Translations under genes and position numbers: made by a program | The notes under the pieces: model-generated | The model's input: only the letters and a program-made list of their open reading frames with translations | Told to the model about the DNA's origin: nothing | Databases searched by the model: none | Shown here: in pieces, positions 1-64,000 of the stretch | How the letters are laid out: every line of letters starts with the position of its first letter | Position numbering within the stretch: the first letter of the stretch is position 1 | DNA from: Prevotellaceae bacterium | Lineage (GTDB): Bacteria > Bacteroidota > Bacteroidia > Bacteroidales > Paludibacteraceae | DNA: 64,000 bases | Reading direction: 5' to 3' | Assembly (NCBI GenBank): GCA_020636695.1 | Contig: JACJXJ010000004.1 | Location: forward strand, 6,135 to 70,134

Positions 1-451
1 TTAAAATTTGTGCTGCGTGGTCACTTGTACGCACCTCTTTAGGAGAAATAATGCGTTCCAAAATCCCTTCTTCGTTAAAAATAAAGGTGGTACGCAACGT
101 GCCCATATAAGCGCGACCATACATTTTTTTCTCAGCCCATACACCAAAATGCTCCACTAAGGTTTTGTCAGTGTCAGCAATAAGCGTAAATGGCAAATCG
201 TGTTTTGCAATGAATTTTTGATGCGATTTTTCGTCATCCACGCTCACACCTACGATTTCATAACCAGCTTTACGTAACTCGGCATAATTATCGCGCAAAT
301 TACACGCCTGTGCCGTACAACCAGAGGTATTATCCTTAGGATAAAAATACAGCGCCACCTTTTTACCACGCAACATGGTTGCCAAAACGGGTTCTCCAAC
401 TTGATTCACGCCCAACTTATCAGGCATCTTATCACCTATTTGTATCGCCAT
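1..451 (-). CDS. bcp: thiol peroxidase / peroxiredoxin Bcp (3' end runs off the left edge)
   Basis: Hand translation from ATG at 451-449 gives MAIQIGDKMPDKLG...ALYFYPKDNTSGCTAQACNLRD..., with the Bcp-type peroxidatic Cys motif. There is no stop inside the window, so it is absent from the ORF track. Confidence 0.85.
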   Translation of the reverse strand, partial: MAIQIGDKMPDKLGVNQVGEPVLATMLRGKKVALYFYPKDNTSGCTAQACNLRDNYAELRKAGYEIVGVSVDDEKSHQKFIAKHDLPFTLIADTDKTLVEHFGVWAEKKMYGRAYMGTLRTTFIFNEEGILERIISPKEVRTSDHAAQIL

Positions 452-472
452 AATTATACTATTTTAGTTTCA

Positions 473-480
473 CAAAGATA
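473..480 (-). promoter_or_regulatory. Bacteroidota -7 box TATCTTTG for bcp
   Basis: Exact TAnnTTTG match on the minus strand, about 20 nt upstream of the bcp ATG. Confidence 0.55.
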
Positions 481-577
481 AAAATAAAAATCGGTATTTC
501 CATCAACTCCTACATAATTTGAGCAAATATTCGTTGCACAAAAAACGAAAAAAATTGTAGATTCTGAATAAAAAAAT

Positions 578-585
578 TACTTTTG
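578..585 (+). promoter_or_regulatory. Bacteroidota -7 box TACTTTTG for the MFS transporter
   Basis: Exact TAnnTTTG match about 50 nt upstream of the ATG at 637. Confidence 0.55.
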
Positions 586-636
586 CCACGGAATAATATT
601 TGTCTTATATAATAACCCTTAAACTAACTGAATACC

Positions 637-2085
637 ATGTTAAGCATTCAAAAGAAAATGAGTAATGCATTTTTTGCGTTACTGAGCTTACCAGCAACGG
701 CCATGGGCTTTGCATTATCTGTTCAAATTTCAGCTTTAAGCTGGATTCTCTCCACAAAATATGGCTTAGATATTCACGAAATTGGTATCGTGTGGGCGGC
801 TGGTCCTATAGCAGGTATTTTAGCACAACCCATTGTCGGGATTTTGAGTGATAAAATGTGGTTTATGGGAGGTCGACGTCGTCCTTGGATTGTGATAGGC
901 GGGACATTGGCCGCCTTAATGATGTTAGCACTACCTAATTTAGAAATTATACAAAAATTATTTATCGGTGGCGACGACCCACAAGCGGGCTTGCTCTCAA
1001 TCGCCGTTATTGTAGCATTAACATTTGATTTAAGCATCAACGTGAGTTTCAATCCTACTCGTTCACTTATAGCAGATTGCACGCCAAAAGAACAACGCGC
1101 CAAAGGTTATACTTGGATGCAAACCGTATCGGGCACTTTCGGGGTATTGGCCTATTTAATTGGTGGTACGCTAGGCAACGAAGCTTTAATTTATATTGGT
1201 ATTGGCATTGCGTTATTGGCAACCATTATTCCAGCCTTTTTGATTAAGGAACCACGCGAATTACAAGCCATTGACGAAACATCACAAAAATCAAAAACAT
1301 CCTCACGAGATATCATTGAATCCATTTTACCACTTATTGGATTATTAGTCTATGGCGTGTACGTAATTGCTGAAAAATTATTTGGGTTCACAGTAACCTC
1401 AGGCGTTGAACTCTTTGGTTATTTTTTGAATAGTGTTGAATTCATATGTTTGTTATTAGTTGTAATCAGCACCATCATGGTACTATTTAACTTAACAGGA
1501 AGCAATAAAAACTCGAACGAATTTCAAAAAGTATTATTGGCCCATTCGTTCACTTGGATTGGCGTTCAAACCATGTTTGTATATGCCTTTTTCTATTTGC
1601 AAAACGTATTGAATCTAGGCGATTCAGCAGGAAGCGTCAATTCTATTGCCTTCTTTATTCTAAGCTTAGTCAGTGCCATTTTACCAGTATTGGTACTCAA
1701 TGGTTTTGCCAAGAAAATAGGAATGGTTAAAACACATATTATTTGTATATTCATCATGGCTGCTGGTTATGCTGGAGTTTATTTCGTAGGTACAACCACC
1801 CTTCTTTATTATGTTATGATTGGGATTGCGGGTATTGGTTGGGCATCGGTAGTTTCATTACCATTTGCCATTATGAGCGAAAAAGTAGACCAAACCAAAA
1901 TGGGATTATACATGGGCATTTTCAATTTATCAGTGGTGTTACCACAGTTGGTAGCATCATTCAAAATGGGTGAAGTGGTAAATGCGGCAGCCGACAAATC
2001 AGTTATCTTTGCTATTTGTGCAGTATGTTTAACCATATCAGGTTTACTCTGGTTCAGTGTCAAAAATGACAAAGAAAAGCGCTGA
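637..2085 (+). CDS. MFS transporter, GPH/sucrose-maltose symporter-like sugar transporter
   Basis: 482-aa ORF with about 12 hydrophobic segments and a GGRRRPW loop motif after TM2, typical of GPH/SLC45-type sugar:cation symporters. Confidence 0.7.
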   Translation: MLSIQKKMSNAFFALLSLPATAMGFALSVQISALSWILSTKYGLDIHEIGIVWAAGPIAGILAQPIVGILSDKMWFMGGRRRPWIVIGGTLAALMMLALPNLEIIQKLFIGGDDPQAGLLSIAVIVALTFDLSINVSFNPTRSLIADCTPKEQRAKGYTWMQTVSGTFGVLAYLIGGTLGNEALIYIGIGIALLATIIPAFLIKEPRELQAIDETSQKSKTSSRDIIESILPLIGLLVYGVYVIAEKLFGFTVTSGVELFGYFLNSVEFICLLLVVISTIMVLFNLTGSNKNSNEFQKVLLAHSFTWIGVQTMFVYAFFYLQNVLNLGDSAGSVNSIAFFILSLVSAILPVLVLNGFAKKIGMVKTHIICIFIMAAGYAGVYFVGTTTLLYYVMIGIAGIGWASVVSLPFAIMSEKVDQTKMGLYMGIFNLSVVLPQLVASFKMGEVVNAAADKSVIFAICAVCLTISGLLWFSVKNDKEKR

Positions 2086-2096
2086 CTCATGGATAA

Positions 2097-2131
2097 TAAA
2101 AAAGCTTCACATAATCTGTGAAGCTTTTTTT
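2097..2131. terminator. bidirectional intrinsic terminator between convergent genes
   Basis: The hairpin AAGCTTCAC/GTGAAGCTT is flanked by an A-run on one side and a T-run on the other. Confidence 0.75.
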
Positions 2132-2669
2132 ATAGGAATAGACTCATCCAATGGTCAAAAACACGTAAATTTTCGGCACCAAATTTAGCTAAGTTATCAT
2201 GTATTTGTTCAATGGTTAGTTCCGTATTTAAACGACTTTTAGAAAAAAACTTGTCAGCAAAACAAATCAGTTGTTCCTCCATTGATACGGGGCGCATATC
2301 GCGATGTGGCAATGGCAATTGCTGCTTTTCGATATCAGCCAGCGAAAGACCTGTACCTGTATGCCGTTCGCACACCAAGGCGTGTTTATCTAATCCGTGT
2401 TGACGTAATAAATCGGCACCCAAATAGCCATGTTCAATGTAACGATGTGTACCATAGCAGCCTAATGAAGGAGTATTGGTGAGAAAAATACCAATATCGT
2501 GCAACATAGCTGCTTCCTCTACAAACCAGCAATCGATAGCTAACTCTGGATGTTGATTCGCTAACAACAAAGCTTTATCCGCCACTGCCCGACTATGCGA
2601 CACCAATAGCTGATACAAAGCGCTATTCGGTTCATAATAGGTTTCAATAATGGTTAGCGGATTCATCAA
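2130..2669 (-). CDS. HD-domain (HDIG) phosphohydrolase
   Basis: 179-aa ORF carrying MLHDIGIF (HDIG motif) plus downstream His/Asp residues. Its start overlaps the stop of the upstream nuclease gene by 4 nt. Confidence 0.7.
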   Translation of the reverse strand: MMNPLTIIETYYEPNSALYQLLVSHSRAVADKALLLANQHPELAIDCWFVEEAAMLHDIGIFLTNTPSLGCYGTHRYIEHGYLGADLLRQHGLDKHALVCERHTGTGLSLADIEKQQLPLPHRDMRPVSMEEQLICFADKFFSKSRLNTELTIEQIHDNLAKFGAENLRVFDHWMSLFL

Positions 2670-4636
2670 CGCAAAATAACTTTGAAGATTTGTGGTTCAA
2701 TAGCTGCAGAACGCGGATCTAAAATACGCACCACATAAAAACCTTGCGACATGTGCAACTGATCTGAACCAAATGTCACACTATTGTCATTCGGTAAACG
2801 CCCACTATAAAATACGCGTCCTTGTAGGTCGCTAATAGTAATATCCATTTTTGCAGCATTGTAAATCGTAATCACGCCATCCTGCACAATAGTTGGCATG
2901 ACACACATTCTAGTTGGCTCAACTACAGAAGTTACACTATCAGTAGTACCTTTAAGTTTCAAACCAACAACTACAGCATCATGGTCTGACGAACGATACA
3001 TATTATCTTGACAGGTCGCTGCATTTTGATATTCAAATTTATAATGTTCATCGGTATTAATATGAAAAACCGTTGCACCAGTCACTTGAGCCATCATGGA
3101 ACTATTGGCTAAAGCATGATCCAGCAACCCAACTTCGCCTTTGTAAGAGTAGGAATAAATAGTATCGCCATGATAATGTTTAAGCAAATTGGTATAGCCA
3201 GACGACTCAAAACGACGAATAGGATCTTCCTTGGAATACGCATTCATATCGCCCATAACCAAAACATCGGGATCGACAGTTGCAAAACCACTACATTTTG
3301 ATACTACAGAATTAACCTCTGCGACACGCGTTGCATTATACGAACTTTGTCCATCACCTGCATCTAAATCACCTTCTGGTGTGGTGTCGTAAGTTGTACC
3401 CTTCGCCTTCAAGTGATTGAGTGAAAATACAAATTTCTCGCCATTTGATTTTAATTGGAAGGCTTGTATCGCCTTACGATACATCGTTCTTAAATTATTA
3501 AATTCAATAGAACCAACGGTACTAATCTTATCTTTACGATAAATAAATCCTACTTTGGTATAAGAGCCACTAACTGCTGTACCATCAGTTACATAAGCAT
3601 ACAAATCGCCACCAGCAGCTGTGTTAAGCGCATTACACATGTAAGCAATAGCATCATTGCCTTGTTGAATTTCAACTAAGCCATACACATCCGCATCAAT
3701 AGCTTGCAAAGCTTTTAATAATTTAGCATGTTGTCTGTCGGCTTCAATTGCATCAGCTGGCCCTGCAAAATCGCCATAATTACTGCGCAAATAATATTCC
3801 ATATTGAATGAACAAACTTTCACGTTATAATCACCAATAGGTTCGTGTGTTGCTGCCCGAGGATTGCCATAAAAATTTGGACGCGAAGTTACTTCCAATT
3901 GATAAACCGATCCCGATTGTGTAAGCGTACCTTGCAAATTATCAACACGATAACCCATACGTAAAGTCCCATTCTCATCAGCAAAAGGATAAGCCACAGA
4001 AGGTGAACTAACCATTGTTAATTGATTTAGCTTATTTTCAGCCAATAAAGCAAAATACTCATTACTTCCTGGCAATTCCACCTCTACGCCTCCATTCAAG
4101 CGATGTGACGAAAGTGTGATTTTTCCACTTCCCCAATAGTAATTATTGGTAACAAATAAGGTTTGGTTAAATTCAAGAACCATACCTACATATTGACTAT
4201 AATTGCCAAAGTCTGTAGGAAAGATAACTTTTGTAGGAGTTACTAATTGATTTTCGGCCAACTTCTGTAACGATGAAACATCTGCGAGCATTAATTGCCC
4301 ATCATTAGCAGTAACAGATGCCACTAATTCTATTTCAGAACCAACGGTGACAGTCGGATTGTCAAAAGCTACAAATATCGCATCGCAAGTCAACCGATTA
4401 CCGTCGCCCACTTTGTCTTGCAGGTAAAATCCTTTAACAGTACCACCTTCGCGTACAACAGCGGTTACTACGCCCGAGGTACGGATATCTGAAGATTGAA
4501 CTTTATTTTGAGAAGATGCAGACTTAGTAAACGTTGGTAGCTGATAAATTTTGCAATCTACCTGAGCAACCAATACGGCTACAGAAAAAAGGAAAGAAAC
4601 TACTATGATAAAACGTTGTTTCATAAGGTTAAGCAT
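2666..4636 (-). CDS. secreted endonuclease/exonuclease/phosphatase (EEP) family nuclease with T9SS C-terminal sorting domain
   Basis: 656 aa with an N-terminal signal peptide. EEP motifs are present (CSFNMEYY, YGLVEIQ, VMGDMNAY, SSDHDAVV). The C-terminal ~80 aa form a beta-rich tail (ITIYNAAK...GFYVVRIL...FKVILR) typical of T9SS CTDs. Confidence 0.75.
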   Translation of the reverse strand: MLNLMKQRFIIVVSFLFSVAVLVAQVDCKIYQLPTFTKSASSQNKVQSSDIRTSGVVTAVVREGGTVKGFYLQDKVGDGNRLTCDAIFVAFDNPTVTVGSEIELVASVTANDGQLMLADVSSLQKLAENQLVTPTKVIFPTDFGNYSQYVGMVLEFNQTLFVTNNYYWGSGKITLSSHRLNGGVEVELPGSNEYFALLAENKLNQLTMVSSPSVAYPFADENGTLRMGYRVDNLQGTLTQSGSVYQLEVTSRPNFYGNPRAATHEPIGDYNVKVCSFNMEYYLRSNYGDFAGPADAIEADRQHAKLLKALQAIDADVYGLVEIQQGNDAIAYMCNALNTAAGGDLYAYVTDGTAVSGSYTKVGFIYRKDKISTVGSIEFNNLRTMYRKAIQAFQLKSNGEKFVFSLNHLKAKGTTYDTTPEGDLDAGDGQSSYNATRVAEVNSVVSKCSGFATVDPDVLVMGDMNAYSKEDPIRRFESSGYTNLLKHYHGDTIYSYSYKGEVGLLDHALANSSMMAQVTGATVFHINTDEHYKFEYQNAATCQDNMYRSSDHDAVVVGLKLKGTTDSVTSVVEPTRMCVMPTIVQDGVITIYNAAKMDITISDLQGRVFYSGRLPNDNSVTFGSDQLHMSQGFYVVRILDPRSAAIEPQIFKVILR

Positions 4637-4667
4637 TAAAAAATCAGTTTGTAAGGTTTTAAGTTGA

Positions 4668-4675
4668 CAAAAGTA
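4668..4675 (-). promoter_or_regulatory. -7 box TACTTTTG for the nuclease/HD operon
   Basis: Exact TAnnTTTG match on the minus strand, about 30 nt upstream of the start at 4636. Confidence 0.5.
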
Positions 4676-4730
4676 GCGGTATTTTGCGAGATTAACAACA
4701 TGAATATATGGAAAAAAGCAAAAAAGCAGC

Positions 4731-4738
4731 TATCTTTG
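4731..4738 (+). promoter_or_regulatory. -7 box TATCTTTG for smpB
   Basis: Exact TAnnTTTG match 19 nt upstream of the ATG at 4757, which argues for the shorter smpB start. Confidence 0.55.
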
Positions 4739-4756
4739 CATACTCAAAAGGACAGC

Positions 4757-5212
4757 ATGCATTCCAAGGTAAAAATTAATATAAAAAATAAACGCGCCTC
4801 TTTCGATTACGAATTGATTGAGCGTTTCACCGCTGGTATCGTATTGTATGGCACCGAAATAAAATCCATCCGTGAAGGGAAAGCTAGCTTGGTGGACACC
4901 TTTTGTTCTTTCTCCGACGGTGAATTATGGGTGCGCAATATGCACATCGCACTATACCGTTTAGGTACTTTTTACAATCATGAAGCCCTACGCGAACGTA
5001 AGCTCTTATTGACTAAAAGAGAACTCCGTAAATTGGAACGAGCCACGAAAGAAAGTGGTTTAACCATTGTACCAACGTTTCTATTTATCAACGAAAAAGG
5101 GATGGCCAAAATCGAAATAGCGCTAGCTCGTGGTAAAAAGACCTATGACAAGCGCGAAACCTTACGCGAAAAAGATGATCGCCGCGAGATGGATCGTGTA
5201 CGAAAACTGTAA
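4757..5212 (+). CDS. smpB: SsrA-binding protein SmpB
   Basis: [36 protein letters not shown]... is canonical SmpB. The start was trimmed to the ATG at 4757 because a promoter box lies inside the longer ORF. Confidence 0.93.
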
Positions 5213-5246
5213 ACTTGCTCACCGTTTATTTCCCAATTTTAGTCAG

Positions 5247-6188
5247 ATGATTCAGCTACAACTATCACAAAAAAATCGAGAAATCATTTTTGTATTACTA
5301 CTCTTTGTTATTCCATTTCTTTCGCCTGGATTAGCTTTATTATTGGGTCTTATTGTGGCACTGACTATGGGAAATCCATTTATACAGCACAATAAAGTAT
5401 TCACCAAAATTTTATTACAAGCCTCTGTGGTTGGTTTAGGATTTGGCATGAATATAGAACAAGCTATTTCAGCTGGCAAAACGGGGATTATCTTCACTAT
5501 TTTTTCCATAGCCATTACAATGTCACTTGGATTACTCTTTGGCAAGCTGCTCAAAATCAATAAAGATACAACCCTATTAGTTTCGGGAGGAACAGCCATT
5601 TGTGGTGGAAGTGCGATTGCGGCTTTAGGACCTGTTATCAATGCCAAAAACAAAGATATGACAGTCGCGCTAGGAACTATTTTCATGCTGAATGCTGCCG
5701 CCTTATTCCTTTTCCCACCCATTGGGCATTGGCTGAACATGACTGACACACAATTTGGTTATTGGTGCGCCATCGCTATTCACGACACAAGTTCCGTAGT
5801 AGGTGCCGCCGCCACACGCAGCGAAATGGCGTTACAAATTGCCACCACAACCAAATTAATTAGAGCGTTGTGGATTATTCCGTTATCACTTATTGTGGCT
5901 TTCTTTTACAATCGCGGAACGGACCGGAAATCGAAAATCACCATTCCTTGGTTTATCTTTCTTTACATTGTAGCCATGTTAATAACCACCTATCTACCTG
6001 AAGGAAAAGAAGTTTATATTAAAGCTGTGGGCATTGCCAAAATGGGCATGATTTACACCCTCTTTTTAATTGGTACCGGTTTATCCAAAGACAATATCAA
6101 AGAAGTGGGATTTAGCCCTATATTATTAGGAATAATGCTGTGGTTCATTATCTCTATTTTATCAGCCATTGTGATTTTATTTACATAA
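5247..6188 (+). CDS. YeiH/UPF0324 family putative sulfate-exporter-type membrane protein
   Basis: Polytopic membrane ORF with a GGTAICGGSAIAA motif typical of UPF0324. The start was trimmed to the ATG at 5247 to remove the overlap with smpB. Confidence 0.7.
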   Translation: MIQLQLSQKNREIIFVLLLFVIPFLSPGLALLLGLIVALTMGNPFIQHNKVFTKILLQASVVGLGFGMNIEQAISAGKTGIIFTIFSIAITMSLGLLFGKLLKINKDTTLLVSGGTAICGGSAIAALGPVINAKNKDMTVALGTIFMLNAAALFLFPPIGHWLNMTDTQFGYWCAIAIHDTSSVVGAAATRSEMALQIATTTKLIRALWIIPLSLIVAFFYNRGTDRKSKITIPWFIFLYIVAMLITTYLPEGKEVYIKAVGIAKMGMIYTLFLIGTGLSKDNIKEVGFSPILLGIMLWFIISILSAIVILFT

Positions 6189-6227
6189 AAAACCTCGCAA
6201 ATTGTTGGATTTTATCGCGAGAGTTCT

Positions 6228-6235
6228 TACCTTTG
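6228..6235 (+). promoter_or_regulatory. -7 box TACCTTTG for tRNA-Thr
   Basis: Exact TAnnTTTG match 17 nt upstream of the tRNA 5' end. Confidence 0.55.
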
Positions 6236-6251
6236 CGTCCGATTAAAAAAT

Positions 6252-6324
6252 GCCTTTTTAGCTCAGCTGGTAGAGCAACTCATTCGTAATGAGTAGGTCG
6301 GCGGTTCGAATCCGCCAAAAGGCT
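6252..6324 (+). tRNA. tRNA-Thr (anticodon CGT)
   Basis: Hand-folded cloverleaf: acceptor GCCTTTT/AAAAGGC, D arm GCTC..GAGC, anticodon stem ACTCA/TGAGT with loop TTCGTAA, and T arm GGCGG-TTCGAAT-CCGCC. Length 73 nt. Confidence 0.9.
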
Positions 6325-6340
6325 CTGATTTTCAATACAA

Positions 6341-6375
6341 AAACGCCTCATCAAAACTTTGATGAGGCGTTTTTA
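6341..6375. terminator. bidirectional intrinsic terminator (tRNA-Thr / rodA)
   Basis: Long perfect hairpin AACGCCTCATCAAA/TTTGATGAGGCGTT with flanking A and T runs. Confidence 0.8.
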
Positions 6376-6389
6376 TTAATATGCTAACA

Positions 6390-7853
6390 TTAATGTACAC
6401 GTGCCGTTTGTGAAATGTCAAAACGTAAAAAGATAAACAACAAAAAGGTAAATGACCATAACGAAGATCCCCCATAGCTAAAAAACGGCAATGGAATACC
6501 AATTACTGGAGCTAAACCTATCACCATACCAATGTTAATAGCGATATGAAAAAAGAAAATACCAACCACTGAATAGCCATAAATACGTGCAAATGGTTCT
6601 CGCTGTCGTTCTGCCATTCTTATCAATCTGAATAAGAAAAACATATAAATCATTAATAATGCCACAGAACCTACAAAACCAAACTCTTCGCCAACAGTAC
6701 AAAATATAAAGTCGGTATCTTGTTCGGGTACATATTTCAATTTAGTTTGAGTACCATTTAAAAAACCTTTACCAAAGAAACCTCCAGAACCAATAGCAAT
6801 TTTCGCCTGATTCACATTATAACCCACACCACGAGGATCATTTTCCATACCTAAAACTACCTTGATACGCATCTGTTGATGAGGTTCCAATATGCGTTCA
6901 AAAATATATTCTGCAGAATAACAATACCCTGTAAAACCAACTAAGAAAAGTGCTATGAGCCAATAATGACGCAATCGGAAACGAATAGCATTCACACACA
7001 AATAAATCACAGAAGCACTTATACAAAATAACGACACATAAAGAAAATTAACCGAAATCCATCCTGTGAGATGAATTAATGCAGCTAATGCATATAGAGT
7101 AAGGTAACCTAACGAAAGATATTTAAGCGTTTCTTTGTCACTTTTATACAAAAATAAAAAAACCAGTACAACTAATAACATTAATATAAAGGCTATCACT
7201 AAACCTGTAGATGCGGCCTCCACACCAGCAAAAGGAACGTCACTAAATCGAATCACGATAATAAATAGCACCACGCAACAGAAACCAATGAGCGGAATCA
7301 AACCAGGCATACCTTCACGATACAAAACAAGTAAAAAAGCTGCATAAACAAGTGCAGATCCAGTCTCTTTCTGCATAATAATTATAAGGGCTGGTAACGC
7401 AATAATTAAACCAGTAATCAAATAACTTCTAAAACTACGCAGCTTAAAGCCATAACTACTCATCGCTTTCGCCAACGCTAAAGCTGTGACAAATTTTGAA
7501 AATTCAGCTGGTTGAATACTCAAAGGTCCTAATACTAACCACGAACGAGATCCCTTAACATCGGGTGCAACTACGGCTGTAACAATCAGCAGTAAAATCA
7601 TCAGGATGTAAAAAAGTGTGGAGAAAGACTGAAAAAAACGCGAATCAATAAGCAATATTATTCCAGCCAAACCTATAGCGCAAATAATCCAAATAAACTG
7701 TTTACCTGAACGGTATGAAAAGTCAAAAATGGACGTTTGATCATAGTCATAACTAGCGCCATAGACGTTAAGCCACCCAAGGAACACCAAAGCCAAGTAC
7801 AAAAATACAATTGGCCAATCAATGGAAGATTTTATGCTAATATTTCTTGACAT
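6390..7853 (-). CDS. rodA: rod shape-determining protein RodA (SEDS family)
   Basis: 487-aa polytopic ORF with the FtsW/RodA C-terminal motifs (PEQDTDFIF, GLAPVIGIPLPFFSYGGSS). It is the last gene of the mre cluster. Confidence 0.9.
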   Translation of the reverse strand: MSRNISIKSSIDWPIVFLYLALVFLGWLNVYGASYDYDQTSIFDFSYRSGKQFIWIICAIGLAGIILLIDSRFFQSFSTLFYILMILLLIVTAVVAPDVKGSRSWLVLGPLSIQPAEFSKFVTALALAKAMSSYGFKLRSFRSYLITGLIIALPALIIIMQKETGSALVYAAFLLVLYREGMPGLIPLIGFCCVVLFIIVIRFSDVPFAGVEAASTGLVIAFILMLLVVLVFLFLYKSDKETLKYLSLGYLTLYALAALIHLTGWISVNFLYVSLFCISASVIYLCVNAIRFRLRHYWLIALFLVGFTGYCYSAEYIFERILEPHQQMRIKVVLGMENDPRGVGYNVNQAKIAIGSGGFFGKGFLNGTQTKLKYVPEQDTDFIFCTVGEEFGFVGSVALLMIYMFFLFRLIRMAERQREPFARIYGYSVVGIFFFHIAINIGMVIGLAPVIGIPLPFFSYGGSSLWSFTFLLFIFLRFDISQTARVH

Positions 7854-9681
7854 CTGGATCGGTAACTGAAGTTTTTAATCGATTAACTAACTCTGTACGC
7901 TTAACCGTACCTGTTAAATATTGCTCTAATAATACACTTGCAATTGGGTTGGCCCATGTGGCACCAAAACCTGACGTCTCAATTACCACAGCGATAGCAA
8001 TTTTTGGATTATCTTTAGGGGCAAACCCTACAAATAAAGAGTGTGGACGACCATGACTATTATCAACTGTACCAGTTTTTCCACACATCGGTATACTATC
8101 AAGTTTATACCATTTGCCAGTACCAAATTCACACACACGCCACATACCTTGTTTTACAACCGGAAAATATTTTTTATCGATTAAGGACACGTGTTTATGA
8201 TTTAACATCGAATCACACTTGTGTAAATGCGGAGTAATATAATAGCCCTCGTTTGCTATAACTGCCACCGAATTAGCCAATTGCAAAGGAGTAACCTGCA
8301 CTTCTCCTTGACCAATAGAATTGGAACGAATCGTAATAGCTCGCCAACCACGTGCACCATACCATTTATCATATGTTTTGATTGAAGGAACACTACCATT
8401 AACCTGATCAGGAACATCCGAATCTTTAAACTTCGGACCCAATCCAAAACTCATGATATCATTACGCCAACGCTCATAATTCGCCTTAAAATTAGCATTA
8501 CGGTCACCATAACCTCCTTTCTCCAATGTCTCCCGGTAAGCATTCCAAAAATAGGGGTTACAACTTTGTTCAATAGCACTTTCAAGATTCACAGGTGAAC
8601 CATGATGGTGAGTGCATCGAATAGGGCTGGAAGAGGGTCCATTACAAGCAAACAAAGTTTCAGGTGTAATGCCTCCCTCTTGTTGACAAACTAATCCCTG
8701 TAGTGGTTTAAACGTAGAGCCAGGAGAATAAGTACCTTGTGTAGCCCTATTTAATAGAGGTTTAGTTGGGTCATTCAAAAGAACAGCGTAATTATGAGAG
8801 CGTTCACGCCCGACTAGAAGGCCCGGATTCCATGTTGGATTTGATGCCATAGCCAATATTTCGCCAGTACTTGGTTCTATGGCAACCACACTTCCCTTTT
8901 TTCCTTGTAGTAGTTCTTCTGCTAAAATTTGTAACTGAATATCTAATGTCACCGTCAAATTATCTCCAGCTACAGCAGCTTTATCAAATTCACCTTTTTT
9001 ATAGCGCCCTTGAATACGTCCTGCCACATCACGCAATAATATTTCAACACCATTCTGACCACGTAATGCCACTTCATACGATTTCTCAAAGCCACTGACA
9101 CCCGCATAATCCCCTTGCTTGTAGTATGGATCCTTTTCTATCATCCAACGCGAAACTTCACCAATGGACCCTAAAGCATGACCAGCCACAGGGTATGTAT
9201 AATTACGCAAGGTTCTACTTTGAATGGTAAAACCTGGAAAACGATGCAATTTTTCTTGTAACACCGCATATTCAACTGGCGATAATTGAGTAATAAAACG
9301 TTGTGGTACACGAGGGGAATAACCAATTCTATGTTTTACTTCTTTGATACGCTTATCAAATTCCACCTTGGTGATTGATAAGGTTTTACACAATTCTAAT
9401 GTATCCAAAGGAGTTTTATTCTTAGCCATCACGCGCAACTCGTGCATCGTAATAAGAATATCATAAGTAGGCTGATTGTAAACAAGTAAGACCCCGTTGC
9501 GGTCATAAATCAAACCACGAGGAGCATAAATGGTACGACGCAATAAAGCATTACTATCCGCCTGTTCTCCATAATCTTTAATCAACTGAAGATTAAATAA
9601 TTGAATCACAAATATAGCTAACAAAACAGCTATAAAAATGCGAATAACATATTGCCTATTACTAAATGAGTCGTTTATCAC
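7837..9681 (-). CDS. mrdA: penicillin-binding protein 2 (transpeptidase)
   Basis: N-terminal TM segment followed by the transpeptidase motifs STFK and KTGT. It overlaps both rodA and mreD. Confidence 0.9.
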   Translation of the reverse strand: MINDSFSNRQYVIRIFIAVLLAIFVIQLFNLQLIKDYGEQADSNALLRRTIYAPRGLIYDRNGVLLVYNQPTYDILITMHELRVMAKNKTPLDTLELCKTLSITKVEFDKRIKEVKHRIGYSPRVPQRFITQLSPVEYAVLQEKLHRFPGFTIQSRTLRNYTYPVAGHALGSIGEVSRWMIEKDPYYKQGDYAGVSGFEKSYEVALRGQNGVEILLRDVAGRIQGRYKKGEFDKAAVAGDNLTVTLDIQLQILAEELLQGKKGSVVAIEPSTGEILAMASNPTWNPGLLVGRERSHNYAVLLNDPTKPLLNRATQGTYSPGSTFKPLQGLVCQQEGGITPETLFACNGPSSSPIRCTHHHGSPVNLESAIEQSCNPYFWNAYRETLEKGGYGDRNANFKANYERWRNDIMSFGLGPKFKDSDVPDQVNGSVPSIKTYDKWYGARGWRAITIRSNSIGQGEVQVTPLQLANSVAVIANEGYYITPHLHKCDSMLNHKHVSLIDKKYFPVVKQGMWRVCEFGTGKWYKLDSIPMCGKTGTVDNSHGRPHSLFVGFAPKDNPKIAIAVVIETSGFGATWANPIASVLLEQYLTGTVKRTELVNRLKTSVTDPDVKKY

Positions 9682-10178
9682 CTCCGTTTAAAATTAATGC
9701 TTTGAATACCAAATATAAGAAGCATAGTCACCAAGCTGCTACATAATGTTTTAAGCAATACCATGCCAAAATGAGCAAAAGAGAAGGCCTCTAAAGAAAA
9801 TAGCACAAAATGATGAATAACAACAAGCAAGGAAGCATATTTCAAAAAAGACAGACCAAAATTACGATATGTAGGTGCCGATTTTTCCATGTCCTCACGA
9901 GATGCAAACAATTCCATAATGTAAGGACGAATAAAAGCTATTAACACCGTTGCCGCCATGTGAATACCATAACTATGCGAAAATACATCAATAATACCTC
10001 CTAATACAAAGGCAATAAGCAACATAAAGCTAGGAGAAACAAACATTGGCAATGTAATAATAAACAAAATATACAAGTACGGATTAATTAACCCAAATAA
10101 TTGTATATTATTCAAAATCAAAATCTGAACAGCTATGAGCAGAATAAAATTTAAAACTATCCTTAAGCGATCTTGCAT
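9678..10178 (-). CDS. mreD: rod shape-determining protein MreD
   Basis: 166-aa multi-TM ORF lying between mreC and mrdA. Confidence 0.75.
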   Translation of the reverse strand: MQDRLRIVLNFILLIAVQILILNNIQLFGLINPYLYILFIITLPMFVSPSFMLLIAFVLGGIIDVFSHSYGIHMAATVLIAFIRPYIMELFASREDMEKSAPTYRNFGLSFLKYASLLVVIHHFVLFSLEAFSFAHFGMVLLKTLCSSLVTMLLIFGIQSINFKRR

Positions 10179-10179
10179 A

Positions 10180-11019
10180 TTAATGAATGGTATTTTCTAT
10201 TTGTTGTTGTTCTTGGCGACGGCTCACATCAATCACCCGCACATAGTGCAACGATTGAAAATCAGTTGCTAATTTCAATTCAATATCACAAAATGTTTTA
10301 TGATCCTGATAATCCACATCCTCAACAGTTCCTATAAAAATCCCCTCTGGAAAAATGGCAGAAAAACCACTCGTTACAACCGAATCGCCTACGACCACCT
10401 CAACATGACTAGGAATTTCTGTAAATTGTGCTGCAGTTGAAGAAACGCCATCCCATACCACAGATCCTAAAGCATCATTGCTTTTCAGTTTACCACTTAC
10501 CAATAATTTAGTATTAAGGATAGGTAAAACAACAGAAAAATGCTCCGAAACACTTTCAACAACTCCCACAACTCCCTCATCAGAAACCACACCCATATCA
10601 GGTGCCAAGCCATAATCTTTCCCTTTATTGATTAAAATATAGTTCTGAATTTTGTTAATACTGCTGTAAACCACTTTAGCCGATATAGCACGATAAGCAG
10701 GTGTAACAACGAGCGACGTGTCTTTAAGTGCGGCTAATTTAGTTTCTAGACGAGCTACTTTATTAACCAACATCTCGTTTTCATGAGCCAATCTCTGATT
10801 ATCTGCACCTAAATAGAAATAGTCAGCCCAAGCACTAGTGGTCTCATACACAGAAACGACAAATGCTGTATTTGCTTTATAAATAACGCTTTGTTGAAAT
10901 GCATTTGCATGAAAAATCAACACAAAAGCAATGATTTCCAAGAACAGGAATTCAAAAACTAATGCAAAGCGTGCAAAGAAACGTAATAAAGCTGACATAT
11001 GTGTATTTTGAAAAGACAA
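10180..11019 (-). CDS. mreC: rod shape-determining protein MreC
   Basis: N-terminal TM segment, a coiled-coil region (ENEMLVNKVARLETKLAALK) and a beta-rich C-terminus. It lies immediately downstream of mreB. Confidence 0.85.
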   Translation of the reverse strand: MSFQNTHMSALLRFFARFALVFEFLFLEIIAFVLIFHANAFQQSVIYKANTAFVVSVYETTSAWADYFYLGADNQRLAHENEMLVNKVARLETKLAALKDTSLVVTPAYRAISAKVVYSSINKIQNYILINKGKDYGLAPDMGVVSDEGVVGVVESVSEHFSVVLPILNTKLLVSGKLKSNDALGSVVWDGVSSTAAQFTEIPSHVEVVVGDSVVTSGFSAIFPEGIFIGTVEDVDYQDHKTFCDIELKLATDFQSLHYVRVIDVSRRQEQQQIENTIH

Positions 11020-11071
11020 AGGGTAAAATAAATATTCTACCCTCGTTTTATTTGATTATATTATCACCAAA

Positions 11072-12094
11072 TTAACGTAACAAGAATTGAAACTTGTGTA
11101 CATTTTTAAGCGCGACACCCGTTCCGCGAGCTACTGCATGCAAAGGATCGTCAGCGACATGAAACTGAATTTGAATCTTATCAGTCAAACGTTTAGCCAA
11201 ACCGCGCAACAAAGCTCCACCACCAGCCAAATAAATACCATTTTTAACCAAATCGGCATAAATTTCAGGAGGTGTACTTTCCAAGGCAGCCAAAACAGCC
11301 GCTTCAATCTTCGTAATTGACTTTTCTAGACAATGAGCAATTTCCATATATGAAACTGGAACTTCCATTGGCAACGACGTCATACGATTAGGGCCACGAA
11401 CAATATAGTCTTCAGGTGCTTCATCGCCCAAGTCCGTTAAGGCTGAACCTACATTAATTTTAATCTGTTCTGCAGTGCGTTCTCCTACTTTGATATTATG
11501 TTGACGGTTCATGTACTCCATAATGTCAGCAGTAAAATCATCACCAGCGATACGAATAGACTTATTAGCCACCATACCACCCAGCGAAATCACAGCAATT
11601 TCTGTGGTTCCACCACCGATATCAACCACCATGTTACCAGCAGGCGCTTCTACATCTAAACCAATACCGATAGCGGCAGCCATTGGCTCATAAATCATAT
11701 AAACTTCACGTCCACCAGCATGCTCTGAAGAGTCGCGCACAGCACGAATTTCAACCTCAGTACTTCCCGAAGGGATACCAACTACCATGCGTAATGAAGG
11801 TGTAAACAACTGATTTTTGTGAGGAATTAACTTAATCATTCCACGAATCATCAATTCAGCAGCATAGAAGTCAGCAATTACGCCATCCCTCAATGGGCGA
11901 ACCGTACGTATACCCTCATGTGCTTTACCATGCATTTGCTGAGCCACTTTACCAATGGCAAGCAGCTTATCTGTGCGTCTATCTAAAGCTACAACCGAAG
12001 GTTCATCAACCACAATTTTATCATTAGAAATAATAATGGTATTAGCGGTTCCTAAGTCGATAGCTATTTCCTGCGTAAGAGAAAAAAGTCCCAT
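11072..12094 (-). CDS. mreB: rod shape-determining protein MreB (actin-like ATPase)
   Basis: The motifs IAIDLGTANT, VVDIGGGTTEIAV and GIYLAGGGALLRGL are canonical MreB. Confidence 0.95.
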   Translation of the reverse strand: MGLFSLTQEIAIDLGTANTIIISNDKIVVDEPSVVALDRRTDKLLAIGKVAQQMHGKAHEGIRTVRPLRDGVIADFYAAELMIRGMIKLIPHKNQLFTPSLRMVVGIPSGSTEVEIRAVRDSSEHAGGREVYMIYEPMAAAIGIGLDVEAPAGNMVVDIGGGTTEIAVISLGGMVANKSIRIAGDDFTADIMEYMNRQHNIKVGERTAEQIKINVGSALTDLGDEAPEDYIVRGPNRMTSLPMEVPVSYMEIAHCLEKSITKIEAAVLAALESTPPEIYADLVKNGIYLAGGGALLRGLAKRLTDKIQIQFHVADDPLHAVARGTGVALKNVHKFQFLLR

Positions 12095-12135
12095 AGTTTA
12101 AATATCGTAAGTAGTTTTTTATGTAATTTGAGCTA

Positions 12136-12143
12136 CAAAAGTA
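12136..12143 (-). promoter_or_regulatory. -7 box TACTTTTG for the mreBCD-mrdA-rodA operon
   Basis: Exact TAnnTTTG match on the minus strand, about 40 nt upstream of the mreB ATG. Confidence 0.5.
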
Positions 12144-12226
12144 ATAAAAGAAATTGAAACGCTACTAGCAAGTCACTTAGCTTTTACAAAAACTTATCAA
12201 CAAGCATATTATTATACAATTAATCA

Positions 12227-13723
12227 CTAAACATTTTGTTTAGAAGGGCGTTTCGGACGCAACAACGGCAACTCACGCCACACCACAATGCCGACATATA
12301 TTGCCACCAAAATAGTCCTATACAAAATATTAACAACCGTCCATTCGAATGACACCCAATACATAGCAGCAAACAACAACATGGTTAATCCAAAATACAA
12401 CCCTAACACCTTTAGTTTATAATGAATTGGATAATATTTTTGCCCAAATGCGTAAGATAAAATTACCATCACCACAGCACTTACTAACGCCGCCCATGCC
12501 GAGGCCATGTAACTATAAATTGGGATAAATACAATATTAATAACCAAAGTAACAATAAATCCAATCAATGAAAACCAAGCTCCAAACATAGTTTTATCAA
12601 CCAGTTTGTACCACAACGACAAATTATACATCACGCCTTGTAAAAAATAGGCCATCAATACAATTGGTATAATTCGAATACCTTCACGATATTGAGGGCC
12701 AAGCAATAATTGAAAGATATCAATATAGGCAATGATTATCAGAAAAATAAAAAGTGTCGTAATCACAAAATACTTCATCGCATCGGCATAAGTCGCTTTG
12801 CTATCTGAATCAGAATTCTTTGCAAAAATAAAGGGCTCATACGCAAAACGAAAAGCGTAAGTAAACATCATCATAACCATAGCCACCTTGAAACAAGCGC
12901 CATAAATACCTAATTCACGCATTGCTTCTGCAGGATTCGGATAGACCATTGGGAAAATAATCTTATCAATAGTTTGATTCATAATGCCAGCCACACCCAA
13001 CAACAATAGCGGTAAAGAATATTTCAACATACTACGCAACAAGGTCTTATCAAAATTCCATTTGCCAACAAATACATACGGCAGCAAGGCTAACGTTACC
13101 GTTGTTGTAGAAATAAGATTAGCCACAAAAATATAACCAACGCCATAATTAGGATCATAAAACCAATCGATAAGTTGAGGATAAGACACGGCCAACTTTG
13201 GACAAATAACCAAAAAGAATATATTAAAAATAATATTCACAAAAATCATCAACAACTTCAAACTAGCAAATACAATTGGCTTATTCTTATAACGCAAGTA
13301 GGAAAATGGAATAGAATCAAAAGCATCCATAGAAACTACCACGCCAAGCATTTGAATAAATTCAGGATGGTTTGCATAACCTAATGCGGCTGCAATTTGA
13401 GGTCCAAACACAATGCAAATTACCGAAAATAAAAGAGAAGTCGCGCCCACACTCGTAAGTGTCGTGCTATACACTTTATTGTCGGCTTGCTCATGCTTTG
13501 GTTGCTTATTAATAAAACGGAAATACCCCGTCTCCATACCATAAGTCAAAATAATAACAATCAAGGCTGTCCAAGCATACAAATTAGTCACTATGCCATA
13601 ATCACTTGAATCAACTAAAACATAAGAATACAAAGGTACTAAGCACCAATTTAGAAATCTGCCAACAATACTGCTTACGCCATAAATAGCGGTTTCCTGC
13701 GCCAACTTTTTTAAGCCTGCCAT
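12227..13723 (-). CDS. MOP/Wzx-type oligosaccharide flippase family membrane protein
   Basis: 498-aa ORF with about 14 TM segments and the N-terminal pattern (LAQETAIYGVSSIVGRFLNW) typical of polysaccharide-biosynthesis flippases. Confidence 0.65.
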   Translation of the reverse strand: MAGLKKLAQETAIYGVSSIVGRFLNWCLVPLYSYVLVDSSDYGIVTNLYAWTALIVIILTYGMETGYFRFINKQPKHEQADNKVYSTTLTSVGATSLLFSVICIVFGPQIAAALGYANHPEFIQMLGVVVSMDAFDSIPFSYLRYKNKPIVFASLKLLMIFVNIIFNIFFLVICPKLAVSYPQLIDWFYDPNYGVGYIFVANLISTTTVTLALLPYVFVGKWNFDKTLLRSMLKYSLPLLLLGVAGIMNQTIDKIIFPMVYPNPAEAMRELGIYGACFKVAMVMMMFTYAFRFAYEPFIFAKNSDSDSKATYADAMKYFVITTLFIFLIIIAYIDIFQLLLGPQYREGIRIIPIVLMAYFLQGVMYNLSLWYKLVDKTMFGAWFSLIGFIVTLVINIVFIPIYSYMASAWAALVSAVVMVILSYAFGQKYYPIHYKLKVLGLYFGLTMLLFAAMYWVSFEWTVVNILYRTILVAIYVGIVVWRELPLLRPKRPSKQNV

Positions 13724-13735
13724 TATAGTATCTAT

Positions 13736-14758
13736 TTAAAATAAACTTGTTTGTTCACTTGGTTTTAATCTACCCAAATGTTGATAAGCCAATCCCGTAA
13801 CCTCTCGTCCTCTAGGAGTACGTTTAATAAACCCTTCTTTAATTAAAAATGGTTCATACACCTCTTCTATCGTTCCAGCATCTTCCCCTAGAGCAGTGGC
13901 AATTGTAGTCAATCCTACTGGGCCACCATTAAATTTATCAATAATGGTCAGTAAAATTTTATTATCAATTTCATCCAAACCATATTTATCAATATTAAGC
14001 GCTTCAAGGGCAAAACGTGCAATTTCGACATCTATTTTACCACTGCCTTTCACTTGTGCAAAATCACGCACCCGGCGCAACAAAGCATTGGCCACACGAG
14101 GTGTTCCACGACTACGTAAGGCGATTTCCACCGCCGCATCATCAACTATTGGAACATCCAAAATAGATGCTGAACGTTTAATTATGTCTGCAAGAATTTG
14201 TTCATCATAATATTCGAAATGACAATTAATACCAAAACGTGCACGCAAAGGACTGGTTAGCAAACCACTACGGGTTGTAGCTCCAATCAACGTAAATGGT
14301 TCTAAGTCTATTTGTATTGACCTAGCACTAGGCCCTTTGTCAATCATAATATCAATACGATAATCCTCCATAGCCGAGTAAAGATACTCTTCAACAATTG
14401 GACTCAAACGGTGAATTTCATCAATAAACAACACATCATTACGTTCCAAACCAGTAAGTAAACCAGCTAAATCACCAGGCTTATCAAGTACTGGGCCCGA
14501 AGTTATTTTAAATCCAACGCCCAATTCATTGGCAATAATATTCGACAACGTGGTTTTACCAAGCCCTGGAGGACCATGTAATAACACATGATCTAGACTT
14601 TCGTTACGCTGTTTTGCAGCTTGCACAAAAATCGAGAGGTTTTCTATCGCCTTCTCTTGACCGCGAAAATCGACAAATGATAAAGGACGCAAAGCGCGTT
14701 CTAAATCATTATCACGTTCATTAGGCGATTGATGTATATCAAATTCCGACATATTCAA
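13736..14758 (-). CDS. ruvB: Holliday junction branch migration helicase RuvB
   Basis: [14 protein letters not shown], Walker [10 protein letters not shown], Walker [10 protein letters not shown] and the sensor region [15 protein letters not shown]. Confidence 0.95.
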
Positions 14759-14793
14759 AAGAATTAATAGCCTGTAAAGGCTGTTTTAAGCTG

Positions 14794-15690
14794 TTATTTT
14801 GTCAACGCTCTAAAAATCTCTTCCATCGATTCCTCCAGTTGACGCATAGTTAGAATCATCATTTTCTTTTCAGTAGCAAAACTAAACAAGAGTTCCCTCA
14901 CGTCCGAACGTGCTGAAATCTGAAACAATTTATCAGACAACGCGTCCACTTTCAAAATATCACTAGAAAGTTGGGCTAAATCGTGACACATTGGCTTCGA
15001 AAATTCAACTTCAAAACGCAACATTTGAGAACCTTGCGTAATAACCGATTCGGCCTCGTCGGCCACAATGTTTCCTTTATTAATAACCACCACACGCTGA
15101 CATAAAGCCTGCACTTCCTGCATAATGTGGGTAGAAAATAGTACCGTTTTTTCCTTACCAACCTCACTAATGAGTTGACGAATCTCCACCAATTGATTTG
15201 GGTCTAAACCAGTAGTTGGCTCATCTAAAATGAGCACTTGCGGATCGTGAATAAGCGCTTGAGCTAATCCTACACGTTGGCGGTAACCCTTAGACAATTG
15301 TCCAATGCGTTTATGACATTCAGCCGTCAAGCCAGTACGCTCAATCATATTTTCAATACGCGCCTTACGATTATCCAATTGGTAAAAATGTACCATAAAA
15401 TCAAGATATTCACGCACATACATGTCCAAGTAAAGTGGATTATGTTCTGGCAAATAACCAATTAAACGACGTGTAGCCAAATTAGATGGTGACACAAGCT
15501 CTCCACAAACAGACACTTGCCCACTATCAGGTTGCACAAAACCTGTAATAATTTTCATCAAGGTGGATTTTCCAGCGCCATTAGGGCCCAAGAAACCAAC
15601 AATCTCGCCTGCCTTTAGTTCTAAATTAATCTGATTTAGAACCACTTTCTGAGCATACGATTTAGAAACATTTTGAACAGATAGTGACAT
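14794..15690 (-). CDS. gldA: ABC transporter ATP-binding protein, GldA-type
   Basis: Walker A GPNGAGKST, signature LSKGYRQR and Walker B LILDEPT. IGYLPEHNPLYLDMYVREYLDF closely matches the GldA sequence as I remember it. Confidence 0.65.
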   Translation of the reverse strand: MSLSVQNVSKSYAQKVVLNQINLELKAGEIVGFLGPNGAGKSTLMKIITGFVQPDSGQVSVCGELVSPSNLATRRLIGYLPEHNPLYLDMYVREYLDFMVHFYQLDNRKARIENMIERTGLTAECHKRIGQLSKGYRQRVGLAQALIHDPQVLILDEPTTGLDPNQLVEIRQLISEVGKEKTVLFSTHIMQEVQALCQRVVVINKGNIVADEAESVITQGSQMLRFEVEFSKPMCHDLAQLSSDILKVDALSDKLFQISARSDVRELLFSFATEKKMMILTMRQLEESMEEIFRALTK

Positions 15691-15815
15691 CTAATAAGGT
15701 ATTAAAAATAAACCTGCAAATATACAAAAAAACTACCAACTTATATGAGTTAGAAAGATATGAGAGAATTTTGCACTTTTTTTTATTTTTTTTTGGAAGG
15801 AATCAAAAAAAGTTT

Positions 15816-15823
15816 TACCTTTG
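15816..15823 (+). promoter_or_regulatory. -7 box TACCTTTG upstream of tRNA-Gln (and possibly of the phe leader/operon)
   Basis: Exact TAnnTTTG match 28 nt upstream of the tRNA-Gln 5' end. I found no second box between the tRNA and the leader ORF. Confidence 0.55.
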
Positions 15824-15850
15824 CACCACTTTTCTAAGGGAAAGCGGTAT

Positions 15851-15921
15851 TGTCTCATGGTGTAATGGTAGCACTACAGTTTTTGGTACTGTCTGTCTAG
15901 GTTCGAATCCTGGTGAGACAA
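15851..15921 (+). tRNA. tRNA-Gln (anticodon TTG)
   Basis: Acceptor TGTCTCA/TGAGACA (U1-A72), anticodon stem ACAGT/ACTGT with loop TTTTGGT, and T arm CTAGG-TTCGAAT-CCTGG. Length 71 nt. Confidence 0.88.
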
Positions 15922-15941
15922 CAATATTAGAAAGATTTTAT

Positions 15942-16007
15942 ATGAAATCATTATTTACTAATTACTTCTTTTTCTACTTTTACTTTAGCAGTAAGAGCAG
16001 GATTTGA
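15942..16007 (+). CDS. Phe/Tyr-rich leader peptide MKSLFTNYFFFYFYFSSKSRI
   Basis: 21 codons plus TGA. Codons 8-15 are all Phe or Tyr. The 3' end overlaps one arm of an alternative helix in the attenuator upstream of pheA. Confidence 0.7.
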   Translation: MKSLFTNYFFFYFYFSSKSRI

Positions 16008-16054
16008 TGTATGTAGTTTCATTTAAAATTTGTAATTATACGAGAATCCTGCTC
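15995..16054 (+). promoter_or_regulatory. antiterminator helix of the phe/tyr attenuator
   Basis: GAGCAGGATT (15995-16004, ending 1 nt before the leader stop) is the exact reverse complement of AATCCTGCTC (16045-16054), which also forms the 5' arm of the terminator. Confidence 0.6.
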
Positions 16055-16080
16055 CAATTCGAGCAGGATTCTTTGTTTTT
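16043..16080 (+). terminator. attenuator terminator immediately upstream of pheA
   Basis: 12-bp perfect stem AGAATCCTGCTC/GAGCAGGATTCT with loop CAATTC, followed by TTGTTTTT. It ends 14 nt before the pheA ATG. Confidence 0.8.
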
Positions 16081-16093
16081 AGATTAAATCAAT

Positions 16094-16942
16094 ATGAATC
16101 AATCACTCCAAGTAGCCATTCAAGGCACACAAGGCTCATTTCATGACATTGCCGCACGCCTCTATTTCGGTAATAAAATCAAGATTCTATCATGCAATAC
16201 ATTCAAAGAATCTATTGATTTAGTACGGAAAGACCCAACCATAGTGGGAGCAATTGCCATAGAAAATACCATTGCAGGAAGTTTGTTACAAAATTACAAC
16301 CTACTGAAAGATAGTGACGTCCGCATTATTGGTGAGCATAAACTGCGTATACAACACAGCTTAGTGACTCTTGAAGGACAAAAGATTGAAGACATTCATG
16401 AAGTTCGTTCGCATTACATGGCACTATTACAATGCGAACAATTTCTATCACAATACCCACACATACAACTTATTGAGGCTGATGATACTGCAAAAAGTGC
16501 TTATCAAATAGCCTCCGAAAAAATACAAGGCATAGCTGGTATTTGTTACGCAGAAACAGCGAAACAATTTGGCCTCCACATTTTAGCAGAAGGTATTGAA
16601 ACCAACAAACACAATTTTACACGGTTTCTAATGGTTTCACATAAAGATAAAGCTGAAGAATTCACGCAAAAAGACACTTGCAACAAGTCATCCATGGTAT
16701 TTTCCCTTCCACACGAACAAGGCAGTTTATCTAAAGTCCTGACTATTCTTTCATTCTACAACATTAATTTAACAAAAATACAATCGTTACCAGTCATTGG
16801 TCATGAGTGGGAATACCTCTTTTACATCGATTTGAGTTTTGATAATTACATACGATACACACAAGCTATCGATGCCATTCGACCATTGATACGCAACATA
16901 AAGATTTTAGGGGAATATACAGAAGGAGCACAAACCATTTAA
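16094..16942 (+). CDS. pheA: prephenate dehydratase
   Basis: VAIQGTQGSFHDIAA N-terminus, TRFLMV motif and a C-terminal ACT domain (SMVFSLPHEQGSL). Confidence 0.9.
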   Translation: MNQSLQVAIQGTQGSFHDIAARLYFGNKIKILSCNTFKESIDLVRKDPTIVGAIAIENTIAGSLLQNYNLLKDSDVRIIGEHKLRIQHSLVTLEGQKIEDIHEVRSHYMALLQCEQFLSQYPHIQLIEADDTAKSAYQIASEKIQGIAGICYAETAKQFGLHILAEGIETNKHNFTRFLMVSHKDKAEEFTQKDTCNKSSMVFSLPHEQGSLSKVLTILSFYNINLTKIQSLPVIGHEWEYLFYIDLSFDNYIRYTQAIDAIRPLIRNIKILGEYTEGAQTI

Positions 16943-16953
16943 CATTGTTGTTT

Positions 16954-18129
16954 ATGAACCAAAGTTTCGTAGGAGCCACACGTTTAGAATCGGTGCAAGA
17001 ATACTACTTCTCGCGCAAACTGAAAGAAATTGCTCGCATGAATGCCGATGGCAAACATGTGATTAGCTTAGGCGTAGGTAGCCCTGATATGCCACCATCG
17101 GAAGAGACTATCAAAACATTGTGTGAACACGCTCATCATAGTGATGCGCATGGCTATCAACCTTATGTAGGGATTCCAGAACTACGCCAATCCTTTGCTG
17201 ATTTCTACAAAAAATGGTATCAGATCACTCTAAATCCGACCAACGAAATTCAACCTTTAATTGGTTCAAAGGAAGGTATTTTACATATCACCTTGGCATT
17301 TGTCAATCCTGGCGAACAAGTTTTGGTCCCAAATCCTGGTTATCCAACATACACATCCCTAAGCACGCTACTTGGCGCAGAAGTTATACCATACAACCTT
17401 ACCGAAGAAAATGGCTGGTTGCCCGATTTCGATGCATTGGAACAGCTAGATTTAAGTAAGGTTAAATTGATGTGGACCAACTATCCTCACATGCCAACAG
17501 GAACAAATGCCACATTAGAATTATACCAAAAACTAGTAGACTTTGGGAAAAAGCATCATATTATCATTGTCAACGACAATCCTTACAGCTTCATTTTAAA
17601 CAAGAAGCCGTTAAGTATTTTACAAATAGAAGGCGCCAAAGACTGTTGTATCGAGCTAAACTCAATGAGTAAAAGCCACAATATGCCAGGTTGGCGCATC
17701 GGCATGGTAGCCTCCAATGCTACGTTTATCGAATGGATATTAAAAGTGAAAAGCAACATCGATTCGGGCATGTTCCGTCCGATGCAATTAGCAGCCGCCA
17801 CAGCACTACACAACGACGAAAGTTGGCACGAAGAAATGAACTACAACTTGTACCAAAAACGACGTCATTTGGCAGAACAAATCTTAGAAACGTTACAATG
17901 CACATACAACAAATCGCAAGTCGGATTATTTGTATGGGGGCGCATTCCCGACCATTATCAACAAGTAGAAGATTTAACGGAAACCATCTTACAAAAAGCA
18001 CACGTTTTTATCACACCTGGTTTCATTTTTGGTAGTAACGGAGCACGTTACATACGCATTTCATTGTGTTGCGACGAACAAAAACTAGCCGAAGCACTGG
18101 ATCGAATCAAACAAAACATAACAGAATAA
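16954..18129 (+). CDS. class I/II PLP-dependent aminotransferase (aromatic/aspartate type)
   Basis: NPGYPTY, a DNPY-type motif and the Lys-containing SMSKSHNMPGWRIG motif. The start was set at the ATG at 16954. Confidence 0.85.
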   Translation: MNQSFVGATRLESVQEYYFSRKLKEIARMNADGKHVISLGVGSPDMPPSEETIKTLCEHAHHSDAHGYQPYVGIPELRQSFADFYKKWYQITLNPTNEIQPLIGSKEGILHITLAFVNPGEQVLVPNPGYPTYTSLSTLLGAEVIPYNLTEENGWLPDFDALEQLDLSKVKLMWTNYPHMPTGTNATLELYQKLVDFGKKHHIIIVNDNPYSFILNKKPLSILQIEGAKDCCIELNSMSKSHNMPGWRIGMVASNATFIEWILKVKSNIDSGMFRPMQLAAATALHNDESWHEEMNYNLYQKRRHLAEQILETLQCTYNKSQVGLFVWGRIPDHYQQVEDLTETILQKAHVFITPGFIFGSNGARYIRISLCCDEQKLAEALDRIKQNITE

Positions 18130-18172
18130 CTATAGAATCACATACTAAAAACCACCTAAAAATCAAACTTAT

Positions 18173-19237
18173 ATGGATTTCGAACGGTTTAAACTTCCCA
18201 AATTAGAACAAAAACGACCTATCATTATTGCTGGGCCATGCAGTGCTGAAACAGAAGAACAAGTATTAACAACGGCTAAAGCATTAGCCAAAAATGGTGT
18301 TCAAATTTACCGTGCTGGCATTTGGAAACCACGCACAAAACCTGGTGGTTTTGAAGGAGTTGGTAGCGAAGGACTACAATGGTTACGCCGAGTAAAAGAA
18401 GAAACAGGTTTGTACACGGCCACCGAAGTTGCCACAGCCAAACATGCATACGAAGCTCTAAAATATGGTGTTGATGTGTTATGGTTAGGCGCGCGAACCA
18501 CGGCCAATCCATTTGCCGTGCAAGAAATTGCCGATGCCTTAAAAGGCGTTGATATTCCTATACTCATCAAAAATCCAGTAAACCCAGATTTAGAACTGTG
18601 GATTGGAGCTATTGAGCGTATTTACAATGCCGGCTTGCACCAAATAGCCGCCATTCATCGTGGTTTCAGCTCATACGATAAAAAACTTTATCGCAATCAA
18701 CCACAATGGCATATTCCTATAGAACTACATCGCCGATTACCAGAGTTACCACTTTTCTGCGACCCAAGTCACATTGGGGGAAAACGCGAACTTATTGCGC
18801 CACTCTCTCAACAAGCGATGGATTTACAATTCGACGGTTTAATCATCGAAAGCCACTGTTCGCCCGATAATGCTTGGAGCGACAAAGACCAACAAGTATC
18901 GCCCGAAGTGTTAGATGTCATCTTACGCAAATTAGTGATTCGTGAAATGAAACAATCTACTGAAGATTTAGTTGATTTGCGTCGTCAGATTGATGATTTA
19001 GACAATACATTATTGGAAATATTGGCTAAACGCATGCGTGTTTCTCAAGCTATTGGAACCTATAAAAAAGAACACGGCATAGCTGTACTTCAAACGGGAC
19101 GTTACAACGAGATTCTTGAAAAACGTATTATGAATGGCGAAAAATTAGGAATGAGCCATGAATTCATGCGCACCATTTTAGAAGCCATTCACGAAGAATC
19201 GGTACGCGTTCAAATCGACTTAATGAATAACGACTAA
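18173..19237 (+). CDS. bifunctional 3-deoxy-7-phosphoheptulonate (DAHP) synthase / chorismate mutase type II
   Basis: N-terminal KDSA/AroG-Ibeta-type TIM barrel (IIAGPCSAE, KPRT, DPSH). The C-terminal ~90 aa form a helical CM_2 domain (LRRQIDDLDNTLLEILAKRMRVSQAIGTYK). Confidence 0.88.
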   Translation: MDFERFKLPKLEQKRPIIIAGPCSAETEEQVLTTAKALAKNGVQIYRAGIWKPRTKPGGFEGVGSEGLQWLRRVKEETGLYTATEVATAKHAYEALKYGVDVLWLGARTTANPFAVQEIADALKGVDIPILIKNPVNPDLELWIGAIERIYNAGLHQIAAIHRGFSSYDKKLYRNQPQWHIPIELHRRLPELPLFCDPSHIGGKRELIAPLSQQAMDLQFDGLIIESHCSPDNAWSDKDQQVSPEVLDVILRKLVIREMKQSTEDLVDLRRQIDDLDNTLLEILAKRMRVSQAIGTYKKEHGIAVLQTGRYNEILEKRIMNGEKLGMSHEFMRTILEAIHEESVRVQIDLMNND

Positions 19238-19249
19238 ATTTGACACACC

Positions 19250-20023
19250 ATGAAAATTCTTATTCTCGGAGCAGGTAAAATGGGTACATTTTTGACCGAC
19301 TGCCTATGCATAAAACACGAAGTGGCGTTGTTCGACACAAATCCTAGCCGATTACGCTTTGTATTTAACACACAAAGATTCACGCAATTAGAAGAAATAA
19401 AAGCGTTTGAACCCGAAATTTGCATTAATGCTGTAACACTAAAATACACGATTAGTGCCTTCGAAAGCGTACTTCCTTTTCTTCCGAAAAATTGCATTTT
19501 ATCAGACATCGCATCAGTTAAAACGGGACTCCAAGAGTTTTATCAACATACAGGTATGCGTTATGTATCAACACACCCGATGTTTGGACCAACATTCGCC
19601 AATCTGTCTGATTTAAGTACTCAAAGTGCCATTATCATAGCCGAAAGCGACCATTTAGGCAAAGCATTTTTCAAGGATTTTTACGGTTCATTGCAATTAA
19701 ATATTTTCGAATACACGTTCGACGAACACGACGAAACAATTGCCTACTCGCTATCCATTCCATTTGTATCCTCACTCGTTTTTGCCGCCGTCATGAAACA
19801 TCAGGAAGCCCCTGGAACTACCTTTAAAAAGCATTTAAATGTGGCTAGAGGCTTACTATCCGAAGATGATTATTTATTGTCTGAAATTCTTTTCAACCCT
19901 CACACCGCCAATCAAATAGAAGCCATCAAAAGTCAAATGACCGAATTACAAAACATTGTAGAACAAAAGAACTTAGTACGCATGCAACAATTCCTCACCA
20001 AAGTCCGCACAAATATTGAATAA
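19250..20023 (+). CDS. tyrA: prephenate dehydrogenase
   Basis: Rossmann fold N-terminus (ILILGAGKMG), an STHPMFGP motif, and position as the last gene of the aromatic amino acid operon. Confidence 0.85.
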   Translation: MKILILGAGKMGTFLTDCLCIKHEVALFDTNPSRLRFVFNTQRFTQLEEIKAFEPEICINAVTLKYTISAFESVLPFLPKNCILSDIASVKTGLQEFYQHTGMRYVSTHPMFGPTFANLSDLSTQSAIIIAESDHLGKAFFKDFYGSLQLNIFEYTFDEHDETIAYSLSIPFVSSLVFAAVMKHQEAPGTTFKKHLNVARGLLSEDDYLLSEILFNPHTANQIEAIKSQMTELQNIVEQKNLVRMQQFLTKVRTNIE

Positions 20024-20044
20024 ATAAACACAAGCTATGTGGCA

Positions 20045-20080
20045 TAAAAAAGGTCGTACTACAAAGTACGACCTTTTTTA
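20045..20080. terminator. bidirectional intrinsic terminator after tyrA
   Basis: AAAAAAGGTCGTACT/AGTACGACCTTTTTT hairpin with an A-run and a T-run. Confidence 0.8.
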
Positions 20081-20095
20081 GTTTTATTGACAATA

Positions 20096-20458
20096 TCAAT
20101 CTTTTTTAGTTTTAAACGATAAAATATGTATTGTTACGGCAGTGGCTATCGCGAGAAGCATAATTCGGAGCCACCAATTATCCAAAACCACAAAAGCTGA
20201 GAGTAAAATAGTAATCCATAACATCGAAATAGAATAAATCTTAACACGCAAAGGAATAGATTTATGTATCTGAAAATCGGCAATATAAGAACCTAAATAT
20301 TTATGTCCAAGAAGCCATTGTTGAGCTTTATGTGAACTTCGATAAAATAAATAAGAGGCTAATAACAAAAACGGCGTAGTAGGCAGTATGGGCAAAAATA
20401 TACCTAAAACGCCCAACGCAACACAAAGATAACCAGCACCTAATACAAAATAACGCAT
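20096..20458 (-). CDS. YbaN/DUF454 family inner membrane protein
   Basis: 120 aa with LGIFLPILPTTPFLLLASYLFYRSS, typical of DUF454. Confidence 0.75.
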   Translation of the reverse strand: MRYFVLGAGYLCVALGVLGIFLPILPTTPFLLLASYLFYRSSHKAQQWLLGHKYLGSYIADFQIHKSIPLRVKIYSISMLWITILLSAFVVLDNWWLRIMLLAIATAVTIHILSFKTKKD

Positions 20459-20478
20459 ATACTTTTATAAAATATAAA

Positions 20479-21411
20479 TCACACAGAAGGGAAAAATCGT
20501 CGATAAGCACGCACAAGCCACACAAATGCAACGGCCAACAAAAAACGAGGAATGGTAATCCAAAACAGAGGAACGCCCATTGACCAAAAGAGCGATGTAT
20601 CCTCCAAAAGTGAATGATTGATGGCGATATGATAATTTAGCAAATTCACATCCTGACGTGGCATATCGTGTTCTTCTAACTCTTCAAGCAATACCGCCGA
20701 GCCGTAAGTCAATCCAACTGTTTGAGCCACAAACCACAAAAAAGAACTGTCACGGGACAATCCCATGAGTTTCATAAAAGGCGCAAACAGACGTGCAATA
20801 ACGTCCAAAATCTTGAATTCTTTTAAAACGGCTTGTAAAAACATCAACCCGGAAACAATAGCACTCATTTTAAGCACTAAGAAAAACGCCATGCGACACC
20901 AAGCCCATAACATATCCCCCATAGACTCGTAAACAATAGTCGTCTGAACATTACCCACCATATCGCCCATTTGAGCAGGCAATAACCAATTCAGCAACAA
21001 TGCCGATACAATGCTCATCAATAAACGCAGTGGGAAAATAATCCATGGAGAAGAACCTGTTTTACGCTGAACCGCCGTTTCCACAATCATATTGTGTGAA
21101 ATCAAACACATCAACGCTAAAATAGTCATTTCTCTGACGCCCAATGGCAAAGTAGCAATAATAGCAATAGGAGCGTATAAAGCCAAAAAGATACTAGAAA
21201 TAAAAACAATGGCAGCTTCACCAGGAAGACCCAAATAAGCAAAAAAAGGAGAAAGAATAAGCGACAACCAATCAATAACACCAAAAAACTGCAAAAAACT
21301 CACAAAAAGCGAAATTGGAAGAATTATTTTCAGCAACCAAATCACTGTTTTGGACGCTTTTGTAAGTGCCAATTTGAAACAAAGCAGAAGTCGTTTCGAT
21401 AGATTTGACAT
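20479..21411 (-). CDS. nucleoside-recognition (Gate) domain membrane protein
   Basis: 310-aa polytopic ORF whose hydrophobic pattern resembles Gate-domain/SpmA-B-like proteins. This is a weak, by-eye call. Confidence 0.5.
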   Translation of the reverse strand: MSNLSKRLLLCFKLALTKASKTVIWLLKIILPISLFVSFLQFFGVIDWLSLILSPFFAYLGLPGEAAIVFISSIFLALYAPIAIIATLPLGVREMTILALMCLISHNMIVETAVQRKTGSSPWIIFPLRLLMSIVSALLLNWLLPAQMGDMVGNVQTTIVYESMGDMLWAWCRMAFFLVLKMSAIVSGLMFLQAVLKEFKILDVIARLFAPFMKLMGLSRDSSFLWFVAQTVGLTYGSAVLLEELEEHDMPRQDVNLLNYHIAINHSLLEDTSLFWSMGVPLFWITIPRFLLAVAFVWLVRAYRRFFPSV

Positions 21412-21468
21412 AAATAGTGGATTGTTTTTTATACAATAAAAGGCTGATTTTCAGCGAAAAGCAACCCT

Positions 21469-21545
21469 TATAAAACAAGAAAGGGTTGTCGTCCCGACAA
21501 CCTCAATCTTTTCTTAACCTTAAATCTAATACCATGAAAAACACG
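21469..21545 (-). ncRNA. candidate small RNA, copy 1 (promoter-to-terminator unit)
   Basis: On the minus strand: TTG(-33)-N20-TACCTTTG(-7, 21549-21556), then a ~45-nt block identical to copy 2, then the hairpin GGTTGTCG-GGA-CGACAACC followed by CTTTCTTGTTTT. The 5' end is inferred from the -7 box. Confidence 0.5.
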
Positions 21546-21548
21546 TAA

Positions 21549-21556
21549 CAAAGGTA
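21549..21556 (-). promoter_or_regulatory. -7 box TACCTTTG of sRNA copy 1
   Basis: Exact TAnnTTTG match with ATGTTG 20 nt upstream. The same architecture is found in copy 2. Confidence 0.55.
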
Positions 21557-21912
21557 ATGCATTATTTTGTGTTGTGCAACATATTTTTTACAAAAAATAA
21601 CATATTTAACCTTTTTTATTAGTAAATAAAAGTTATTAAGTCATCAAAATATTATTAACTAATTTATAATCTGCAAGTTAAAATAATACACCACATCAAA
21701 GCAATTAAGACAACAGACAAATTATAAAAAATGCTATTTTTGAGAATTTTGAGAATTTTCGCCAAGCCAAAAACACCATAAAAATCCAAACTTTATCTAT
21801 TTAAAGCACCAAAATACTACATTCTAGGAGTTTAAAAAACCTAAAAAAGCTCAAATAAATAGGCATAAAAAAAAGTACATAAACAACTAACAAAAAGCCA
21901 TTTACATACCCC

Positions 21913-21989
21913 TATAAAACAAGAAAGGGCTGTCATCACGACACCCTCAATCTTTTCTTAACCTTAAATCTAATACCATGAAAAACACA
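21913..21989 (-). ncRNA. candidate small RNA, copy 2
   Basis: On the minus strand: TTG-N20-TATCTTTG (21993-22000), the same conserved block GTGTTTTTCATGGTATTAGATTTAAGGTTAAGAAAAGATTGAGG, then the hairpin GGGTGTC/GACAGCCC (different sequence, same position) and CTTTCTTGTTTT. Confidence 0.5.
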
Positions 21990-21992
21990 TTG

Positions 21993-22000
21993 CAAAGATA
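21993..22000 (-). promoter_or_regulatory. -7 box TATCTTTG of sRNA copy 2
   Basis: Exact TAnnTTTG match with ATGTTG 20 nt upstream. Confidence 0.55.
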
Positions 22001-22063
22001 AATGCTTTTTTTATGCTATACAACATATTATTCAAGAAAATTTAAAGTTTAACATTTTTTATA

Positions 22064-22501
22064 TTATCGGACCCAAAATTGGGTACGTCCTAATAAGCCA
22101 TGCTTATCTAAAGAACCACGTACTTTCAATTTGCCAGTAGCGGCATCGAGCTCAATTGACGCATGATAAGTCTTACCATTACCTGGGTCGAGAATAGTGC
22201 CATTCACAAAACTACCATTTTCATACTTCATATCACGAACAATGATGAGACCTTCCATGGGTTTGTTTTTATCAGCACCTTGGCACTCTACGCACAAACG
22301 AGGTTTACCATCGATTGAACGTTGGAATAACTGTTCGATTTTACCATAATACAACCCGTTGGTCGCTTTAAAAATACGTACAATTGACTTCTCTTTTCCT
22401 GTTTTATCATCAACAGTTCTCCATTCACCAAGCATATTTTTTTGTGCTTGAACTGCGAATGTCACACAAATAGCCGCTGTAAAAATTAAAATTAGTTTCA
22501 T
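22064..22501 (-). CDS. DUF2147-like secreted protein
   Basis: Signal peptide followed by GEWRTVDDKTGKEKSIVRIF...NGLYYGKIEQLF, which I recognise as the DUF2147 pattern. Confidence 0.65.
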   Translation of the reverse strand: MKLILIFTAAICVTFAVQAQKNMLGEWRTVDDKTGKEKSIVRIFKATNGLYYGKIEQLFQRSIDGKPRLCVECQGADKNKPMEGLIIVRDMKYENGSFVNGTILDPGNGKTYHASIELDAATGKLKVRGSLDKHGLLGRTQFWVR

Positions 22502-22564
22502 AAATTCATTTTGTTTTGGTTAATTAATAGGGACATTATGGGGACAAAGATAGAAAAATACTGG

Positions 22565-23740
22565 TTATTCTACATACAATACCAAACCTTTTAGATATTC
22601 ACCTTCTGGATGATAGATATTTACAGGATGGTCGGCAGGTTGAGTTAATTGGTGCAAAATGCGAACTTTACGTTTGCTTTGTGCGGCAGCACTAAATACC
22701 GCCAAGCGAAATTGCTCTTTAGTCACTACTTGAGAGCACGAAAAGGTAAACAGAATACCTCCTGGTTTAATCTGTTCAAAGGCTTTAGCGTTCAGTTTTT
22801 GGTAACCCCTCAAAGCGTTTCGTAGAGAATCTTTATGTTTGGCAAAAGCAGGAGGATCAAGAATAATTAAATCATACTGACCATCAATATCATCTAAAAA
22901 TTTAAAGGCATCCACCGTAAATGATTGATGTCGAGAATCATCCTCGAAATTGAGCGCAATATTTTTATTGGTTAATTCGATGGCTTTGGCAGAGCTATCC
23001 ACAGAATGCACCGAATGTGCATTACCACGCATGGCATAAAATGAAAAACCACCCGTGTAACAAAACATATTTAGAACATCACGACCATGGGCATATTTTT
23101 CAAGTAATGCGCGGTTTTCACGTTGGTCAATAAAAAAGCCTGTTTTTTGTCCTTTCAGCCAATCAGCATGAAACTTCAAACCATTTTCTATGGGAATACA
23201 TTTACTTTCTTGACCAATTAAATAGGTATCTTCGGCTACTACTGGTGCTTTAAACGGCAAAGTGCCTTCAGATTTATAATACACATTTTCGACGCCGTTA
23301 ATTTCTGCAACCAAAATTTCCGCAATCTGTTCGCGAACCATGTGCATACCCACAGAATGTGCTTGTATAACAGCGGTATCACCATATACGTCGACAACCA
23401 AACCTGGTAAATGGTCGCCTTCTCCATGCACTAAACGATAAGTGGTATTATTTTCTACATCTGCCACACGAATATCACGTCGCATTTGGTAAGCTTTACG
23501 AATGGCATTTTGATAGAAAGTACGATCGATAGCTTCATCACAAAACGACAAAACACGCACCATAATACTCCCAATTTGGTAGTGTCCCATGGCTAAGAAA
23601 TTGCCTTGTGAATCGACTACACGTACTACATCACCCTCTTCTGGTTTACCTTTAATTTGAGCTATGGCACCAGAAAAAATCCAAGGATGAAAACGAAATA
23701 AACTTTCCTCTTTATGAGGTTTTAAATAGACAACAACCAT
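22565..23740 (-). CDS. class I SAM-dependent rRNA (cytosine-C5) methyltransferase, RlmI-like (PUA + MTase)
   Basis: N-terminal HPWIFSGAI (PUA-like), FFIDQRENR, SAM-binding VLNMFCYTGGFS and DPPAF motifs. Confidence 0.82.
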   Translation of the reverse strand: MVVVYLKPHKEESLFRFHPWIFSGAIAQIKGKPEEGDVVRVVDSQGNFLAMGHYQIGSIMVRVLSFCDEAIDRTFYQNAIRKAYQMRRDIRVADVENNTTYRLVHGEGDHLPGLVVDVYGDTAVIQAHSVGMHMVREQIAEILVAEINGVENVYYKSEGTLPFKAPVVAEDTYLIGQESKCIPIENGLKFHADWLKGQKTGFFIDQRENRALLEKYAHGRDVLNMFCYTGGFSFYAMRGNAHSVHSVDSSAKAIELTNKNIALNFEDDSRHQSFTVDAFKFLDDIDGQYDLIILDPPAFAKHKDSLRNALRGYQKLNAKAFEQIKPGGILFTFSCSQVVTKEQFRLAVFSAAAQSKRKVRILHQLTQPADHPVNIYHPEGEYLKGLVLYVE

Positions 23741-23767
23741 AAATAGTGGAAATATATGAATGAAAAA

Positions 23768-24364
23768 TTACAAGGCAATAGCTTGTTTCTGTAACTCTAA
23801 ATAAATCTCTCGGCAGGCAAATGCATCAATAGCAGCATACGCTTGCTGTTGAGGCGACAAAATAGGCGCTTCCCAATTGGAAAGTTGTTGACTTTTTGAT
23901 ATTTTTTTTGCAAATACGATAGCGTAAATTTTTTGCAAGCTTTTTTCTTCTATACCAAATGCTTCAACATACTTTTGTAATTCTATAAAATTTTTAGGAT
24001 GTACACGCATCCATTTATTGAGCGACATAAAATCATCGCGAACGGACAAACCAATTTTTTTAACCTCCGAGCTTTCCAATAATTGTTTTAAACCTTCATG
24101 CTGACCAATAAGCTGTAAACGAAAGAGATAACAAGTATCAGCAGTTGCTAGTTGAAGTAATGAAATTGTATAACGCACATTTTTTGTAAAACTAGGTCGC
24201 GTCTCGGTATCAAAACCAATCACAGCTGCCTGCATCAATTGAGATACCGCATAATCAGCCTCTTGAGATGTTTTAACAACTACTATATTCCCTGAATTTT
24301 GAAGAATTGGTAACTCTGCAATCTGCGTTTTTGTAATATGTGTAGAATAATTTATCACAATCAA
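23768..24364 (-). CDS. 3'-5' exonuclease domain protein (DnaQ/RNase D-like)
   Basis: IGFDTETRP (ExoI), KIGLSVRDD (ExoII) and YAAIDAFACREIY (ExoIII, YxxxD). Confidence 0.8.
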   Translation of the reverse strand: MIVINYSTHITKTQIAELPILQNSGNIVVVKTSQEADYAVSQLMQAAVIGFDTETRPSFTKNVRYTISLLQLATADTCYLFRLQLIGQHEGLKQLLESSEVKKIGLSVRDDFMSLNKWMRVHPKNFIELQKYVEAFGIEEKSLQKIYAIVFAKKISKSQQLSNWEAPILSPQQQAYAAIDAFACREIYLELQKQAIAL

Positions 24365-24882
24365 TGATTATCATCAGATTCTGGGACAACAGAGACGACA
24401 TGTAGTGCTCTTAATGCACCCAATAAGCGTGCGCCCCAATAATTTTTAAAATCGTTGATACAAACGAATAAAGCATCATTCATAACCTGTTCGTCACCCA
24501 CTTGGCAACAACTTGCATAATCTTTCAACGCTTGATAAACATCCGCCAAATCTTCAGAGATAGTGGCTGCCAAAGTCGTGTCACTAAATGCCATATTCGT
24601 ATCAAATGAATCCAAATAATCATCCGAATCACCAAGCAAATCAGCTAGCTGAGCACGCAACTGGGCATATTCCACTTCGGTAACAAAACGTTCTGGTTCG
24701 TCGTCCGACACATCATCAGAGACCTGAACCATAGAAGTTTTGAGGTATAATAAAGGTAACAATTTTGTTATTTTGCCAACAAAATCGCTCTTTTCGAGCT
24801 CACCTGCATGTTCCAAAAATTTACACGTTTCAACCGCAACGGTTAGAAATTCAAGTTTATCTTTTGTATAAAATGTCGACAT
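24361..24882 (-). CDS. acidic helical protein, DUF5063-like
   Basis: 173 aa and highly acidic. It has an LLPLLYLK motif and a 4-nt ATGA overlap with the downstream exonuclease gene. The family name is from memory. Confidence 0.45.
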   Translation of the reverse strand: MSTFYTKDKLEFLTVAVETCKFLEHAGELEKSDFVGKITKLLPLLYLKTSMVQVSDDVSDDEPERFVTEVEYAQLRAQLADLLGDSDDYLDSFDTNMAFSDTTLAATISEDLADVYQALKDYASCCQVGDEQVMNDALFVCINDFKNYWGARLLGALRALHVVSVVPESDDNH

Positions 24883-24894
24883 TATCGTAATTTA

Positions 24895-25755
24895 TTACTT
24901 TAACAAAACAAGGCTTAGTGCCATAAATATCATACCTGCTACCACACCCATAATTGCGTAATGGTGTTTACCATACCGCTCGGCAGTTGGCAACAATTCG
25001 TCAAGCGAAATATAAACCATAATCCCAGCCGTCAATGCCATTAAAGCACCTTCAACGGTTGGCGACCAAAATGGGAGTAACACAAAATAGCCAATCACAG
25101 CGCCAACAGGCTCTGATAAACCAGACAAAAACGACAACCAAAAGGCCTTTCGTTTCTTTCCTGTAGCTTGATAAATAGGAACCGATACCGCAATACCTTC
25201 AGGAATATTATGCAAAGCAATAGCAATCACAATAGGGAAAGCAAATTCGAGACCTTGCAAAGCCACGGTAAAGGTAGCCAATCCTTCTGGAAAATTGTGA
25301 ATAGCGATAGAGATAGCCACTAAAGCGCCAATACGATGTAATTTCGCAGCATCATTAGAGGAGGTATGACCACGACCCTTTCTGTATTGAGTCATCTTTT
25401 TCCACAGAGGTTTTTTGTCCATATCTTCCACCAAAACAGCTTCATGAGGATTCTCTTGTTCTGGAATTAAAAAATCAATAATGGCAATTAAGAACATTCC
25501 TCCAAAAAATGCTATAAAAGTTCCAAGCAAGGCATTACCATCCCACGATTGGGCAAAAGCAGTTTCCGCTGTTGGGAGAATATCAACAAACGACACAAAA
25601 AGCATCACACCAGCCGAAAAGCCGAGTGATACCGTCAAAAAAGTTTGATTCGTTTTTTTTGCAAAAAAAGCAATCAAACTTCCAATTCCTGTAGATAAAC
25701 CTGCTATAAGCGTTAAACCAAACGCAATTAAAATAGTCTGAGTATCTATATTCAT
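24895..25755 (-). CDS. zupT: ZIP family zinc transporter ZupT
   Basis: HNFPEG and HNIPEG motifs in TM4/TM5 and a His-containing cytoplasmic loop. Confidence 0.85.
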   Translation of the reverse strand: MNIDTQTILIAFGLTLIAGLSTGIGSLIAFFAKKTNQTFLTVSLGFSAGVMLFVSFVDILPTAETAFAQSWDGNALLGTFIAFFGGMFLIAIIDFLIPEQENPHEAVLVEDMDKKPLWKKMTQYRKGRGHTSSNDAAKLHRIGALVAISIAIHNFPEGLATFTVALQGLEFAFPIVIAIALHNIPEGIAVSVPIYQATGKKRKAFWLSFLSGLSEPVGAVIGYFVLLPFWSPTVEGALMALTAGIMVYISLDELLPTAERYGKHHYAIMGVVAGMIFMALSLVLLK

Positions 25756-25774
25756 ATAATAATTGTAATTTTTG

Positions 25775-25782
25775 CAAAGATA
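25775..25782 (-). promoter_or_regulatory. -7 box TATCTTTG for zupT
   Basis: Exact TAnnTTTG match 20 nt upstream of the ATG at 25755. Confidence 0.55.
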
Positions 25783-25826
25783 ACGCCTTTTATTCTAAAA
25801 AAGATATTTCTAATGATAAAAATGCG

Positions 25827-25834
25827 TATTTTTG
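25827..25834 (+). promoter_or_regulatory. -7 box TATTTTTG for the ECF sigma operon
   Basis: Exact TAnnTTTG match about 38 nt upstream of the ATG at 25872. Confidence 0.5.
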
Positions 25835-25871
25835 CACATGGTTGCTCAGCCAAAATAGCCATACAGTGCCC

Positions 25872-26424
25872 ATGAAAGAAGCGGAAATTGAACATTGGAC
25901 TCAGATACTACTCACTAGTACGAATAAGCAAACCGCTTTTTCGGCAATTGTGCGTCTAACACAGGAATCCTTATACTGGCATATCCGAAAAATGTTACTA
26001 TCACACGAAGATACAAACGATCGTATTACAAAACACCTTTTTAAAGGCTTGGCATGGGCTTCAAAACTTCAGAGGCGACAGTAAAATCACCACATGGCTC
26101 TATCGTATTGCAACCAATGAGACGCTTACATTTCTAAGCCAACAACGCATGCAGAATATCACATCATCGTTGGATTTAGAAGAAACTTTACTCAGTAAGT
26201 TAGAGAGTGACACCTACTTTTCGGGGGATGAAACACAAAAAAAATTGCAAAAAGCAATACTCACATTACCAGAGAAACAGCGATTGGTATTTCAGATGAA
26301 ATACTTCGACGACATGAAATATGAAGACATGGAAGCTATTCTAGGCACTTCCACTGGGGCGTTAAAAGCATCCTACCATCATGCAGTAAAGAAAATAGAA
26401 CAATTTTTATTAAACGAAGATTAA
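25872..26424 (+). pseudogene. ECF-type RNA polymerase sigma-70 factor, frame broken near 26022
   Basis: The upstream piece ends ...SHEDTND. After skipping 1 nt, the +1 frame reads VLQNTFLKAWHGLQNFRGDSKITTWLYRIATNETLTFL (region 2) and runs into the second ORF (region 4: LPEKQRLVFQMKYFDDMKYEDMEAILG). Confidence 0.8.
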
Positions 26425-26459
26425 ACATTTTAAACTTTTAGAGGTCTAAATAATTAGTT

Positions 26460-26777
26460 ATGAAAAAAGAAAATACACCATTAAGTTTAAAAACTATTCC
26501 AAAGGAAAAACCTTTTACGGTTCCCGATGGTTATTTTGAGCAGTTTGCCCTCAATATAGACCAACAAATTGCGCCCAAGCATATTGTACGTCCATTACGA
26601 CGTTGGATGTATGCAGCTGCCATGTTTGCAGGAATTATTGCCATTGGTGTTATGAGTTACCTATTATACAAAGATAATACAGATTCAGAACCGCTTATGG
26701 CAGAGGATTATTATGAAAATTTAATTAATGCTGGTGTTAGCGAGGATTTATTGGTAGAATACATCTTGAACGAATAA
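26460..26777 (+). CDS. putative anti-sigma factor (single-pass membrane protein)
   Basis: 105 aa with one central TM segment (WMYAAAMFAGIIAIGVMSYLLY), directly downstream of the ECF sigma gene. Confidence 0.45.
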   Translation: MKKENTPLSLKTIPKEKPFTVPDGYFEQFALNIDQQIAPKHIVRPLRRWMYAAAMFAGIIAIGVMSYLLYKDNTDSEPLMAEDYYENLINAGVSEDLLVEYILNE

Positions 26778-26781
26778 TTTT

Positions 26782-27231
26782 ATGACTATGAAAAGATACC
26801 TTTTATTTATCAGCTTATTCATATTGAGCATTGGCTTTGTCAACGCACAACAAAGAGGCTGTAACAATGCTAGACGCGAAGCTATGGAGGCTCAAAAAGT
26901 CGCCTTCATCACCGAAAAAGTAGGATTAACACCCGAAGAGGCTGAGAAATTTTGGCCATTGTACAATAGTTTTGAAGCACAAAGACGAGATTTGAGGCAT
27001 CAGATGCATGAGATTCGTCGCAATATCACTAGTGACTCGAACGAAGAAGATTACAAAAAGGCACTCAATGAACTCCAAAAAATCGATATGCAGCAAAGCG
27101 CTCTCAAACTCAAATACCACAAAGAATTTTTGAAAATATTATCAGCAAAAAAATTATTTAACTATTATTCTGCTGAGAATGAATATAAAAAAGAACTGAT
27201 AAAGCACATAGAACAGGGCTGTAGACGATAA
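26782..27231 (+). CDS. periplasmic helical protein, Spy/CpxP-like, third gene of the ECF module
   Basis: Signal peptide plus a charged helical repeat region (LTPEEAEKFWPLYNSFEAQRRDL...), a common partner of Bacteroidota ECF/anti-sigma pairs. Confidence 0.45.
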   Translation: MTMKRYLLFISLFILSIGFVNAQQRGCNNARREAMEAQKVAFITEKVGLTPEEAEKFWPLYNSFEAQRRDLRHQMHEIRRNITSDSNEEDYKKALNELQKIDMQQSALKLKYHKEFLKILSAKKLFNYYSAENEYKKELIKHIEQGCRR

Positions 27232-27269
27232 TTTTACAAAAAAGATTTTGCTCACTCAAAAAAAAGCAT

Positions 27270-27277
27270 TACCTTCG
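27270..27277 (+). promoter_or_regulatory. -7 box variant TACCTTCG for tRNA-Cys
   Basis: One mismatch to TAnnTTTG, with a TTTG -33 element 19 nt upstream. It lies 14 nt before the tRNA. Confidence 0.4.
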
Positions 27278-27290
27278 CAGTCGCAAAAAG

Positions 27291-27361
27291 GGTTCCTTGG
27301 CCGAGTGGCTAGGCACCGGTCTGCAAAACCGTCTACAGCAGTTCGAATCTGCTAGGAACCT
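27291..27361 (+). tRNA. tRNA-Cys (anticodon GCA)
   Basis: Acceptor GGTTCCT/AGGAACC, anticodon loop CTGCAAA and T arm AGCAG-TTCGAAT-CTGCT. Length 71 nt. Confidence 0.85.
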
Positions 27362-27370
27362 CTCCAACCA

Positions 27371-27405
27371 AAAGCCCTCAGTTCTAAAACAGGGGGCTTT
27401 GTTGT
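27371..27405 (+). terminator. intrinsic terminator after tRNA-Cys
   Basis: AGCCCTC...GGGGGCT hairpin (7 bp including a G-U pair) followed by TTGTTGTATTG. Confidence 0.5.
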
Positions 27406-27436
27406 ATTGTTCAAACAAACCTTATATAACATCACT

Positions 27437-28168
27437 ATGAAAAAGTACTTATTCCTTGCCCTTTTTGCGGTATCTTTGGCTGGCTGTCAGCAAAAGCACC
27501 CTGAAATTATTTCACAGGATTTTGTGCCTGTCACAGGAGTCACTATTTCCGATAGTTCAATCATTAAATTAATAGAGCCGTATAAAATTCTAATGGACTC
27601 TGACATGAATGTGGTCATTGGTACTTCGGCACAACCAATGAGTAAAGCTTTGCCTGAAGGGATACTAAACACCTTTGTAGCCAATGCCATGTTAACATAT
27701 GGGAATCAAGTAAAACCAACCGATATTGCCATCACCAATTTGGGCGGATTACGTAATGATATTCAAGAAGGACCTATTACCGTGGGTGATGTGATGCAAG
27801 TTATGCCTTTTGATAATGCACTCGTGTTTTTAGAATTATCAGGCGAAGAAGTAGAAGAATTATGTGAAGCGATAGCTAAAAAAGGCGGCGATGTAGTAGC
27901 AGGTATCTCGATGAAGATAGAAGGCGATGAGGCTGAAGATATTCTTATTCAAGGTCAACCCATCGATGAACATAAAAACTACCGAATCATCACAACCGAT
28001 TATTTATCATTTGGCAATGACCACCTAGAGCCATTAGCTAAATTTAAAACCATAGAGCCATTAAACATTTTACTGCGCGATGTGCTCATCCAAAATATCA
28101 AAGACGAAACCGCATCTGGGCGTCCTATTCAACCAACCTTAAAAAATGAAATCTATGTTGAACAATAA
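27437..28168 (+). CDS. 5'-nucleotidase C-terminal (substrate-binding) domain lipoprotein
   Basis: Lipobox LAGC, then motifs of the UshA C-terminal domain (ITNLGGLRNDI, VMPFDNAL, TTDYLSFGND). Confidence 0.78.
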   Translation: MKKYLFLALFAVSLAGCQQKHPEIISQDFVPVTGVTISDSSIIKLIEPYKILMDSDMNVVIGTSAQPMSKALPEGILNTFVANAMLTYGNQVKPTDIAITNLGGLRNDIQEGPITVGDVMQVMPFDNALVFLELSGEEVEELCEAIAKKGGDVVAGISMKIEGDEAEDILIQGQPIDEHKNYRIITTDYLSFGNDHLEPLAKFKTIEPLNILLRDVLIQNIKDETASGRPIQPTLKNEIYVEQ

Positions 28169-28979
28169 GAACTTCACACTCGTCATAATCGGCGTTATGA
28201 TAGCACTTAGTGCCTGCAATAATAAAACGCCGAAACAATTGATTATTTTACACACCAACGACTCACATAGTCAGGTAGAAGCCACCAAAGATGGATTGGG
28301 CGGTTTTGCTCCTCGTCAGGCACTCATTGATAGTTTCCGCGCTGAAAATCCAAACGTATTATTAATTGATGCTGGCGATATTTTTCAAGGAACACCCTAC
28401 TTTAATATGTTCAACGGTCGTTTAGAAATAGATGCTTACAATAAAATGGGCTACGAAGCTGCCACCTTTGGTAATCATGAATTTGACAAAGGCATTGATA
28501 CCTTGGCAGCGCGTGTTCGTCAAGCTAATTTCCCTTTTGTCTGCTGCAACTACGAAGTAGCAGGCACACCGCTCGAAGGTTTAGTCAAACACTACATTGT
28601 AGTTGAGAAAGATGGTTTAAAAGTGGGCATTTTAGGACTAGGAGTTGACCCTAACAAACTTATTTTGGAAACTTACTTTGGCGGTATTAAGTACGAAGAT
28701 CCTATAAAAGCAGCCAACCGTTACGCTGAAATCTTAAAAAACAAAGAAAAATGCGATTTTATAATCGCGCTTTCACATCTTGGATATTCATCAGACCCAA
28801 ATGTAATGTCCGATTCGATATTGGCTGCAAATAGTCGTAATATCGACCTTATTTTAGGCGGTCACACGCACGAAATACGAGGTAAATTCAATATCAAAAA
28901 TTTGGATAACAAAACGGTTTCTGTGATGCAAGCTGGAAAATCGGCTAAAGAAATAACGGCGACAGTTGTAGAATATTAA
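28146..28979 (+). CDS. calcineurin-like metallophosphoesterase (UshA N-terminal domain type) lipoprotein
   Basis: Lipobox LSAC plus the metallophosphatase motifs HTNDSHS, AGDIFQG, GNHEFD, SHLG and GGHTH. Confidence 0.85.
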   Translation: MKSMLNNKNFTLVIIGVMIALSACNNKTPKQLIILHTNDSHSQVEATKDGLGGFAPRQALIDSFRAENPNVLLIDAGDIFQGTPYFNMFNGRLEIDAYNKMGYEAATFGNHEFDKGIDTLAARVRQANFPFVCCNYEVAGTPLEGLVKHYIVVEKDGLKVGILGLGVDPNKLILETYFGGIKYEDPIKAANRYAEILKNKEKCDFIIALSHLGYSSDPNVMSDSILAANSRNIDLILGGHTHEIRGKFNIKNLDNKTVSVMQAGKSAKEITATVVEY

Positions 28980-28997
28980 ACCGCAGCATATACTACT

Positions 28998-29029
28998 AAA
29001 AAAGGTCATCTATATAGATGACCTTTTTT
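28998..29029. terminator. bidirectional intrinsic terminator (nucleotidase pair / rubrerythrin)
   Basis: AAAAAAGGTCATCTA/TAGATGACCTTTTTT hairpin. Confidence 0.8.
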
Positions 29030-29048
29030 AGTGTAATGCCTTTTGCAA

Positions 29049-29624
29049 TTACATATTTTCTTTCTTAACTTCAAAATAAGCTTGAGGATGCAAACAAGCA
29101 GGACAAGCTTGGGGAGCTTCTTTACCTACATGAATGTAGCCACAATTGCGACATTGCCAAACTACTTCACCCTCTTTAGCAAAAACAGAAGCTGTTTCGA
29201 TATTAGCCACAAATGCACGATAACGCTCTTCGTGTGCTTTTTCTGCAATCGCTATATTACGATACATAGCCGCAATTGATAAGAAACCTTCTTGCTCTGC
29301 CACATCCGCAAAATGAGGATAATCGTGCGACCACTCTTCGTGTTCACCGGCTGCAGCAGCTTGGAGATTATCGATAGTACGACCAATAACACCTGCTGGA
29401 AAACTTGCAGTAATTTCTACCATACCACCTTCTAAAAACTTAAACATGCGTTTAGCATGCTCTTTTTCTTGATCGGCTGTTTCCGTAAAAATAGCAGCAA
29501 TCTGTTCAAAACCTTCCTTTTTAGCAGCACTTGCAAAATAGGTGTAACGCATACGAGCCTGACTTTCGCCAGCAAAAGAATGCATTAGATTCTTTTCAGT
29601 TTGTGTTCCTTTAATACTTTTCAT
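29049..29624 (-). CDS. rbr: rubrerythrin
   Basis: ExxH di-iron ferritin-like motifs (EKEHAKRM, EHEEW) and C-terminal rubredoxin CxxC...CxxC (CRNCG...CPAC). Confidence 0.93.
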   Translation of the reverse strand: MKSIKGTQTEKNLMHSFAGESQARMRYTYFASAAKKEGFEQIAAIFTETADQEKEHAKRMFKFLEGGMVEITASFPAGVIGRTIDNLQAAAAGEHEEWSHDYPHFADVAEQEGFLSIAAMYRNIAIAEKAHEERYRAFVANIETASVFAKEGEVVWQCRNCGYIHVGKEAPQACPACLHPQAYFEVKKENM

Positions 29625-29749
29625 AGATTATAAATTTAAAATTAGTAGTTCTATCGGAGTGTAAAATTAGCGTTTTATTTTGAAATAACCATACACCAAC
29701 TTATTTTTCTTAGTACTAATTTTCCATTGTAAAGTTTGAATGCTTTTTG

Positions 29750-29757
29750 TACCTTTG
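29750..29757 (+). promoter_or_regulatory. -7 box TACCTTTG for the helicase gene
   Basis: Exact TAnnTTTG match 26 nt upstream of the ATG at 29783. Confidence 0.5.
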
Positions 29758-29782
29758 TAGTTTGTAATCTTTCAAGAACGCT

Positions 29783-32084
29783 ATGGCTATCGAGCAATCA
29801 CCAGCTACCTCTCAAACCGATAATTTAAGAGATTTACTTAACGCAAACCAATACGAGGCTGTCACTTATACCGACGGCCCTTCGCTTATTGTGGCTGGAG
29901 CTGGTTCTGGTAAAACACGCGTATTGACCTATAAAATTGCCTATTTATTACAAAACGGATGGCATCCAAGCCAAATTCTCGCGTTAACGTTCACCAATAA
30001 AGCTGCCGAAGAGATGAAAGGGCGTATCGCCAAATTGGTAGGTGAACAACGCGCTAAATATCTCTGGATGGGAACTTTTCACTCCATTTTTTCAAAAATT
30101 CTACGCTACGAAGCCTCGCATCTTGGGTTTACCTCTAATTTCACGATATACGATTCGAGCGATTCCAAAAGTTTGATTCGTAGTTTAATCAAAGAGTTAC
30201 AACTCGACGACAAAACTTATAAAGTAAACAACATACAAAGTCGCATTTCATTTGCCAAAAATCAATTGGTAACGCCAGCCACTTATGCCAATGATTCGGA
30301 CATGATGCGTTCCGACATGAATTCCAAAACGCCACGTTTTATAGAGGTTTATCAACTCTATTGCCAGCGCTGCAGGAACTCGAACGCGATGGATTTTGAT
30401 GATTTGTTACTTTACACGAATACCCTTTTTGAAAAACATCCTGAAATTCTTAAAACCTATCAAGAACGATTTGGTTACATTTTAGTGGATGAGTATCAAG
30501 ATACAAACCGTGCGCAGCATTTAATTGTGAGTAAATTGGCAGCCAATCATCAACGTATTTGCGTGGTAGGCGACGATGCACAAAGCATCTATTCGTTTCG
30601 TGGTGCCAATATCGACAATATGTTGATGTTTCAACGGCAATATGAGGGCTGTAAACTGTTCAAACTGGAACAAAATTACCGTTCGACACAAACGCTCGTT
30701 AATGCGGCCAACTCCTTAATCAGCAGGAATAAAAATCAAATCCGCAAAAACGTATTTTCGGATGGCGATATCGGAAAAGCGATTAAATTACTCACAGCCT
30801 ACAGCGATTACGACGAAGCGTTTGCTGTAGCAGCCACTATGCAAGAAAGCATTAGAGACACACGTGATGCCTACAGCGATTACGCCATATTATACCGCAC
30901 TAACGCGCAATCGCGCACCTTGGAAGAGGCACTTCGAAAACGTGCCATTCCATATAAAATCTATGGCGGTTTGTCGTTTTACCAACGCAAAGAAGTAAAA
31001 GACATTCTGGCTTATTTACGTTTAATCATCAATCCAAATGATGAAGAATCGTTTAAGCGCATCATCAATTATCCGGCACGCGGCATTGGTGAAACCACCC
31101 AACAAAAAATATTACAAACGGCTCACACGCACGCTGTAAGTCCGCTAGAAGTAGTTAAAAATCCAGCAGATTTCACACTAGATATCAATAACGGCACCGC
31201 CAAAAAAATACAAAATTTTGGTAGCTTAATTGAACAATTCAGGACACTGAATGAAGACAAAGATGCATACGTTGTAGCCGAACAAGTGGTTATCGCCTCG
31301 GGCATTATGCAAGATATTTCTGTAGATAATACACCTGAAAACTTGAGCCGCAAAGAAAATGTGCAAGAACTTTTGAGTGCTATCAATCAATTTTGCGAAG
31401 AAAAAGCAAATGCTGGCGATACCGAATTAAAGTTGGTGGACTTTTTATCGGAAGTAGCTCTACTCACCGACCAGGACAAAGAAAGCGAAAATGACAAAAA
31501 TCGTGTCACCATGATGACAGTGCATGCTGCCAAAGGTTTGGAATTTAAACACGTCTTTATCGTTGGACTTGAAGAAAATTTATTTCCATCCAACATGTGC
31601 GAAACAGAAAGAGAGTTGGAAGAAGAGCGTCGTTTATTATATGTAGCTCTCACACGCGCTAAAATAGATTGTGTAATAAGTTATGCTAAATCGCGATTTA
31701 GAAATGGTCAAACCCAATTTTCAAATCCAAGTCGCTTTTTACACGATATTGATGCAAAATATTTCCAAACGCCTTATGAAGATAAAAAACCAGAAATAGT
31801 ACGCTCAACCACGCCTACATTTTCAAAGTTTGATACGCCACCAACTATTAGCACGCCACAACGTTTAAAAACGTATTGTGCCAAGTAATCAAAGTAACAT
31901 TAACACAGGTCATCATAATTATCCATACCAAGTGGGCATGCACGTTCATCATCATGTGTTTGGAAATGGTGAAATCATCGCAATCGAAGGGAATGGTGAT
32001 AATACCAAAGCACATATCCATTTTGAAACACATGGCGAAAAACCATTGCTTCTTAAATATGCTAAACTAACAATAATAGACTAA
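29783..32084 (+). pseudogene. UvrD/PcrA/Rep family ATP-dependent DNA helicase, frame broken in the A-run 31867-31871
   Basis: AGAGSGKTRVL Walker A, VDEYQDTN, and helicase motifs V-VI (TVHAAKGLEF, YVALTRAK). The last 68 aa (VGMHVHHHVFGNGEIIAIEG..., the typical C-terminal beta domain) lie in the -1 frame after AAAAA. Confidence 0.85.
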
Positions 32085-32119
32085 AGTTAACGTTATAAAC
32101 ATCGATAAAGCCTAATTTT

Positions 32120-34566
32120 TTGAAAAAAAATCTTCTCATACTAATCTTGCTGTTTTTGTGTGGCGCGCTCCCTGCAAAAAAAATATATTTACGCGGTTAT
32201 GTACTCGACAATAACAATCGTGGTATAGATTTAGCAAACATACAAGTAAAAGGAACCAGTCAAGGTACTTCTACCAACGAACAAGGTTTTTATGAATTAC
32301 GTCTCGAGGCAACGGACACTTTTCACGTGGTATATTCTTGCATTGGCTACGAAACTAAAGAATACAAGTTCCCAGCAACAGAAGACGTCATAAATGCCAC
32401 CAAAATATTACCATCGGTTTCGACACAATTGGAAAGTGTTGAAATTAGAGCTTTTCAACGCCAAACAAACACCATGCAAGGCATCGATACCGAAAAATTC
32501 AGAATGATGCCAGACGCTTCGGGTGGAAATTTAGAATCGATGTTATCGAGTTTTGCTGGCGTTAATTCCACCAACGAATTGAGTTCTCAATACTCTGTAC
32601 GTGGTGGTAGTTACGACGAGAACAGCGTTTATGTCAATAATATTGAAGTCTATCGACCATTGCTAGTGCGGGCAGGACAACAAGAAGGATTGAGTTTTAT
32701 TAATCCAGATTTGGTAGATAAAGTTCAGTTTTCGGCTGGTGGCTTTAGTGCAAAATATGGCGACAAAATGTCGTCGGTATTGGATGTAACCTACAAAATA
32801 ACCTGAAACAATTTGAAAGTTCACTCGCCATTAGTTTATTGGGAGCTTCTGGCATACTTAGGTTCTGCCTCCAAAAACTTCACACAAGTACACGGTATTC
32901 GTTATAAAACGTCATCGTACTTACTAGGTACACTCGATACCCAAGGTGAATATTCGCCTTCATTTGTGGATTACCAAACCTATATGACGTTTAAATTCAG
33001 CGACAAGTGGAATGGTTCATTTTTAGGTAATTTCTCGCAAAATTATTATCGATTTACACCTGTTGAAAGAGAGACATCATTTGGAACCTTACAAATGAAC
33101 CGGAACTTTAAAGTCTTTTTTGAAGGTATGGAAAAAGACATCTTTAGAACTTATTTTGGGGCATTTACGGTTAATTATCAGCCGCACAAAAACCTCAAAT
33201 TAAGTGTTATGACTTCCACTTACAATACGAATGAACAAGAAACTTACGATATTACTGGCCAATATTGGTTGTCGGATTTAGATATAAACAATACTGGTTA
33301 CACCAACAACCAGGGCGTTGGTACGTACCACGAGCATGCGCGCAACCGCTTATCGGCTACAGTAATCAATTTGTCACACTTAGGAGAATTTAAATATGCC
33401 AATCACCATATGCAATGGGGTGTAGGTATTCAACAGGAAATTATTTTAGACCGTATACGCGAATGGGAATTTAGAGATTCTGCAGGCTATTCACTCCCCT
33501 ACAATCCTGAAAAGGTTGAACTCATTTATAATCTTTCGGCGAAAACCAACCTAAGTACAACGCGTTTTACTGGCTATTTCGAAGAAACCTATAAAATCCC
33601 TTCCGCCACAGGTTTATGGACATTCAATGGCGGTGTGCGTTTTAACTATTGGTCGTTCAACAAAGAGTGGCTTGTAAGTCCACGCATTTCAGGTTCTTAT
33701 TTTCCCGATTGGGATGTGGACGTTAATTTCCGAATGGCGGCGGGTTTATACCATCAAGCACCTTTTTATAAAGAAATTCGAACAGAAGTTACTGACAACG
33801 ATGGGAATACCACAATGGTACTAAATCCCAAACATACAAGCACAACGCTCATTACACTTGTTACTTGGTGCTGATTATTTCTTTAGGCTTGGAATCGACC
33901 ATTCAAATTTACGGTTGAAGGATATTATAAACCAGGTGATCGGATTAATCCCTATTATGTAGACAATGTGCGCATTCGTTATAGTGGTCAGAATAATGCC
34001 GTAGCACAAACAGCGGGTGTCGATTTAAAATTATTTGGTGAATTTGTGCCTGGCACCGATTCGTGGATTTCATTCTCGTGGATGTATTCTAAAGAAGATA
34101 TTCTAAATGATTCTTATCAAGTATATAGCAACACTGGAAATTTGTTAGGCACTGTTTATCCCGGCTATATTTCACGACCAAATGAACAACGTTACAATGT
34201 ATCAATGTTTTTTCAAGACTATTTCCCAAACCATCCTGAATATAAAATATACTTAAAATTAGTATGGTCTGATGGATTACCATTTGGGCCACCTCATAGT
34301 GAACGATATCAAGCAGTATTGCGTACAAAAGCCTATAACCGTGTAGATATTGGAGCATCACGTGGCTTTTTGAAGGGACAAGATAAATTTATGGATAAAC
34401 AAAACGTGATAAAAGCGCTTTGGCTCAATTTGAATTATTTAACCTATTCAATATTAGAAATGTAAACTCCTATTATTGGGTAACCGACATCTACAATCAA
34501 CAGTTTGCAGTTCCCAACTACCTCACAGGATTTATGGTTAATTTTAAAGTCTCGGTTGATTTCTAA
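32120..34566 (+). pseudogene. TonB-dependent receptor (CarboxypepD_reg + plug + barrel) with at least 5 indels
   Basis: Signal peptide, carboxypeptidase-regulatory-like N-domain and plug (SVRGGSYDEN). The reconstructed C-terminus ...FMVNFKVSVDF ends in the canonical terminal Phe. Frame switches lie near 32797, 32851, 33836, 33893 and 34430. The start codon is TTG. Confidence 0.8.
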
Positions 34567-34568
34567 CT

Positions 34569-34598
34569 AAAAAAGCTACTCGTTTGAGTAGCTTTTTT
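34569..34598. terminator. bidirectional intrinsic terminator
   Basis: AAAAAAGCTACTC/GAGTAGCTTTTTT hairpin. Confidence 0.8.
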
Positions 34599-34621
34599 AG
34601 TTAGATTATTTGTGAACTAGT

Positions 34622-35565
34622 TTATTTCTTAAGAAAAGCACGAACTTCTTTACGACGAACAATACCCCAAGCCACTAAAGCGCCAAACACATAACCACCC
34701 AATACCCAAAACAGCATACAAAGTATACGCCATGGAGCCAATAAAACCATATCTGATTGAAAATTAATAGTATGTGTATTCTGTGCTAACTGAGTAGCAA
34801 TATGGTCACGTTGTTCCATGACTTCAAACATACTTTCGTGGAAAAAGTTCTTTTCTTTTTCTGCAAATACAAATGTTCTTCCACCTCTAATGCAATCGGT
34901 TTAGATTTAGAAAATATTCATAATTAGCCAAACTATCTAAACGTTTCACCTCTCTTATTATAGGCGGAAGTTGAGTTTCCAAACGCTCTTTTCCTTGTTG
35001 CGTCAATAACACAACACCAGCTTGTTTGTCAAAATAAGTTTGTAATCCTTTTTGAATTGGTTTAAAATCAGTAATGCCTTTAGCTGAGACACGCAAATAA
35101 AAACGATCGTTCATTACCACATTAACTGTATCTACCAAAAAATCTGGTTCACGATCAAAATCTGGAAAATCTGGAATTTTATCAGCTTTTTAAATCAATA
35201 TAATTAAACGTCTCAAATTTGCGAATCTTACTAGCAATAGATTCTGGCAACTGCAAATCCACCGCCAAATCCTTTGTGCGACAGTGTGAATTCAGACGAG
35301 CGATGTGATCAAGTACTGCAGGTCGAGCTTCTTCTACAAATAAAATGGTAGATCCTCCTTTAAACGTGGTTCGAGCTGGTGTCGTAAAAAACCAACCAGC
35401 AAAAAAAGCCAAAATTATAAAGGCCAAAATCACCCAACTATTTTGTATAGAGAATCTCAACAACAGTAACAAGGATTTGCCTAGACGCTTTAACCCACGT
35501 GCAAGTCCTCTAAAAATAAGATAAATAAAATCCAACAAATTAATCTCTTTGTGTTCATTTTCCAT
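34622..35565 (-). pseudogene. two-TM envelope protein (Wzz/chain-length-determinant-like topology) in three frame-shifted pieces
   Basis: Three consecutive same-strand ORFs in different frames. There is an N-terminal TM (WVILAFIILAFFAGWFF) and a C-terminal TM (FWVLGGYVFGALVAWGIV). The fold assignment is weak. Confidence 0.4.
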
Positions 35566-35618
35566 AGTAAATAGGCTATTTTAAAATTAAGTTTACAAAA
35601 GTAACGTAAATTGTTCTA

Positions 35619-36278
35619 TTAGGAAAGTTTTTCTTCGTCTTCTAGCGGAATATTCCAATATTCCTCCTCATCCGAACTCTCTTCTTCCCAAATTTTGACT
35701 GGTTTTTGAGGCCCTTGATGTCTATATACAAACGCAAGCACAACCCCAATTATTGCCCCAAACAGATGTCCTTCCCACGAAACAGTATCTGTTGGCTGCC
35801 AAGGAAATAGATGCCAAACCATGCTGCCATATAAAAATATAACTATAAATGAAATGGCCATAAGCGGTATATGATGGCGAATGAAGCCACTCACCAACAA
35901 GAAAAAAGCCAAAGCGTAAATTACGCCACTAGCTCAAACATGGGAGCCTGCACGTCCACCAAGCCAAATACACACGCCTACTAATAACCACTCATAAAAC
36001 GCAATTTTAAGGGCTATGTTGTGATAAAAATAAAACAAGGAAACGGACAACACCCAAAACGACACCACATTATTTAATAAATGCTGCCACGAAGCATGCA
36101 CAAAAATATGTGTAAAAATTCCTAGCAATCCTTTCCATGTACGTGGCCAAATTCCACCAATTTCAGCATCAACATGAAACCACTGCATAAGCACAAACAC
36201 AAATCCCATACTAAAAACGCACAGCGTGGGAATAAACAAAGCATAAAAAACACGTTGTTTAATTTTGTTCTCAGCCAT
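35619..36278 (-). pseudogene. rhomboid family intramembrane serine protease interrupted by an in-frame TGA (35934-35936)
   Basis: Both ORFs are in the same frame. The sequence reads ...GGRAGSHV-TGA-ASGVIYALAFFLL, so the stop replaces the first Gly of the catalytic GxSG motif. A downstream His (WEGHLFGAI) is present. Confidence 0.75.
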
Positions 36279-36285
36279 ACAAAGT

Positions 36286-39078
36286 TTACAAAAGAGGTTT
36301 TAGATAGTGTCCTGTATAAGATTCTTGACAGGCAGCAATCACTTCAGGTGTACCTTCACAAACGACTTGTCCTCCGCCCTTTCCTCCTTCAGGACCAATA
36401 TCAATAATATGATCGGCACATTTAATCACGTCCAAATTATGCTCAATAATAACAACCGTATGACCTTTTGCCAACAACGCATCAAAGGCTTTCAACAAGG
36501 TTTTTATATCGTGTGTATGTAATCCGGTAGTTGGTTCGTCAAAAATGAACATCATCGGTTGTAGTGTTTCATTCGCCAAAAAAGAGGCCAACTTAACACG
36601 CTGACTTTCGCCACCAGACAAGGTATTAGACGATTGTCCCAACTTAACATAACCGATGCCTACATCTTGTAACGGTTTGAGACGTTTCACAATTCGTTTT
36701 TCAACTGTACCTTGATGTTCTGAGAAAAATTCAATAGCTTGATTGATAGTCATTTCAAGCACGTCGAAAATATTTTTTTCATGATACCGCACTTCGAGGA
36801 TGTCGGCTTTAAAACGTTTTCCATGACACGCTTCACACTCCAACTCCAAATCGGCCATAAATTGCATAGGAATAGTGACCGTGCCTTCGCCTTGGCACAC
36901 CTCACAACGTCCACCATCTTGATTAAAGGAGAAATAAGTGGGTGAAAAGTTCATCTGTTTGGCCAAAGGTTGTTCGGAAAATAATTTTCGAATATCGTCA
37001 TACGCTTTGATATAAGTTACAGGATTAGAACGCGACGATTTGCCAATGGGACTTTGATTCACAAACTCAACATCTGAAACAAGATGAAAACTGCCTTTCA
37101 TGCCAGCAAAAGCTCCTGGCGACATAACGGCATCGCCACTTAACTGTTTTTTTAAACCAGCATAAAAGACATCACGCACTAATGACGACTTACCAGAACC
37201 GCTGACGCCCGTAACCACTGTCATTACATTAAGTGGAAATTTGACATTTATATTTTTCAAATTATTGGCAGTTGCACCGATTACTTCAATATAATTGGCC
37301 CATTTACGACGAGATAAGGGAACTTGAATTTGTTCTTTTCCCAATAAATATTTTAACGTAAACGAGTTTTCGGCATCTTCAGGTTTAGCATCGACTGCTG
37401 CACCGCTCCAAACCACTTCTCCACCCAATCGACCAGCCAAAGGTCCCATATCAATAAGATAATCGGCCGCTTTTATAATGTCGTTATCATGTTCCACAAC
37501 CACCACTGTATTTCCCAGTTGTTGTAGTTGGCGCAATACACGAATTAAACGCTCCGTATCGCGGGAATGCAGCCCAATACTTGGTTCATCGAGAATATAT
37601 AACGAACCCACCAACGCACTACCTAAGGAAGTTGCCAAATTAATGCGCTGGCTTTCGCCACCTGACAACGTATTGGATTGACGATTAAGTGTAAGATAAC
37701 CCAAGCCAACATCCACTAAAAAGCGCAAGCGATTATTAATTTCAATCAACAAACGTTTAGCTATTTGCTGGTCGTGTTTACTCAATTCTAAATTGGCAAA
37801 AAATGGCAGTAACTCATCTATTGGTAAATCTACCAAGTCGGTGATTGATTTACCCACGATTTTCACATATTGAGCTTCCTTACGCAAACGTGTGCCGCCA
37901 CACTCAGGACAAATGGTTTTACCACGATAGCGAGCCAACATCACCCGATATTGAATTTTATATTGCTGCGACTCCAAATATTCAAAAAACTTATTCAGTC
38001 CTCCAAAATGACTATTACCTGTCCACAACAACTCTTTTTCAGTGGCAGAAAGTTCAAAATAAGGTTTATGAATAGGAAATCCAAACTTATCAGCGTTATA
38101 AATCAGCTCGTTTTTCCATTCACTCATAACATCGCCTCGCCAACAAACAATGGCATCCTCGTATATGGATAACGATTGATTTGGAATTACCAAGTTAGGA
38201 TCAATGCCCATCACTTTTCCAAAACCTTCGCATTTAGGACACGCGCCAAGTGGATTGTTGAAGCTAAACATATGGTCGCTCGGTTCATTGAACACGATAC
38301 CATCAGCCTCAAATGCATGCGAGAACAGATGTTTTACTGGTTTATCTTCTTTTTGATACACCACCAAACACGTATTATGTCCCTCAAAAAAAGCCGTTTG
38401 TACAGAATCTGCCAACCGATTTTGTGTTTCTTTATCATGTTTTACCACCACGCGGTCAATCACTAAATTGATTTTATCCGCCTTTTTTAGTAACGATGGC
38501 TGTTCTAGTATATCGGTGATACGAAAATAATCTCCCTGTAACTCAACGCGTGAAAAACCTTGTTGCTGAAATAATTCGAGTTGTTGAGTAATGGTTCTAT
38601 CATCAGCCGGATGGAAATGTGCCAACAAATAAACCGTCGTATTTTCGGGCAATTTGGTGATATAATCGACCACATCAGACACGCTATCTTTGCGCACTTC
38701 GACACCTGAAATAGGCGAATAAGTGCGACCAATACGTGCAAATAATAATTTCAGATATTCATAAATTTCTGTAGATGTACCAACCGTCGATCGCGGATTA
38801 TTACTAATAACCTTTTGTTCAATAGCAATAGCCGGCGGAATGCCTTTGATGTAATCGACTTCGGGCTTATTCATTCGACCTAAAAATTGTCGTACATAAG
38901 CCGATAGACTCTCCACATAACGACGCTGACCTTCGGCATACAATGTATCGAAAGCCAGCGAAGATTTCCCAGAGCCAGAAAGACCTGTAATAACGACTAA
39001 TTTATTGCGAGGAATCTTAACATCAACATGTTTCAAATTATGAACACGCGCATTTTTTATTTCTATAAATTCACTCAT
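36286..39078 (-). CDS. uvrA: excinuclease ABC subunit A
   Basis: 930 aa with two ABC modules ([12 protein letters not shown] and [11 protein letters not shown]), two LSGGESQR signatures and zinc-finger CxxC pairs. Confidence 0.95.
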
Positions 39079-39080
39079 TC

Positions 39081-40130
39081 TTATTTTGAAATCGACTTAA
39101 TAGTACCAAAATCGGTAAATTCCACCTTCGTATAAACGCCATCAAACATCACAGCAGGCAAACAAGCTACAGTGCCAAATTGAGGCATGGTAAATGTTTT
39201 TTGAGCTAAAATAGTCGTGCCATCAGCTACGACTACTTCTGCCGAACCTGGTACGTTATAGTAAGGACCACACATTTTTTTTGCATTCGCAGTTGGTGCT
39301 GGAGCTGTTACCATGTGAGGTTTCACTGAGAGATAAATAGGACGACCCAACAAATTGTCCGATTCAACTATACCTGCTACCGCAGACATACGGAACACGA
39401 TGTGATTAGTCAGTGCTTCAGTAGGTGTTACATAAAATTTACGAGAAGCTGGCACAGAAATACGTTTCCCAACAAATAAAGCCATCAATTCGGCTTCTGC
39501 CTCATCCAACTTTTGAAGCATCAACGTAAGCGATACGCCATCAGGTAAATGATCATTGTCGCCCGACAATAAATTGGTACGACTTTCGCGAATATGATAA
39601 ATTTGTTTGGCGGCAATTTCTGCCATCTTGGGAATAGAACTTGATACTAACGCCTCTTCACCCAACTGCGCAAGATCAAACCGAATGATGGTATCCACAA
39701 CTGTCTGAGGACAATTTTTAGAACGATCTGATTTTGCATAAGTTACTTGATTAATAGCTCGAATCACACCTCGCCCATCCAATTCAATATTAGAAGCTGT
39801 TGTTTTTTTATTAATAGCAATATGATAGCATTTGGTACGATCAGGTTCTGTACGATAAAACGCCTTCACGCCTTTCAACTGCCATTCATTTTTAGCTTCG
39901 ACAATAAAATCAGTCGTTCCTAAAAAGCGTTCTGCATATTTATAAAAAGGGCCTGGCTTTTCAATAACTTGTACCACTTCCGCTTGAAACACAAGGGTCG
40001 TCAACGGTAATTTATACATAATACCATCAGGTCTTATTTCATCTTCTTGCACTGGATTTACATTAGTTTGAGCACACAAAGTGGCAATACCACTCAGCAT
40101 AGCAACCAATAATACAAAACCTTTTTTCAT
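39081..40130 (-). CDS. secreted protein of unknown function (DUF4831-like)
   Basis: Signal peptide ending in CAQ. 349 aa with no catalytic motif I recognise. The family name is from memory only. Confidence 0.4.
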   Translation of the reverse strand: MKKGFVLLVAMLSGIATLCAQTNVNPVQEDEIRPDGIMYKLPLTTLVFQAEVVQVIEKPGPFYKYAERFLGTTDFIVEAKNEWQLKGVKAFYRTEPDRTKCYHIAINKKTTASNIELDGRGVIRAINQVTYAKSDRSKNCPQTVVDTIIRFDLAQLGEEALVSSSIPKMAEIAAKQIYHIRESRTNLLSGDNDHLPDGVSLTLMLQKLDEAEAELMALFVGKRISVPASRKFYVTPTEALTNHIVFRMSAVAGIVESDNLLGRPIYLSVKPHMVTAPAPTANAKKMCGPYYNVPGSAEVVVADGTTILAQKTFTMPQFGTVACLPAVMFDGVYTKVEFTDFGTIKSISK

Positions 40131-40244
40131 ATTTTTTTCGTTTAAAATTTAGTAAAAACAAAAGTAACTGATTTTTTTCATATTTGCAGTAAGAAACGAA
40201 AGGATTTTAACTCACCGTGATTTGCTGCATCCCACAAATAATTA

Positions 40245-40252
40245 TATCTTTG
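40245..40252 (+). promoter_or_regulatory. -7 box TATCTTTG for nadA
   Basis: Exact TAnnTTTG match about 70 nt upstream of the ATG at 40323. Confidence 0.5.
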
Positions 40253-40322
40253 CAGAACATTACAGCGTATGTAAAGTCACTTCAAAAGAAGCAATTTCGC
40301 ATACGTATTTGACACAAATTGC

Positions 40323-41255
40323 ATGGAACAATCTGACCTTATAGAAAAAATAAACCTATTGCGCAAGGAAAAGAATGCAGTTATTATGGCGCATTACTAT
40401 CAAGAAGGCGCGATACAGGATATTGCTGATATGATTGGCGACAGTTTGGCTTTGGCTCAATGGGCTACCAAAACCACGGCCGACATTTTGGTGGTTTGCG
40501 GTGTTCATTTTATGGGCGAAACGGCCAAAATTTTATCTCCTCACAAAAAAGTACTGGTTCCCGATATGAATGCAGGATGTTCGTTAGCCGATAGTTGTAA
40601 AGCGGAAGATTTTGAAGCATTCATAAAACAGCATCCCGGCCATACCGTTATTTCGTATGTTAACACCACTGCGGCAGTAAAAGCCCTAACGGACGTTGTA
40701 GTAACATCGACTAATGCGCGCAAAATAGTAGATCAATTTCCACAAGATGCTAAACTTATTTTTGGTCCAGATCGGAATTTAGGCGATTACATCAATAAAA
40801 TAAGCGGACGTAATATGGTACTTTGGAATGGCGCTTGTCACGTGCACGAACAATTTTCAGTAGAACAGCTCGTCTCACTAAAAAAGCAGTATCCTGATGC
40901 CAAAGTGTTAGCACATCCTGAATGTAAAAAAGTGGTATTAATGTTGGCTGATTATATCGGCTCTACACAGGCCTTATTAAATTATGCCACCGAAAGTAAC
41001 GACACCACTTTTTTGATTGCCACCGAAAGCGGCATTATTCATGAAATGCAAAAACGCAATCCGAGCAAAACGTTTATTCCTATTCCACCAGTAGACAGCA
41101 CGTGTGGATGTAATAATTGCCAATATATGCGTCTAAATACATTAGAAAAAATTTACGATTGTTTAAAAAACGAAACACCCGAAATTTTAGTAGACGAAAC
41201 CATTCGTGTAAAAGCCGTAAAACCGATTTTGAAAATGCTTGAAATGAGTAAATAA
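40323..41255 (+). CDS. nadA: quinolinate synthase
   Basis: AHYYQ, VHFMGETAKIL and the three cluster Cys residues (MNAGCS, GACHVHE, CGCNNCQYM). Confidence 0.93.
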   Translation: MEQSDLIEKINLLRKEKNAVIMAHYYQEGAIQDIADMIGDSLALAQWATKTTADILVVCGVHFMGETAKILSPHKKVLVPDMNAGCSLADSCKAEDFEAFIKQHPGHTVISYVNTTAAVKALTDVVVTSTNARKIVDQFPQDAKLIFGPDRNLGDYINKISGRNMVLWNGACHVHEQFSVEQLVSLKKQYPDAKVLAHPECKKVVLMLADYIGSTQALLNYATESNDTTFLIATESGIIHEMQKRNPSKTFIPIPPVDSTCGCNNCQYMRLNTLEKIYDCLKNETPEILVDETIRVKAVKPILKMLEMSK

Positions 41256-41275
41256 TACAACCACATAGTGTCAAT

Positions 41276-41310
41276 AAAAAAGGATGATTCAATTGAATCA
41301 TCCTTTTTTA
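41276..41310. terminator. bidirectional intrinsic terminator (nadA / kdsD)
   Basis: AAAAAAGGATGATTCAATTGAATCATCCTTTTTT hairpin. Confidence 0.8.
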
Positions 41311-41332
41311 TTTAGTTTTCTTATAATAGTAA

Positions 41333-42300
41333 TCAATAATGTTTAGCAAAGCCATACACATGGTGAATATGCAAAATGCCAATAATTGGCGCATCATCCA
41401 CCTCTTTTTCGACTACTGCTAACGTGGTAATTTTATAACGATCCATAATTTCCAAAGCATCATTCACCATCAACGAGGCCTCAATGCGTTTAAAACTATG
41501 ACTCATAAAATCGGCTGCCCTTAAATTTTGAAAATCCGTATATTTTTGAGTCGCACGACGAATATCACCATCAGTTATAATGCCCGTAACTTTGCCCGCT
41601 TTATTACAAACCATGGTAATACCAAGGCGTTTTAAACTCACTTCGGCTATCACATCTTTAAATGAAGTGGATTCGCTGACCATTGGCACAATATCTGTCA
41701 TGCAATCACGCACCTGAGTCAACATACGACGTCCCAATGCACCACCAGGATGATATAAGGCAAAATTTTCAGGTTGAAAATTACGTTTTTCCATCAAACA
41801 AACGGTGAGCGCATCGCCCATAACTAAAGCCGCTGTAGTTGAAGTAGTAGGAGCTAAACCAATTTTACAAGCTTCGCGTTGCACACCGACATCTAATACA
41901 TAATCGGCTTGTTTAGCTAAACTGGAGTTCACGTCACCTGTGATAGCGACCAATGGGCAAGCCAGTTTTTTAATTGTTTGTACAACATTTAAAATTTCTT
42001 CGGACTCACCACTATTTGAAATAGCAATAACTACATCACCACGCGATACAATACCCAAATCGCCATGTAATGCCTCAGCTGCATTGATAAAAATGGCTTG
42101 TGTTCCAGTAGAAGCTAATGAGGCAGCAATTTTTTTACCAATGATACCTGTTTTACCAATACCCGTAATCACAACCTTACCAGTATGCGTATAAATAAGT
42201 TCAACAACTTGATTAACCTCATCGCCGATACGATCAGCCACCCGTTGAATTTCATTTATTTCAACTTGAAAACTTCCTTACTACGTGCTACAAAATCCAT
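41333..42300 (-). pseudogene. kdsD: arabinose-5-phosphate isomerase (KpsF/GutQ/KdsD; SIS + 2 CBS), frame broken near 42263
   Basis: SIS motif GIGKTGIIGKKIAASLASTG and two CBS domains. The N-terminal 18 codons (MDFVARSKEVFKL...) rejoin the frame if TTGAA is read as TTGGAA. Confidence 0.8.
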
Positions 42301-42303
42301 AAC

Positions 42304-43148
42304 TTATAAATTTTTAGTGATGGCATCAATGGCTTTAGCGCGCTCCAAAATAGGTTTAATAGTACTTAAACGCAACTGATTAGCGGCATCGGAAAATGCT
42401 TTATCGGGATCTGGATGTACTTCTGCAAATATGGCATCAACACCAACAGCCAAAGCCGCATTGATTAAATAGGGAGCCATATCACGATTTCCACCTGTAG
42501 TTGAACCATTGCCAGAAGGTTTTTGTACCGAATGAGTGGCATCAAATACCACAGGATAACCAAACGTGCGCATTTCCACTAAACCTGTCATATCGACCAC
42601 CAAATTATTGTAACCAAACGAAGAACCACGTTCACATAACATGACATTATGATTCCCCACCGATTCCATTTTTTGGATGACTTGTTTCATATCCCAAGGT
42701 GCCATAAATTGACCTTTCTTGACATTTACAATCTTGCCTGTACGACCAGCTGCCAATAATAAATCGGTTTGGCGTGATAGAAACGCAGGAATTTGTAGTG
42801 CATCAACCACTTCGGCCACAGGAGCACATTGCCAACTTTCGTGCACATCTGTAATCAGTGGCAAATCGAGTTCGGTTTTTACTTTTTGCAAAATACGCAA
42901 ACCTTCGTCCATACCAACACCGCGAGGAGAATCCAACGACGTACGATTGGCTTTATCAAAAGAGGATTTGAATATTAAATGGATACCTAAATCCAAACAA
43001 ACTTGTTTTAGATTTTCGGCTACCTGCATTATCATCCGTTCACTTTCGATGACACAAGGACCCGCAATGAGCGTAAAGGGCGTCCACTTCCTATGTCGAA
43101 ACGATTGGAAACGGAAACAGAATTAACTGTTTGTGTGAGAAGCGTCAT
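42304..43148 (-). pseudogene. kdsA: 3-deoxy-8-phosphooctulonate synthase, frame broken near 43077
   Basis: [17 protein letters not shown] and FDATHSVQ motifs. The N-terminal piece MTLLTQ...IGSGRP rejoins as [13 protein letters not shown] if CCTTTACG is read as CCTTTTACG. Confidence 0.85.
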
Positions 43149-43152
43149 AATT

Positions 43153-44487
43153 TTAGTTTGCGCGATAAACCTCTACCCAATCAACTTGCATAGTGCCTTC
43201 GCCACCTTTTTGTTTGCTAGAAATAAATGAATTTAACATAGGGAATAGAGGCTCTGCAGGAATGCCATCAGTGGTACGGAACACTTCCACATTATTGATA
43301 TACCAAATGAGTTCTTTCGGTGTCCACTCTAATGAATAGATATAATAATCACCAACATTTAATCCTGTAACTTTGGTAGATGTATATTTCTTTTCAAATT
43401 TGGTAGCCCAATGCGTACCAACTTCAATACTTTTACCATCGCATACACAAACATTAACATGTGGTAATTGGTGAGTTCCAGTCAACCAAAATGCATGGGT
43501 TAAATCTTTTCCTGCAAAACGAATTTTAGCACGAAAAACACCACCTTGTTGACAAATAGCATTGGTTCCATGTAACACGTCGGAAGTATATTCAAATTGA
43601 CGATTAACAAATCCACGCGTTTTGTCCCAAGCTAACGCTAACTTACGTTCTTTACGTGTGTGAATATTCAATTCACCAGCATATACGCTCACGTTATTAC
43701 CATCATTATTAGCCTGTTTTTCATTAGTAAACGAGTGGTTTCCAACCAATTTATCACTCACATAATTAAAACCGCTTTCCCAATTAGACGCATTCAACGT
43801 GTTCCAATCAAACGCATCAGAAAATGCTAAGGTGTATTGACGCATACGTGTAAACTTAGAGGCATCAGTCTTTTCAAAGAACTGAATATCTTCGTTTTCT
43901 GACAATTCCAAATAGCGTTTTTCTTCAATATATTCTGGCGTTTTTTCCCAACGTTTAGGATCTGCCCAAAAATCGTTTGCTTCTTTAAATTCTGGCGTTG
44001 ATACTTTTTGACGTAACTCCTCAAAGCCTTTGATAATATACGAGTTATGAAAACGCATATAATTTTTATACGCTTTCGATTGTTCAAAATCGTGCAGGCG
44101 TTTTAATTCTGGCGATTTCTTAACTTCACTCGATTTACCTAGAAGTTCATATTGAGGTGTTGCTTTGAAGGCCAAATAATCTTTTAAAGTTTGACTTTTG
44201 AGCGTTTCATAGTACAACACGATATTTTTATCGTTAGTTAAGCGATTAAATTTCCGCGTATCGTGACACTCCTTGGTATCTTTATACTTGCGACTTGTCA
44301 AGGTTTTTTTCTTTTCCTTGAAATCTGCTGATTTTACACGGTGAAATAATTCGCGGTATTCTGCCAATTCTTTCGATTGTTCTACACTCACATAACGTTT
44401 GTACTCTGCTGTTAATGCGGCATAATGTGCCTCCATTTTAGCAGTACTCTGCATGCGTCCAAAAATTCGTTGCCAAAAAAGATTCAT
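43153..44487 (-). CDS. GH16/ConA-like beta-sandwich protein with helical N-terminal repeat region; catalytic motif absent
   Basis: The C-terminal ~210 aa show the GH16 pattern (HAFWLTG, YYIYSLEWTPKELIWYINN, MQVDWVEVYR). The ExDxxE position reads PHVNVCVCD. No signal peptide. Confidence 0.55.
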   Translation of the reverse strand: MNLFWQRIFGRMQSTAKMEAHYAALTAEYKRYVSVEQSKELAEYRELFHRVKSADFKEKKKTLTSRKYKDTKECHDTRKFNRLTNDKNIVLYYETLKSQTLKDYLAFKATPQYELLGKSSEVKKSPELKRLHDFEQSKAYKNYMRFHNSYIIKGFEELRQKVSTPEFKEANDFWADPKRWEKTPEYIEEKRYLELSENEDIQFFEKTDASKFTRMRQYTLAFSDAFDWNTLNASNWESGFNYVSDKLVGNHSFTNEKQANNDGNNVSVYAGELNIHTRKERKLALAWDKTRGFVNRQFEYTSDVLHGTNAICQQGGVFRAKIRFAGKDLTHAFWLTGTHQLPHVNVCVCDGKSIEVGTHWATKFEKKYTSTKVTGLNVGDYYIYSLEWTPKELIWYINNVEVFRTTDGIPAEPLFPMLNSFISSKQKGGEGTMQVDWVEVYRAN

Positions 44488-44556
44488 AATATTGATTTGA
44501 GTTTAAAGTTTTATCGTACTAATCATTGATATTCGTTCTAGTTCTTACATGAACTT

Positions 44557-45105
44557 TTACACATTTTCTGCGTGTTCTGTCAACCACGCAGTACATTCCT
44601 GAGCGGATTGACACATGTGTAAACCTGCTTCACGAGCTTTATAGCCTAAGCCTTCGGCTGTCATACGGTCGATTTGCTGCAATAAGCCAGCAAAATAATC
44701 ATCGGAATTGACCAAAATGGTTTGTTTATCGTGGTAACCTACCATGCCGGATGCTACTACATCGAACAATTCATCGAGTGTACCAAAACCGCCTGCTAAA
44801 ACCACAAAAACATCGGCATATTCTTTCATGAGTTCCTTACGTTCACTCATGGTTTCTACTTGAAATGTTTGTGTTGGCAAGTCACTTTTTCGTCCTTTCT
44901 CTACAATTAAATCGGGTACTACACCAATAATTTCACCACCTAATTCGTGCGTAGCTTCAGCCACGGCATCCATCAATCCGCCAGTAGCACCGCCATAAAT
45001 CAGCGTGTGACCATTCTCTGCAATAAACTGACCTATTAGACGCGCTTCTGATTTAAAAGCATCACTCACTTGAGAACTAGAAGCACAAAATACGCAGATA
45101 TTCAT
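44557..45105 (-). CDS. LOG family / TIGR00730 Rossmann-fold nucleotide-binding protein
   Basis: ICVFCAS, LIYGGATGGLM and the PGGFGTLDE-type motif (LAGGFGTLDELF). Confidence 0.85.
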   Translation of the reverse strand: MNICVFCASSSQVSDAFKSEARLIGQFIAENGHTLIYGGATGGLMDAVAEATHELGGEIIGVVPDLIVEKGRKSDLPTQTFQVETMSERKELMKEYADVFVVLAGGFGTLDELFDVVASGMVGYHDKQTILVNSDDYFAGLLQQIDRMTAEGLGYKAREAGLHMCQSAQECTAWLTEHAENV

Positions 45106-45210
45106 GAGATAATTGTAAAAAAAGATAAATAGAAACAGATAAAGTCACCATTAGAACGCACAAATGTACACAATTGTATGCAAATTTCAAAAAAAAGCGT
45201 TAAAAACTGC

Positions 45211-46675
45211 TTAAATTTCGCCTGACACGATTTTTGCATGCATCGCTGCTGCGGCTTTTCTACCGTCACCCATAGCTAAAATAACGGTTGCTCCACCACG
45301 CACAATATCGCCACCAGCGAAAATGGTTGGAATGGAACTTTGCATATTTTCGTCGGAAACCAAAATAGTTCCTTTTGAAGAAACTTCAAGTCCATCGACC
45401 GAACTTGGCACTAACGGATTAGGAGAAACGCCCACGCTCACAATCACTTCATCCACATCTACCCACTCTTGTGCGCCTTTAATTTCCACAGGTTTACGAC
45501 GACCAGAAGCGTCTGGCTCACCAAGTTCCATTTTTTGCAGTAACATGGCCGTTACACGTCCTTTTTCATCGCCACGGTATTCCACTGGATTATGCAAAGT
45601 TAAAAAGTCAATGCCTTCTTCTTTGGCATGCTTCACCTCTTCGAGGCGAGCGGGCATTTCCTCTTCTGAACGACGATAGACAATCATAGCACGTTCGGCA
45701 CCAAGTCGACGCGCTGTACGCACCGAATCCATAGCCGTATTACCGCCACCAATGACCGCCACATGTTTGCCTTTCAAAACTGGTGTATCGGTATCATCGC
45801 TTGCGGCGCCCATTAAATTAACACGGGTTAAATATTCGTTGGACGACATCACACCAATCAAATTTTCGCCCTTAATATTCATAAAGTTAGGAAGTCCGGC
45901 TCCACTCGCTACAAACATAGCTCGAAAACCGTCTTCCTTTAAATCGTCGAAACTAATGGTTTTACCCACAATGCAGTTTTTGATGAATTTAACACCCATT
46001 TTGGCTAAATTCTCAATTTCCACATCCACAATATGGTTTGGCAAACGAAATTCAGGAATACCATATTTCAAAACACCACCAATTTCGTGCAAGGCCTCAA
46101 AAACTGTCACATCATAACCAAGTTTAGCCATATCGCCCGCAAACGACAAGCCCGCAGGTCCTGAACCAACAGCGGCTATTTTAATACCATTTGGTTGTGC
46201 TATTTCTGGCACACTCATTTGTCCACTTTCGCGTTCGTAATCGGCAGCAAAACGTTCCAAATGTCCAATAGCCACAGCCGGTTTATTCATTTTTAAGTGA
46301 ATACATTTCGCCTCACACTGTTTTTCCTGTGGACAAACACGTCCACACACAGCAGGCAAAGCCGATGTTTCTTTCAAGGTTTTGGCAGCTTCGAGCACCT
46401 CGCCAAGCTCAATATGTTTAATAAATTGTGGAATATTGATAGATACAGGACAACCTTAACACATTGTGGATTAGCACAATCAAACAGCGTTTAGCTTCTT
46501 GCATCGCCTGTTGTAAGGTCAATCCTTGATTCACCTCTTCACTATTATGACAACGATAGTCGCCCGATAACTCGTTCATATGAACGCGCTCGATAGCGGT
46601 ACGTTCTTTCGGATTCATCGATTTGCGCAACGTTTCGCGCCAAACTTCATTTCTTCCTTTTTCTTCCATTTTCAA
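45211..46675 (-). pseudogene. NADPH-dependent glutamate-synthase-small-chain-like oxidoreductase (NfnB/SudA type), 2 indels near 46455 and 46480
   Basis: FAD/NAD GxGxxG motifs (VGSGPAGLSFAGD, VIGGGNTAMD) and an Fe-S Cys region. The N-terminal piece rejoins as RCLDCANPQCVKGCPVSINIPQF if one G is restored in each of TTGAT and AAGGT. Confidence 0.8.
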
Positions 46676-46679
46676 TTAA

Positions 46680-47490
46680 CTATTTCTGTTCTTTAGCTAC
46701 TTGTTCCTCATCACGATAAGCACCCAATCGCATAATCATCTCGTCGAAATCAACTTGATGTGCATCGAATTCTGGTCCATCCACACACACAAATTTAGTT
46801 TGTCCACCTACCGAAATACGACACGCGCCACACATACCTGTGCCATCAACCATAATCGTGTTCAGCGAAGCCACAGTTGGCACTTCATATTTTTTGGTTA
46901 ATTGCGACACAAATTTCATCATCACAGCTGGACCAATAGTTACGCACAAATCTACCTTTTCGCGGTTGATAACCGATTCAACACCAGTTGTTACCAAACC
47001 TTGTCTGCCATAAGAACCATCATCAGTCATCACAATTACTTCATCAGAAAAAGCACGCATTTGTTCTTCTAAAATCACCAATTCTTTGGTACGAGCGGCC
47101 AATACAGTAATACACGATTGCCAGCTTTTTTCAAAGCCGTAACAATTGGCAATAACGGAGCCACACCAACGCCACCACCAGCACATACAACCGTTCCGAA
47201 ATTTTCGATATGGGTAGCTTTTCAAGTGGTCCGACTAAATCGGTCACTTCATCGCCAATATTTAACGAACATAATTTAGTAGAAGAAACACCCATTTTTT
47301 GAACCACCAAAGTAATGGTGCCTTTTTCTAAATTCGAATCGGCAATAGTCAAGGGAATACGTTCTCCTTTTTCGCCCACTTTTACAATCACAAAATGACC
47401 CGCTTTGCGCGATTTAGCGATAAGCGGCGCCTCTATTTCAAGACGCACAACATTGGGAGAAAAGTAAGATTTATCTACAATTTTACTCAT
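46680..47490 (-). pseudogene. sulfide/dihydroorotate-dehydrogenase-like FAD/NAD-binding subunit (NfnA/SudB type), 2 indels near 47110 and 47224
   Basis: RIPLTIAD FAD motif. The reconstructed GPLGKATHIENFGTVVCAGGGVGVAPLLPIVTALKKAGNRV appears after restoring G in CTTGAA and A in GTATTAC. C-terminal 2Fe-2S Cys cluster (CGACRISVGGQTKFVCVDGP). Confidence 0.8.
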
Positions 47491-47527
47491 AGTTAGCAAC
47501 TAAAATTTAAACTTATCAATGAAGGCT

Positions 47528-47535
47528 CAAAGGTA
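47528..47535 (-). promoter_or_regulatory. -7 box TACCTTTG for the nfnA/nfnB-like pair
   Basis: Exact TAnnTTTG match on the minus strand, about 38 nt upstream of the ATG at 47490. Confidence 0.5.
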
Positions 47536-47551
47536 CAAAAAAAGAGAAGAA

Positions 47552-47588
47552 AAATCCCCATTTTTGCAAAAAACAAAAACGGGGATTT
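47552..47588 (-). terminator. possible terminator after the lolD-like gene
   Basis: AAATCCCC/GGGGATTT stem (8 bp, 21-nt loop) followed on the minus strand by a long T-rich run. Confidence 0.45.
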
Positions 47589-47612
47589 AAAGTCATTTCA
47601 ATGCGTTCATTT

Positions 47613-48266
47613 TCAAACATTTTCAACAATCAAACCATCGCGCATAGAAACTACCCTATCAGAAATAGAAGCTAATTCCATGTCGTGCGTGACTATTAAA
47701 ATAGTTTGATTAAAATTATCGCGTAAATCGAACAGCAAACGATGTAATTCTTCCTTATTTTTACTATCCAAACTGCCCGACGGTTCGTCGCCAAAATTCA
47801 GACGGTTTATTGATTAACGCGACGAGCCACGGCTACACGCTGTTTTTCGCCACCCGATAATTCAGACGGTTTATGCTGCACACGATCGGTCAATTTGAGG
47901 TAATCGAGCAGTTTACGAGCTTCGGTCTGAGCTTCTTTAAAACTCACGCCCGCAATTAACGCTGGCATCATCACGTTTCAGGTGCTTAAACTCAGGTAAC
48001 TGGTGAAACTGAAATACAAAACCAATATGTTTATTACGAAACAGAGACATCGCTCGTTCGTTCAACCCAAGTACATCGACTCCAGCTATTTGAATCGTTC
48101 CCGTATCCGGTTTATCCAACGTGCCAAGCAGTTGCAATAAAGTGGTTTTACCTGCTCCACTGGGCCCTATAATGGACACGATTTCACGTGGTGCAATATG
48201 TAAATCGACACCCTTCAACACTTGCAGTGTATCAAAACTTTTCGTTATATTTTTTGCAATAATCAT
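47613..48266 (-). pseudogene. LolD/MacB-type ABC transporter ATP-binding protein with at least 4 indels
   Basis: Walker [10 protein letters not shown] lies in the intact N-terminal ORF. Q-loop, signature ([15 protein letters not shown]), Walker B (ILADEP) and H-loop (IVTHD) are all readable but spread over three frames. Confidence 0.75.
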
Positions 48267-48285
48267 AATCTGTAAAATTTAATTT

Positions 48286-49009
48286 TCACTCTTTGGGTAA
48301 AACCAATTGACGAATAATGTGCGATGCTAAATAACAACCAAAAATGGCTGGCATATAAGACACTGTTCCCACATTCGATTTTTTATTTTGTTCGCCTTCG
48401 GTTATCATAACACGTTCAGCAGGAACCACTTCAGCAGAATAAACTACCGTAATCCCTTTACGAACACCCAATTTATGCAGGCGTTTACGAACCATGCGAG
48501 CCAACTTACAATAATCGGATTTTGCGATATCACAAATTTTCACTTGAGCGGGATCCAATTTACCACCAGAACCCATACTTGAAACCGTTGGGATTCCGAG
48601 CAAATAAGCTTGTTGCAACATAAAAACTTTAGGACTCAGCGTATCAATTGCATCAACTCAAATAATCATACTTCGCCATTTTAAGGAGCTCCACAGTGCG
48701 TTCATCGCGCAAAAACTCTGGATAAAGATGTAGTTTTACATCTGGATTTATATCACGTAAACGTGCCGCCAGTACGTCTGTTTTTAATTGTCCCACAGTG
48801 GATGTGAGTGCCACTAATTGACGATTTCGATTCGTATCATTTACCGTATCGCCATCAACCAACGTAAATTCGCCAACACCAGCTCGACAAAGCATTTCTA
48901 CCGCATAAGCGCCAACGCCTCCTAAACCAACAACCATCACATGAGCCTGATGCAACTGCGGCATGCGCTCAACACCAAACATTAACTCTGTACGACTTTG
49001 CCAACTCAT
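48286..49009 (-). pseudogene. tcdA: ThiF-family tRNA threonylcarbamoyladenosine dehydratase, frame broken near 48640
   Basis: VVGLGGVGAY Rossmann motif and NRQ. The DAIDTLSPKV segment is readable in a shifted frame between the two ORFs. SSMGSGGKLDP follows in the second ORF. Confidence 0.65.
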
Positions 49010-49031
49010 TCAATATCAATATATAGAAACG

Positions 49032-49568
49032 TCAATAAATAAACAACCCAAATACAGCCGCCAACACAATCATTAAAATCGGGTGAACTTTCAACCATTT
49101 AGTTGCCACAAAAGCGACAGCAAAAATTATCCAACTCATATAATCGGCACAATGCGGCCCAAAATTTTCCTCATTCATCAATAATAAAGCCGCTGCAGCA
49201 ATTAGTCCAACCACCACAGGACGAAGTCCTTGCATAGCACTATCCACATACTTATTATTTTTCATTTTGGACATTACGCGAGCTATCAACAGCATGATAA
49301 TGAATGACGGCAGCACAATACCTATCGTGGCCACCAGCGAACCAAACACATTGCCCGAAGCCAAATAGCCAGCATACGTGGCGGAATTAATACCAATAGG
49401 ACCAGGTGTCATTTGCGAAACCGCCACCATATTGGTAAACTCCGCCGATGTCAACCAAGCATAATGCTCTACCAATTCAAACTGAATCAATGGCAACATG
49501 GCTGCACCGCCACCAAAGCCAAATAATCCAATTTGAAAAAACGTAGAAAAAAGTTGCCAATATAACAT
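49032..49568 (-). CDS. chromate transporter (CHR) family protein, C-terminal-type half
   Basis: FGFGGGAAMLPLI and MTPGPIGIN motifs, paired with the adjacent half-size CHR gene. Confidence 0.8.
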   Translation of the reverse strand: MLYWQLFSTFFQIGLFGFGGGAAMLPLIQFELVEHYAWLTSAEFTNMVAVSQMTPGPIGINSATYAGYLASGNVFGSLVATIGIVLPSFIIMLLIARVMSKMKNNKYVDSAMQGLRPVVVGLIAAAALLLMNEENFGPHCADYMSWIIFAVAFVATKWLKVHPILMIVLAAVFGLFIY

Positions 49569-49571
49569 AGC

Positions 49572-50144
49572 TTATCTTTTTTTATTTACCTGTTTTGAAG
49601 ACTTATAATCGCGATACAAACGCACCAAAATACCTGCCACGCCAGCCACAAAAATAATCCACACGGGCGACACACCAAAATACCAAATTAAAAAGGCAGA
49701 AACAATTGGAATCCAAACAGTTTTCCAACTCAATTTGGCCGATTTTGCCAAATTAAATACAGGCACAGCAATAAGCGCTACAACCGCAGGGCGCACCGCC
49801 TTAAACATTTTTTGTAAAACTGGTGAATCTTGATATTTAGCCAAAAAGAAAGCAAAAACCAATATAGCCACAAATGACGGCAACGCGGAACCTAAAGCAC
49901 TTACAAAAGCCCCTTTTTTGCCACGCAATTTATTACCTACCAAAATCGAAATATTCACAGCCAAAATACCTGGAGCAGTTTGTGCCATTACAATCATATC
50001 TAGAAATTCTTCGGCAGCAATCCATTTACGATTGGTCACCACTTCGCGTTCTATCAAGGGCAGCATAGCATAACCGCCTCCAATAGTAAAGGCGCCTATC
50101 TTTGTAAACGTTCCAAACAGTTGCCACAATGTAATCATAAGCAC
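49572..50144 (-). CDS. chromate transporter (CHR) family protein, N-terminal-type half
   Basis: FTIGGGYAMLPLIEREVV and QTAPGILAVN motifs. Confidence 0.8.
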   Translation of the reverse strand: MLMITLWQLFGTFTKIGAFTIGGGYAMLPLIEREVVTNRKWIAAEEFLDMIVMAQTAPGILAVNISILVGNKLRGKKGAFVSALGSALPSFVAILVFAFFLAKYQDSPVLQKMFKAVRPAVVALIAVPVFNLAKSAKLSWKTVWIPIVSAFLIWYFGVSPVWIIFVAGVAGILVRLYRDYKSSKQVNKKR

Positions 50145-50203
50145 TTAAAATTAACTAAATCATCCAATTTCCAGCATCAGAAAAACCGTTTTCTTGTGCA
50201 GGG

Positions 50204-50211
50204 CAAAGATA
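50204..50211 (-). promoter_or_regulatory. -7 box TATCTTTG for the CHR pair
   Basis: Exact TAnnTTTG match on the minus strand, about 60 nt upstream of 50144. Confidence 0.45.
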
Positions 50212-50277
50212 ATCATTTTTTTGAGTATTGTTGATAAGTTTTTATAGGTTTTAAGCGGTAAAATCAAATATATTTTG

Positions 50278-50285
50278 TACATTTG
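50278..50285 (+). promoter_or_regulatory. -7 box TACATTTG for gyrB
   Basis: Exact TAnnTTTG match about 58 nt upstream of the ATG at 50344. Confidence 0.45.
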
Positions 50286-50343
50286 TTCGCTTAAAACGCT
50301 TTATCTAAAACTACTACTAATTATCTAATAAATAACATTTTAT

Positions 50344-52300
<1,957 letters not shown>

Positions 52301-52318
52301 TACGCAACTATACTCCAC

Positions 52319-52351
52319 AAAAAAATCCCAGCTTTTAAAGCTGGGATTTTT
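52319..52351. terminator. bidirectional intrinsic terminator (gyrB / repeat-protein operon)
   Basis: AAAAAATCCCAGCTTTTAAAGCTGGGATTTTTT hairpin. Confidence 0.8.
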
Positions 52352-52354
52352 TAT

Positions 52355-52693
52355 TTACCACATCAACTGTTGTTTTGAATTTTCGCGCCATCCGGCTTGG
52401 TAATCATAGTCAACGAAATAGATTTTTAAATCGGCCTGATAATCGTATTTAGTAAAATAAATTTTCTTATCCGCTTGGTAGGAATAATCGGTAAAAAACC
52501 ATTTTCCATCATTTTTACCTGCTTGATAATCATATTTTACCTTGTATACTTTCAAGTCTGCTTGATACTCATATTGCACCACATAAACTTTCACATCAGC
52601 CTGATAATCATAATCGACAGTATACACCTTCTGAGCCCACATCACACATGAACTAACCAGAAGCGTCAAAAGAATACCGATTTTTTTCATCAA
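52355..52693 (-). CDS. small secreted/lipoprotein built from six YxYQA(D/G)-xK(V/I)Y repeats
   Basis: Signal peptide with a possible lipobox LVSSC, followed by six 12-13-aa repeats arranged as two QAD-QAD-QAG triplets. Confidence 0.6.
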   Translation of the reverse strand: MMKKIGILLTLLVSSCVMWAQKVYTVDYDYQADVKVYVVQYEYQADLKVYKVKYDYQAGKNDGKWFFTDYSYQADKKIYFTKYDYQADLKIYFVDYDYQAGWRENSKQQLMW

Positions 52694-52709
52694 AACAACG
52701 ATTTAAAAC

Positions 52710-53300
52710 TTACTCTACATGATCAGTAGAATCGGTCATATCAGTAATGGTATAATCAGTAGGTACTGTAAAGGCCGATGATGAAACGGAAGTTGTAAAC
52801 GAAGTAGCTCTTACATCGTTCATAACAAAAGAAATACGTTCCCAACCACCATATTTAGAACCATCTTCAGAGTCAGTATATACCGTACATTTTTTACCTG
52901 CAATTGTTTCAGACGATTTCTTAACATTTTCGTTATAGTTCGCCAATTTCCAAGTTTCTTCCAAGAAACAATAAGCTGTATTAAACAGATATTCACCAGA
53001 ATAGTGGTATTTGTAACCTGTTTTTTCCTCTGTATTCAAGGCATAGTAAGTACTGTCAATGTAAATAAGCACTTCTGTACCTTTTTCAATACGTTGTTTT
53101 TTACCATAATCTGCAAACGACAACGTAGTAGAATCGCTATAAGTTACAGTAGCAGTACGAATTGTAAATACTTTCCCTTCCATAACTTCTGCGATTTCTT
53201 TCAAAGAATCACTCAAATCGCCTAAAATAAAGCAACTTGACATACCAAGTGCAAGTGCTACAAACACTCCTAACCCTAAAATTCGATGTAAACGTTTCAT
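52710..53300 (-). CDS. lipoprotein of unknown function
   Basis: Lipobox LGMSSC. 196-aa Ser/Thr/Tyr-rich beta-type sequence, 16 nt upstream of the repeat-protein gene. Confidence 0.55.
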   Translation of the reverse strand: MKRLHRILGLGVFVALALGMSSCFILGDLSDSLKEIAEVMEGKVFTIRTATVTYSDSTTLSFADYGKKQRIEKGTEVLIYIDSTYYALNTEEKTGYKYHYSGEYLFNTAYCFLEETWKLANYNENVKKSSETIAGKKCTVYTDSEDGSKYGGWERISFVMNDVRATSFTTSVSSSAFTVPTDYTITDMTDSTDHVE

Positions 53301-53540
53301 AATGTACTAAATTAAAAAAATGTAAATAAAAAATGTTTAATAATTAAGACACAAAAATAGAATATTTTTTTTAACAAAACAATAAAACAACAGAAATTTT
53401 CATCATAAAAGTTTGATTAACAAGCGTAAACGCTACGCAAATCAACAATCATACAAAATGTACGAATTGCTGCATTCTACACAAAAAACAACTTAATTAC
53501 CTTAAAATAAGTTATAAAATACTGATTTTACTAGGCAAAC

Positions 53541-53573
53541 AAAAAATCCCTTGCTCTATGAGCAAGGGATTTT
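53541..53573 (-). terminator. intrinsic terminator after htpG
   Basis: AATCCCTTGCTC/GAGCAAGGGATT hairpin with a T-run on the minus strand. Confidence 0.8.
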
Positions 53574-53594
53574 ACATGTTCTACATTTTCTGAA

Positions 53595-55650
53595 TTATTT
53601 GAGCAACGAAACACTACGTTTTACAAAATCGGACAAATCTTTACCTTTTAGCATATTGTTAGCCAACAAAGCAATGTCGATTAACTGTTTTACTTTAGGT
53701 TGTTCAGCAGCAAACGTGCTATAAACTGCTTTTTTCTGTGCGGATAATTCACCGATTTGTTTGTCGAGTGTTTCCAATTCCGCTTTTTCAGCTTGTGGCA
53801 CTTCTTCCTCTTTTTTACCTTGATGCGACTGTTTCAATTCCTCGCGACGTTTTTCAAAATTAGCAATTTCCGTTTGCAGTGGAGCTACCTTTTCGGCACA
53901 CGCAGTCTCTTCTTCTTTCAGCAAGCTATCCACCAACGGATGAGCCGTATTGACCACCAAATTATAACTATCAGGCATTTCGCCATAGAAACTCATCATC
54001 GGATTGCCGCCCGTAGCCGACATATCTTTCATACGACGCATAAACTCATTTTGCGTAATCACAATCGGTTGATCGTCGGCGCCAAGTTGCTCCATAGTGA
54101 CCAAAAACTCTGTTTTGTTGAGTTTTGGCAACTGCGATTGGAACACGCTAGTCAAAGCGGTTTGTTGTTCCGCAGTGAGCGTCACTTTTGGTGCATCAGC
54201 TTTCACAATGAGTTTTTCCACCACATCGCTATCGACACGTACGAAACGTGATTTTTCGTTTTTCTGTTCTAATTGACTAATCCAGTGAATATCCAACTGA
54301 CCATCCATCAGCAACACATCGTAACCTTTCGCTTTAGCCGCTTCAATGTAAGCGTGTTGTTCTTCGGCATTGGTAGCATACAAATAAATCACATTACCAT
54401 CTTTATCAGTCTGCTCTACACTAATCAAATCTCTATATTCGGTAAATGTAAAGGCTTTTCCATCCACATTTTTAAGCAACGCAAAGTCTTTGGCGCGGTC
54501 GTAAAATTTCTCGTCGCTCAACATACCGTACACAATGAAGATACGCAAGGCATCCCATTTTTCTTCGAACGAAACACGGTCGTTTTTAAAGATTTCTTGT
54601 AAGCGATCCGCCACTTTTTTAGTGATGTGTGTCGAAATTTTCTTCACATTTTGGTCGCTTTGCAAATACGAACGGCTCACATTCAATGGAATATCTGGCG
54701 AATCAATCACACCATGCAACAGCGTTAAGAAATCGGGCACAATGCCTACCGAATCGGTCACAAATACTTGATTGCAGTACAATTGAATTTTATTGCGTTG
54801 CAAATCAATGTTGGTTTTGATTTTAGGGAAGTATAAAATACCCGTTAAATTGAACGGATAATCCACATTCAAATGAATATGAAACAGTGGATCTTCGCTG
54901 TATGGATAAAGTTCGCGGTAAAAATTAGCATAATCTTCATCTTTCAAATCGGCTGGCTTTTTAGTCCACGCTGGCTCTGGATTATTGATGATATTTGGTT
55001 CGTTCGTGTCCACTTCTTTGCCCTCTTTCCACTCTTTTTTAGTACCAAAAGCGATAGGCACAGGCAAGAATTTACAATATTTGGTCAACAAACCGCTAAT
55101 GCGTGCGTCTTCCAAAAAGTCTTTGTTGTCGTCGTCGATATGCAACACGATGTCTGTTCCGCGTTCTGCTTTATCGCACGCTTCGAGCGTATATTCTGGC
55201 GAACCGTCGCAGCTCCAATGTTGCGCAGGCGCATCGGTGTACGATTTGGTGAAAATTTCCACCTGTTTGGCTACCATAAACGCCGAATAGAAACCCAAAC
55301 CGAAATGACCAATAATGGCATTAGCGTCCTCTTTGTATTTGTCCAAAAAATCGGTAGCGCCCGAAAACGCAATTTGATTGATGTATTTTTCAATCTCTTC
55401 GGCTGTCATACCCACGCCACGGTCGCTAATGGTTAACGTGCCCGCTTTAGCATCGATTTTTCACAGCTACTTGTAGCTTCGCCCACTTCGCCTTTATACT
55501 CGCCTACCGACGCCAAGGTTTTTAGTTTTTGCGTAGCATCTACAGCATTGACACCAACTCACGTAGAAAAATTTCATGATCGCTGTACAAAAATTTCTTA
55601 ATAACGGGGAAAATGTTGTCCGTCGTTACTCCAATGTTTCCTTTTGCCAT
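53595..55650 (-). pseudogene. htpG: molecular chaperone HtpG (Hsp90) with 3 indels in the N-terminal ATPase region
   Basis: The 606-aa ORF is canonical Hsp90 middle/C-terminal sequence (IGHFGLGFYSAFMVA...). The N-terminus [39 protein letters not shown]...GTLTISDRGVGMT is readable from the ATG at 55650 across frame switches near 55549, 55479 and 55459. Confidence 0.88.
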
Positions 55651-55776
55651 ACTATAATAAGTTTTTAAAATTGAATAGTGATATGATCAGCGCAGCCGAC
55701 CGTGCTTTAGTTTTCAAATAAAATGCCAAACCGTAATTTCTGACAAATTGACACACCAACTCCGCTAAATACGACA

Positions 55777-55807
55777 AACGGCTCTGAAGTGTGCCTTCAA
55801 AGCCGTT
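55777..55807 (-). terminator. possible terminator downstream of the decayed small gene
   Basis: 13-position stem AACGGCTCTGAAG/CTTCAAAGCCGTT (1 mismatch) with a 5-nt loop. The trailing sequence on the minus strand is only moderately T-rich. Confidence 0.35.
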
Positions 55808-55865
55808 GTTCCTATAATTAAATAGTGGAAATCAATTTTGACATGTAAGAAGATACAATCTTAAT

Positions 55866-56347
55866 CTACGTCATTGGCACTTCTTCTACCTTTCGAACCT
55901 TTATCAGATGTAAAATCTTGTTGTGTTTTGAGTTATTACACAAAGCATTTTTTAGCACGATATTTATAGAGACATTTTCAACATTAAAATCTCCAAATAA
56001 GCTGCGCCTTGCATCATATTCATTTTTACAGTTTGCTTCTAATTTCTTTGTATATTCTTTTTTATCTTGAATTAAGATTTTCTTCTAAAATATCTTCCAT
56101 TGCTAATTCAAAAGCTCTATTATGAGCAAAGTCTTGTTTTTCAGAATGATTCTTTTCCTTCTGGAAAATAAAATTTGAAAGTGGTCTATCAATTCAATAA
56201 ATTCAATAGATTTATAACTAGAAGCATCATTAAGATTTTTGACAGATAAAAGTCTTCATAATCAGTTTTGGGCTTTATTTTTCATTACTGGAATTACCTA
56301 CTAAAGTTAATGCCGAACATTAAAATGAGAAATAAATAATTTTTCAT
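55866..56347 (-). pseudogene. badly disrupted small secreted-protein gene (at least 4 frame breaks)
   Basis: The minus strand reads MKNYLFLILMFGINFS / GNSSNEK / KPKTDYEDFYLSKI / KNLNDASSYKSIEFIELIDHFQILF / SEKQDFAHNRAFELAMEDILEENLNS / IQDKKEYTKKLEANCKNEYDARRSLFGDFNVENVSINIVLKNAL...EEVPMT*, spread over three frames. Confidence 0.35.
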
Positions 56348-56649
56348 AACCTTGCTTGTTTTTACGTCTGGACATTAACAGACTATTTGATTTAATAAAA
56401 AATCCTTAGTTGGGTAATATAATCTGCAAATCGCATAAATATGAATATTTACTATAAATACGATTGTATACTCTTTCCACACTCGTCTGAAATATATTAA
56501 ATATTATTCAATTTAAATATAATAAAAAATAAATCAAATAAATCATAATCTATTTATCAACATTTCAACCCTTAACTCTTTCAATTAGCGCGCATTGAAA
56601 AAATGTCAAAAAACGGTAATCTTTGCACGTTTCTCATACGTGATTTTAG

Positions 56650-56657
56650 TACTTTTG
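56650..56657 (+). promoter_or_regulatory. -7 box TACTTTTG for nadB
   Basis: Exact TAnnTTTG match about 90 nt upstream of the ATG at 56747. Confidence 0.45.
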
Positions 56658-56746
56658 ACCTCGAAAAACAACCACGCTGCGCACAGAAAACAACTCCTTG
56701 TTTTTCAATGAATTAACAAAATACGGATTCCATAATACGAGGTTCT

Positions 56747-58289
56747 ATGATACGTAAATTTGATTTTTTGATTGTTGGTAGTGGTATCGCAGGTATGAGT
56801 TTCGCACTCAAAGTGGCGAATAAAGGAAAAGTAGCCATTCTTTGTAAAACCACGTTGGACGAAGCCAACACCGCGTTGGCACAAGGTGGCATTTCGTCGG
56901 TAACCAACACGGTGGTGGACAATTACGAAAAACACATACAGGACACGCTCATCGCTGGCGATGGCATTTGCGACCTGAAAGCGGTAGAAAAAGTGGTAAA
57001 AAATGCGCCCGCACAAATTAAACAGTTGCTCGAATGGGGCGTGGATTTCGACAAAACGCCCGACGGCGCGTTCGATTTACACAAAGAAGGCGGACACTCC
57101 GAATTTCGTATTCTGCATCACAAAGATTCTACGGGCGCCGAAATTCAACAAAGTTTAATCGAACGGATTCAATCGCACCCCAATATTACGGTGTTTGATC
57201 ACCATTTTGCGATAGATATTCTCACACAACATCATTTGGGCGAGTGTGACGCCATTCGAATATCAGTGTTGGTATTTGTATACTTACACGAAATCGTAAT
57301 GACGGTATTTTGTTAAGTGACATGTTGGCTGACGGCGTGTATATGAAACTACGACTAATCCACTCGTTGCTACAGGCGACGGCATTGCCATGGTGCATCG
57401 CGCTCGTGGTGTGATTCGCGATATGGAATTTGTACAATTCCACCCAACAGCATTCTTCCATCCAGGCGTTCATCCTTCGTTTTTAATTACCGAAGCCATG
57501 CGTGGTTATGGTGCGGTGTTACGTACCAAAAAAGGCGAAGAATTTATGCACAAATACGACCAACGTGGTTCGTTAGCGCCTCGTGATATTGTGGCGCGCG
57601 CCATCGATACGGAGATGAAATTGGCAGGAACCGACCACGTTTACCTCGACGTCACGCATAAATCGGCCGAAGAGACGAAAAAACATTTCCCCATGATTTA
57701 TGAAAAATGTCTGTCGTTCGGTGTCGATATTACGAAACAATACATTCCTGTAGCACCAGCAGCGCACTATTTGTGTGGTGGCATTGTGGTAGATGAACAT
57801 GGCAAAACCAGCATCAACCGCTTATATGCAGCCGGCGAATGTTCGTGCACCGGTTTACATGGTGCTAACCGTTTGGCTTCAAATTCGTTAATCGAAGCGA
57901 TTGTATATGCCGATGCGGCTGCCGAACACGTATTGGAACAGGTAGACCAATTCACTTATCAAGAAGGCATTCCAGAATGGAACGACGACGGTACATCACT
58001 ACCCGAAGAGATGATATTAATCACGCAAAGTTTGAAAGAAGTTCAGCAAATTATGTCGTCGTACGTGGGCATTGTGCGGTCGAACTTACGCCTAAAACGT
58101 GCCATGACGCGCTTGGAAATTCTGTTTCGCGAAACCGAAAGTTTATTCGACCGTTCGGTCGTTTCCCGCGACATTTGCGAACTGCGTAATTGCATCAGTG
58201 TGGCTTACCTTATTATAAAGCAAGCCACCGCTCGCAAAGAAAGTCGAGGTCTGCATTACACCATAGATTATCCACACAAAAACGATTAA
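56747..58289 (+). pseudogene. nadB: L-aspartate oxidase with several indels between about 57230 and 57390
   Basis: FDFLIVGSGIAG FAD motif, AQGGI and RILHHKDSTG. The segment YETTTNPLVATGDGIAMVHRARGV is readable only after a frame switch near 57340. The C-terminal half is intact (FHPT, ESRG). Confidence 0.85.
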
Positions 58290-58321
58290 ATAAGGTATTC
58301 CTCAATTCTAGTATTTTTTGT

Positions 58322-58329
58322 TATCTTTG
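58322..58329 (+). promoter_or_regulatory. -7 box TATCTTTG for the DUF2723 gene
   Basis: Exact TAnnTTTG match 43 nt upstream of the ATG at 58372. Confidence 0.5.
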
Positions 58330-58371
58330 CGCTGCAATTTTTAATGATAATCACATTATAAAAGAACCATA

Positions 58372-61300
58372 ATGAAACGATTCAAATTGTTCAACAACAT
58401 CGTGGGCTGGGTGGCTTTTGCCATCGCCGCTGTCACTTATTTACTCACCATAGAACCAACAGCTAGCTTTTGGGATTGTGGTGAATTTATTTCATCAGCC
58501 TTTAAATTGGAAGTAGGTCACCCACCGGGAGCACCTTTTTTCATGATGACAGCCCATCTATTTACACTGTTAGCCTCTGATGTTACACAAGTAGCAGCTA
58601 TGGTTAATTCCATGTCGGCGTTATGTAGTGCTTTCACGATTTTGTTCTTATTCTGGACCATTACGCATTTGGCACGCAAAATTTTGTTGAAAGAGGGCGA
58701 AGAAATGTCCGTAACCAAAATAATTGCTATCTTGGGTGCTGGTCTTGTAGGCGCATTAGCCTACGCATTCTCCGATACATTCTGGTTTTCGGCTGTTGAA
58801 GGTGAAGTTTATGCGTATTCTTCGTTATTCACCGCAGTGGTATTTTGGGTGATGCTCAAATGGGAAGATGCTGCGGATAAATCGGGTTCTGACCGTTGGA
58901 TTATTCTGATTGCTTACCTTATGGGATTAAGTATTGGTGTCCACTTACTGAACTTATTGGCGATACCAGCCATTGTGTTAGTTTATTATTTCAAAAAATA
59001 TACGCCAACTACAAAAGGCGTCATTTTGGCTATTGTAGCGTCTGGTGCTATTTTAGTAGCCGTGCTTTACGGTTTGATTCCAGGTTTTGTAAAAGTAGCT
59101 AGCTGGTTCGAATTGCTATTTGTCAATTCACTTGGCATGGCGTTTAACACAGGCTTAATCATTTATTTGATTGTGGTAACAGCTGTACTTGTGTGGGCTA
59201 TTTACGAAACACAAGCGGGCAAAAACGTAGTACGCATCAAAATCGCGTTCTTATCAGCGTTAACACTCCTTGGAATTCCATTCGTGGGCGACAACGTGAT
59301 ACTTGGTTTACTACTTGTGATTGGTGGTGGCTTATTTTTGTTTTTATACAAAAAAGAGATTAGCCGTCGTTGGTTAAATACCATCATTTTGTGTGCTACC
59401 ATGATGTTGGTGGGCTATGCGTCATACGCCATGATTGTGATTCGTTCGGCAGCTAATACACCGATGGATCAAAACTCACCTGACGATGTATTCTCGTTAC
59501 AATATTATTTGAATCGTGAACAATATGGCGATCGCCCATTAATCTACGGTGCCATTTACTCTGCGCCCGAAAAATTAGAAGTAGTAGGTAACAATTGTAT
59601 GCCGATACAAAAAGAAGGTTCTCCTGTGTGGATTCGCAAAGAAAAAACAACAGAAGGAGAAAAAGATTCATACACCATATCGGGTTACAAACACCGCGGT
59701 TACGAAATGGACGAACGTTTTATGATGCTGTTCCCTCGTATGTACAGCACGAACGAAGATCATATCAATGCGTATAAAAGTTGGGCCAATGTAAAAGGTA
59801 ACCGCATCAAAGTAGACCGTTGCGGCAATATGGAATCCATAGTATGTCCTACGTTTGGCGAAAACTTGAAATTTTTCTTCAAATATCAATTGAATTTTAT
59901 GTACTTCCGCTATTTCATGTGGAACTTTAGCGGTCGTCAAAACGATATTCAAAGCCACGGCGAAATTGACCATGGTAACTGGATTACAGGTTTAAGTTTT
60001 ATTGATAACGCCATGCTCGGTGACCAAACCAATGCACCCGCTATTATGCGTGAAAATAAAGGTAACAACCGTTATTTCTTATTGCCGTTATTATTGGGTA
60101 TCTTAGGTATTCTATGGCAATTGGGCAACGGTAAAAAAGGCACTCAAAGTTTCTGGATAACTTTTACGTTATTCTTCATGACAGGTATTGCTATCGTTAT
60201 CTATTTGAATCAAACGCCTTACCAACCACGCGAACGCGATTATGCGTATGCTGGTTCGTTCTATGCGTTCTCTATTTGGATTGGTTTAGGAATTCTAGCC
60301 GTGATACAAGGACTTAAAAAATTCATGCCAAAAACGATAGCTACTGTACTTGCCGTAATTCTTGGTTTAGGTGTTCCTACACTTATGGCAGCCGAAAACT
60401 GGGACGATCACGACCGTAGCGGTCGCACCACGGCACGCGATTTTGGAGCTAACTACTTAAATAGTTGTGCACCAAATTCTATCTATTTTTGCAATGGCGA
60501 TAACGACACCTTCCCTATTTGGTACAACCAAGAAGTAGAAGGCACACGTACCGACGTACGCGCTTGTAACTTGAGCTACCTATCCACCGACTGGTACATC
60601 GACCAAATGAAACGTGAAGCATACGAATCGAAACCTCTTCCAATTTCATGGGATCGCAAAGATTATGTAAGCGGTAATTTAGATATTTCACGGGTGATTG
60701 ACCATCCAAATTTTGGCGGTCAAATGCCTTTAAAAACGGCTTTAGAATTAATTCGTCTTCCCGAATTTATTGAAGACGGCATTGGTACGATGTTCGCTAG
60801 CACAGTGACAGTTCCAGTGAACAAAGATCAAGTACTAAAAACAGGTACTGTAAAACCAGAAGAGGCTGACAAAATTGTAGATGAAATGAGTATTAAACTC
60901 GGCCGTTCTGCTCAGAAATCTGATTTGATGGTATTGGAAATGATCAACAGCAATAATTGGGAACGTCCTATGTACTTTGCCGTAACAGTAGGCGAACAAT
61001 TTTATCCAAATATCAAAGAGTACTTGCAGTTGGAAGGATTAGCTTACCGTTTGGTGCCAATAAAAGGCAATGCAGAACGCGTAAACACCGAGGTTATGTT
61101 TGACAATATGATGCACAAATTCAAATATGGAGGCGTTGATAATCCAAACGTATATTTGGACGAAAACAATTTACGTATGTGTCGTACATTCCGCCTGATG
61201 TTCTCGGAATTGATTGGTGCTTTAATCAAAGAAGGAAAAACTGACAAAGCTGTAGAAGCGTTGGATTATTGCTTGAAAGTTATTCCTGCCGAAACAGTGC

Positions 61301-61590
61301 CACACGACTACACATCGATGCTCTTAGCCAATTACTATTACGAATTGGGTAAACATGAACAAGCCGATGCGTTAGTCAATAACATCGCAGCGCAAATCTA
61401 CGAGCGCTTAGATTGGATTGCGAGTTTGCCAAACGACAAACGTAGCAACTTATCACGCGAAATGAGCGTACAACAAAATATGGGTATGCTGCAAAATATT
61501 TATTATAATTGTGCTGATGCAAAAAGTACGTTGACAGAGTCATTACGTACCAATTTTGAAAAATATTATCAACTGTTACCTATACGTTAA
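58372..61590 (+). CDS. DUF2723/TMEM260-like GT-C fold membrane glycosyltransferase with C-terminal TPR-like domain
   Basis: 1072 aa. The N-terminus TIEPTASFWDCGEFISSAFKLEVGHPPGAPFF is the DUF2723 hallmark as I remember it. More than 10 TM segments, then a soluble helical C-terminus. Confidence 0.7.
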   Translation: MKRFKLFNNIVGWVAFAIAAVTYLLTIEPTASFWDCGEFISSAFKLEVGHPPGAPFFMMTAHLFTLLASDVTQVAAMVNSMSALCSAFTILFLFWTITHLARKILLKEGEEMSVTKIIAILGAGLVGALAYAFSDTFWFSAVEGEVYAYSSLFTAVVFWVMLKWEDAADKSGSDRWIILIAYLMGLSIGVHLLNLLAIPAIVLVYYFKKYTPTTKGVILAIVASGAILVAVLYGLIPGFVKVASWFELLFVNSLGMAFNTGLIIYLIVVTAVLVWAIYETQAGKNVVRIKIAFLSALTLLGIPFVGDNVILGLLLVIGGGLFLFLYKKEISRRWLNTIILCATMMLVGYASYAMIVIRSAANTPMDQNSPDDVFSLQYYLNREQYGDRPLIYGAIYSAPEKLEVVGNNCMPIQKEGSPVWIRKEKTTEGEKDSYTISGYKHRGYEMDERFMMLFPRMYSTNEDHINAYKSWANVKGNRIKVDRCGNMESIVCPTFGENLKFFFKYQLNFMYFRYFMWNFSGRQNDIQSHGEIDHGNWITGLSFIDNAMLGDQTNAPAIMRENKGNNRYFLLPLLLGILGILWQLGNGKKGTQSFWITFTLFFMTGIAIVIYLNQTPYQPRERDYAYAGSFYAFSIWIGLGILAVIQGLKKFMPKTIATVLAVILGLGVPTLMAAENWDDHDRSGRTTARDFGANYLNSCAPNSIYFCNGDNDTFPIWYNQEVEGTRTDVRACNLSYLSTDWYIDQMKREAYESKPLPISWDRKDYVSGNLDISRVIDHPNFGGQMPLKTALELIRLPEFIEDGIGTMFASTVTVPVNKDQVLKTGTVKPEEADKIVDEMSIKLGRSAQKSDLMVLEMINSNNWERPMYFAVTVGEQFYPNIKEYLQLEGLAYRLVPIKGNAERVNTEVMFDNMMHKFKYGGVDNPNVYLDENNLRMCRTFRLMFSELIGALIKEGKTDKAVEALDYCLKVIPAETVPHDYTSMLLANYYYELGKHEQADALVNNIAAQIYERLDWIASLPNDKRSNLSREMSVQQNMGMLQNIYYNCADAKSTLTESLRTNFEKYYQLLPIR

Positions 61591-61595
61591 TAAAC

Positions 61596-61632
61596 AAATA
61601 AAGCCTCTTCTGGACTAGAAGAGGCTTTATTT
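61596..61632 (+). terminator. intrinsic terminator after the DUF2723 gene
   Basis: AAAGCCTCTTCTGGACTAGAAGAGGCTTT hairpin followed by ATTTAT. Confidence 0.7.
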
Positions 61633-61660
61633 ATACTATAAAACTACGCCTTATAGACTT

Positions 61661-62269
61661 ATGTTCGTTGAACAACCACCACATTTTTTACGTTTAATTT
61701 GGAAAGGTACTTGGCGCAAAAAACAAGCCGGTAAAAAAGTCGTCTATCTAACGTTCGACGATGGACCATCGCCTGTGACTACACCCAAGCTGTTAGATCT
61801 TTTGGATGAGCATGCTATTAAAGCGACTTTTTTCTGCGTGGGAGATAATGTACGCAAATATCCCGATTTATTTCAAGAAATCAAGCGTAGAGGGCACCAA
61901 GTAGGCAATCACACCATGCATCACCTCAAAGGATTTTGTACAGATTACGATACCTACATTCGCGATGTGACCATAGCAGACAAACTCATACAAAGTCATC
62001 TCATGCGTCCTCCTTATGGCCGCATAAAACCACAACAGCTACGCACGTTGTCAAAAAAATATGAAATTGTGATGTGGGATGTGATTACACGCGATTACAA
62101 CAATAAACTCACACCCGAAGAAGTATACACCATTGTGAAACGATACACGCGTAATGGCTCTATCATCGTTTTTCACGATTCGGAGAAAGCTGCTAAGAAT
62201 ATGTTTGGAGCATTACCCGATTCCATTCACTTCTTAAAAGAGCATGGCTACTCGTTCGAGTTACTTTAA
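61661..62269 (+). CDS. polysaccharide deacetylase (NodB homology, CE4) family protein
   Basis: LTFDDGP, the HTMHH His motif and RPPYG, which are CE4 motifs 1-3. Confidence 0.85.
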   Translation: MFVEQPPHFLRLIWKGTWRKKQAGKKVVYLTFDDGPSPVTTPKLLDLLDEHAIKATFFCVGDNVRKYPDLFQEIKRRGHQVGNHTMHHLKGFCTDYDTYIRDVTIADKLIQSHLMRPPYGRIKPQQLRTLSKKYEIVMWDVITRDYNNKLTPEEVYTIVKRYTRNGSIIVFHDSEKAAKNMFGALPDSIHFLKEHGYSFELL

Positions 62270-62276
62270 GAGTAAT

Positions 62277-64000
62277 TTAGAAAAATACCTTAATATATTT
62301 ATCACCCGACCTCACCAAATAAACTTGACCGTGAGGTAAAGTCATATATTGAGTAGTAGCATTAGGTTCAACCACAGTCCACAACTGACCTTGCGCATTG
62401 TAAATGTAAATCGGTTCTGAAGCTGTTATCACCAAACCATCGCCGTCGTACACCACTCCCTCTATGGCAGACGCAACATCCTTTAATGTTTCCACTTCAA
62501 TGCGATTGGAAAGTTCTGTGACATAATCTGGTTCATCTACATTGACTGAATTAGTGGCCGACACTTGATAGTAATAACTCGTTAACGACGTCAAATCAGA
62601 GGCATAATAAAATGTATCGCGTACACAAATAGTTGCCGATTGATAATCAAAATGATGATATGATTGTTGATGTGTTTCATTGATAGGCTCCAATTGCAAA
62701 TAATAAGCAGTTGCCCCTTTTACAGATTGCCAACGCGCAACAAACGAATTAGAGGTCACCTCTACAGGATTTAACGCCACGGGAACAGCTAACTCCACAG
62801 GTGAAGCGTAACCAATTAAATTAATATCGGTAGTATGCTCATAATTTGTAACATTCACATAATCGGAGTGTCCAAACTCATCAGATGGCACGGTTGGCAG
62901 ATAACGAATATCAACACGTTGTACGATGGCGGATTTACCGGCTTCTGGGGTAATAATTATTTTTTCGGTACTCCAATCGGTGTCCTTTGTACGCATCTGG
63001 AAATAATCGCCCATTTCAAAACTTAATTCTAAATTATCATCAACAGACGTACTCGCCACCACCACTGATTGAATTGGCGACGGAGTTAACTGCTCTGTTT
63101 CAAAAATAAGACGAGGCTCACTCACCGCCACATTCGAGATATCATCGTCATCATCTTCTAAAAACTTGAATATAATAACGCTATCTTGCTCAATAATAGT
63201 TGATAATTCATAATCGACACCAATAAAATTATCAAATTCATCAACTCGTTGAACTCCAGGAAATGGATCTCCCGCTAAATCAGTTGTAGCTTGATCGGCC
63301 TCAATAATATCAACGCCCATATCTGTAGCATAATTATTAACCGCATTATTATTCCAACGTGTAGCGTTATATTTAATGCGCGTAATCAATAGTCCATGTC
63401 CAGGCAGTGCTAAACTATCCCAGCCTATAGGCTGTCTATTTTCCAATAAGTAGAATTGTAACGGATTAGGATTTGTAGGTATTAAATTATGTCGAGCACT
63501 TGCCACCAAATAAGCTTCATTAGATACAATGAGAGGTTCTATCACAGTGAGTTGACTGCGAGAAAGTTGTTTAGGAGTGAGATAACCTAGATAAAAACGT
63601 TCGTAAGCTGAGTAACTTGGAGGTGTACGACCGTTGTTATTATAAGGACCGCGATCCATAATATCCCAATTACCAAGCGTGTAATGACTAGCACCGTTAG
63701 TCGTATACAAATCGGGTAATCCAAGTACATGGCTAAATTCGTGAACAAACGTTCCGATACCACACATCTGAGCGTCCGAATTTCCCCTTAATTCAGACGT
63801 ACAGGCATAATTATAAACCTTGACCCCATCTACAGACAATTTAGGAGCCAAATTCCAATGATGTGGCCAAATAGTACTTGTTCCACCACCTTCGGCTTCA
63901 TTATAACCAGCATAAATAACAAACACATTATCCACATTGCCATTGGCATCAGCATCATATTTTTTGAAATCAACATCGGCATTGGCAGCTTCGCAAGCAT
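62277..64000 (-). CDS. M6 (immune inhibitor A-like) zinc metalloprotease with T9SS C-terminal domain; 5' end beyond the right edge
   Basis: HEFSHVLGLPDLY zincin motif, an FN3-like region (SFVARWQSVKGATAYYLQL) and a T9SS-type tail (YIYNAQGQLW...VYLVRSGDKYIKVFF). The frame stays open to position 64000. Confidence 0.8.
   Translation of the reverse strand, partial: ACEAANADVDFKKYDADANGNVDNVFVIYAGYNEAEGGGTSTIWPHHWNLAPKLSVDGVKVYNYACTSELRGNSDAQMCGIGTFVHEFSHVLGLPDLYTTNGASHYTLGNWDIMDRGPYNNNGRTPPSYSAYERFYLGYLTPKQLSRSQLTVIEPLIVSNEAYLVASARHNLIPTNPNPLQFYLLENRQPIGWDSLALPGHGLLITRIKYNATRWNNNAVNNYATDMGVDIIEADQATTDLAGDPFPGVQRVDEFDNFIGVDYELSTIIEQDSVIIFKFLEDDDDDISNVAVSEPRLIFETEQLTPSPIQSVVVASTSVDDNLELSFEMGDYFQMRTKDTDWSTEKIIITPEAGKSAIVQRVDIRYLPTVPSDEFGHSDYVNVTNYEHTTDINLIGYASPVELAVPVALNPVEVTSNSFVARWQSVKGATAYYLQLEPINETHQQSYHHFDYQSATICVRDTFYYASDLTSLTSYYYQVSATNSVNVDEPDYVTELSNRIEVETLKDVASAIEGVVYDGDGLVITASEPIYIYNAQGQLWTVVEPNATTQYMTLPHGQVYLVRSGDKYIKVFF

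Follow-up and report, generated by a model that had tools for sequence, protein, structure and literature searches.

How phenylalanine and tyrosine biosynthesis is controlled in the window (the whole 64-kb stretch of DNA analysed here) is a question raised by the short stretch directly 5' of pheA, where a very small open reading frame crowded with Phe and Tyr codons is followed by a hairpin and a T-tract. Judged from its sequence and that of its relatives, this element very probably subjects the pheA-aminotransferase-DAHPS/CM-tyrA genes to ribosome-mediated transcription attenuation, in which a leader-peptide ORF serves as the sensor of Phe as well as Tyr. The features concerned are as follows.

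15942-16007, + strand: leader ORF of 21 codons plus TGA, encoding MKSLFTNYFFFYFYFSSKSRI
15963-15986, + strand: putative regulatory codons, eight in a row, TAC TTC TTT TTC TAC TTT TAC TTT (read from the sequence)
15995-16005, + strand: segment 1, predicted antiterminator 5' strand, overlapping the last leader codons (stop codon 16005-16007)
16042-16054, + strand: segment 2, predicted terminator 5' arm and antiterminator 3' strand, GAGAATCCTGCTC
16061-16073, + strand: segment 3, predicted terminator 3' arm, GAGCAGGATTCTT
16074-16080, + strand: T-tract of the predicted intrinsic terminator, TGTTTTT (sequence and terminator scan)
16094-20023, + strand: putative regulated operon, pheA-aminotransferase-DAHPS/CM-tyrA
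16094-16942, + strand: pheA, prephenate dehydratase (ORF list, NCBIfam)
about 16945-18129, + strand: class-I aminotransferase (ORF list, NCBIfam)
18173-19237, + strand: DAHP synthase/chorismate mutase (ORF list, NCBIfam)
19250-20023, + strand: tyrA, prephenate dehydrogenase (ORF list, NCBIfam)

The leader and its competing helices

Translation of the leader yields 6 Phe and 3 Tyr, codons 8-15 being exclusively Phe or Tyr, and a Trp codon is absent. A run of at least eight F/Y codons was found to occur only once in the six frames of the whole window and was not generated in any of 200 first-order Markov simulations. All three Tyr codons of the leader are TAC, whereas the genes of the window favour TAT (368 versus 173 TAC).

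Downstream of the run, GAGCAGGATT (15995-16004) is 100% complementary to AATCCTGCTC (16045-16054), giving a perfect 10-bp pairing, and the window stop codon lies 2 nt past the segment 1 core. The terminator scan returned a stem of 13 bp (16042-16073), six of them G-C, that encloses a 6-nt loop and precedes TGTTTTT, the end of which is separated from the pheA ATG (16094) by 13 nt. Calculated folding energies were -21.4 kcal/mol for the terminator (z = -6.7) and -22.1 kcal/mol for the antiterminator (15987-16057; z = -5.0), with none of 200 shuffles being as stable in either case; the two are mutually exclusive because both make use of segment 2. The original prediction, made from the DNA letters, had described a 21-codon F/Y-rich ORF with an eight-codon run, 6 Phe and 3 Tyr, an exact complementarity between 15995-16004 and 16045-16054, and a perfect hairpin with a T-tract just before pheA, all of which were borne out by translation, pairing and the terminator scan, respectively.

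A third pairing, between the F/Y codons and segment 1, was hinted at by the MFE fold and would correspond to a “protector” or pause helix of the type known from E. coli trp, his and phe. Its energy in the window is -10.6 kcal/mol with a z of -1.0; across the leaders, 77.5% of cells were paired in register and 76.5% when slid by +1, and no covariation of this helix was detected across the aligned leaders. Such a fourth, 1:2 “protector” helix is possible but unsupported, and for this reason an untranslated transcript is predicted to read through, unlike that of E. coli trp.

In the proposed mechanism, RNA polymerase, most likely arriving from the promoter of a tRNA-Gln gene that lies 5' of the leader, would transcribe the 21-codon leader with a ribosome translating behind it. 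Given ample Phe-tRNA and Tyr-tRNA, this ribosome would pass the eight F/Y codons, reach the stop at 16005-16007 and mask segment 1, leaving segment 2 to pair with segment 3, such that the hairpin and T-tract would terminate transcription at about 16080, ahead of pheA. A shortage of either charged tRNA would stall the ribosome within 15963-15986, its footprint falling short of segment 1, and the antiterminator formed by segments 1 and 2 (-22 kcal/mol) would block the terminator, allowing the operon to be transcribed. The ribosome footprint sizes used in this masking argument are general knowledge. Leader translation, stalling, termination near 16080, the response to Phe and Tyr, and co-transcription with tRNA-Gln are what we infer from these features, and dual sensing, as read from codon content, would fit both the near-invariant, alternating TAC TTT TAC TTT core and the presence of pheA and tyrA in one operon.

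Conservation among relatives and alternative roles of the element

The comparison set comprised 80 Bacteroidales/Marinilabiliales pheA loci, of which 78 were evaluable, L030 and L076 being truncated at contig ends. About 76 of the 78 had a mini-ORF rich in F/Y codons, in frame and built around YFYF; these loci span Paludibacteraceae, Prevotella, Bacteroides, Phocaeicola, Dysgonomonas, Tannerellaceae, and Marinilabiliaceae. A search for an ATG-initiated version upstream of pheA recovered it in 74 of the 80 loci; the leader of L016 is interrupted by the contig end, and that of L058 probably starts with GTG. No leader was seen in L035 and L062, where pheA immediately follows another gene. Tandem double attenuators occur among the relatives.

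Of 75 sequences with a leader, 74 had the hairpin with its T-tract, at a median of -17.7 kcal/mol, the hairpin of L055 being weak (-3.1 kcal/mol). In tests by shuffling that ignore kinship among the sequences, the leader outdid at least 99 of 100 shuffled versions of itself in pairing with the terminator 5' arm in 64 of 74 cases, and cognate leader/arm pairs averaged -15.7 kcal/mol versus -12.8 kcal/mol for non-cognate ones, a difference matched by none of 5000 permutations. Covariation was assessed on an unfitted MAFFT alignment of 69 leaders, with the tested structure taken from the window sequence. For the 13 terminator pairs, 88.2% of cells were paired and double changes were seen at 13/13 (0/500 shuffles, kinship ignored); for the 10 antiterminator pairs, 79.8% of cells were paired, with double changes at 9/10 (0/500 shuffles, again ignoring kinship), and sliding the antiterminator out of register reduced the paired fraction to 51% or less. 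RNAalifold, the consensus structure of which is the terminator stem alone, detected compensatory changes at 7/7 core terminator pairs in the same 69 leaders. The TCCTGC/GCAGGA core of the window is itself a covarying variant of the TCCCG/CGGGA-type core.

Coding constraint begins at the ATG and does not extend past the F/Y run. In 63 of 63 loci an ATG lies 5' of the YFYF core in its own frame, versus 4/63 and 2/63 for the other two frames, and the F/Y core is in frame in all 69 leaders, its TAC TTT TAC TTT nucleotides being at least 90% conserved across the alignment. Segment 1 begins 8-14 nt past the core (median 12) in 69/69 leaders, whereas its reading frame takes all three values (35/20/14 of the 69) and the stop codon may precede the end of segment 1 by up to 11 nt or follow it by up to 31 nt. 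Leader length ranges from 17 to 34 aa, with variable N- and C-termini and a variable frame after the run. As the spacing is tightly conserved while frame and stop drift, what selection maintains, as read from these sequences, is the RNA itself and translation through the F/Y codons, and not the tail of the peptide; the contrast between a conserved run and a drifting frame and stop thus reveals which leader features matter. In those lineages where the stop lies 15-31 nt past segment 1, masking by a ribosome at the stop codon cannot suffice, and kinetic coupling is invoked. The alignment of pheA upstream regions, proposed together with the original prediction, delivered a conserved F/Y mini-ORF and covariation in both helices, which, along with the conserved spacing, supports the attenuation logic put forward at that time, namely that masking of segment 1 favours the terminator and a stalled ribosome the antiterminator.

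These data also bear on whether the leader RNA might act chiefly without translation, either as a protein- or ligand-binding riboregulator or as a trans-acting sRNA formed by the terminated tRNA-trailer and leader transcript, with the ORF being incidental or secondary. The block TACTTTTACTTT...AGCGGGA is conserved at the nucleotide level beyond the needs of the peptide, the codon choice is skewed to TAC, and attenuator RNAs and peptides that act in trans have precedent (PMC7298713, PMC7968998); rnTrpL of Sinorhizobium reportedly functions in trans as a small RNA. Against such a role, the start, the frame and a stop-free stretch are kept in the F/Y frame at the frequencies given above, and most alignment gaps between ATG and run have a length divisible by three, whereas past the run any length occurs (by eye, uncounted). 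Besides the two alternative hairpins, RNAalifold found no conserved structure fit for a ligand pocket, nor did Rfam return a riboswitch or T-box match. A function in trans could, moreover, add to attenuation and not replace it, and a mode of action chiefly independent of translation is considered improbable.

Still harder to sustain is the idea that the small hydrophobic product of the mini-ORF has a function of its own, in the membrane for instance, and that the hairpin behind it is an ordinary intergenic terminator. The ORF is indeed conserved and strongly hydrophobic and aromatic, but its conservation is limited to the F/Y run while termini, length and post-run frame are free, the element always lies directly 5' of the Phe/Tyr operon, the terminator is always accompanied by a competing helix, and no Pfam or NCBIfam family exists for the peptide; this role is very improbable.

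With attenuation as the preferred reading, Phe/Tyr biosynthesis throughout Bacteroidales, the gut genera Bacteroides, Phocaeicola, and Prevotella among them, appears to have the F/Y leader as its main specific control. The 69-sequence alignment and the two covarying alternative helices would be enough to seed an RNA family.

Relation to described attenuators

The original prediction knew of no described Phe/Tyr leader for this operon type; a mixed F/Y leader had, however, already been annotated by Guérin et al. (2021, ISME Commun, PMC9723704, Supplementary D9, Table S7) 5' of pheA-aspC3 in Flavobacterium psychrophilum, as THC0290_N_0195. The same study reported a mapped transcription start, a stronger signal for the 5' segment and read-through in minimal medium, in which expression of the operon was maximal, read-through being condition-dependent (PMC9723704). 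The two loci share the operon type (pheA-aminotransferase-DAHPS...) and the divergent gldA neighbour, as well as a mixed Phe/Tyr run, MNTNNTFYSNNSFYFYWNIGRDCYMVI in F. psychrophilum. The same three segments are recognisable there around an ATCCCG/CGGGAT core (AGGGATTGT, ACAATCCCG, and CGGGATT followed by T9), run and segment 1 stand about 9 nt apart, comparable to the spacing in Bacteroidales leaders, and neither leader has an Rfam match. Aligned to the Bacteroidales profile, the F. psychrophilum leader proved colinear with a score of 18.8 bits, the best of 2000 shuffles reaching 5.0. The differences are that F. psychrophilum belongs to the Flavobacteriia and the window to the Bacteroidia; that its run is shorter, interrupted and Trp-containing, whereas that of the window is uninterrupted F/Y; that it has its own mapped SigA-type promoter where the window has a tRNA-Gln gene; and that it is backed by a transcriptome with read-through in minimal medium, whereas the window element is known from sequence. 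The latter aligns with 68 other leaders and has the location, mixed F/Y run, segment order and spacing of the F. psychrophilum type; the putative attenuator is an order-wide one of a classical, already reported kind, and the understanding of attenuation itself is unchanged by it.

In E. coli, tyrA and aroF are under TyrR, and thrL (Thr + Ile) and ilvL (Ile/Val/Leu) are multivalent attenuators in which shortage of any one amino acid relieves termination. The same logic of one leader for several amino acids is proposed for the window leader, but the amino acids, operons and phylum differ and there is no homology. The enterobacterial pheL-pheA attenuator (Rfam Phe_leader; Gurvich et al. 2011, PMC3082878) likewise has a short ORF with a Phe run 5' of pheA, regulatory codons for the product amino acid, and a choice between terminator and antiterminator made by ribosome position. 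Unlike pheL-pheA, the window run combines codons for Phe and Tyr, with YFYF alternating at its core, and tyrA and DAHPS/CM are further genes of the operon; in addition, the 1:2 helix of the enterobacterial four-segment scheme is unsupported in the window leader and there is no Shine-Dalgarno context. In a phylum without Shine-Dalgarno-led initiation, the F/Y leader lends itself to a clean test of how transcription and translation are coupled. Within the same phylum, the Bacteroid-trp leader (Rfam; Weinberg et al. 2010, PMC2864571) is also a predicted leader-peptide attenuator of an aromatic amino-acid operon and has been mapped 5' of trpE in F. psychrophilum (PMC9723704), but it carries a run of Trp codons and precedes a different operon.

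An Rfam search, which had also been proposed, matched no leader family: cmscan of 15600-16300 at E <= 10 gave no leader family (Phe_leader and Bacteroid-trp included), T-box or riboswitch, and at the gathering threshold the whole window and 14 related loci returned tRNAs and FopS only. Four leader peptides searched against NCBIfam and Pfam at E <= 10 had no match. Given that Rfam, Pfam and NCBIfam hold no model for it, the element goes unannotated. In the literature, no Bacteroidales-specific description of a pheA F/Y leader was found and a search for YFYFYF returned nothing relevant; a B. thetaiotaomicron transcriptome paper mentions leader-like sORFs generically, and its supplements have no FYFYF or prephenate entry. 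The abstract of Vitreschak et al. 2004 reportedly mentions candidate attenuators in Bacteroidetes/Chlorobi.

The tRNA-Gln gene and the candidate promoter of the operon

A tRNA-Gln gene, absent from the original prediction, lies 19 nt 5' of the leader ATG, and the features on this side of the leader are as follows.

15792-15823, + strand: candidate Bacteroidota-type promoter, with a -33 TTTG at 15792-15795, a 20-nt spacer and a -7 box TACCTTTG at 15816-15823
15851-15922, + strand: tRNA-Gln (anticodon UUG), CCA not encoded (ARAGORN; Rfam tRNA model, 60 bits)
15923-15941, + strand: A/U-rich spacer of 19 nt from the tRNA 3' end to the leader ATG (sequence), presumed to be the leader 5' UTR after tRNA 3' processing

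Among 60 loci scanned, a tRNA-Gln at this position was found only in L001 and L002, the two closest relatives. Nearly all tRNA-less loci have a dedicated TAnnTTTG box 26-53 nt 5' of the leader ATG, which implies similarly short leader 5' UTRs in those loci, and the tRNA-Gln takes up the place that in other Bacteroidales belongs to the promoter and transcription start of the leader itself. In the window, no recognisable promoter directly 5' of the leader emerged when the interval from the tRNA to pheA was searched for TAnnTTTG; the sole + strand TAnnTTTG between gldA and pheA is the 15816-15823 box, 5' of the tRNA-Gln. This box is conserved in L001 and L002 and recurs just 5' of the tRNA at 6252 and of both FopS sRNA genes in the window. 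On the strength of the Bacteroides consensus we take 15792-15823 to be a promoter, and it appears to be the only candidate for the leader and operon. The T-arm sequence TAGGTTCG was considered as an internal promoter, but it has one mismatch to TAnnTTTG and its TTTG lies 12 nt upstream versus about 20, and it was judged unlikely. The terminator scan found no terminator-like site between the tRNA-Gln and the leader. As the leader has no recognisable promoter of its own and stands directly behind the tRNA-Gln, the operon is probably co-transcribed with the tRNA.

It might be argued from this arrangement, in which the tRNA-Gln ends 19 nt before the ORF without another terminator and no TAnnTTTG box lies between it and pheA, that the hairpin (16042-16081) is merely the tRNA-Gln terminator, that the mini-ORF and the complementarity arose by chance from T-rich DNA and that pheA has its own unrecognised promoter, but this is scarcely credible given that the same layout of ORF, segment 1 and terminator stands 5' of pheA in more than 70 tRNA-less loci, that the simulations produced no such F/Y run by chance, that the 13-nt gap is too small for a promoter, and that under attenuation the hairpin may also end the tRNA transcript, the two roles being compatible.

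With attenuation retained, there is about an even chance that the window, L001 and L002, which form one Paludibacteraceae clade, have an attenuator whose own promoter was lost and which became the trailer of tRNA-Gln(UUG). If so, the tRNA promoter would drive the Phe/Tyr operon, the 5' end of the leader would arise from tRNA 3' processing 19 nt before the ATG, at approximately the transcription start of other lineages, the attenuator terminator would double as the tRNA-Gln terminator, and attenuation would be the sole operon-specific control. Mixed tRNA-mRNA operons are known, E. coli thrU-tyrU-glyT-thrT-tufB being one; like the arrangement proposed here, its message comes from a tRNA promoter and is freed by processing, but its downstream gene encodes a translation factor and there is no attenuator, whereas here an attenuator lies between the tRNA and the operon. 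The tRNA-fused version in the window and the tandem double attenuators of the relatives are natural variants for the study of attenuator dynamics.

The T-arm of the tRNA contains an 8-mer, GAATCCTG, that is identical to part of segment 2 and complementary to segments 1 and 3. A more speculative suggestion is that it might compete for segment 1 or 3 in the unprocessed precursor. The complementarity is probably due to chance, since tRNA-less loci also have GAATCC in segment 2, and L003 and L004, likewise without a tRNA, share the TCCTGC variant.

Leader and competing hairpins upstream of pheA

The leader sequence, its run of eight Phe/Tyr (F/Y) codons, the complementary segments, and the hairpin described in the original prediction were all re-found at window positions 15942-16073.

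Parts of the attenuator region
15942-16007, + strand: leader ORF, translated as MKSLFTNYFFFYFYFSSKSRI and a stop
15963-15986, + strand: Tyr/Phe run, codons 8-15, every codon Tyr or Phe
16042-16054 with 16061-16073, + strand: terminator, a 13-bp hairpin with a 6-nt loop, then TGTTTTT
16094, + strand: pheA ATG, 3' of the hairpin

The ORF reads ATG AAA TCA TTA TTT ACT AAT TAC TTC TTT TTC TAC TTT TAC TTT AGC AGT AAG AGC AGG ATT TGA. Within it, GAGCAGGATT (15995-16004) has as its exact complement AATCCTGCTC (16045-16054), which falls within the 5' arm of the 13-bp hairpin. Three segments can thus be named: segment 1, the 5' strand of the antiterminator; segment 2, shared by the antiterminator (3' strand) and the terminator (5' arm); and segment 3, the 3' arm of the terminator. 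An F/Y run of at least eight codons occurs once in the window across all six frames and in 0/200 first-order Markov simulations, and the folding energies are -21.4 kcal/mol (z = -6.7) for the terminator and -22.1 kcal/mol (z = -5.0) for the antiterminator, each better than 200/200 dinucleotide shuffles; a chance origin of the run and of both structures is excluded. The two folds are mutually exclusive because their energies are nearly equal and segment 2 is common to both. The four ORFs 3' of the leader match prephenate dehydratase, a class-I aminotransferase, a DAHP synthase-chorismate mutase fusion, and prephenate dehydrogenase.

Conservation and covariation among relatives

A PheA-based scan, with one genome per species, yielded 80 loci, all Bacteroidales/Marinilabiliales by PheA similarity (a few entries are titled with other taxa), the nearest, with 88% and 80% identity, being Paludibacteraceae MAGs. 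The comparison of orthologue upstream regions suggested with the original prediction revealed an F/Y-rich mini-ORF with an ATG start in 74/80 loci and covariation in both helices. As for the other six, one leader is cut by a contig end (L016), two loci came without upstream sequence (L030, L076), two have pheA directly 3' of another gene (L035, L062), and L058 carries an F/Y leader with a probable GTG start. The latter (3800-4000) has no ATG in the F/Y frame and opens GTG CAA AAC GTA CAC AAT TTT TAT TAT GGC TTC TAT GCA TAC TTT TAC TTT, a sign of either a start codon other than ATG or a leader in decay.

The peptides have the aromatic run alone in common (e.g. YFFFYFYF, YFYFFFYFYF, YFYGYYFYF), and in A1, a MAFFT alignment of 69 leaders, the nucleotides of its TAC TTT TAC TTT core are conserved to 90% or more. 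An in-frame ATG without an intervening stop precedes the core in 63/63 loci, against 4/63 and 2/63 for the other two frames, and gaps between ATG and run are mostly multiples of three, as judged by eye. Beyond the run the coding signal is gone and gap lengths are arbitrary: the AGCGGGA box (AGCAGGA in the window), which is segment 1, lies in all three frames (35/20/14), being translated as KSG, KRE, or EAG (SR in the window), with the stop codon lying between 11 nt short of its end and 31 nt past it. The box nonetheless begins 8-14 nt (median 12) after the YFYF core.

A hairpin and T-tract separate leader and pheA in 74/75 leader-bearing sequences (median -17.7 kcal/mol), the weak L055 hairpin (-3.1 kcal/mol) being counted among the 74. 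In 64/74 the hairpin 5' arm pairs better with its own leader than with 99 or more of 100 shuffled ones, and cognate pairings average -15.7 vs -12.8 kcal/mol for non-cognate ones (0/5000 permutations as good). RNAalifold on A1 recovered the terminator with compensatory changes at 7/7 core pairs. When structures derived from the window, itself a member of A1, were imposed, the 13 terminator pairs were paired in 88.2% of cells (at most 58% when slid) with both-side changes at 13/13, and the 10 antiterminator pairs in 79.8% (at most 51% when slid) with both-side changes at 9/10; each was matched by 0/500 shuffles, a control that ignores the relatedness of sequences. Three-way co-variation was seen by eye.

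Segments 1, 2, and 3 in selected loci
Most loci: segment 1 GCGGGA; segment 2 TCCCGC; segment 3 GCGGGA
Window: segment 1 GCAGGA; segment 2 TCCTGC; segment 3 GCAGGA
L014: segment 1 GCGAGA; segment 2 TCTCGC; segment 3 GTGAGA
L013: segment 1 GGTGGG; segment 2 CCCACC; segment 3 GGTGGG

Two full units of F/Y leader, segment 1, and terminator stand in tandem 5' of pheA in some Bacteroidales MAGs (L012:3700-4000, L014/L015:3714-4000, L018:3631-4000, L026:3652-4000), L014 carrying MKNLVYSYYFFFYFYFKQ then MIIISIHNGYFFYFFYHFIS, both with a separate terminator of the TCCCGC type; these are predicted natural double attenuators. Leader Tyr codons are TAC in 3/3 cases in the window and 207 TAC vs 99 TAT across 70 leaders, opposite to the window genes (368 TAT vs 173 TAC), and the TACTTTTACTTT core (A1 columns 46-60; window 15963-15986) is near-invariant at synonymous sites, a sign of some additional constraint on the RNA or on decoding.

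Probable attenuation logic and known leaders

Classical ribosome-mediated attenuation, for which the comparative evidence is strong, very probably controls the operon, and the logic first proposed fits the conserved F/Y frame, the spacing from run to segment 1, and the covariation of both helices. As judged from the alignments, constraint is on three features: translation into the F/Y run, the 8-14-nt gap, and an RNA segment competing with the terminator. With an F/Y codon in its A site, a stalled ribosome shields some 12-15 nt downstream; during shortage its footprint would therefore end just short of segment 1, leaving it exposed to pair with segment 2 and block the terminator. An unstalled ribosome would advance onto or over segment 1 (the window stop codon lies 2 nt past its core), so that segments 2 and 3 would form the terminator. 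The alternating Tyr/Phe codons match the make-up of the operon, in which pheA serves the Phe branch, tyrA the Tyr branch, and DAHPS/CM the entry steps common to both, with the aminotransferase shared; shortage of either amino acid would relieve termination, a multivalent logic likened to that of thrL and ilvL. The MFE fold pairs F/Y codons with segment 1, as a classical 1:2 helix would, but this pairing is weak (-10.6 kcal/mol, z = -1.0), and the leader alignment holds no covariation in this helix; without it, transcripts that are not translated would be expected to read through by default.

The Rfam search proposed earlier, run on the window and 14 related loci, matched no leader family, nor did the leader peptides match any Pfam or NCBIfam model. 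This kind of element has already been published for Flavobacterium psychrophilum by Guérin et al. (2021; PMC9723704), who mapped the transcription start, presented a terminator/antiterminator figure, reported read-through under specific conditions with operon expression maximal in minimal media, and noted conservation in other Flavobacteriaceae. Its parts follow the window order (F/Y run, 9 nt, AGGGATTGT, spacer, ACAATCCCG, loop, CGGGAT, T9), it aligns colinearly with the Bacteroidales profile at 18.8 bits (best of 2000 shuffles, 5.0), and its pheA likewise diverges from gldA; on these grounds the window element and the published one are placed in a single family spanning Bacteroidota. Enterobacterial pheL is an analogue, the window element having mixed codons and no model match, and the Bacteroid-trp leader is distinct. 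A Bacteroidales-specific description was not found in the searchable literature, outside which lie older comparative studies where attenuators of Bacteroidetes may be mentioned. The novelty suggested in the original prediction stands only in part: the element is an unannotated member of a published leader type whose family is still without a curated model.

The tRNA-Gln fusion and its surroundings

Features upstream of the leader
14794-15690, minus strand: gldA, divergent, upstream of the pheA operon
15816-15823, + strand: candidate -7 box TACCTTTG, the only + strand TAnnTTTG (Bacteroidota) between gldA and pheA
15851-15922, + strand: tRNA-Gln(UUG), its 3' end 19 nt before the leader ATG, overlooked in the original prediction

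Nearly all loci that lack the tRNA have a TAnnTTTG box beginning 26-53 nt before the leader ATG, so the leader there would have its own promoter and a short 5' UTR. The tRNA-Gln gene takes the place of that promoter in the window and in L001 and L002, the two relatives closest to it, an arrangement absent from 57 other loci scanned, and the promoter-tRNA-leader block is ~94% identical across the three. The box TACCTTTG ends 27 nt before the tRNA and has a TTTG 20 nt on its 5' side, the canonical promoter layout (15792-15941 from this TTTG to the leader ATG); no terminator-like site was found between tRNA-Gln and leader, and an internal promoter in the tRNA T-arm (TAGGTTCG) is unlikely, being a poor match. 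Co-transcription of leader and operon from the tRNA-Gln promoter is the best inference. Since tRNA-Gln encodes no CCA, tRNA 3' processing would yield the 19-nt leader 5' UTR, and with ample Phe and Tyr the attenuator terminator would end tRNA-Gln transcripts as well. This fusion is the sole unusual local feature of the window element.

The T-arm 8-mer GAATCCTG (15905-15912) is identical to part of segment 2 (16044-16051) and so complementary to segments 1 (15998-16007) and 3 (16064-16071). In a tRNA-leader precursor that has yet to be processed, the 8-mer could act as a rival pairing partner. Loci that lack the tRNA also have GAATCC in segment 2, so the identity is probably accidental.

The gldA assignment (gliding-motility ABC ATPase) scores just over the NCBIfam equivalog cutoff; the divergent neighbourhood, common to the window and F. 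psychrophilum, suggests ancient synteny across Bacteroidota classes. Elsewhere in the window, two sRNA genes of the FopS family (Rfam RF04319; 77 and 73 bits), paralogues of each other, lie on the minus strand at 21469-21544 and 21913-21988, each preceded within a few nt by a TAnnTTTG box (21549-21556 and 21993-22000, respectively).

What the first reader, a model, noticed from the sequence alone, without database searches (positions are those of the whole stretch)
21469..22027. Duplicated promoter-to-terminator unit of about 75 nt: candidate paralogous small RNAs in an ORF-poor gap
Two direct copies lie 444 bp apart (21469-21585 and 21913-22027). Read on the minus strand, each contains ATGTTG, a 20-nt non-conserved spacer, a TAnnTTTG -7 box (TACCTTTG in one, TATCTTTG in the other), and a 44-nt block identical in both copies (GTGTTTTTCATGGTATTAGATTTAAGGTTAAGAAAAGATTGAGG). 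This is followed by a hairpin and CTTTCTTGTTTT. The hairpin sequence differs between copies (GGTTGTCG/CGACAACC versus GGGTGTC/GACAGCCC) while pairing is retained. Conservation drops in the promoter spacer and outside the unit. That pattern is what I would expect for a transcribed, structured RNA rather than a protein-coding remnant. The conserved single-stranded block contains CAUGGUAUU, the complement of a translation-initiation region (AAUACCAUG). An alternative reading is that copy 1, which lies 58 nt upstream of the start of the 20479-21411 membrane protein gene, is a terminator-containing 5' leader. In that copy the 3' arm CAACCCTT can also pair with AAGGGTTG just downstream. Copy 2 has no comparable gene behind it.
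Basis: partly seen in the sequence, partly recalled or inferred. Interest (0 to 1): 0.65.

Follow-up and report, generated by a model that had tools for sequence, protein, structure and literature searches.

The report
Two tandem FopS small-RNA genes

Summary
Two direct copies lie 444 bp apart and share a 44-nt block that is identical on the minus strand (0 expected by chance). Both match Rfam RF04319, "Bacteroidetes FopS (family of paralogous sRNAs)", over the full model and above the gathering score (77.1 and 73.0 bits; cut-off 56). Each copy has a Bacteroidetes -7 box (TAnnTTTG) at -12..-5, the unpaired FopS 5' seed, and a terminator hairpin with a U-tract. The 31-nt core occurs exactly in at least 120 contigs from many Bacteroidales families. 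All 123 promoters examined keep the -7 box, and the terminator helix covaries. Metagenome relatives about 90% identical keep the tandem pair while the spacer between the copies diverges. The 10-codon ORF inside the unit and a plus-strand gene remnant are both excluded. In B. thetaiotaomicron, FopS RNAs pair with start regions of susC-type mRNAs and block translation, and the protein RbpB counteracts them. Here that mechanism is inferred, and no conserved target was found in the window. Two side leads came up. Both promoters carry a near-match to the published Cur/BT4338 box. Copy 1 has no promoter between it and the downstream membrane-protein gene, so read-through may feed that gene. Novelty: already known. 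Interest: low.

The parts
21469..21544 (-). FopS copy 1 (sRNA gene). Predicted 5' end at G21544. Unpaired seed and linker about 21503-21544, terminator and U-tract 21472-21502.
   Evidence: Rfam RF04319, 77.1 bits (GA 56), model 1-71 of 71. Fold.
21484..21502 (-). Copy 1 terminator hairpin GGTTGTCG-GGA-CGACAACC, followed by CTTTCTTGTTTT.
   Evidence: Terminator scan, fold, helix covariation across 122 homologues.
21549..21556 (-). Copy 1 -7 promoter box TACCTTTG (-12..-5 from the predicted +1).
   Evidence: Sequence. TAnnTTTG sits at this offset in 123 of 123 homologous loci.
21568..21583 (.). Copy 1 palindrome TATGTTGCACAACACA (minus strand), 2 mismatches to the Cur/BT4338 box TATGTTnTAnAACATA. 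It overlaps the -33 region; centre about -31.5.
   Evidence: Consensus from PMC3878776 and PMC6989115.
21439..21469 (-). Second terminator-like hairpin after copy 1 (AAGGGTTGCTTTTCGCTGAAAATCAGCCTTT, then TATTGT), in the 57 nt before the Gate-gene ATG.
   Evidence: Fold. Inner stem found by the terminator scan at 21443-21455. Outer stem largely kept in relatives.
21913..21988 (-). FopS copy 2 (sRNA gene). Predicted 5' end at G21988.
   Evidence: Rfam RF04319, 73.0 bits (GA 56), model 1-71 of 71.
21927..21946 (-). Copy 2 terminator hairpin GGGTGTC-GTGAT-GACAGCCC (one bulged G), followed by CTTTCTTGTTTT.
   Evidence: Fold. Relatives L128-L130 vary only at two stem positions.
21993..22000 (-). Copy 2 -7 promoter box TATCTTTG.
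22012..22027 (.). Copy 2 palindrome TATGTTGTATAGCATA (minus strand), 1 mismatch to the Cur/BT4338 box; centre about -31.5.
21868..21912 (-). AU-rich hairpin plus U8 downstream of copy 2; a possible second terminator.
   Evidence: Fold, z = -3.1 for the extended transcript. This stretch is better conserved than the rest of the spacer in relatives.
20479..21411 (-). Downstream gene for a membrane protein with a nucleoside-recognition (Gate) domain. It has no canonical promoter of its own after copy 1.
   Evidence: Pfam PF07670. No TAnnTTTG on the minus strand between 21411 and 21549.
22064..23740 (-). Upstream syntenic anchor: the rlmI-like rRNA methyltransferase gene (22565-23740) and a DUF2147 gene (22064-22501).
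   Evidence: Pfam. Exonuclease-methyltransferase-FopS order in 21 loci that were chosen only by the RNA core. The DUF2147 insert is shared with Paludibacter-type loci.

Best explanation
The two units are tandem paralogous genes of the FopS small-RNA family (Rfam RF04319), in a genome whose proteins are closest to Paludibacteraceae (order Bacteroidales).

Each unit is transcribed on the minus strand from its own Bacteroidetes sigma-ABfr-type promoter. Transcription is predicted to start at G21544 and G21988 and to stop at an intrinsic terminator, giving RNAs of about 73 nt.

The first ~40 nt are unpaired and match the family consensus, including the R1/R1' seed (GUGUUUUUCAUGGUAUUAGAU...). In Bacteroides thetaiotaomicron this seed pairs with the start-codon region of the first mRNA of polysaccharide-utilisation operons, mostly susC-type transporters, and blocks ribosome loading. 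The RRM protein RbpB binds the same 5' part of the sRNA and relieves repression.

Shown here: family membership, promoter, terminator, conservation and the tandem duplication. Inferred from the identical seed: trans-acting translational repression in this organism. Its targets and an RbpB partner lie outside what the window can show.
For: - Rfam hits above the gathering score for both copies, full model length, on the minus strand.
- The identical 44-nt block is far beyond chance.
- The 31-nt core occurs exactly in at least 120 genome contigs from Paludibacteraceae, Dysgonomonadaceae, Muribaculaceae, Prevotellaceae, Bacteroidaceae, Tannerellaceae, Porphyromonadaceae, Odoribacter and others.
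- In 123 of 123 of these loci TAnnTTTG sits at -12..-5, although the loci were selected only on the RNA core.
- Terminator helix: 88% of cells paired, 7 of 8 pairs changed on both sides, 73 compensatory cells against 24.8 in shuffles, 0 of 500 shuffles as high.
- Three metagenome relatives at 89-91% identity keep both copies nearly invariant, while the spacer between them diverges strongly.
- Published mechanism and anatomy: PMC11697453.
Against: - There are no expression data for this organism, so the 5' and 3' ends are predictions.
- No RRM/RbpB gene was found in the 64 kb by motif scan.
- No intact susC/susD pair is present. The only TonB-dependent receptor gene shows weak seed complementarity.
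- The best in-window seed match is the start region of the MFS transporter gene at 637 (-23.1 kcal/mol). It is not conserved in orthologues.
- The family was described as conserved in Bacteroidaceae, and function outside that family is untested.
Confidence: 0.92

Rival explanations
1. Copy 1 is, in addition or instead, the 5' leader of the downstream Gate-domain / DUF454 membrane-protein operon. That operon would be transcribed from the FopS-1 promoter by read-through of one or two terminators, so the terminators set how much message is made.
For: - The only minus-strand TAnnTTTG upstream of the ATG at 21411 and downstream of 21600 is the FopS-1 promoter.
- Two terminator-like hairpins lie in the 130-nt leader.
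- In the distant relative L007 (Gate protein 55% identical) a single FopS is followed by the Gate ATG only about 22 nt after the U-tract.
- In the L006 group FopS is followed, about 45 nt after the U-tract, by an rlmN-like gene with no intervening -7 box.
- In the L006 group the sequence after the U-tract (AAGGGTAGCC) tracks the stem sequence, as AAGGGTTG does in the window.
Against: - Only 15 of 112 evaluable FopS copies have a promoter-less same-strand ORF within 320 nt. Most are stand-alone.
- Copy 2 has the same RNA but no gene behind it.
- The CAACCCTT/AAGGGTTG pairing forms only after the terminator has been transcribed, so it cannot prevent termination.
- A non-canonical promoter for the Gate gene cannot be excluded.
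Confidence: 0.3
2. The unit encodes a conserved micro-peptide (ATG at 21535 / 21979, MVLDLRLRKD) or a leader peptide.
For: An ATG-initiated 10-codon ORF exists in both copies.
Against: - Across 122 homologues the frame after the invariant core ends anywhere from 8 to more than 30 codons, with unrelated sequence, and often runs through the terminator.
- B. thetaiotaomicron copies read CATAGT at this site and so lack the ATG.
- The authors of the family excluded sORFs.
Confidence: 0.02
3. The repeats are non-functional duplicated remnants, for example of a plus-strand gene 5' end or a mobile element.
For: Plus-strand ATACCATGAAAAAC looks like a gene start.
Against: - All plus-strand frames are closed by stops within a few codons.
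- Conservation is order-wide, with a promoter at a fixed offset.
- The chromosomal neighbourhood is conserved.
- The two units are conserved and the spacer between them is not.
Confidence: 0.02

Closest known systems
FopS sRNA family (Rfam RF04319; Ruttiger et al., Nat Commun 2025, PMC11697453)
   Same: Full-length match above the gathering score. The 5' seed R1/R1' matches the consensus. Single terminator hairpin, sigma-ABfr -7 box, multicopy, about 70 nt.
   Different: The host is Paludibacteraceae-like, whereas the paper describes conservation within Bacteroidaceae. The linker and tail are of a 'Paludibacter type' (GAAAAGATTGAGG ... CTTTCTTGTTTT). The two copies are in direct tandem. Copy 1 abuts a promoter-less gene, whereas the paper lists only intergenic, antisense and 3'UTR-derived members. 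The window seed reads CAUGGUAUU, while the B. thetaiotaomicron copies seen read CAUAGUAUU.
GibS sRNA (Rfam RF04182; B. thetaiotaomicron)
   Same: Shares the R1 seed at the 5' end (alignment).
   Different: GibS is 142 nt with a second seed (R2), extra stem-loops and a different promoter motif (PM2). The window copies score 46 bits against a gathering score of 115. This is not a member.
BTnc231 (Rfam RF04180)
   Same: Weak similarity over the 5' part (35.8 and 25.1 bits).
   Different: Far below the gathering score of 80.4. This is not a member.
Multicopy seed-sharing sRNAs of Proteobacteria (OmrA/OmrB, Qrr1-5)
   Same: Paralogous sRNAs with an identical 5' seed and divergent 3' parts, sometimes in tandem. 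They repress outer-membrane or transport protein mRNAs at the start codon.
   Different: No sequence relation, and they depend on Hfq. For FopS the partner protein RbpB antagonises the sRNA rather than assisting it (PMC11697453, PMC12205990).

Membership tests
FopS (RF04319) | Covariance-model score at or above the curated gathering score, full length | tested here: met
   77.1 and 73.0 bits against GA 56; model 1-71 of 71; not truncated.
FopS (RF04319) | Conserved unpaired 5' seed (R1/R1') | tested here: met
   Positions 1-31 match the Rfam consensus. They are unpaired, or nearly so, in the predicted folds.
FopS (RF04319) | Single Rho-independent terminator hairpin plus U-tract | tested here: met
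   The helix covaries across 122 homologues. The U-tract is interrupted (CUUUCUUGUUUU).
FopS (RF04319) | Own canonical sigma-ABfr promoter (-7 TAnnTTTG, -33 TTG) | tested here: met
   TACCTTTG and TATCTTTG at -12..-5, the same offset as in 123 of 123 loci. TTG of ATGTTG lies at about -36..-34.
FopS (RF04319) | Multicopy paralogues in one genome | tested here: met
   Two copies in 64 kb. The genome-wide number is unknown.
FopS (RF04319) | Discrete transcript of about 65-70 nt, induced by bile salts | not testable with these tools
   No expression data. The predicted length is about 73 nt.
FopS (RF04319) | Bound by RbpB; represses susC-type mRNAs at the start codon | not testable with these tools
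   No RRM gene in the window. No conserved target in the window.
GibS (RF04182) | Score at or above GA 115; R2 seed and additional stem-loops | tested here: not met
   46.6 and 46.3 bits. Only the R1 part aligns well.
Transcription attenuator / leader of the downstream gene | Terminator in the 5' UTR, with an alternative structure or factor that decides read-through | tested here: inconclusive
   No separate promoter for the Gate gene and the adjacency recurs in L007. No upstream antiterminator pairing was found. The arrangement is present in only 15 of 112 family members.

The most novel reading that the evidence does not exclude
FopS genes across Bacteroidales, including these two, may belong to the regulon of Cur/BT4338, the CRP-like master regulator of carbohydrate use. 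A Cur box (TATGTTnTAnAACATA) overlapping the -33 region would tie translational silencing of glycan-uptake operons directly to carbon status.

Evidence for the box:
- 24 of 123 FopS promoters match all 14 specified positions, and 56 of 123 have 2 or fewer mismatches, against 0.42% of background 55-mers.
- The distribution is bimodal, and information content drops to about 0 right after the box.
- The window copies have 1 and 2 mismatches and are the only such sites in the 64 kb.
- In the published BT4338 ChIP-seq peak table for B. thetaiotaomicron, at least 6 peak sequences contain a FopS 17-mer core. One of them also has a perfect box upstream.
- The FopS paper attributes induction to 'an unknown transcriptional regulator' and, in the text searched, does not connect Cur to fopS promoters.

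In Paludibacteraceae, one copy may in addition serve as the promoter and leader of a downstream membrane-protein operon.
Probability: 0.4. Interest if true: 0.45.

Novelty: already known. Interest (0 to 1): 0.18.

Why it matters
For annotation, the gap at 21412-22063 is not empty. It holds two FopS sRNA genes, which places the family, with an identical seed, in a Paludibacteraceae-like genome outside the Bacteroidaceae where it was characterised. The order-wide conservation of the seed and the conserved position behind the rlmI-like gene suggest that FopS is an old part of Bacteroidales regulation rather than a gut-Bacteroides speciality. The Cur-box lead, if confirmed, would name the missing transcriptional input of the family.

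Tried and rejected
- **Micro-peptide reading.** The frame is not conserved beyond the invariant RNA core.
- **Plus-strand gene remnant.** All frames are closed by stops.
- **In-window target search.** I ran an RNA duplex scan of the 30-nt seed against the whole window. The best hit was the start region of the MFS/SLC45-type sugar transporter gene at 637 (-23.1 kcal/mol, z = -4.8). The pairing is not kept in orthologues at 89%, 81%, 78% and 72% identity (-16.8 to -13.9 kcal/mol, one at -18.9), so I treat it as unsupported.
- **RbpB partner.** A motif scan for RRM proteins in the window found nothing.
- **Exact-protein look-up of the methyltransferase.** Not on record. The closest named relatives place the window in or near Paludibacteraceae.
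- **Divergent extra paralogues.** An nhmmer profile over about 1 Mb of fetched loci plus the window found none beyond the exact-core copies.
- **Closest-by-protein Paludibacteraceae loci.** L121-L124 (methyltransferase 77-83% identical) carry no FopS in the fetched DNA, and there prfC follows the methyltransferase gene.
- **Sigma-70 promoter scan.** Uninformative for this phylum: 16 found against 15.1 expected.

Full report
**Observation**

The repeat is real. The repeat finder reports two 153-nt copies (21464-21616 and 21908-22060), 80% identical and 444 nt apart. Read on the minus strand, each copy has these parts in order:
- ATGTTG
- 20 nt of spacer
- a TAnnTTTG box (TACCTTTG at 21549-21556, TATCTTTG at 21993-22000)
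- the 44-nt block
- a hairpin
- CTTTCTTGTTTT

Two details need correction. The copy 2 stem (GGGTGTC/GACAGCCC) needs a bulged G, while the copy 1 stem is a perfect 8-bp helix. The promoter spacer is not wholly unconstrained (see the promoter side lead below).

**Identity**

A scan of the whole window against Rfam 15 gives two hits above the gathering score for RF04319, "Bacteroidetes FopS (family of paralogous sRNAs)". They lie at 21469-21544(-), 77.1 bits, and 21913-21988(-), 73.0 bits, against a gathering score of 56, and both cover model positions 1-71 of 71. The alignments show positions 1-31 matching the consensus, followed by the single terminator helix. GibS (RF04182) and BTnc231 (RF04180) appear only far below their thresholds, through the shared 5' seed.

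The family was defined by Ruttiger et al. (Nat Commun 2025, PMC11697453):
- B. thetaiotaomicron has 14 copies of about 65-70 nt.
- The copies have canonical sigma-ABfr promoters, an unpaired 5' seed (R1/R1') and a Rho-independent terminator.
- The RRM protein RbpB binds them.
- They repress susC-type and other first genes of polysaccharide-utilisation operons by pairing next to the start codon.
- RbpB relieves this repression.
- They are induced by bile salts through an unknown regulator.

**Host and neighbourhood**

The window has about 38% G+C. The rlmI-like methyltransferase at 22565-23740 has its best named relatives (77-78% identity) in Paludibacteraceae MAGs. The MFS transporter gene at 637 likewise points to Paludibacter and Paludibacteraceae. 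The gene order on the minus strand is:
1. ZIP transporter
2. DUF5063
3. 3'-5' exonuclease
4. rlmI-like methyltransferase
5. DUF2147
6. FopS-2
7. FopS-1
8. Gate-domain membrane protein (20479-21411)
9. DUF454

**Comparative evidence**

They come from many Bacteroidales families and no other order, apart from one contig in a MAG labelled Staphylococcus.
- These loci were selected only on the RNA core, yet 123 of 123 carry TAnnTTTG at -12..-5, with a TTG around -35..-33.
- In an alignment of 122 distinct copies, the terminator helix is paired in 88% of cells. Seven of 8 pairs change on both sides, and there are 73 compensatory cells against 24.8 in shuffles (0 of 500 shuffles as high). Slid controls are much lower.
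- In 21 of these loci FopS lies about 90-130 nt behind the stop codon of the rlmI-like gene, on the same strand.
- Paludibacter-type loci share the DUF2147 insert seen in the window. This is probably the ancestral orthologous locus.

A metagenome scan with the window-type linker found three contigs (L128-L130) that are 89-91% identical to the window across the region and also carry the tandem pair. In the four-way alignment both units, from about -75 to past the terminator, are almost invariant. Substitutions inside the RNAs fall only in the hairpin stem or loop. The roughly 230 nt between the units is riddled with substitutions and indels. More distant relatives (L007, L006, L125-L127, L132) have a single copy at this place, so the 444-bp tandem duplication is specific to this lineage.

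**Rivals**

*Micro-peptide.* The ORF MVLDLRLRKD is not conserved. After the invariant core the frame ends anywhere from 8 to more than 30 codons, and the peptide sequences are unrelated. B. thetaiotaomicron copies read CATAGT there and so lack the ATG.

*Plus-strand remnant.* All plus-strand frames are closed by stops.

*Leader of the downstream gene.* This reading for copy 1 has some support.
- No minus-strand -7 box lies between the FopS-1 promoter and the ATG at 21411.
- A second terminator-like hairpin sits in between.
- In L007, whose Gate protein is only 55% identical, the single FopS is followed by the Gate ATG about 22 nt after the U-tract.
- In the L006 group an rlmN-like gene follows in the same way.
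- Against it, only 15 of 112 evaluable copies have a promoter-less same-strand ORF within 320 nt, and copy 2 has none.

I therefore take read-through into the Gate operon as a possible added role of copy 1, not as the nature of the unit. The CAACCCTT/AAGGGTTG pairing is real, and its counterpart in the L006 group tracks the stem sequence. Because it lies 3' of the terminator, it cannot act as a classical antiterminator.

**Mechanism in this organism**

This is inferred from the identity of the seed.
- The window holds no RRM gene.
- It holds no intact susC/susD pair. A TonB-dependent receptor gene at 32120-34465 is interrupted by in-frame stops and has little seed complementarity.
- The best duplex in the window falls on the start codon of the MFS/SLC45-type transporter gene at 637 (-23.1 kcal/mol), but orthologues do not keep it.

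Targets therefore remain unknown.

**Side lead: promoter palindrome**

Of 123 FopS promoters, 55 have ATGTT-N4-AACAT with at most one mismatch, against 0.67% of background 55-mers.

This palindrome matches the published binding consensus of BT4338/Cur, wwwTATGTTnTAnAACATAwww. The consensus was predicted in PMC3878776. In PMC6989115, deleting a matching 22-bp site at fusA2 abolished BT4338 binding.

Against the 14 specified positions of that consensus:
- 24 promoters are perfect and 56 have 2 or fewer mismatches. The distribution is bimodal, against 0.42% of background 55-mers.
- Conservation collapses directly after the box.
- Copy 2 has 1 mismatch (22012-22027) and copy 1 has 2 (21568-21583). 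They are the only such sites in the window, although two sites are not significant by count alone.

The stored part of the published BT4338 ChIP-seq peak table contains at least 6 peak sequences with a FopS 17-mer core. Peak 47 also has a perfect box upstream. By my rough estimate, the sequences shown cover about 4-5% of the B. thetaiotaomicron genome.

The FopS paper does not link Cur to fopS promoters in the text searched. This is a lead, not a finding about the window.

**Verdict**

The object is a pair of new instances of an already described, Rfam-curated sRNA family, so interest is low.

Noticed in passing
window 21568-21583 and 22012-22027; promoters of L001-L120: A palindrome overlapping the -33 region of FopS promoters matches the published Cur/BT4338 box TATGTTnTAnAACATA. 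Of 123 promoters, 24 are perfect and 56 have 2 or fewer mismatches, against 0.42% of background 55-mers. At least 6 published BT4338 ChIP-seq peak sequences of B. thetaiotaomicron contain a FopS core.
   Followed up: partly
window 22565-24364 with 21913-21988; L002, L021, L030, L035, L064, L120 and others: The order exonuclease, rlmI-like methyltransferase, FopS (same strand, about 90-130 nt after the stop codon) recurs in 21 loci from many Bacteroidales families. This is probably the ancestral FopS locus. Paludibacter-type genomes have a DUF2147 gene inserted before FopS.
   Followed up: partly
window 21439-21469 and 21868-21912; L006 4575-4595: Both copies are followed by a second terminator-like hairpin. 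In the L006 group the sequence after the U-tract (AAGGGTAGCC) repeats the 5' arm and can re-pair with the 3' arm. That forms an alternative hairpin which is also followed by a U-tract.
   Followed up: partly
window 21411-21549; L007 3831-3925; L006 4502-4627: No -7 box lies between FopS and the next same-strand gene (Gate-domain protein in the window and L007, rlmN-like in the L006 group). These genes may depend on read-through from the FopS promoter.
   Followed up: partly
window 32120-34465 (+): A TonB-dependent receptor gene (CarboxypepD_reg and Plug domains) is split into three ORFs by in-frame stops near 32804 and 33875. It is either a pseudogene or a sequencing error.
   Followed up: no
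window 601-650 (+): The start region of an MFS/SLC45-type sugar transporter gene (ATG at 637) is the best trans match to the FopS seed in the window (-23.1 kcal/mol). The pairing is not conserved in orthologues.
   Followed up: yes
window 20045-20080: A perfect 16-bp palindrome flanked by A- and T-runs lies between the convergent DUF454 gene (-) and prephenate-dehydrogenase-like gene (+). It looks like a bidirectional terminator.
   Followed up: no
L038 (CAZKNK010000043.1): A contig of a MAG labelled 'uncultured Staphylococcus sp.' carries a FopS core with a Bacteroidetes -7 box. It is probably a mis-binned Bacteroidales contig.
   Followed up: no
window 21737-21759 (-): A short tandem AAAATTCTCA x2 sits in the spacer between the copies. 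It is not conserved in the relatives at about 90% identity.
   Followed up: no
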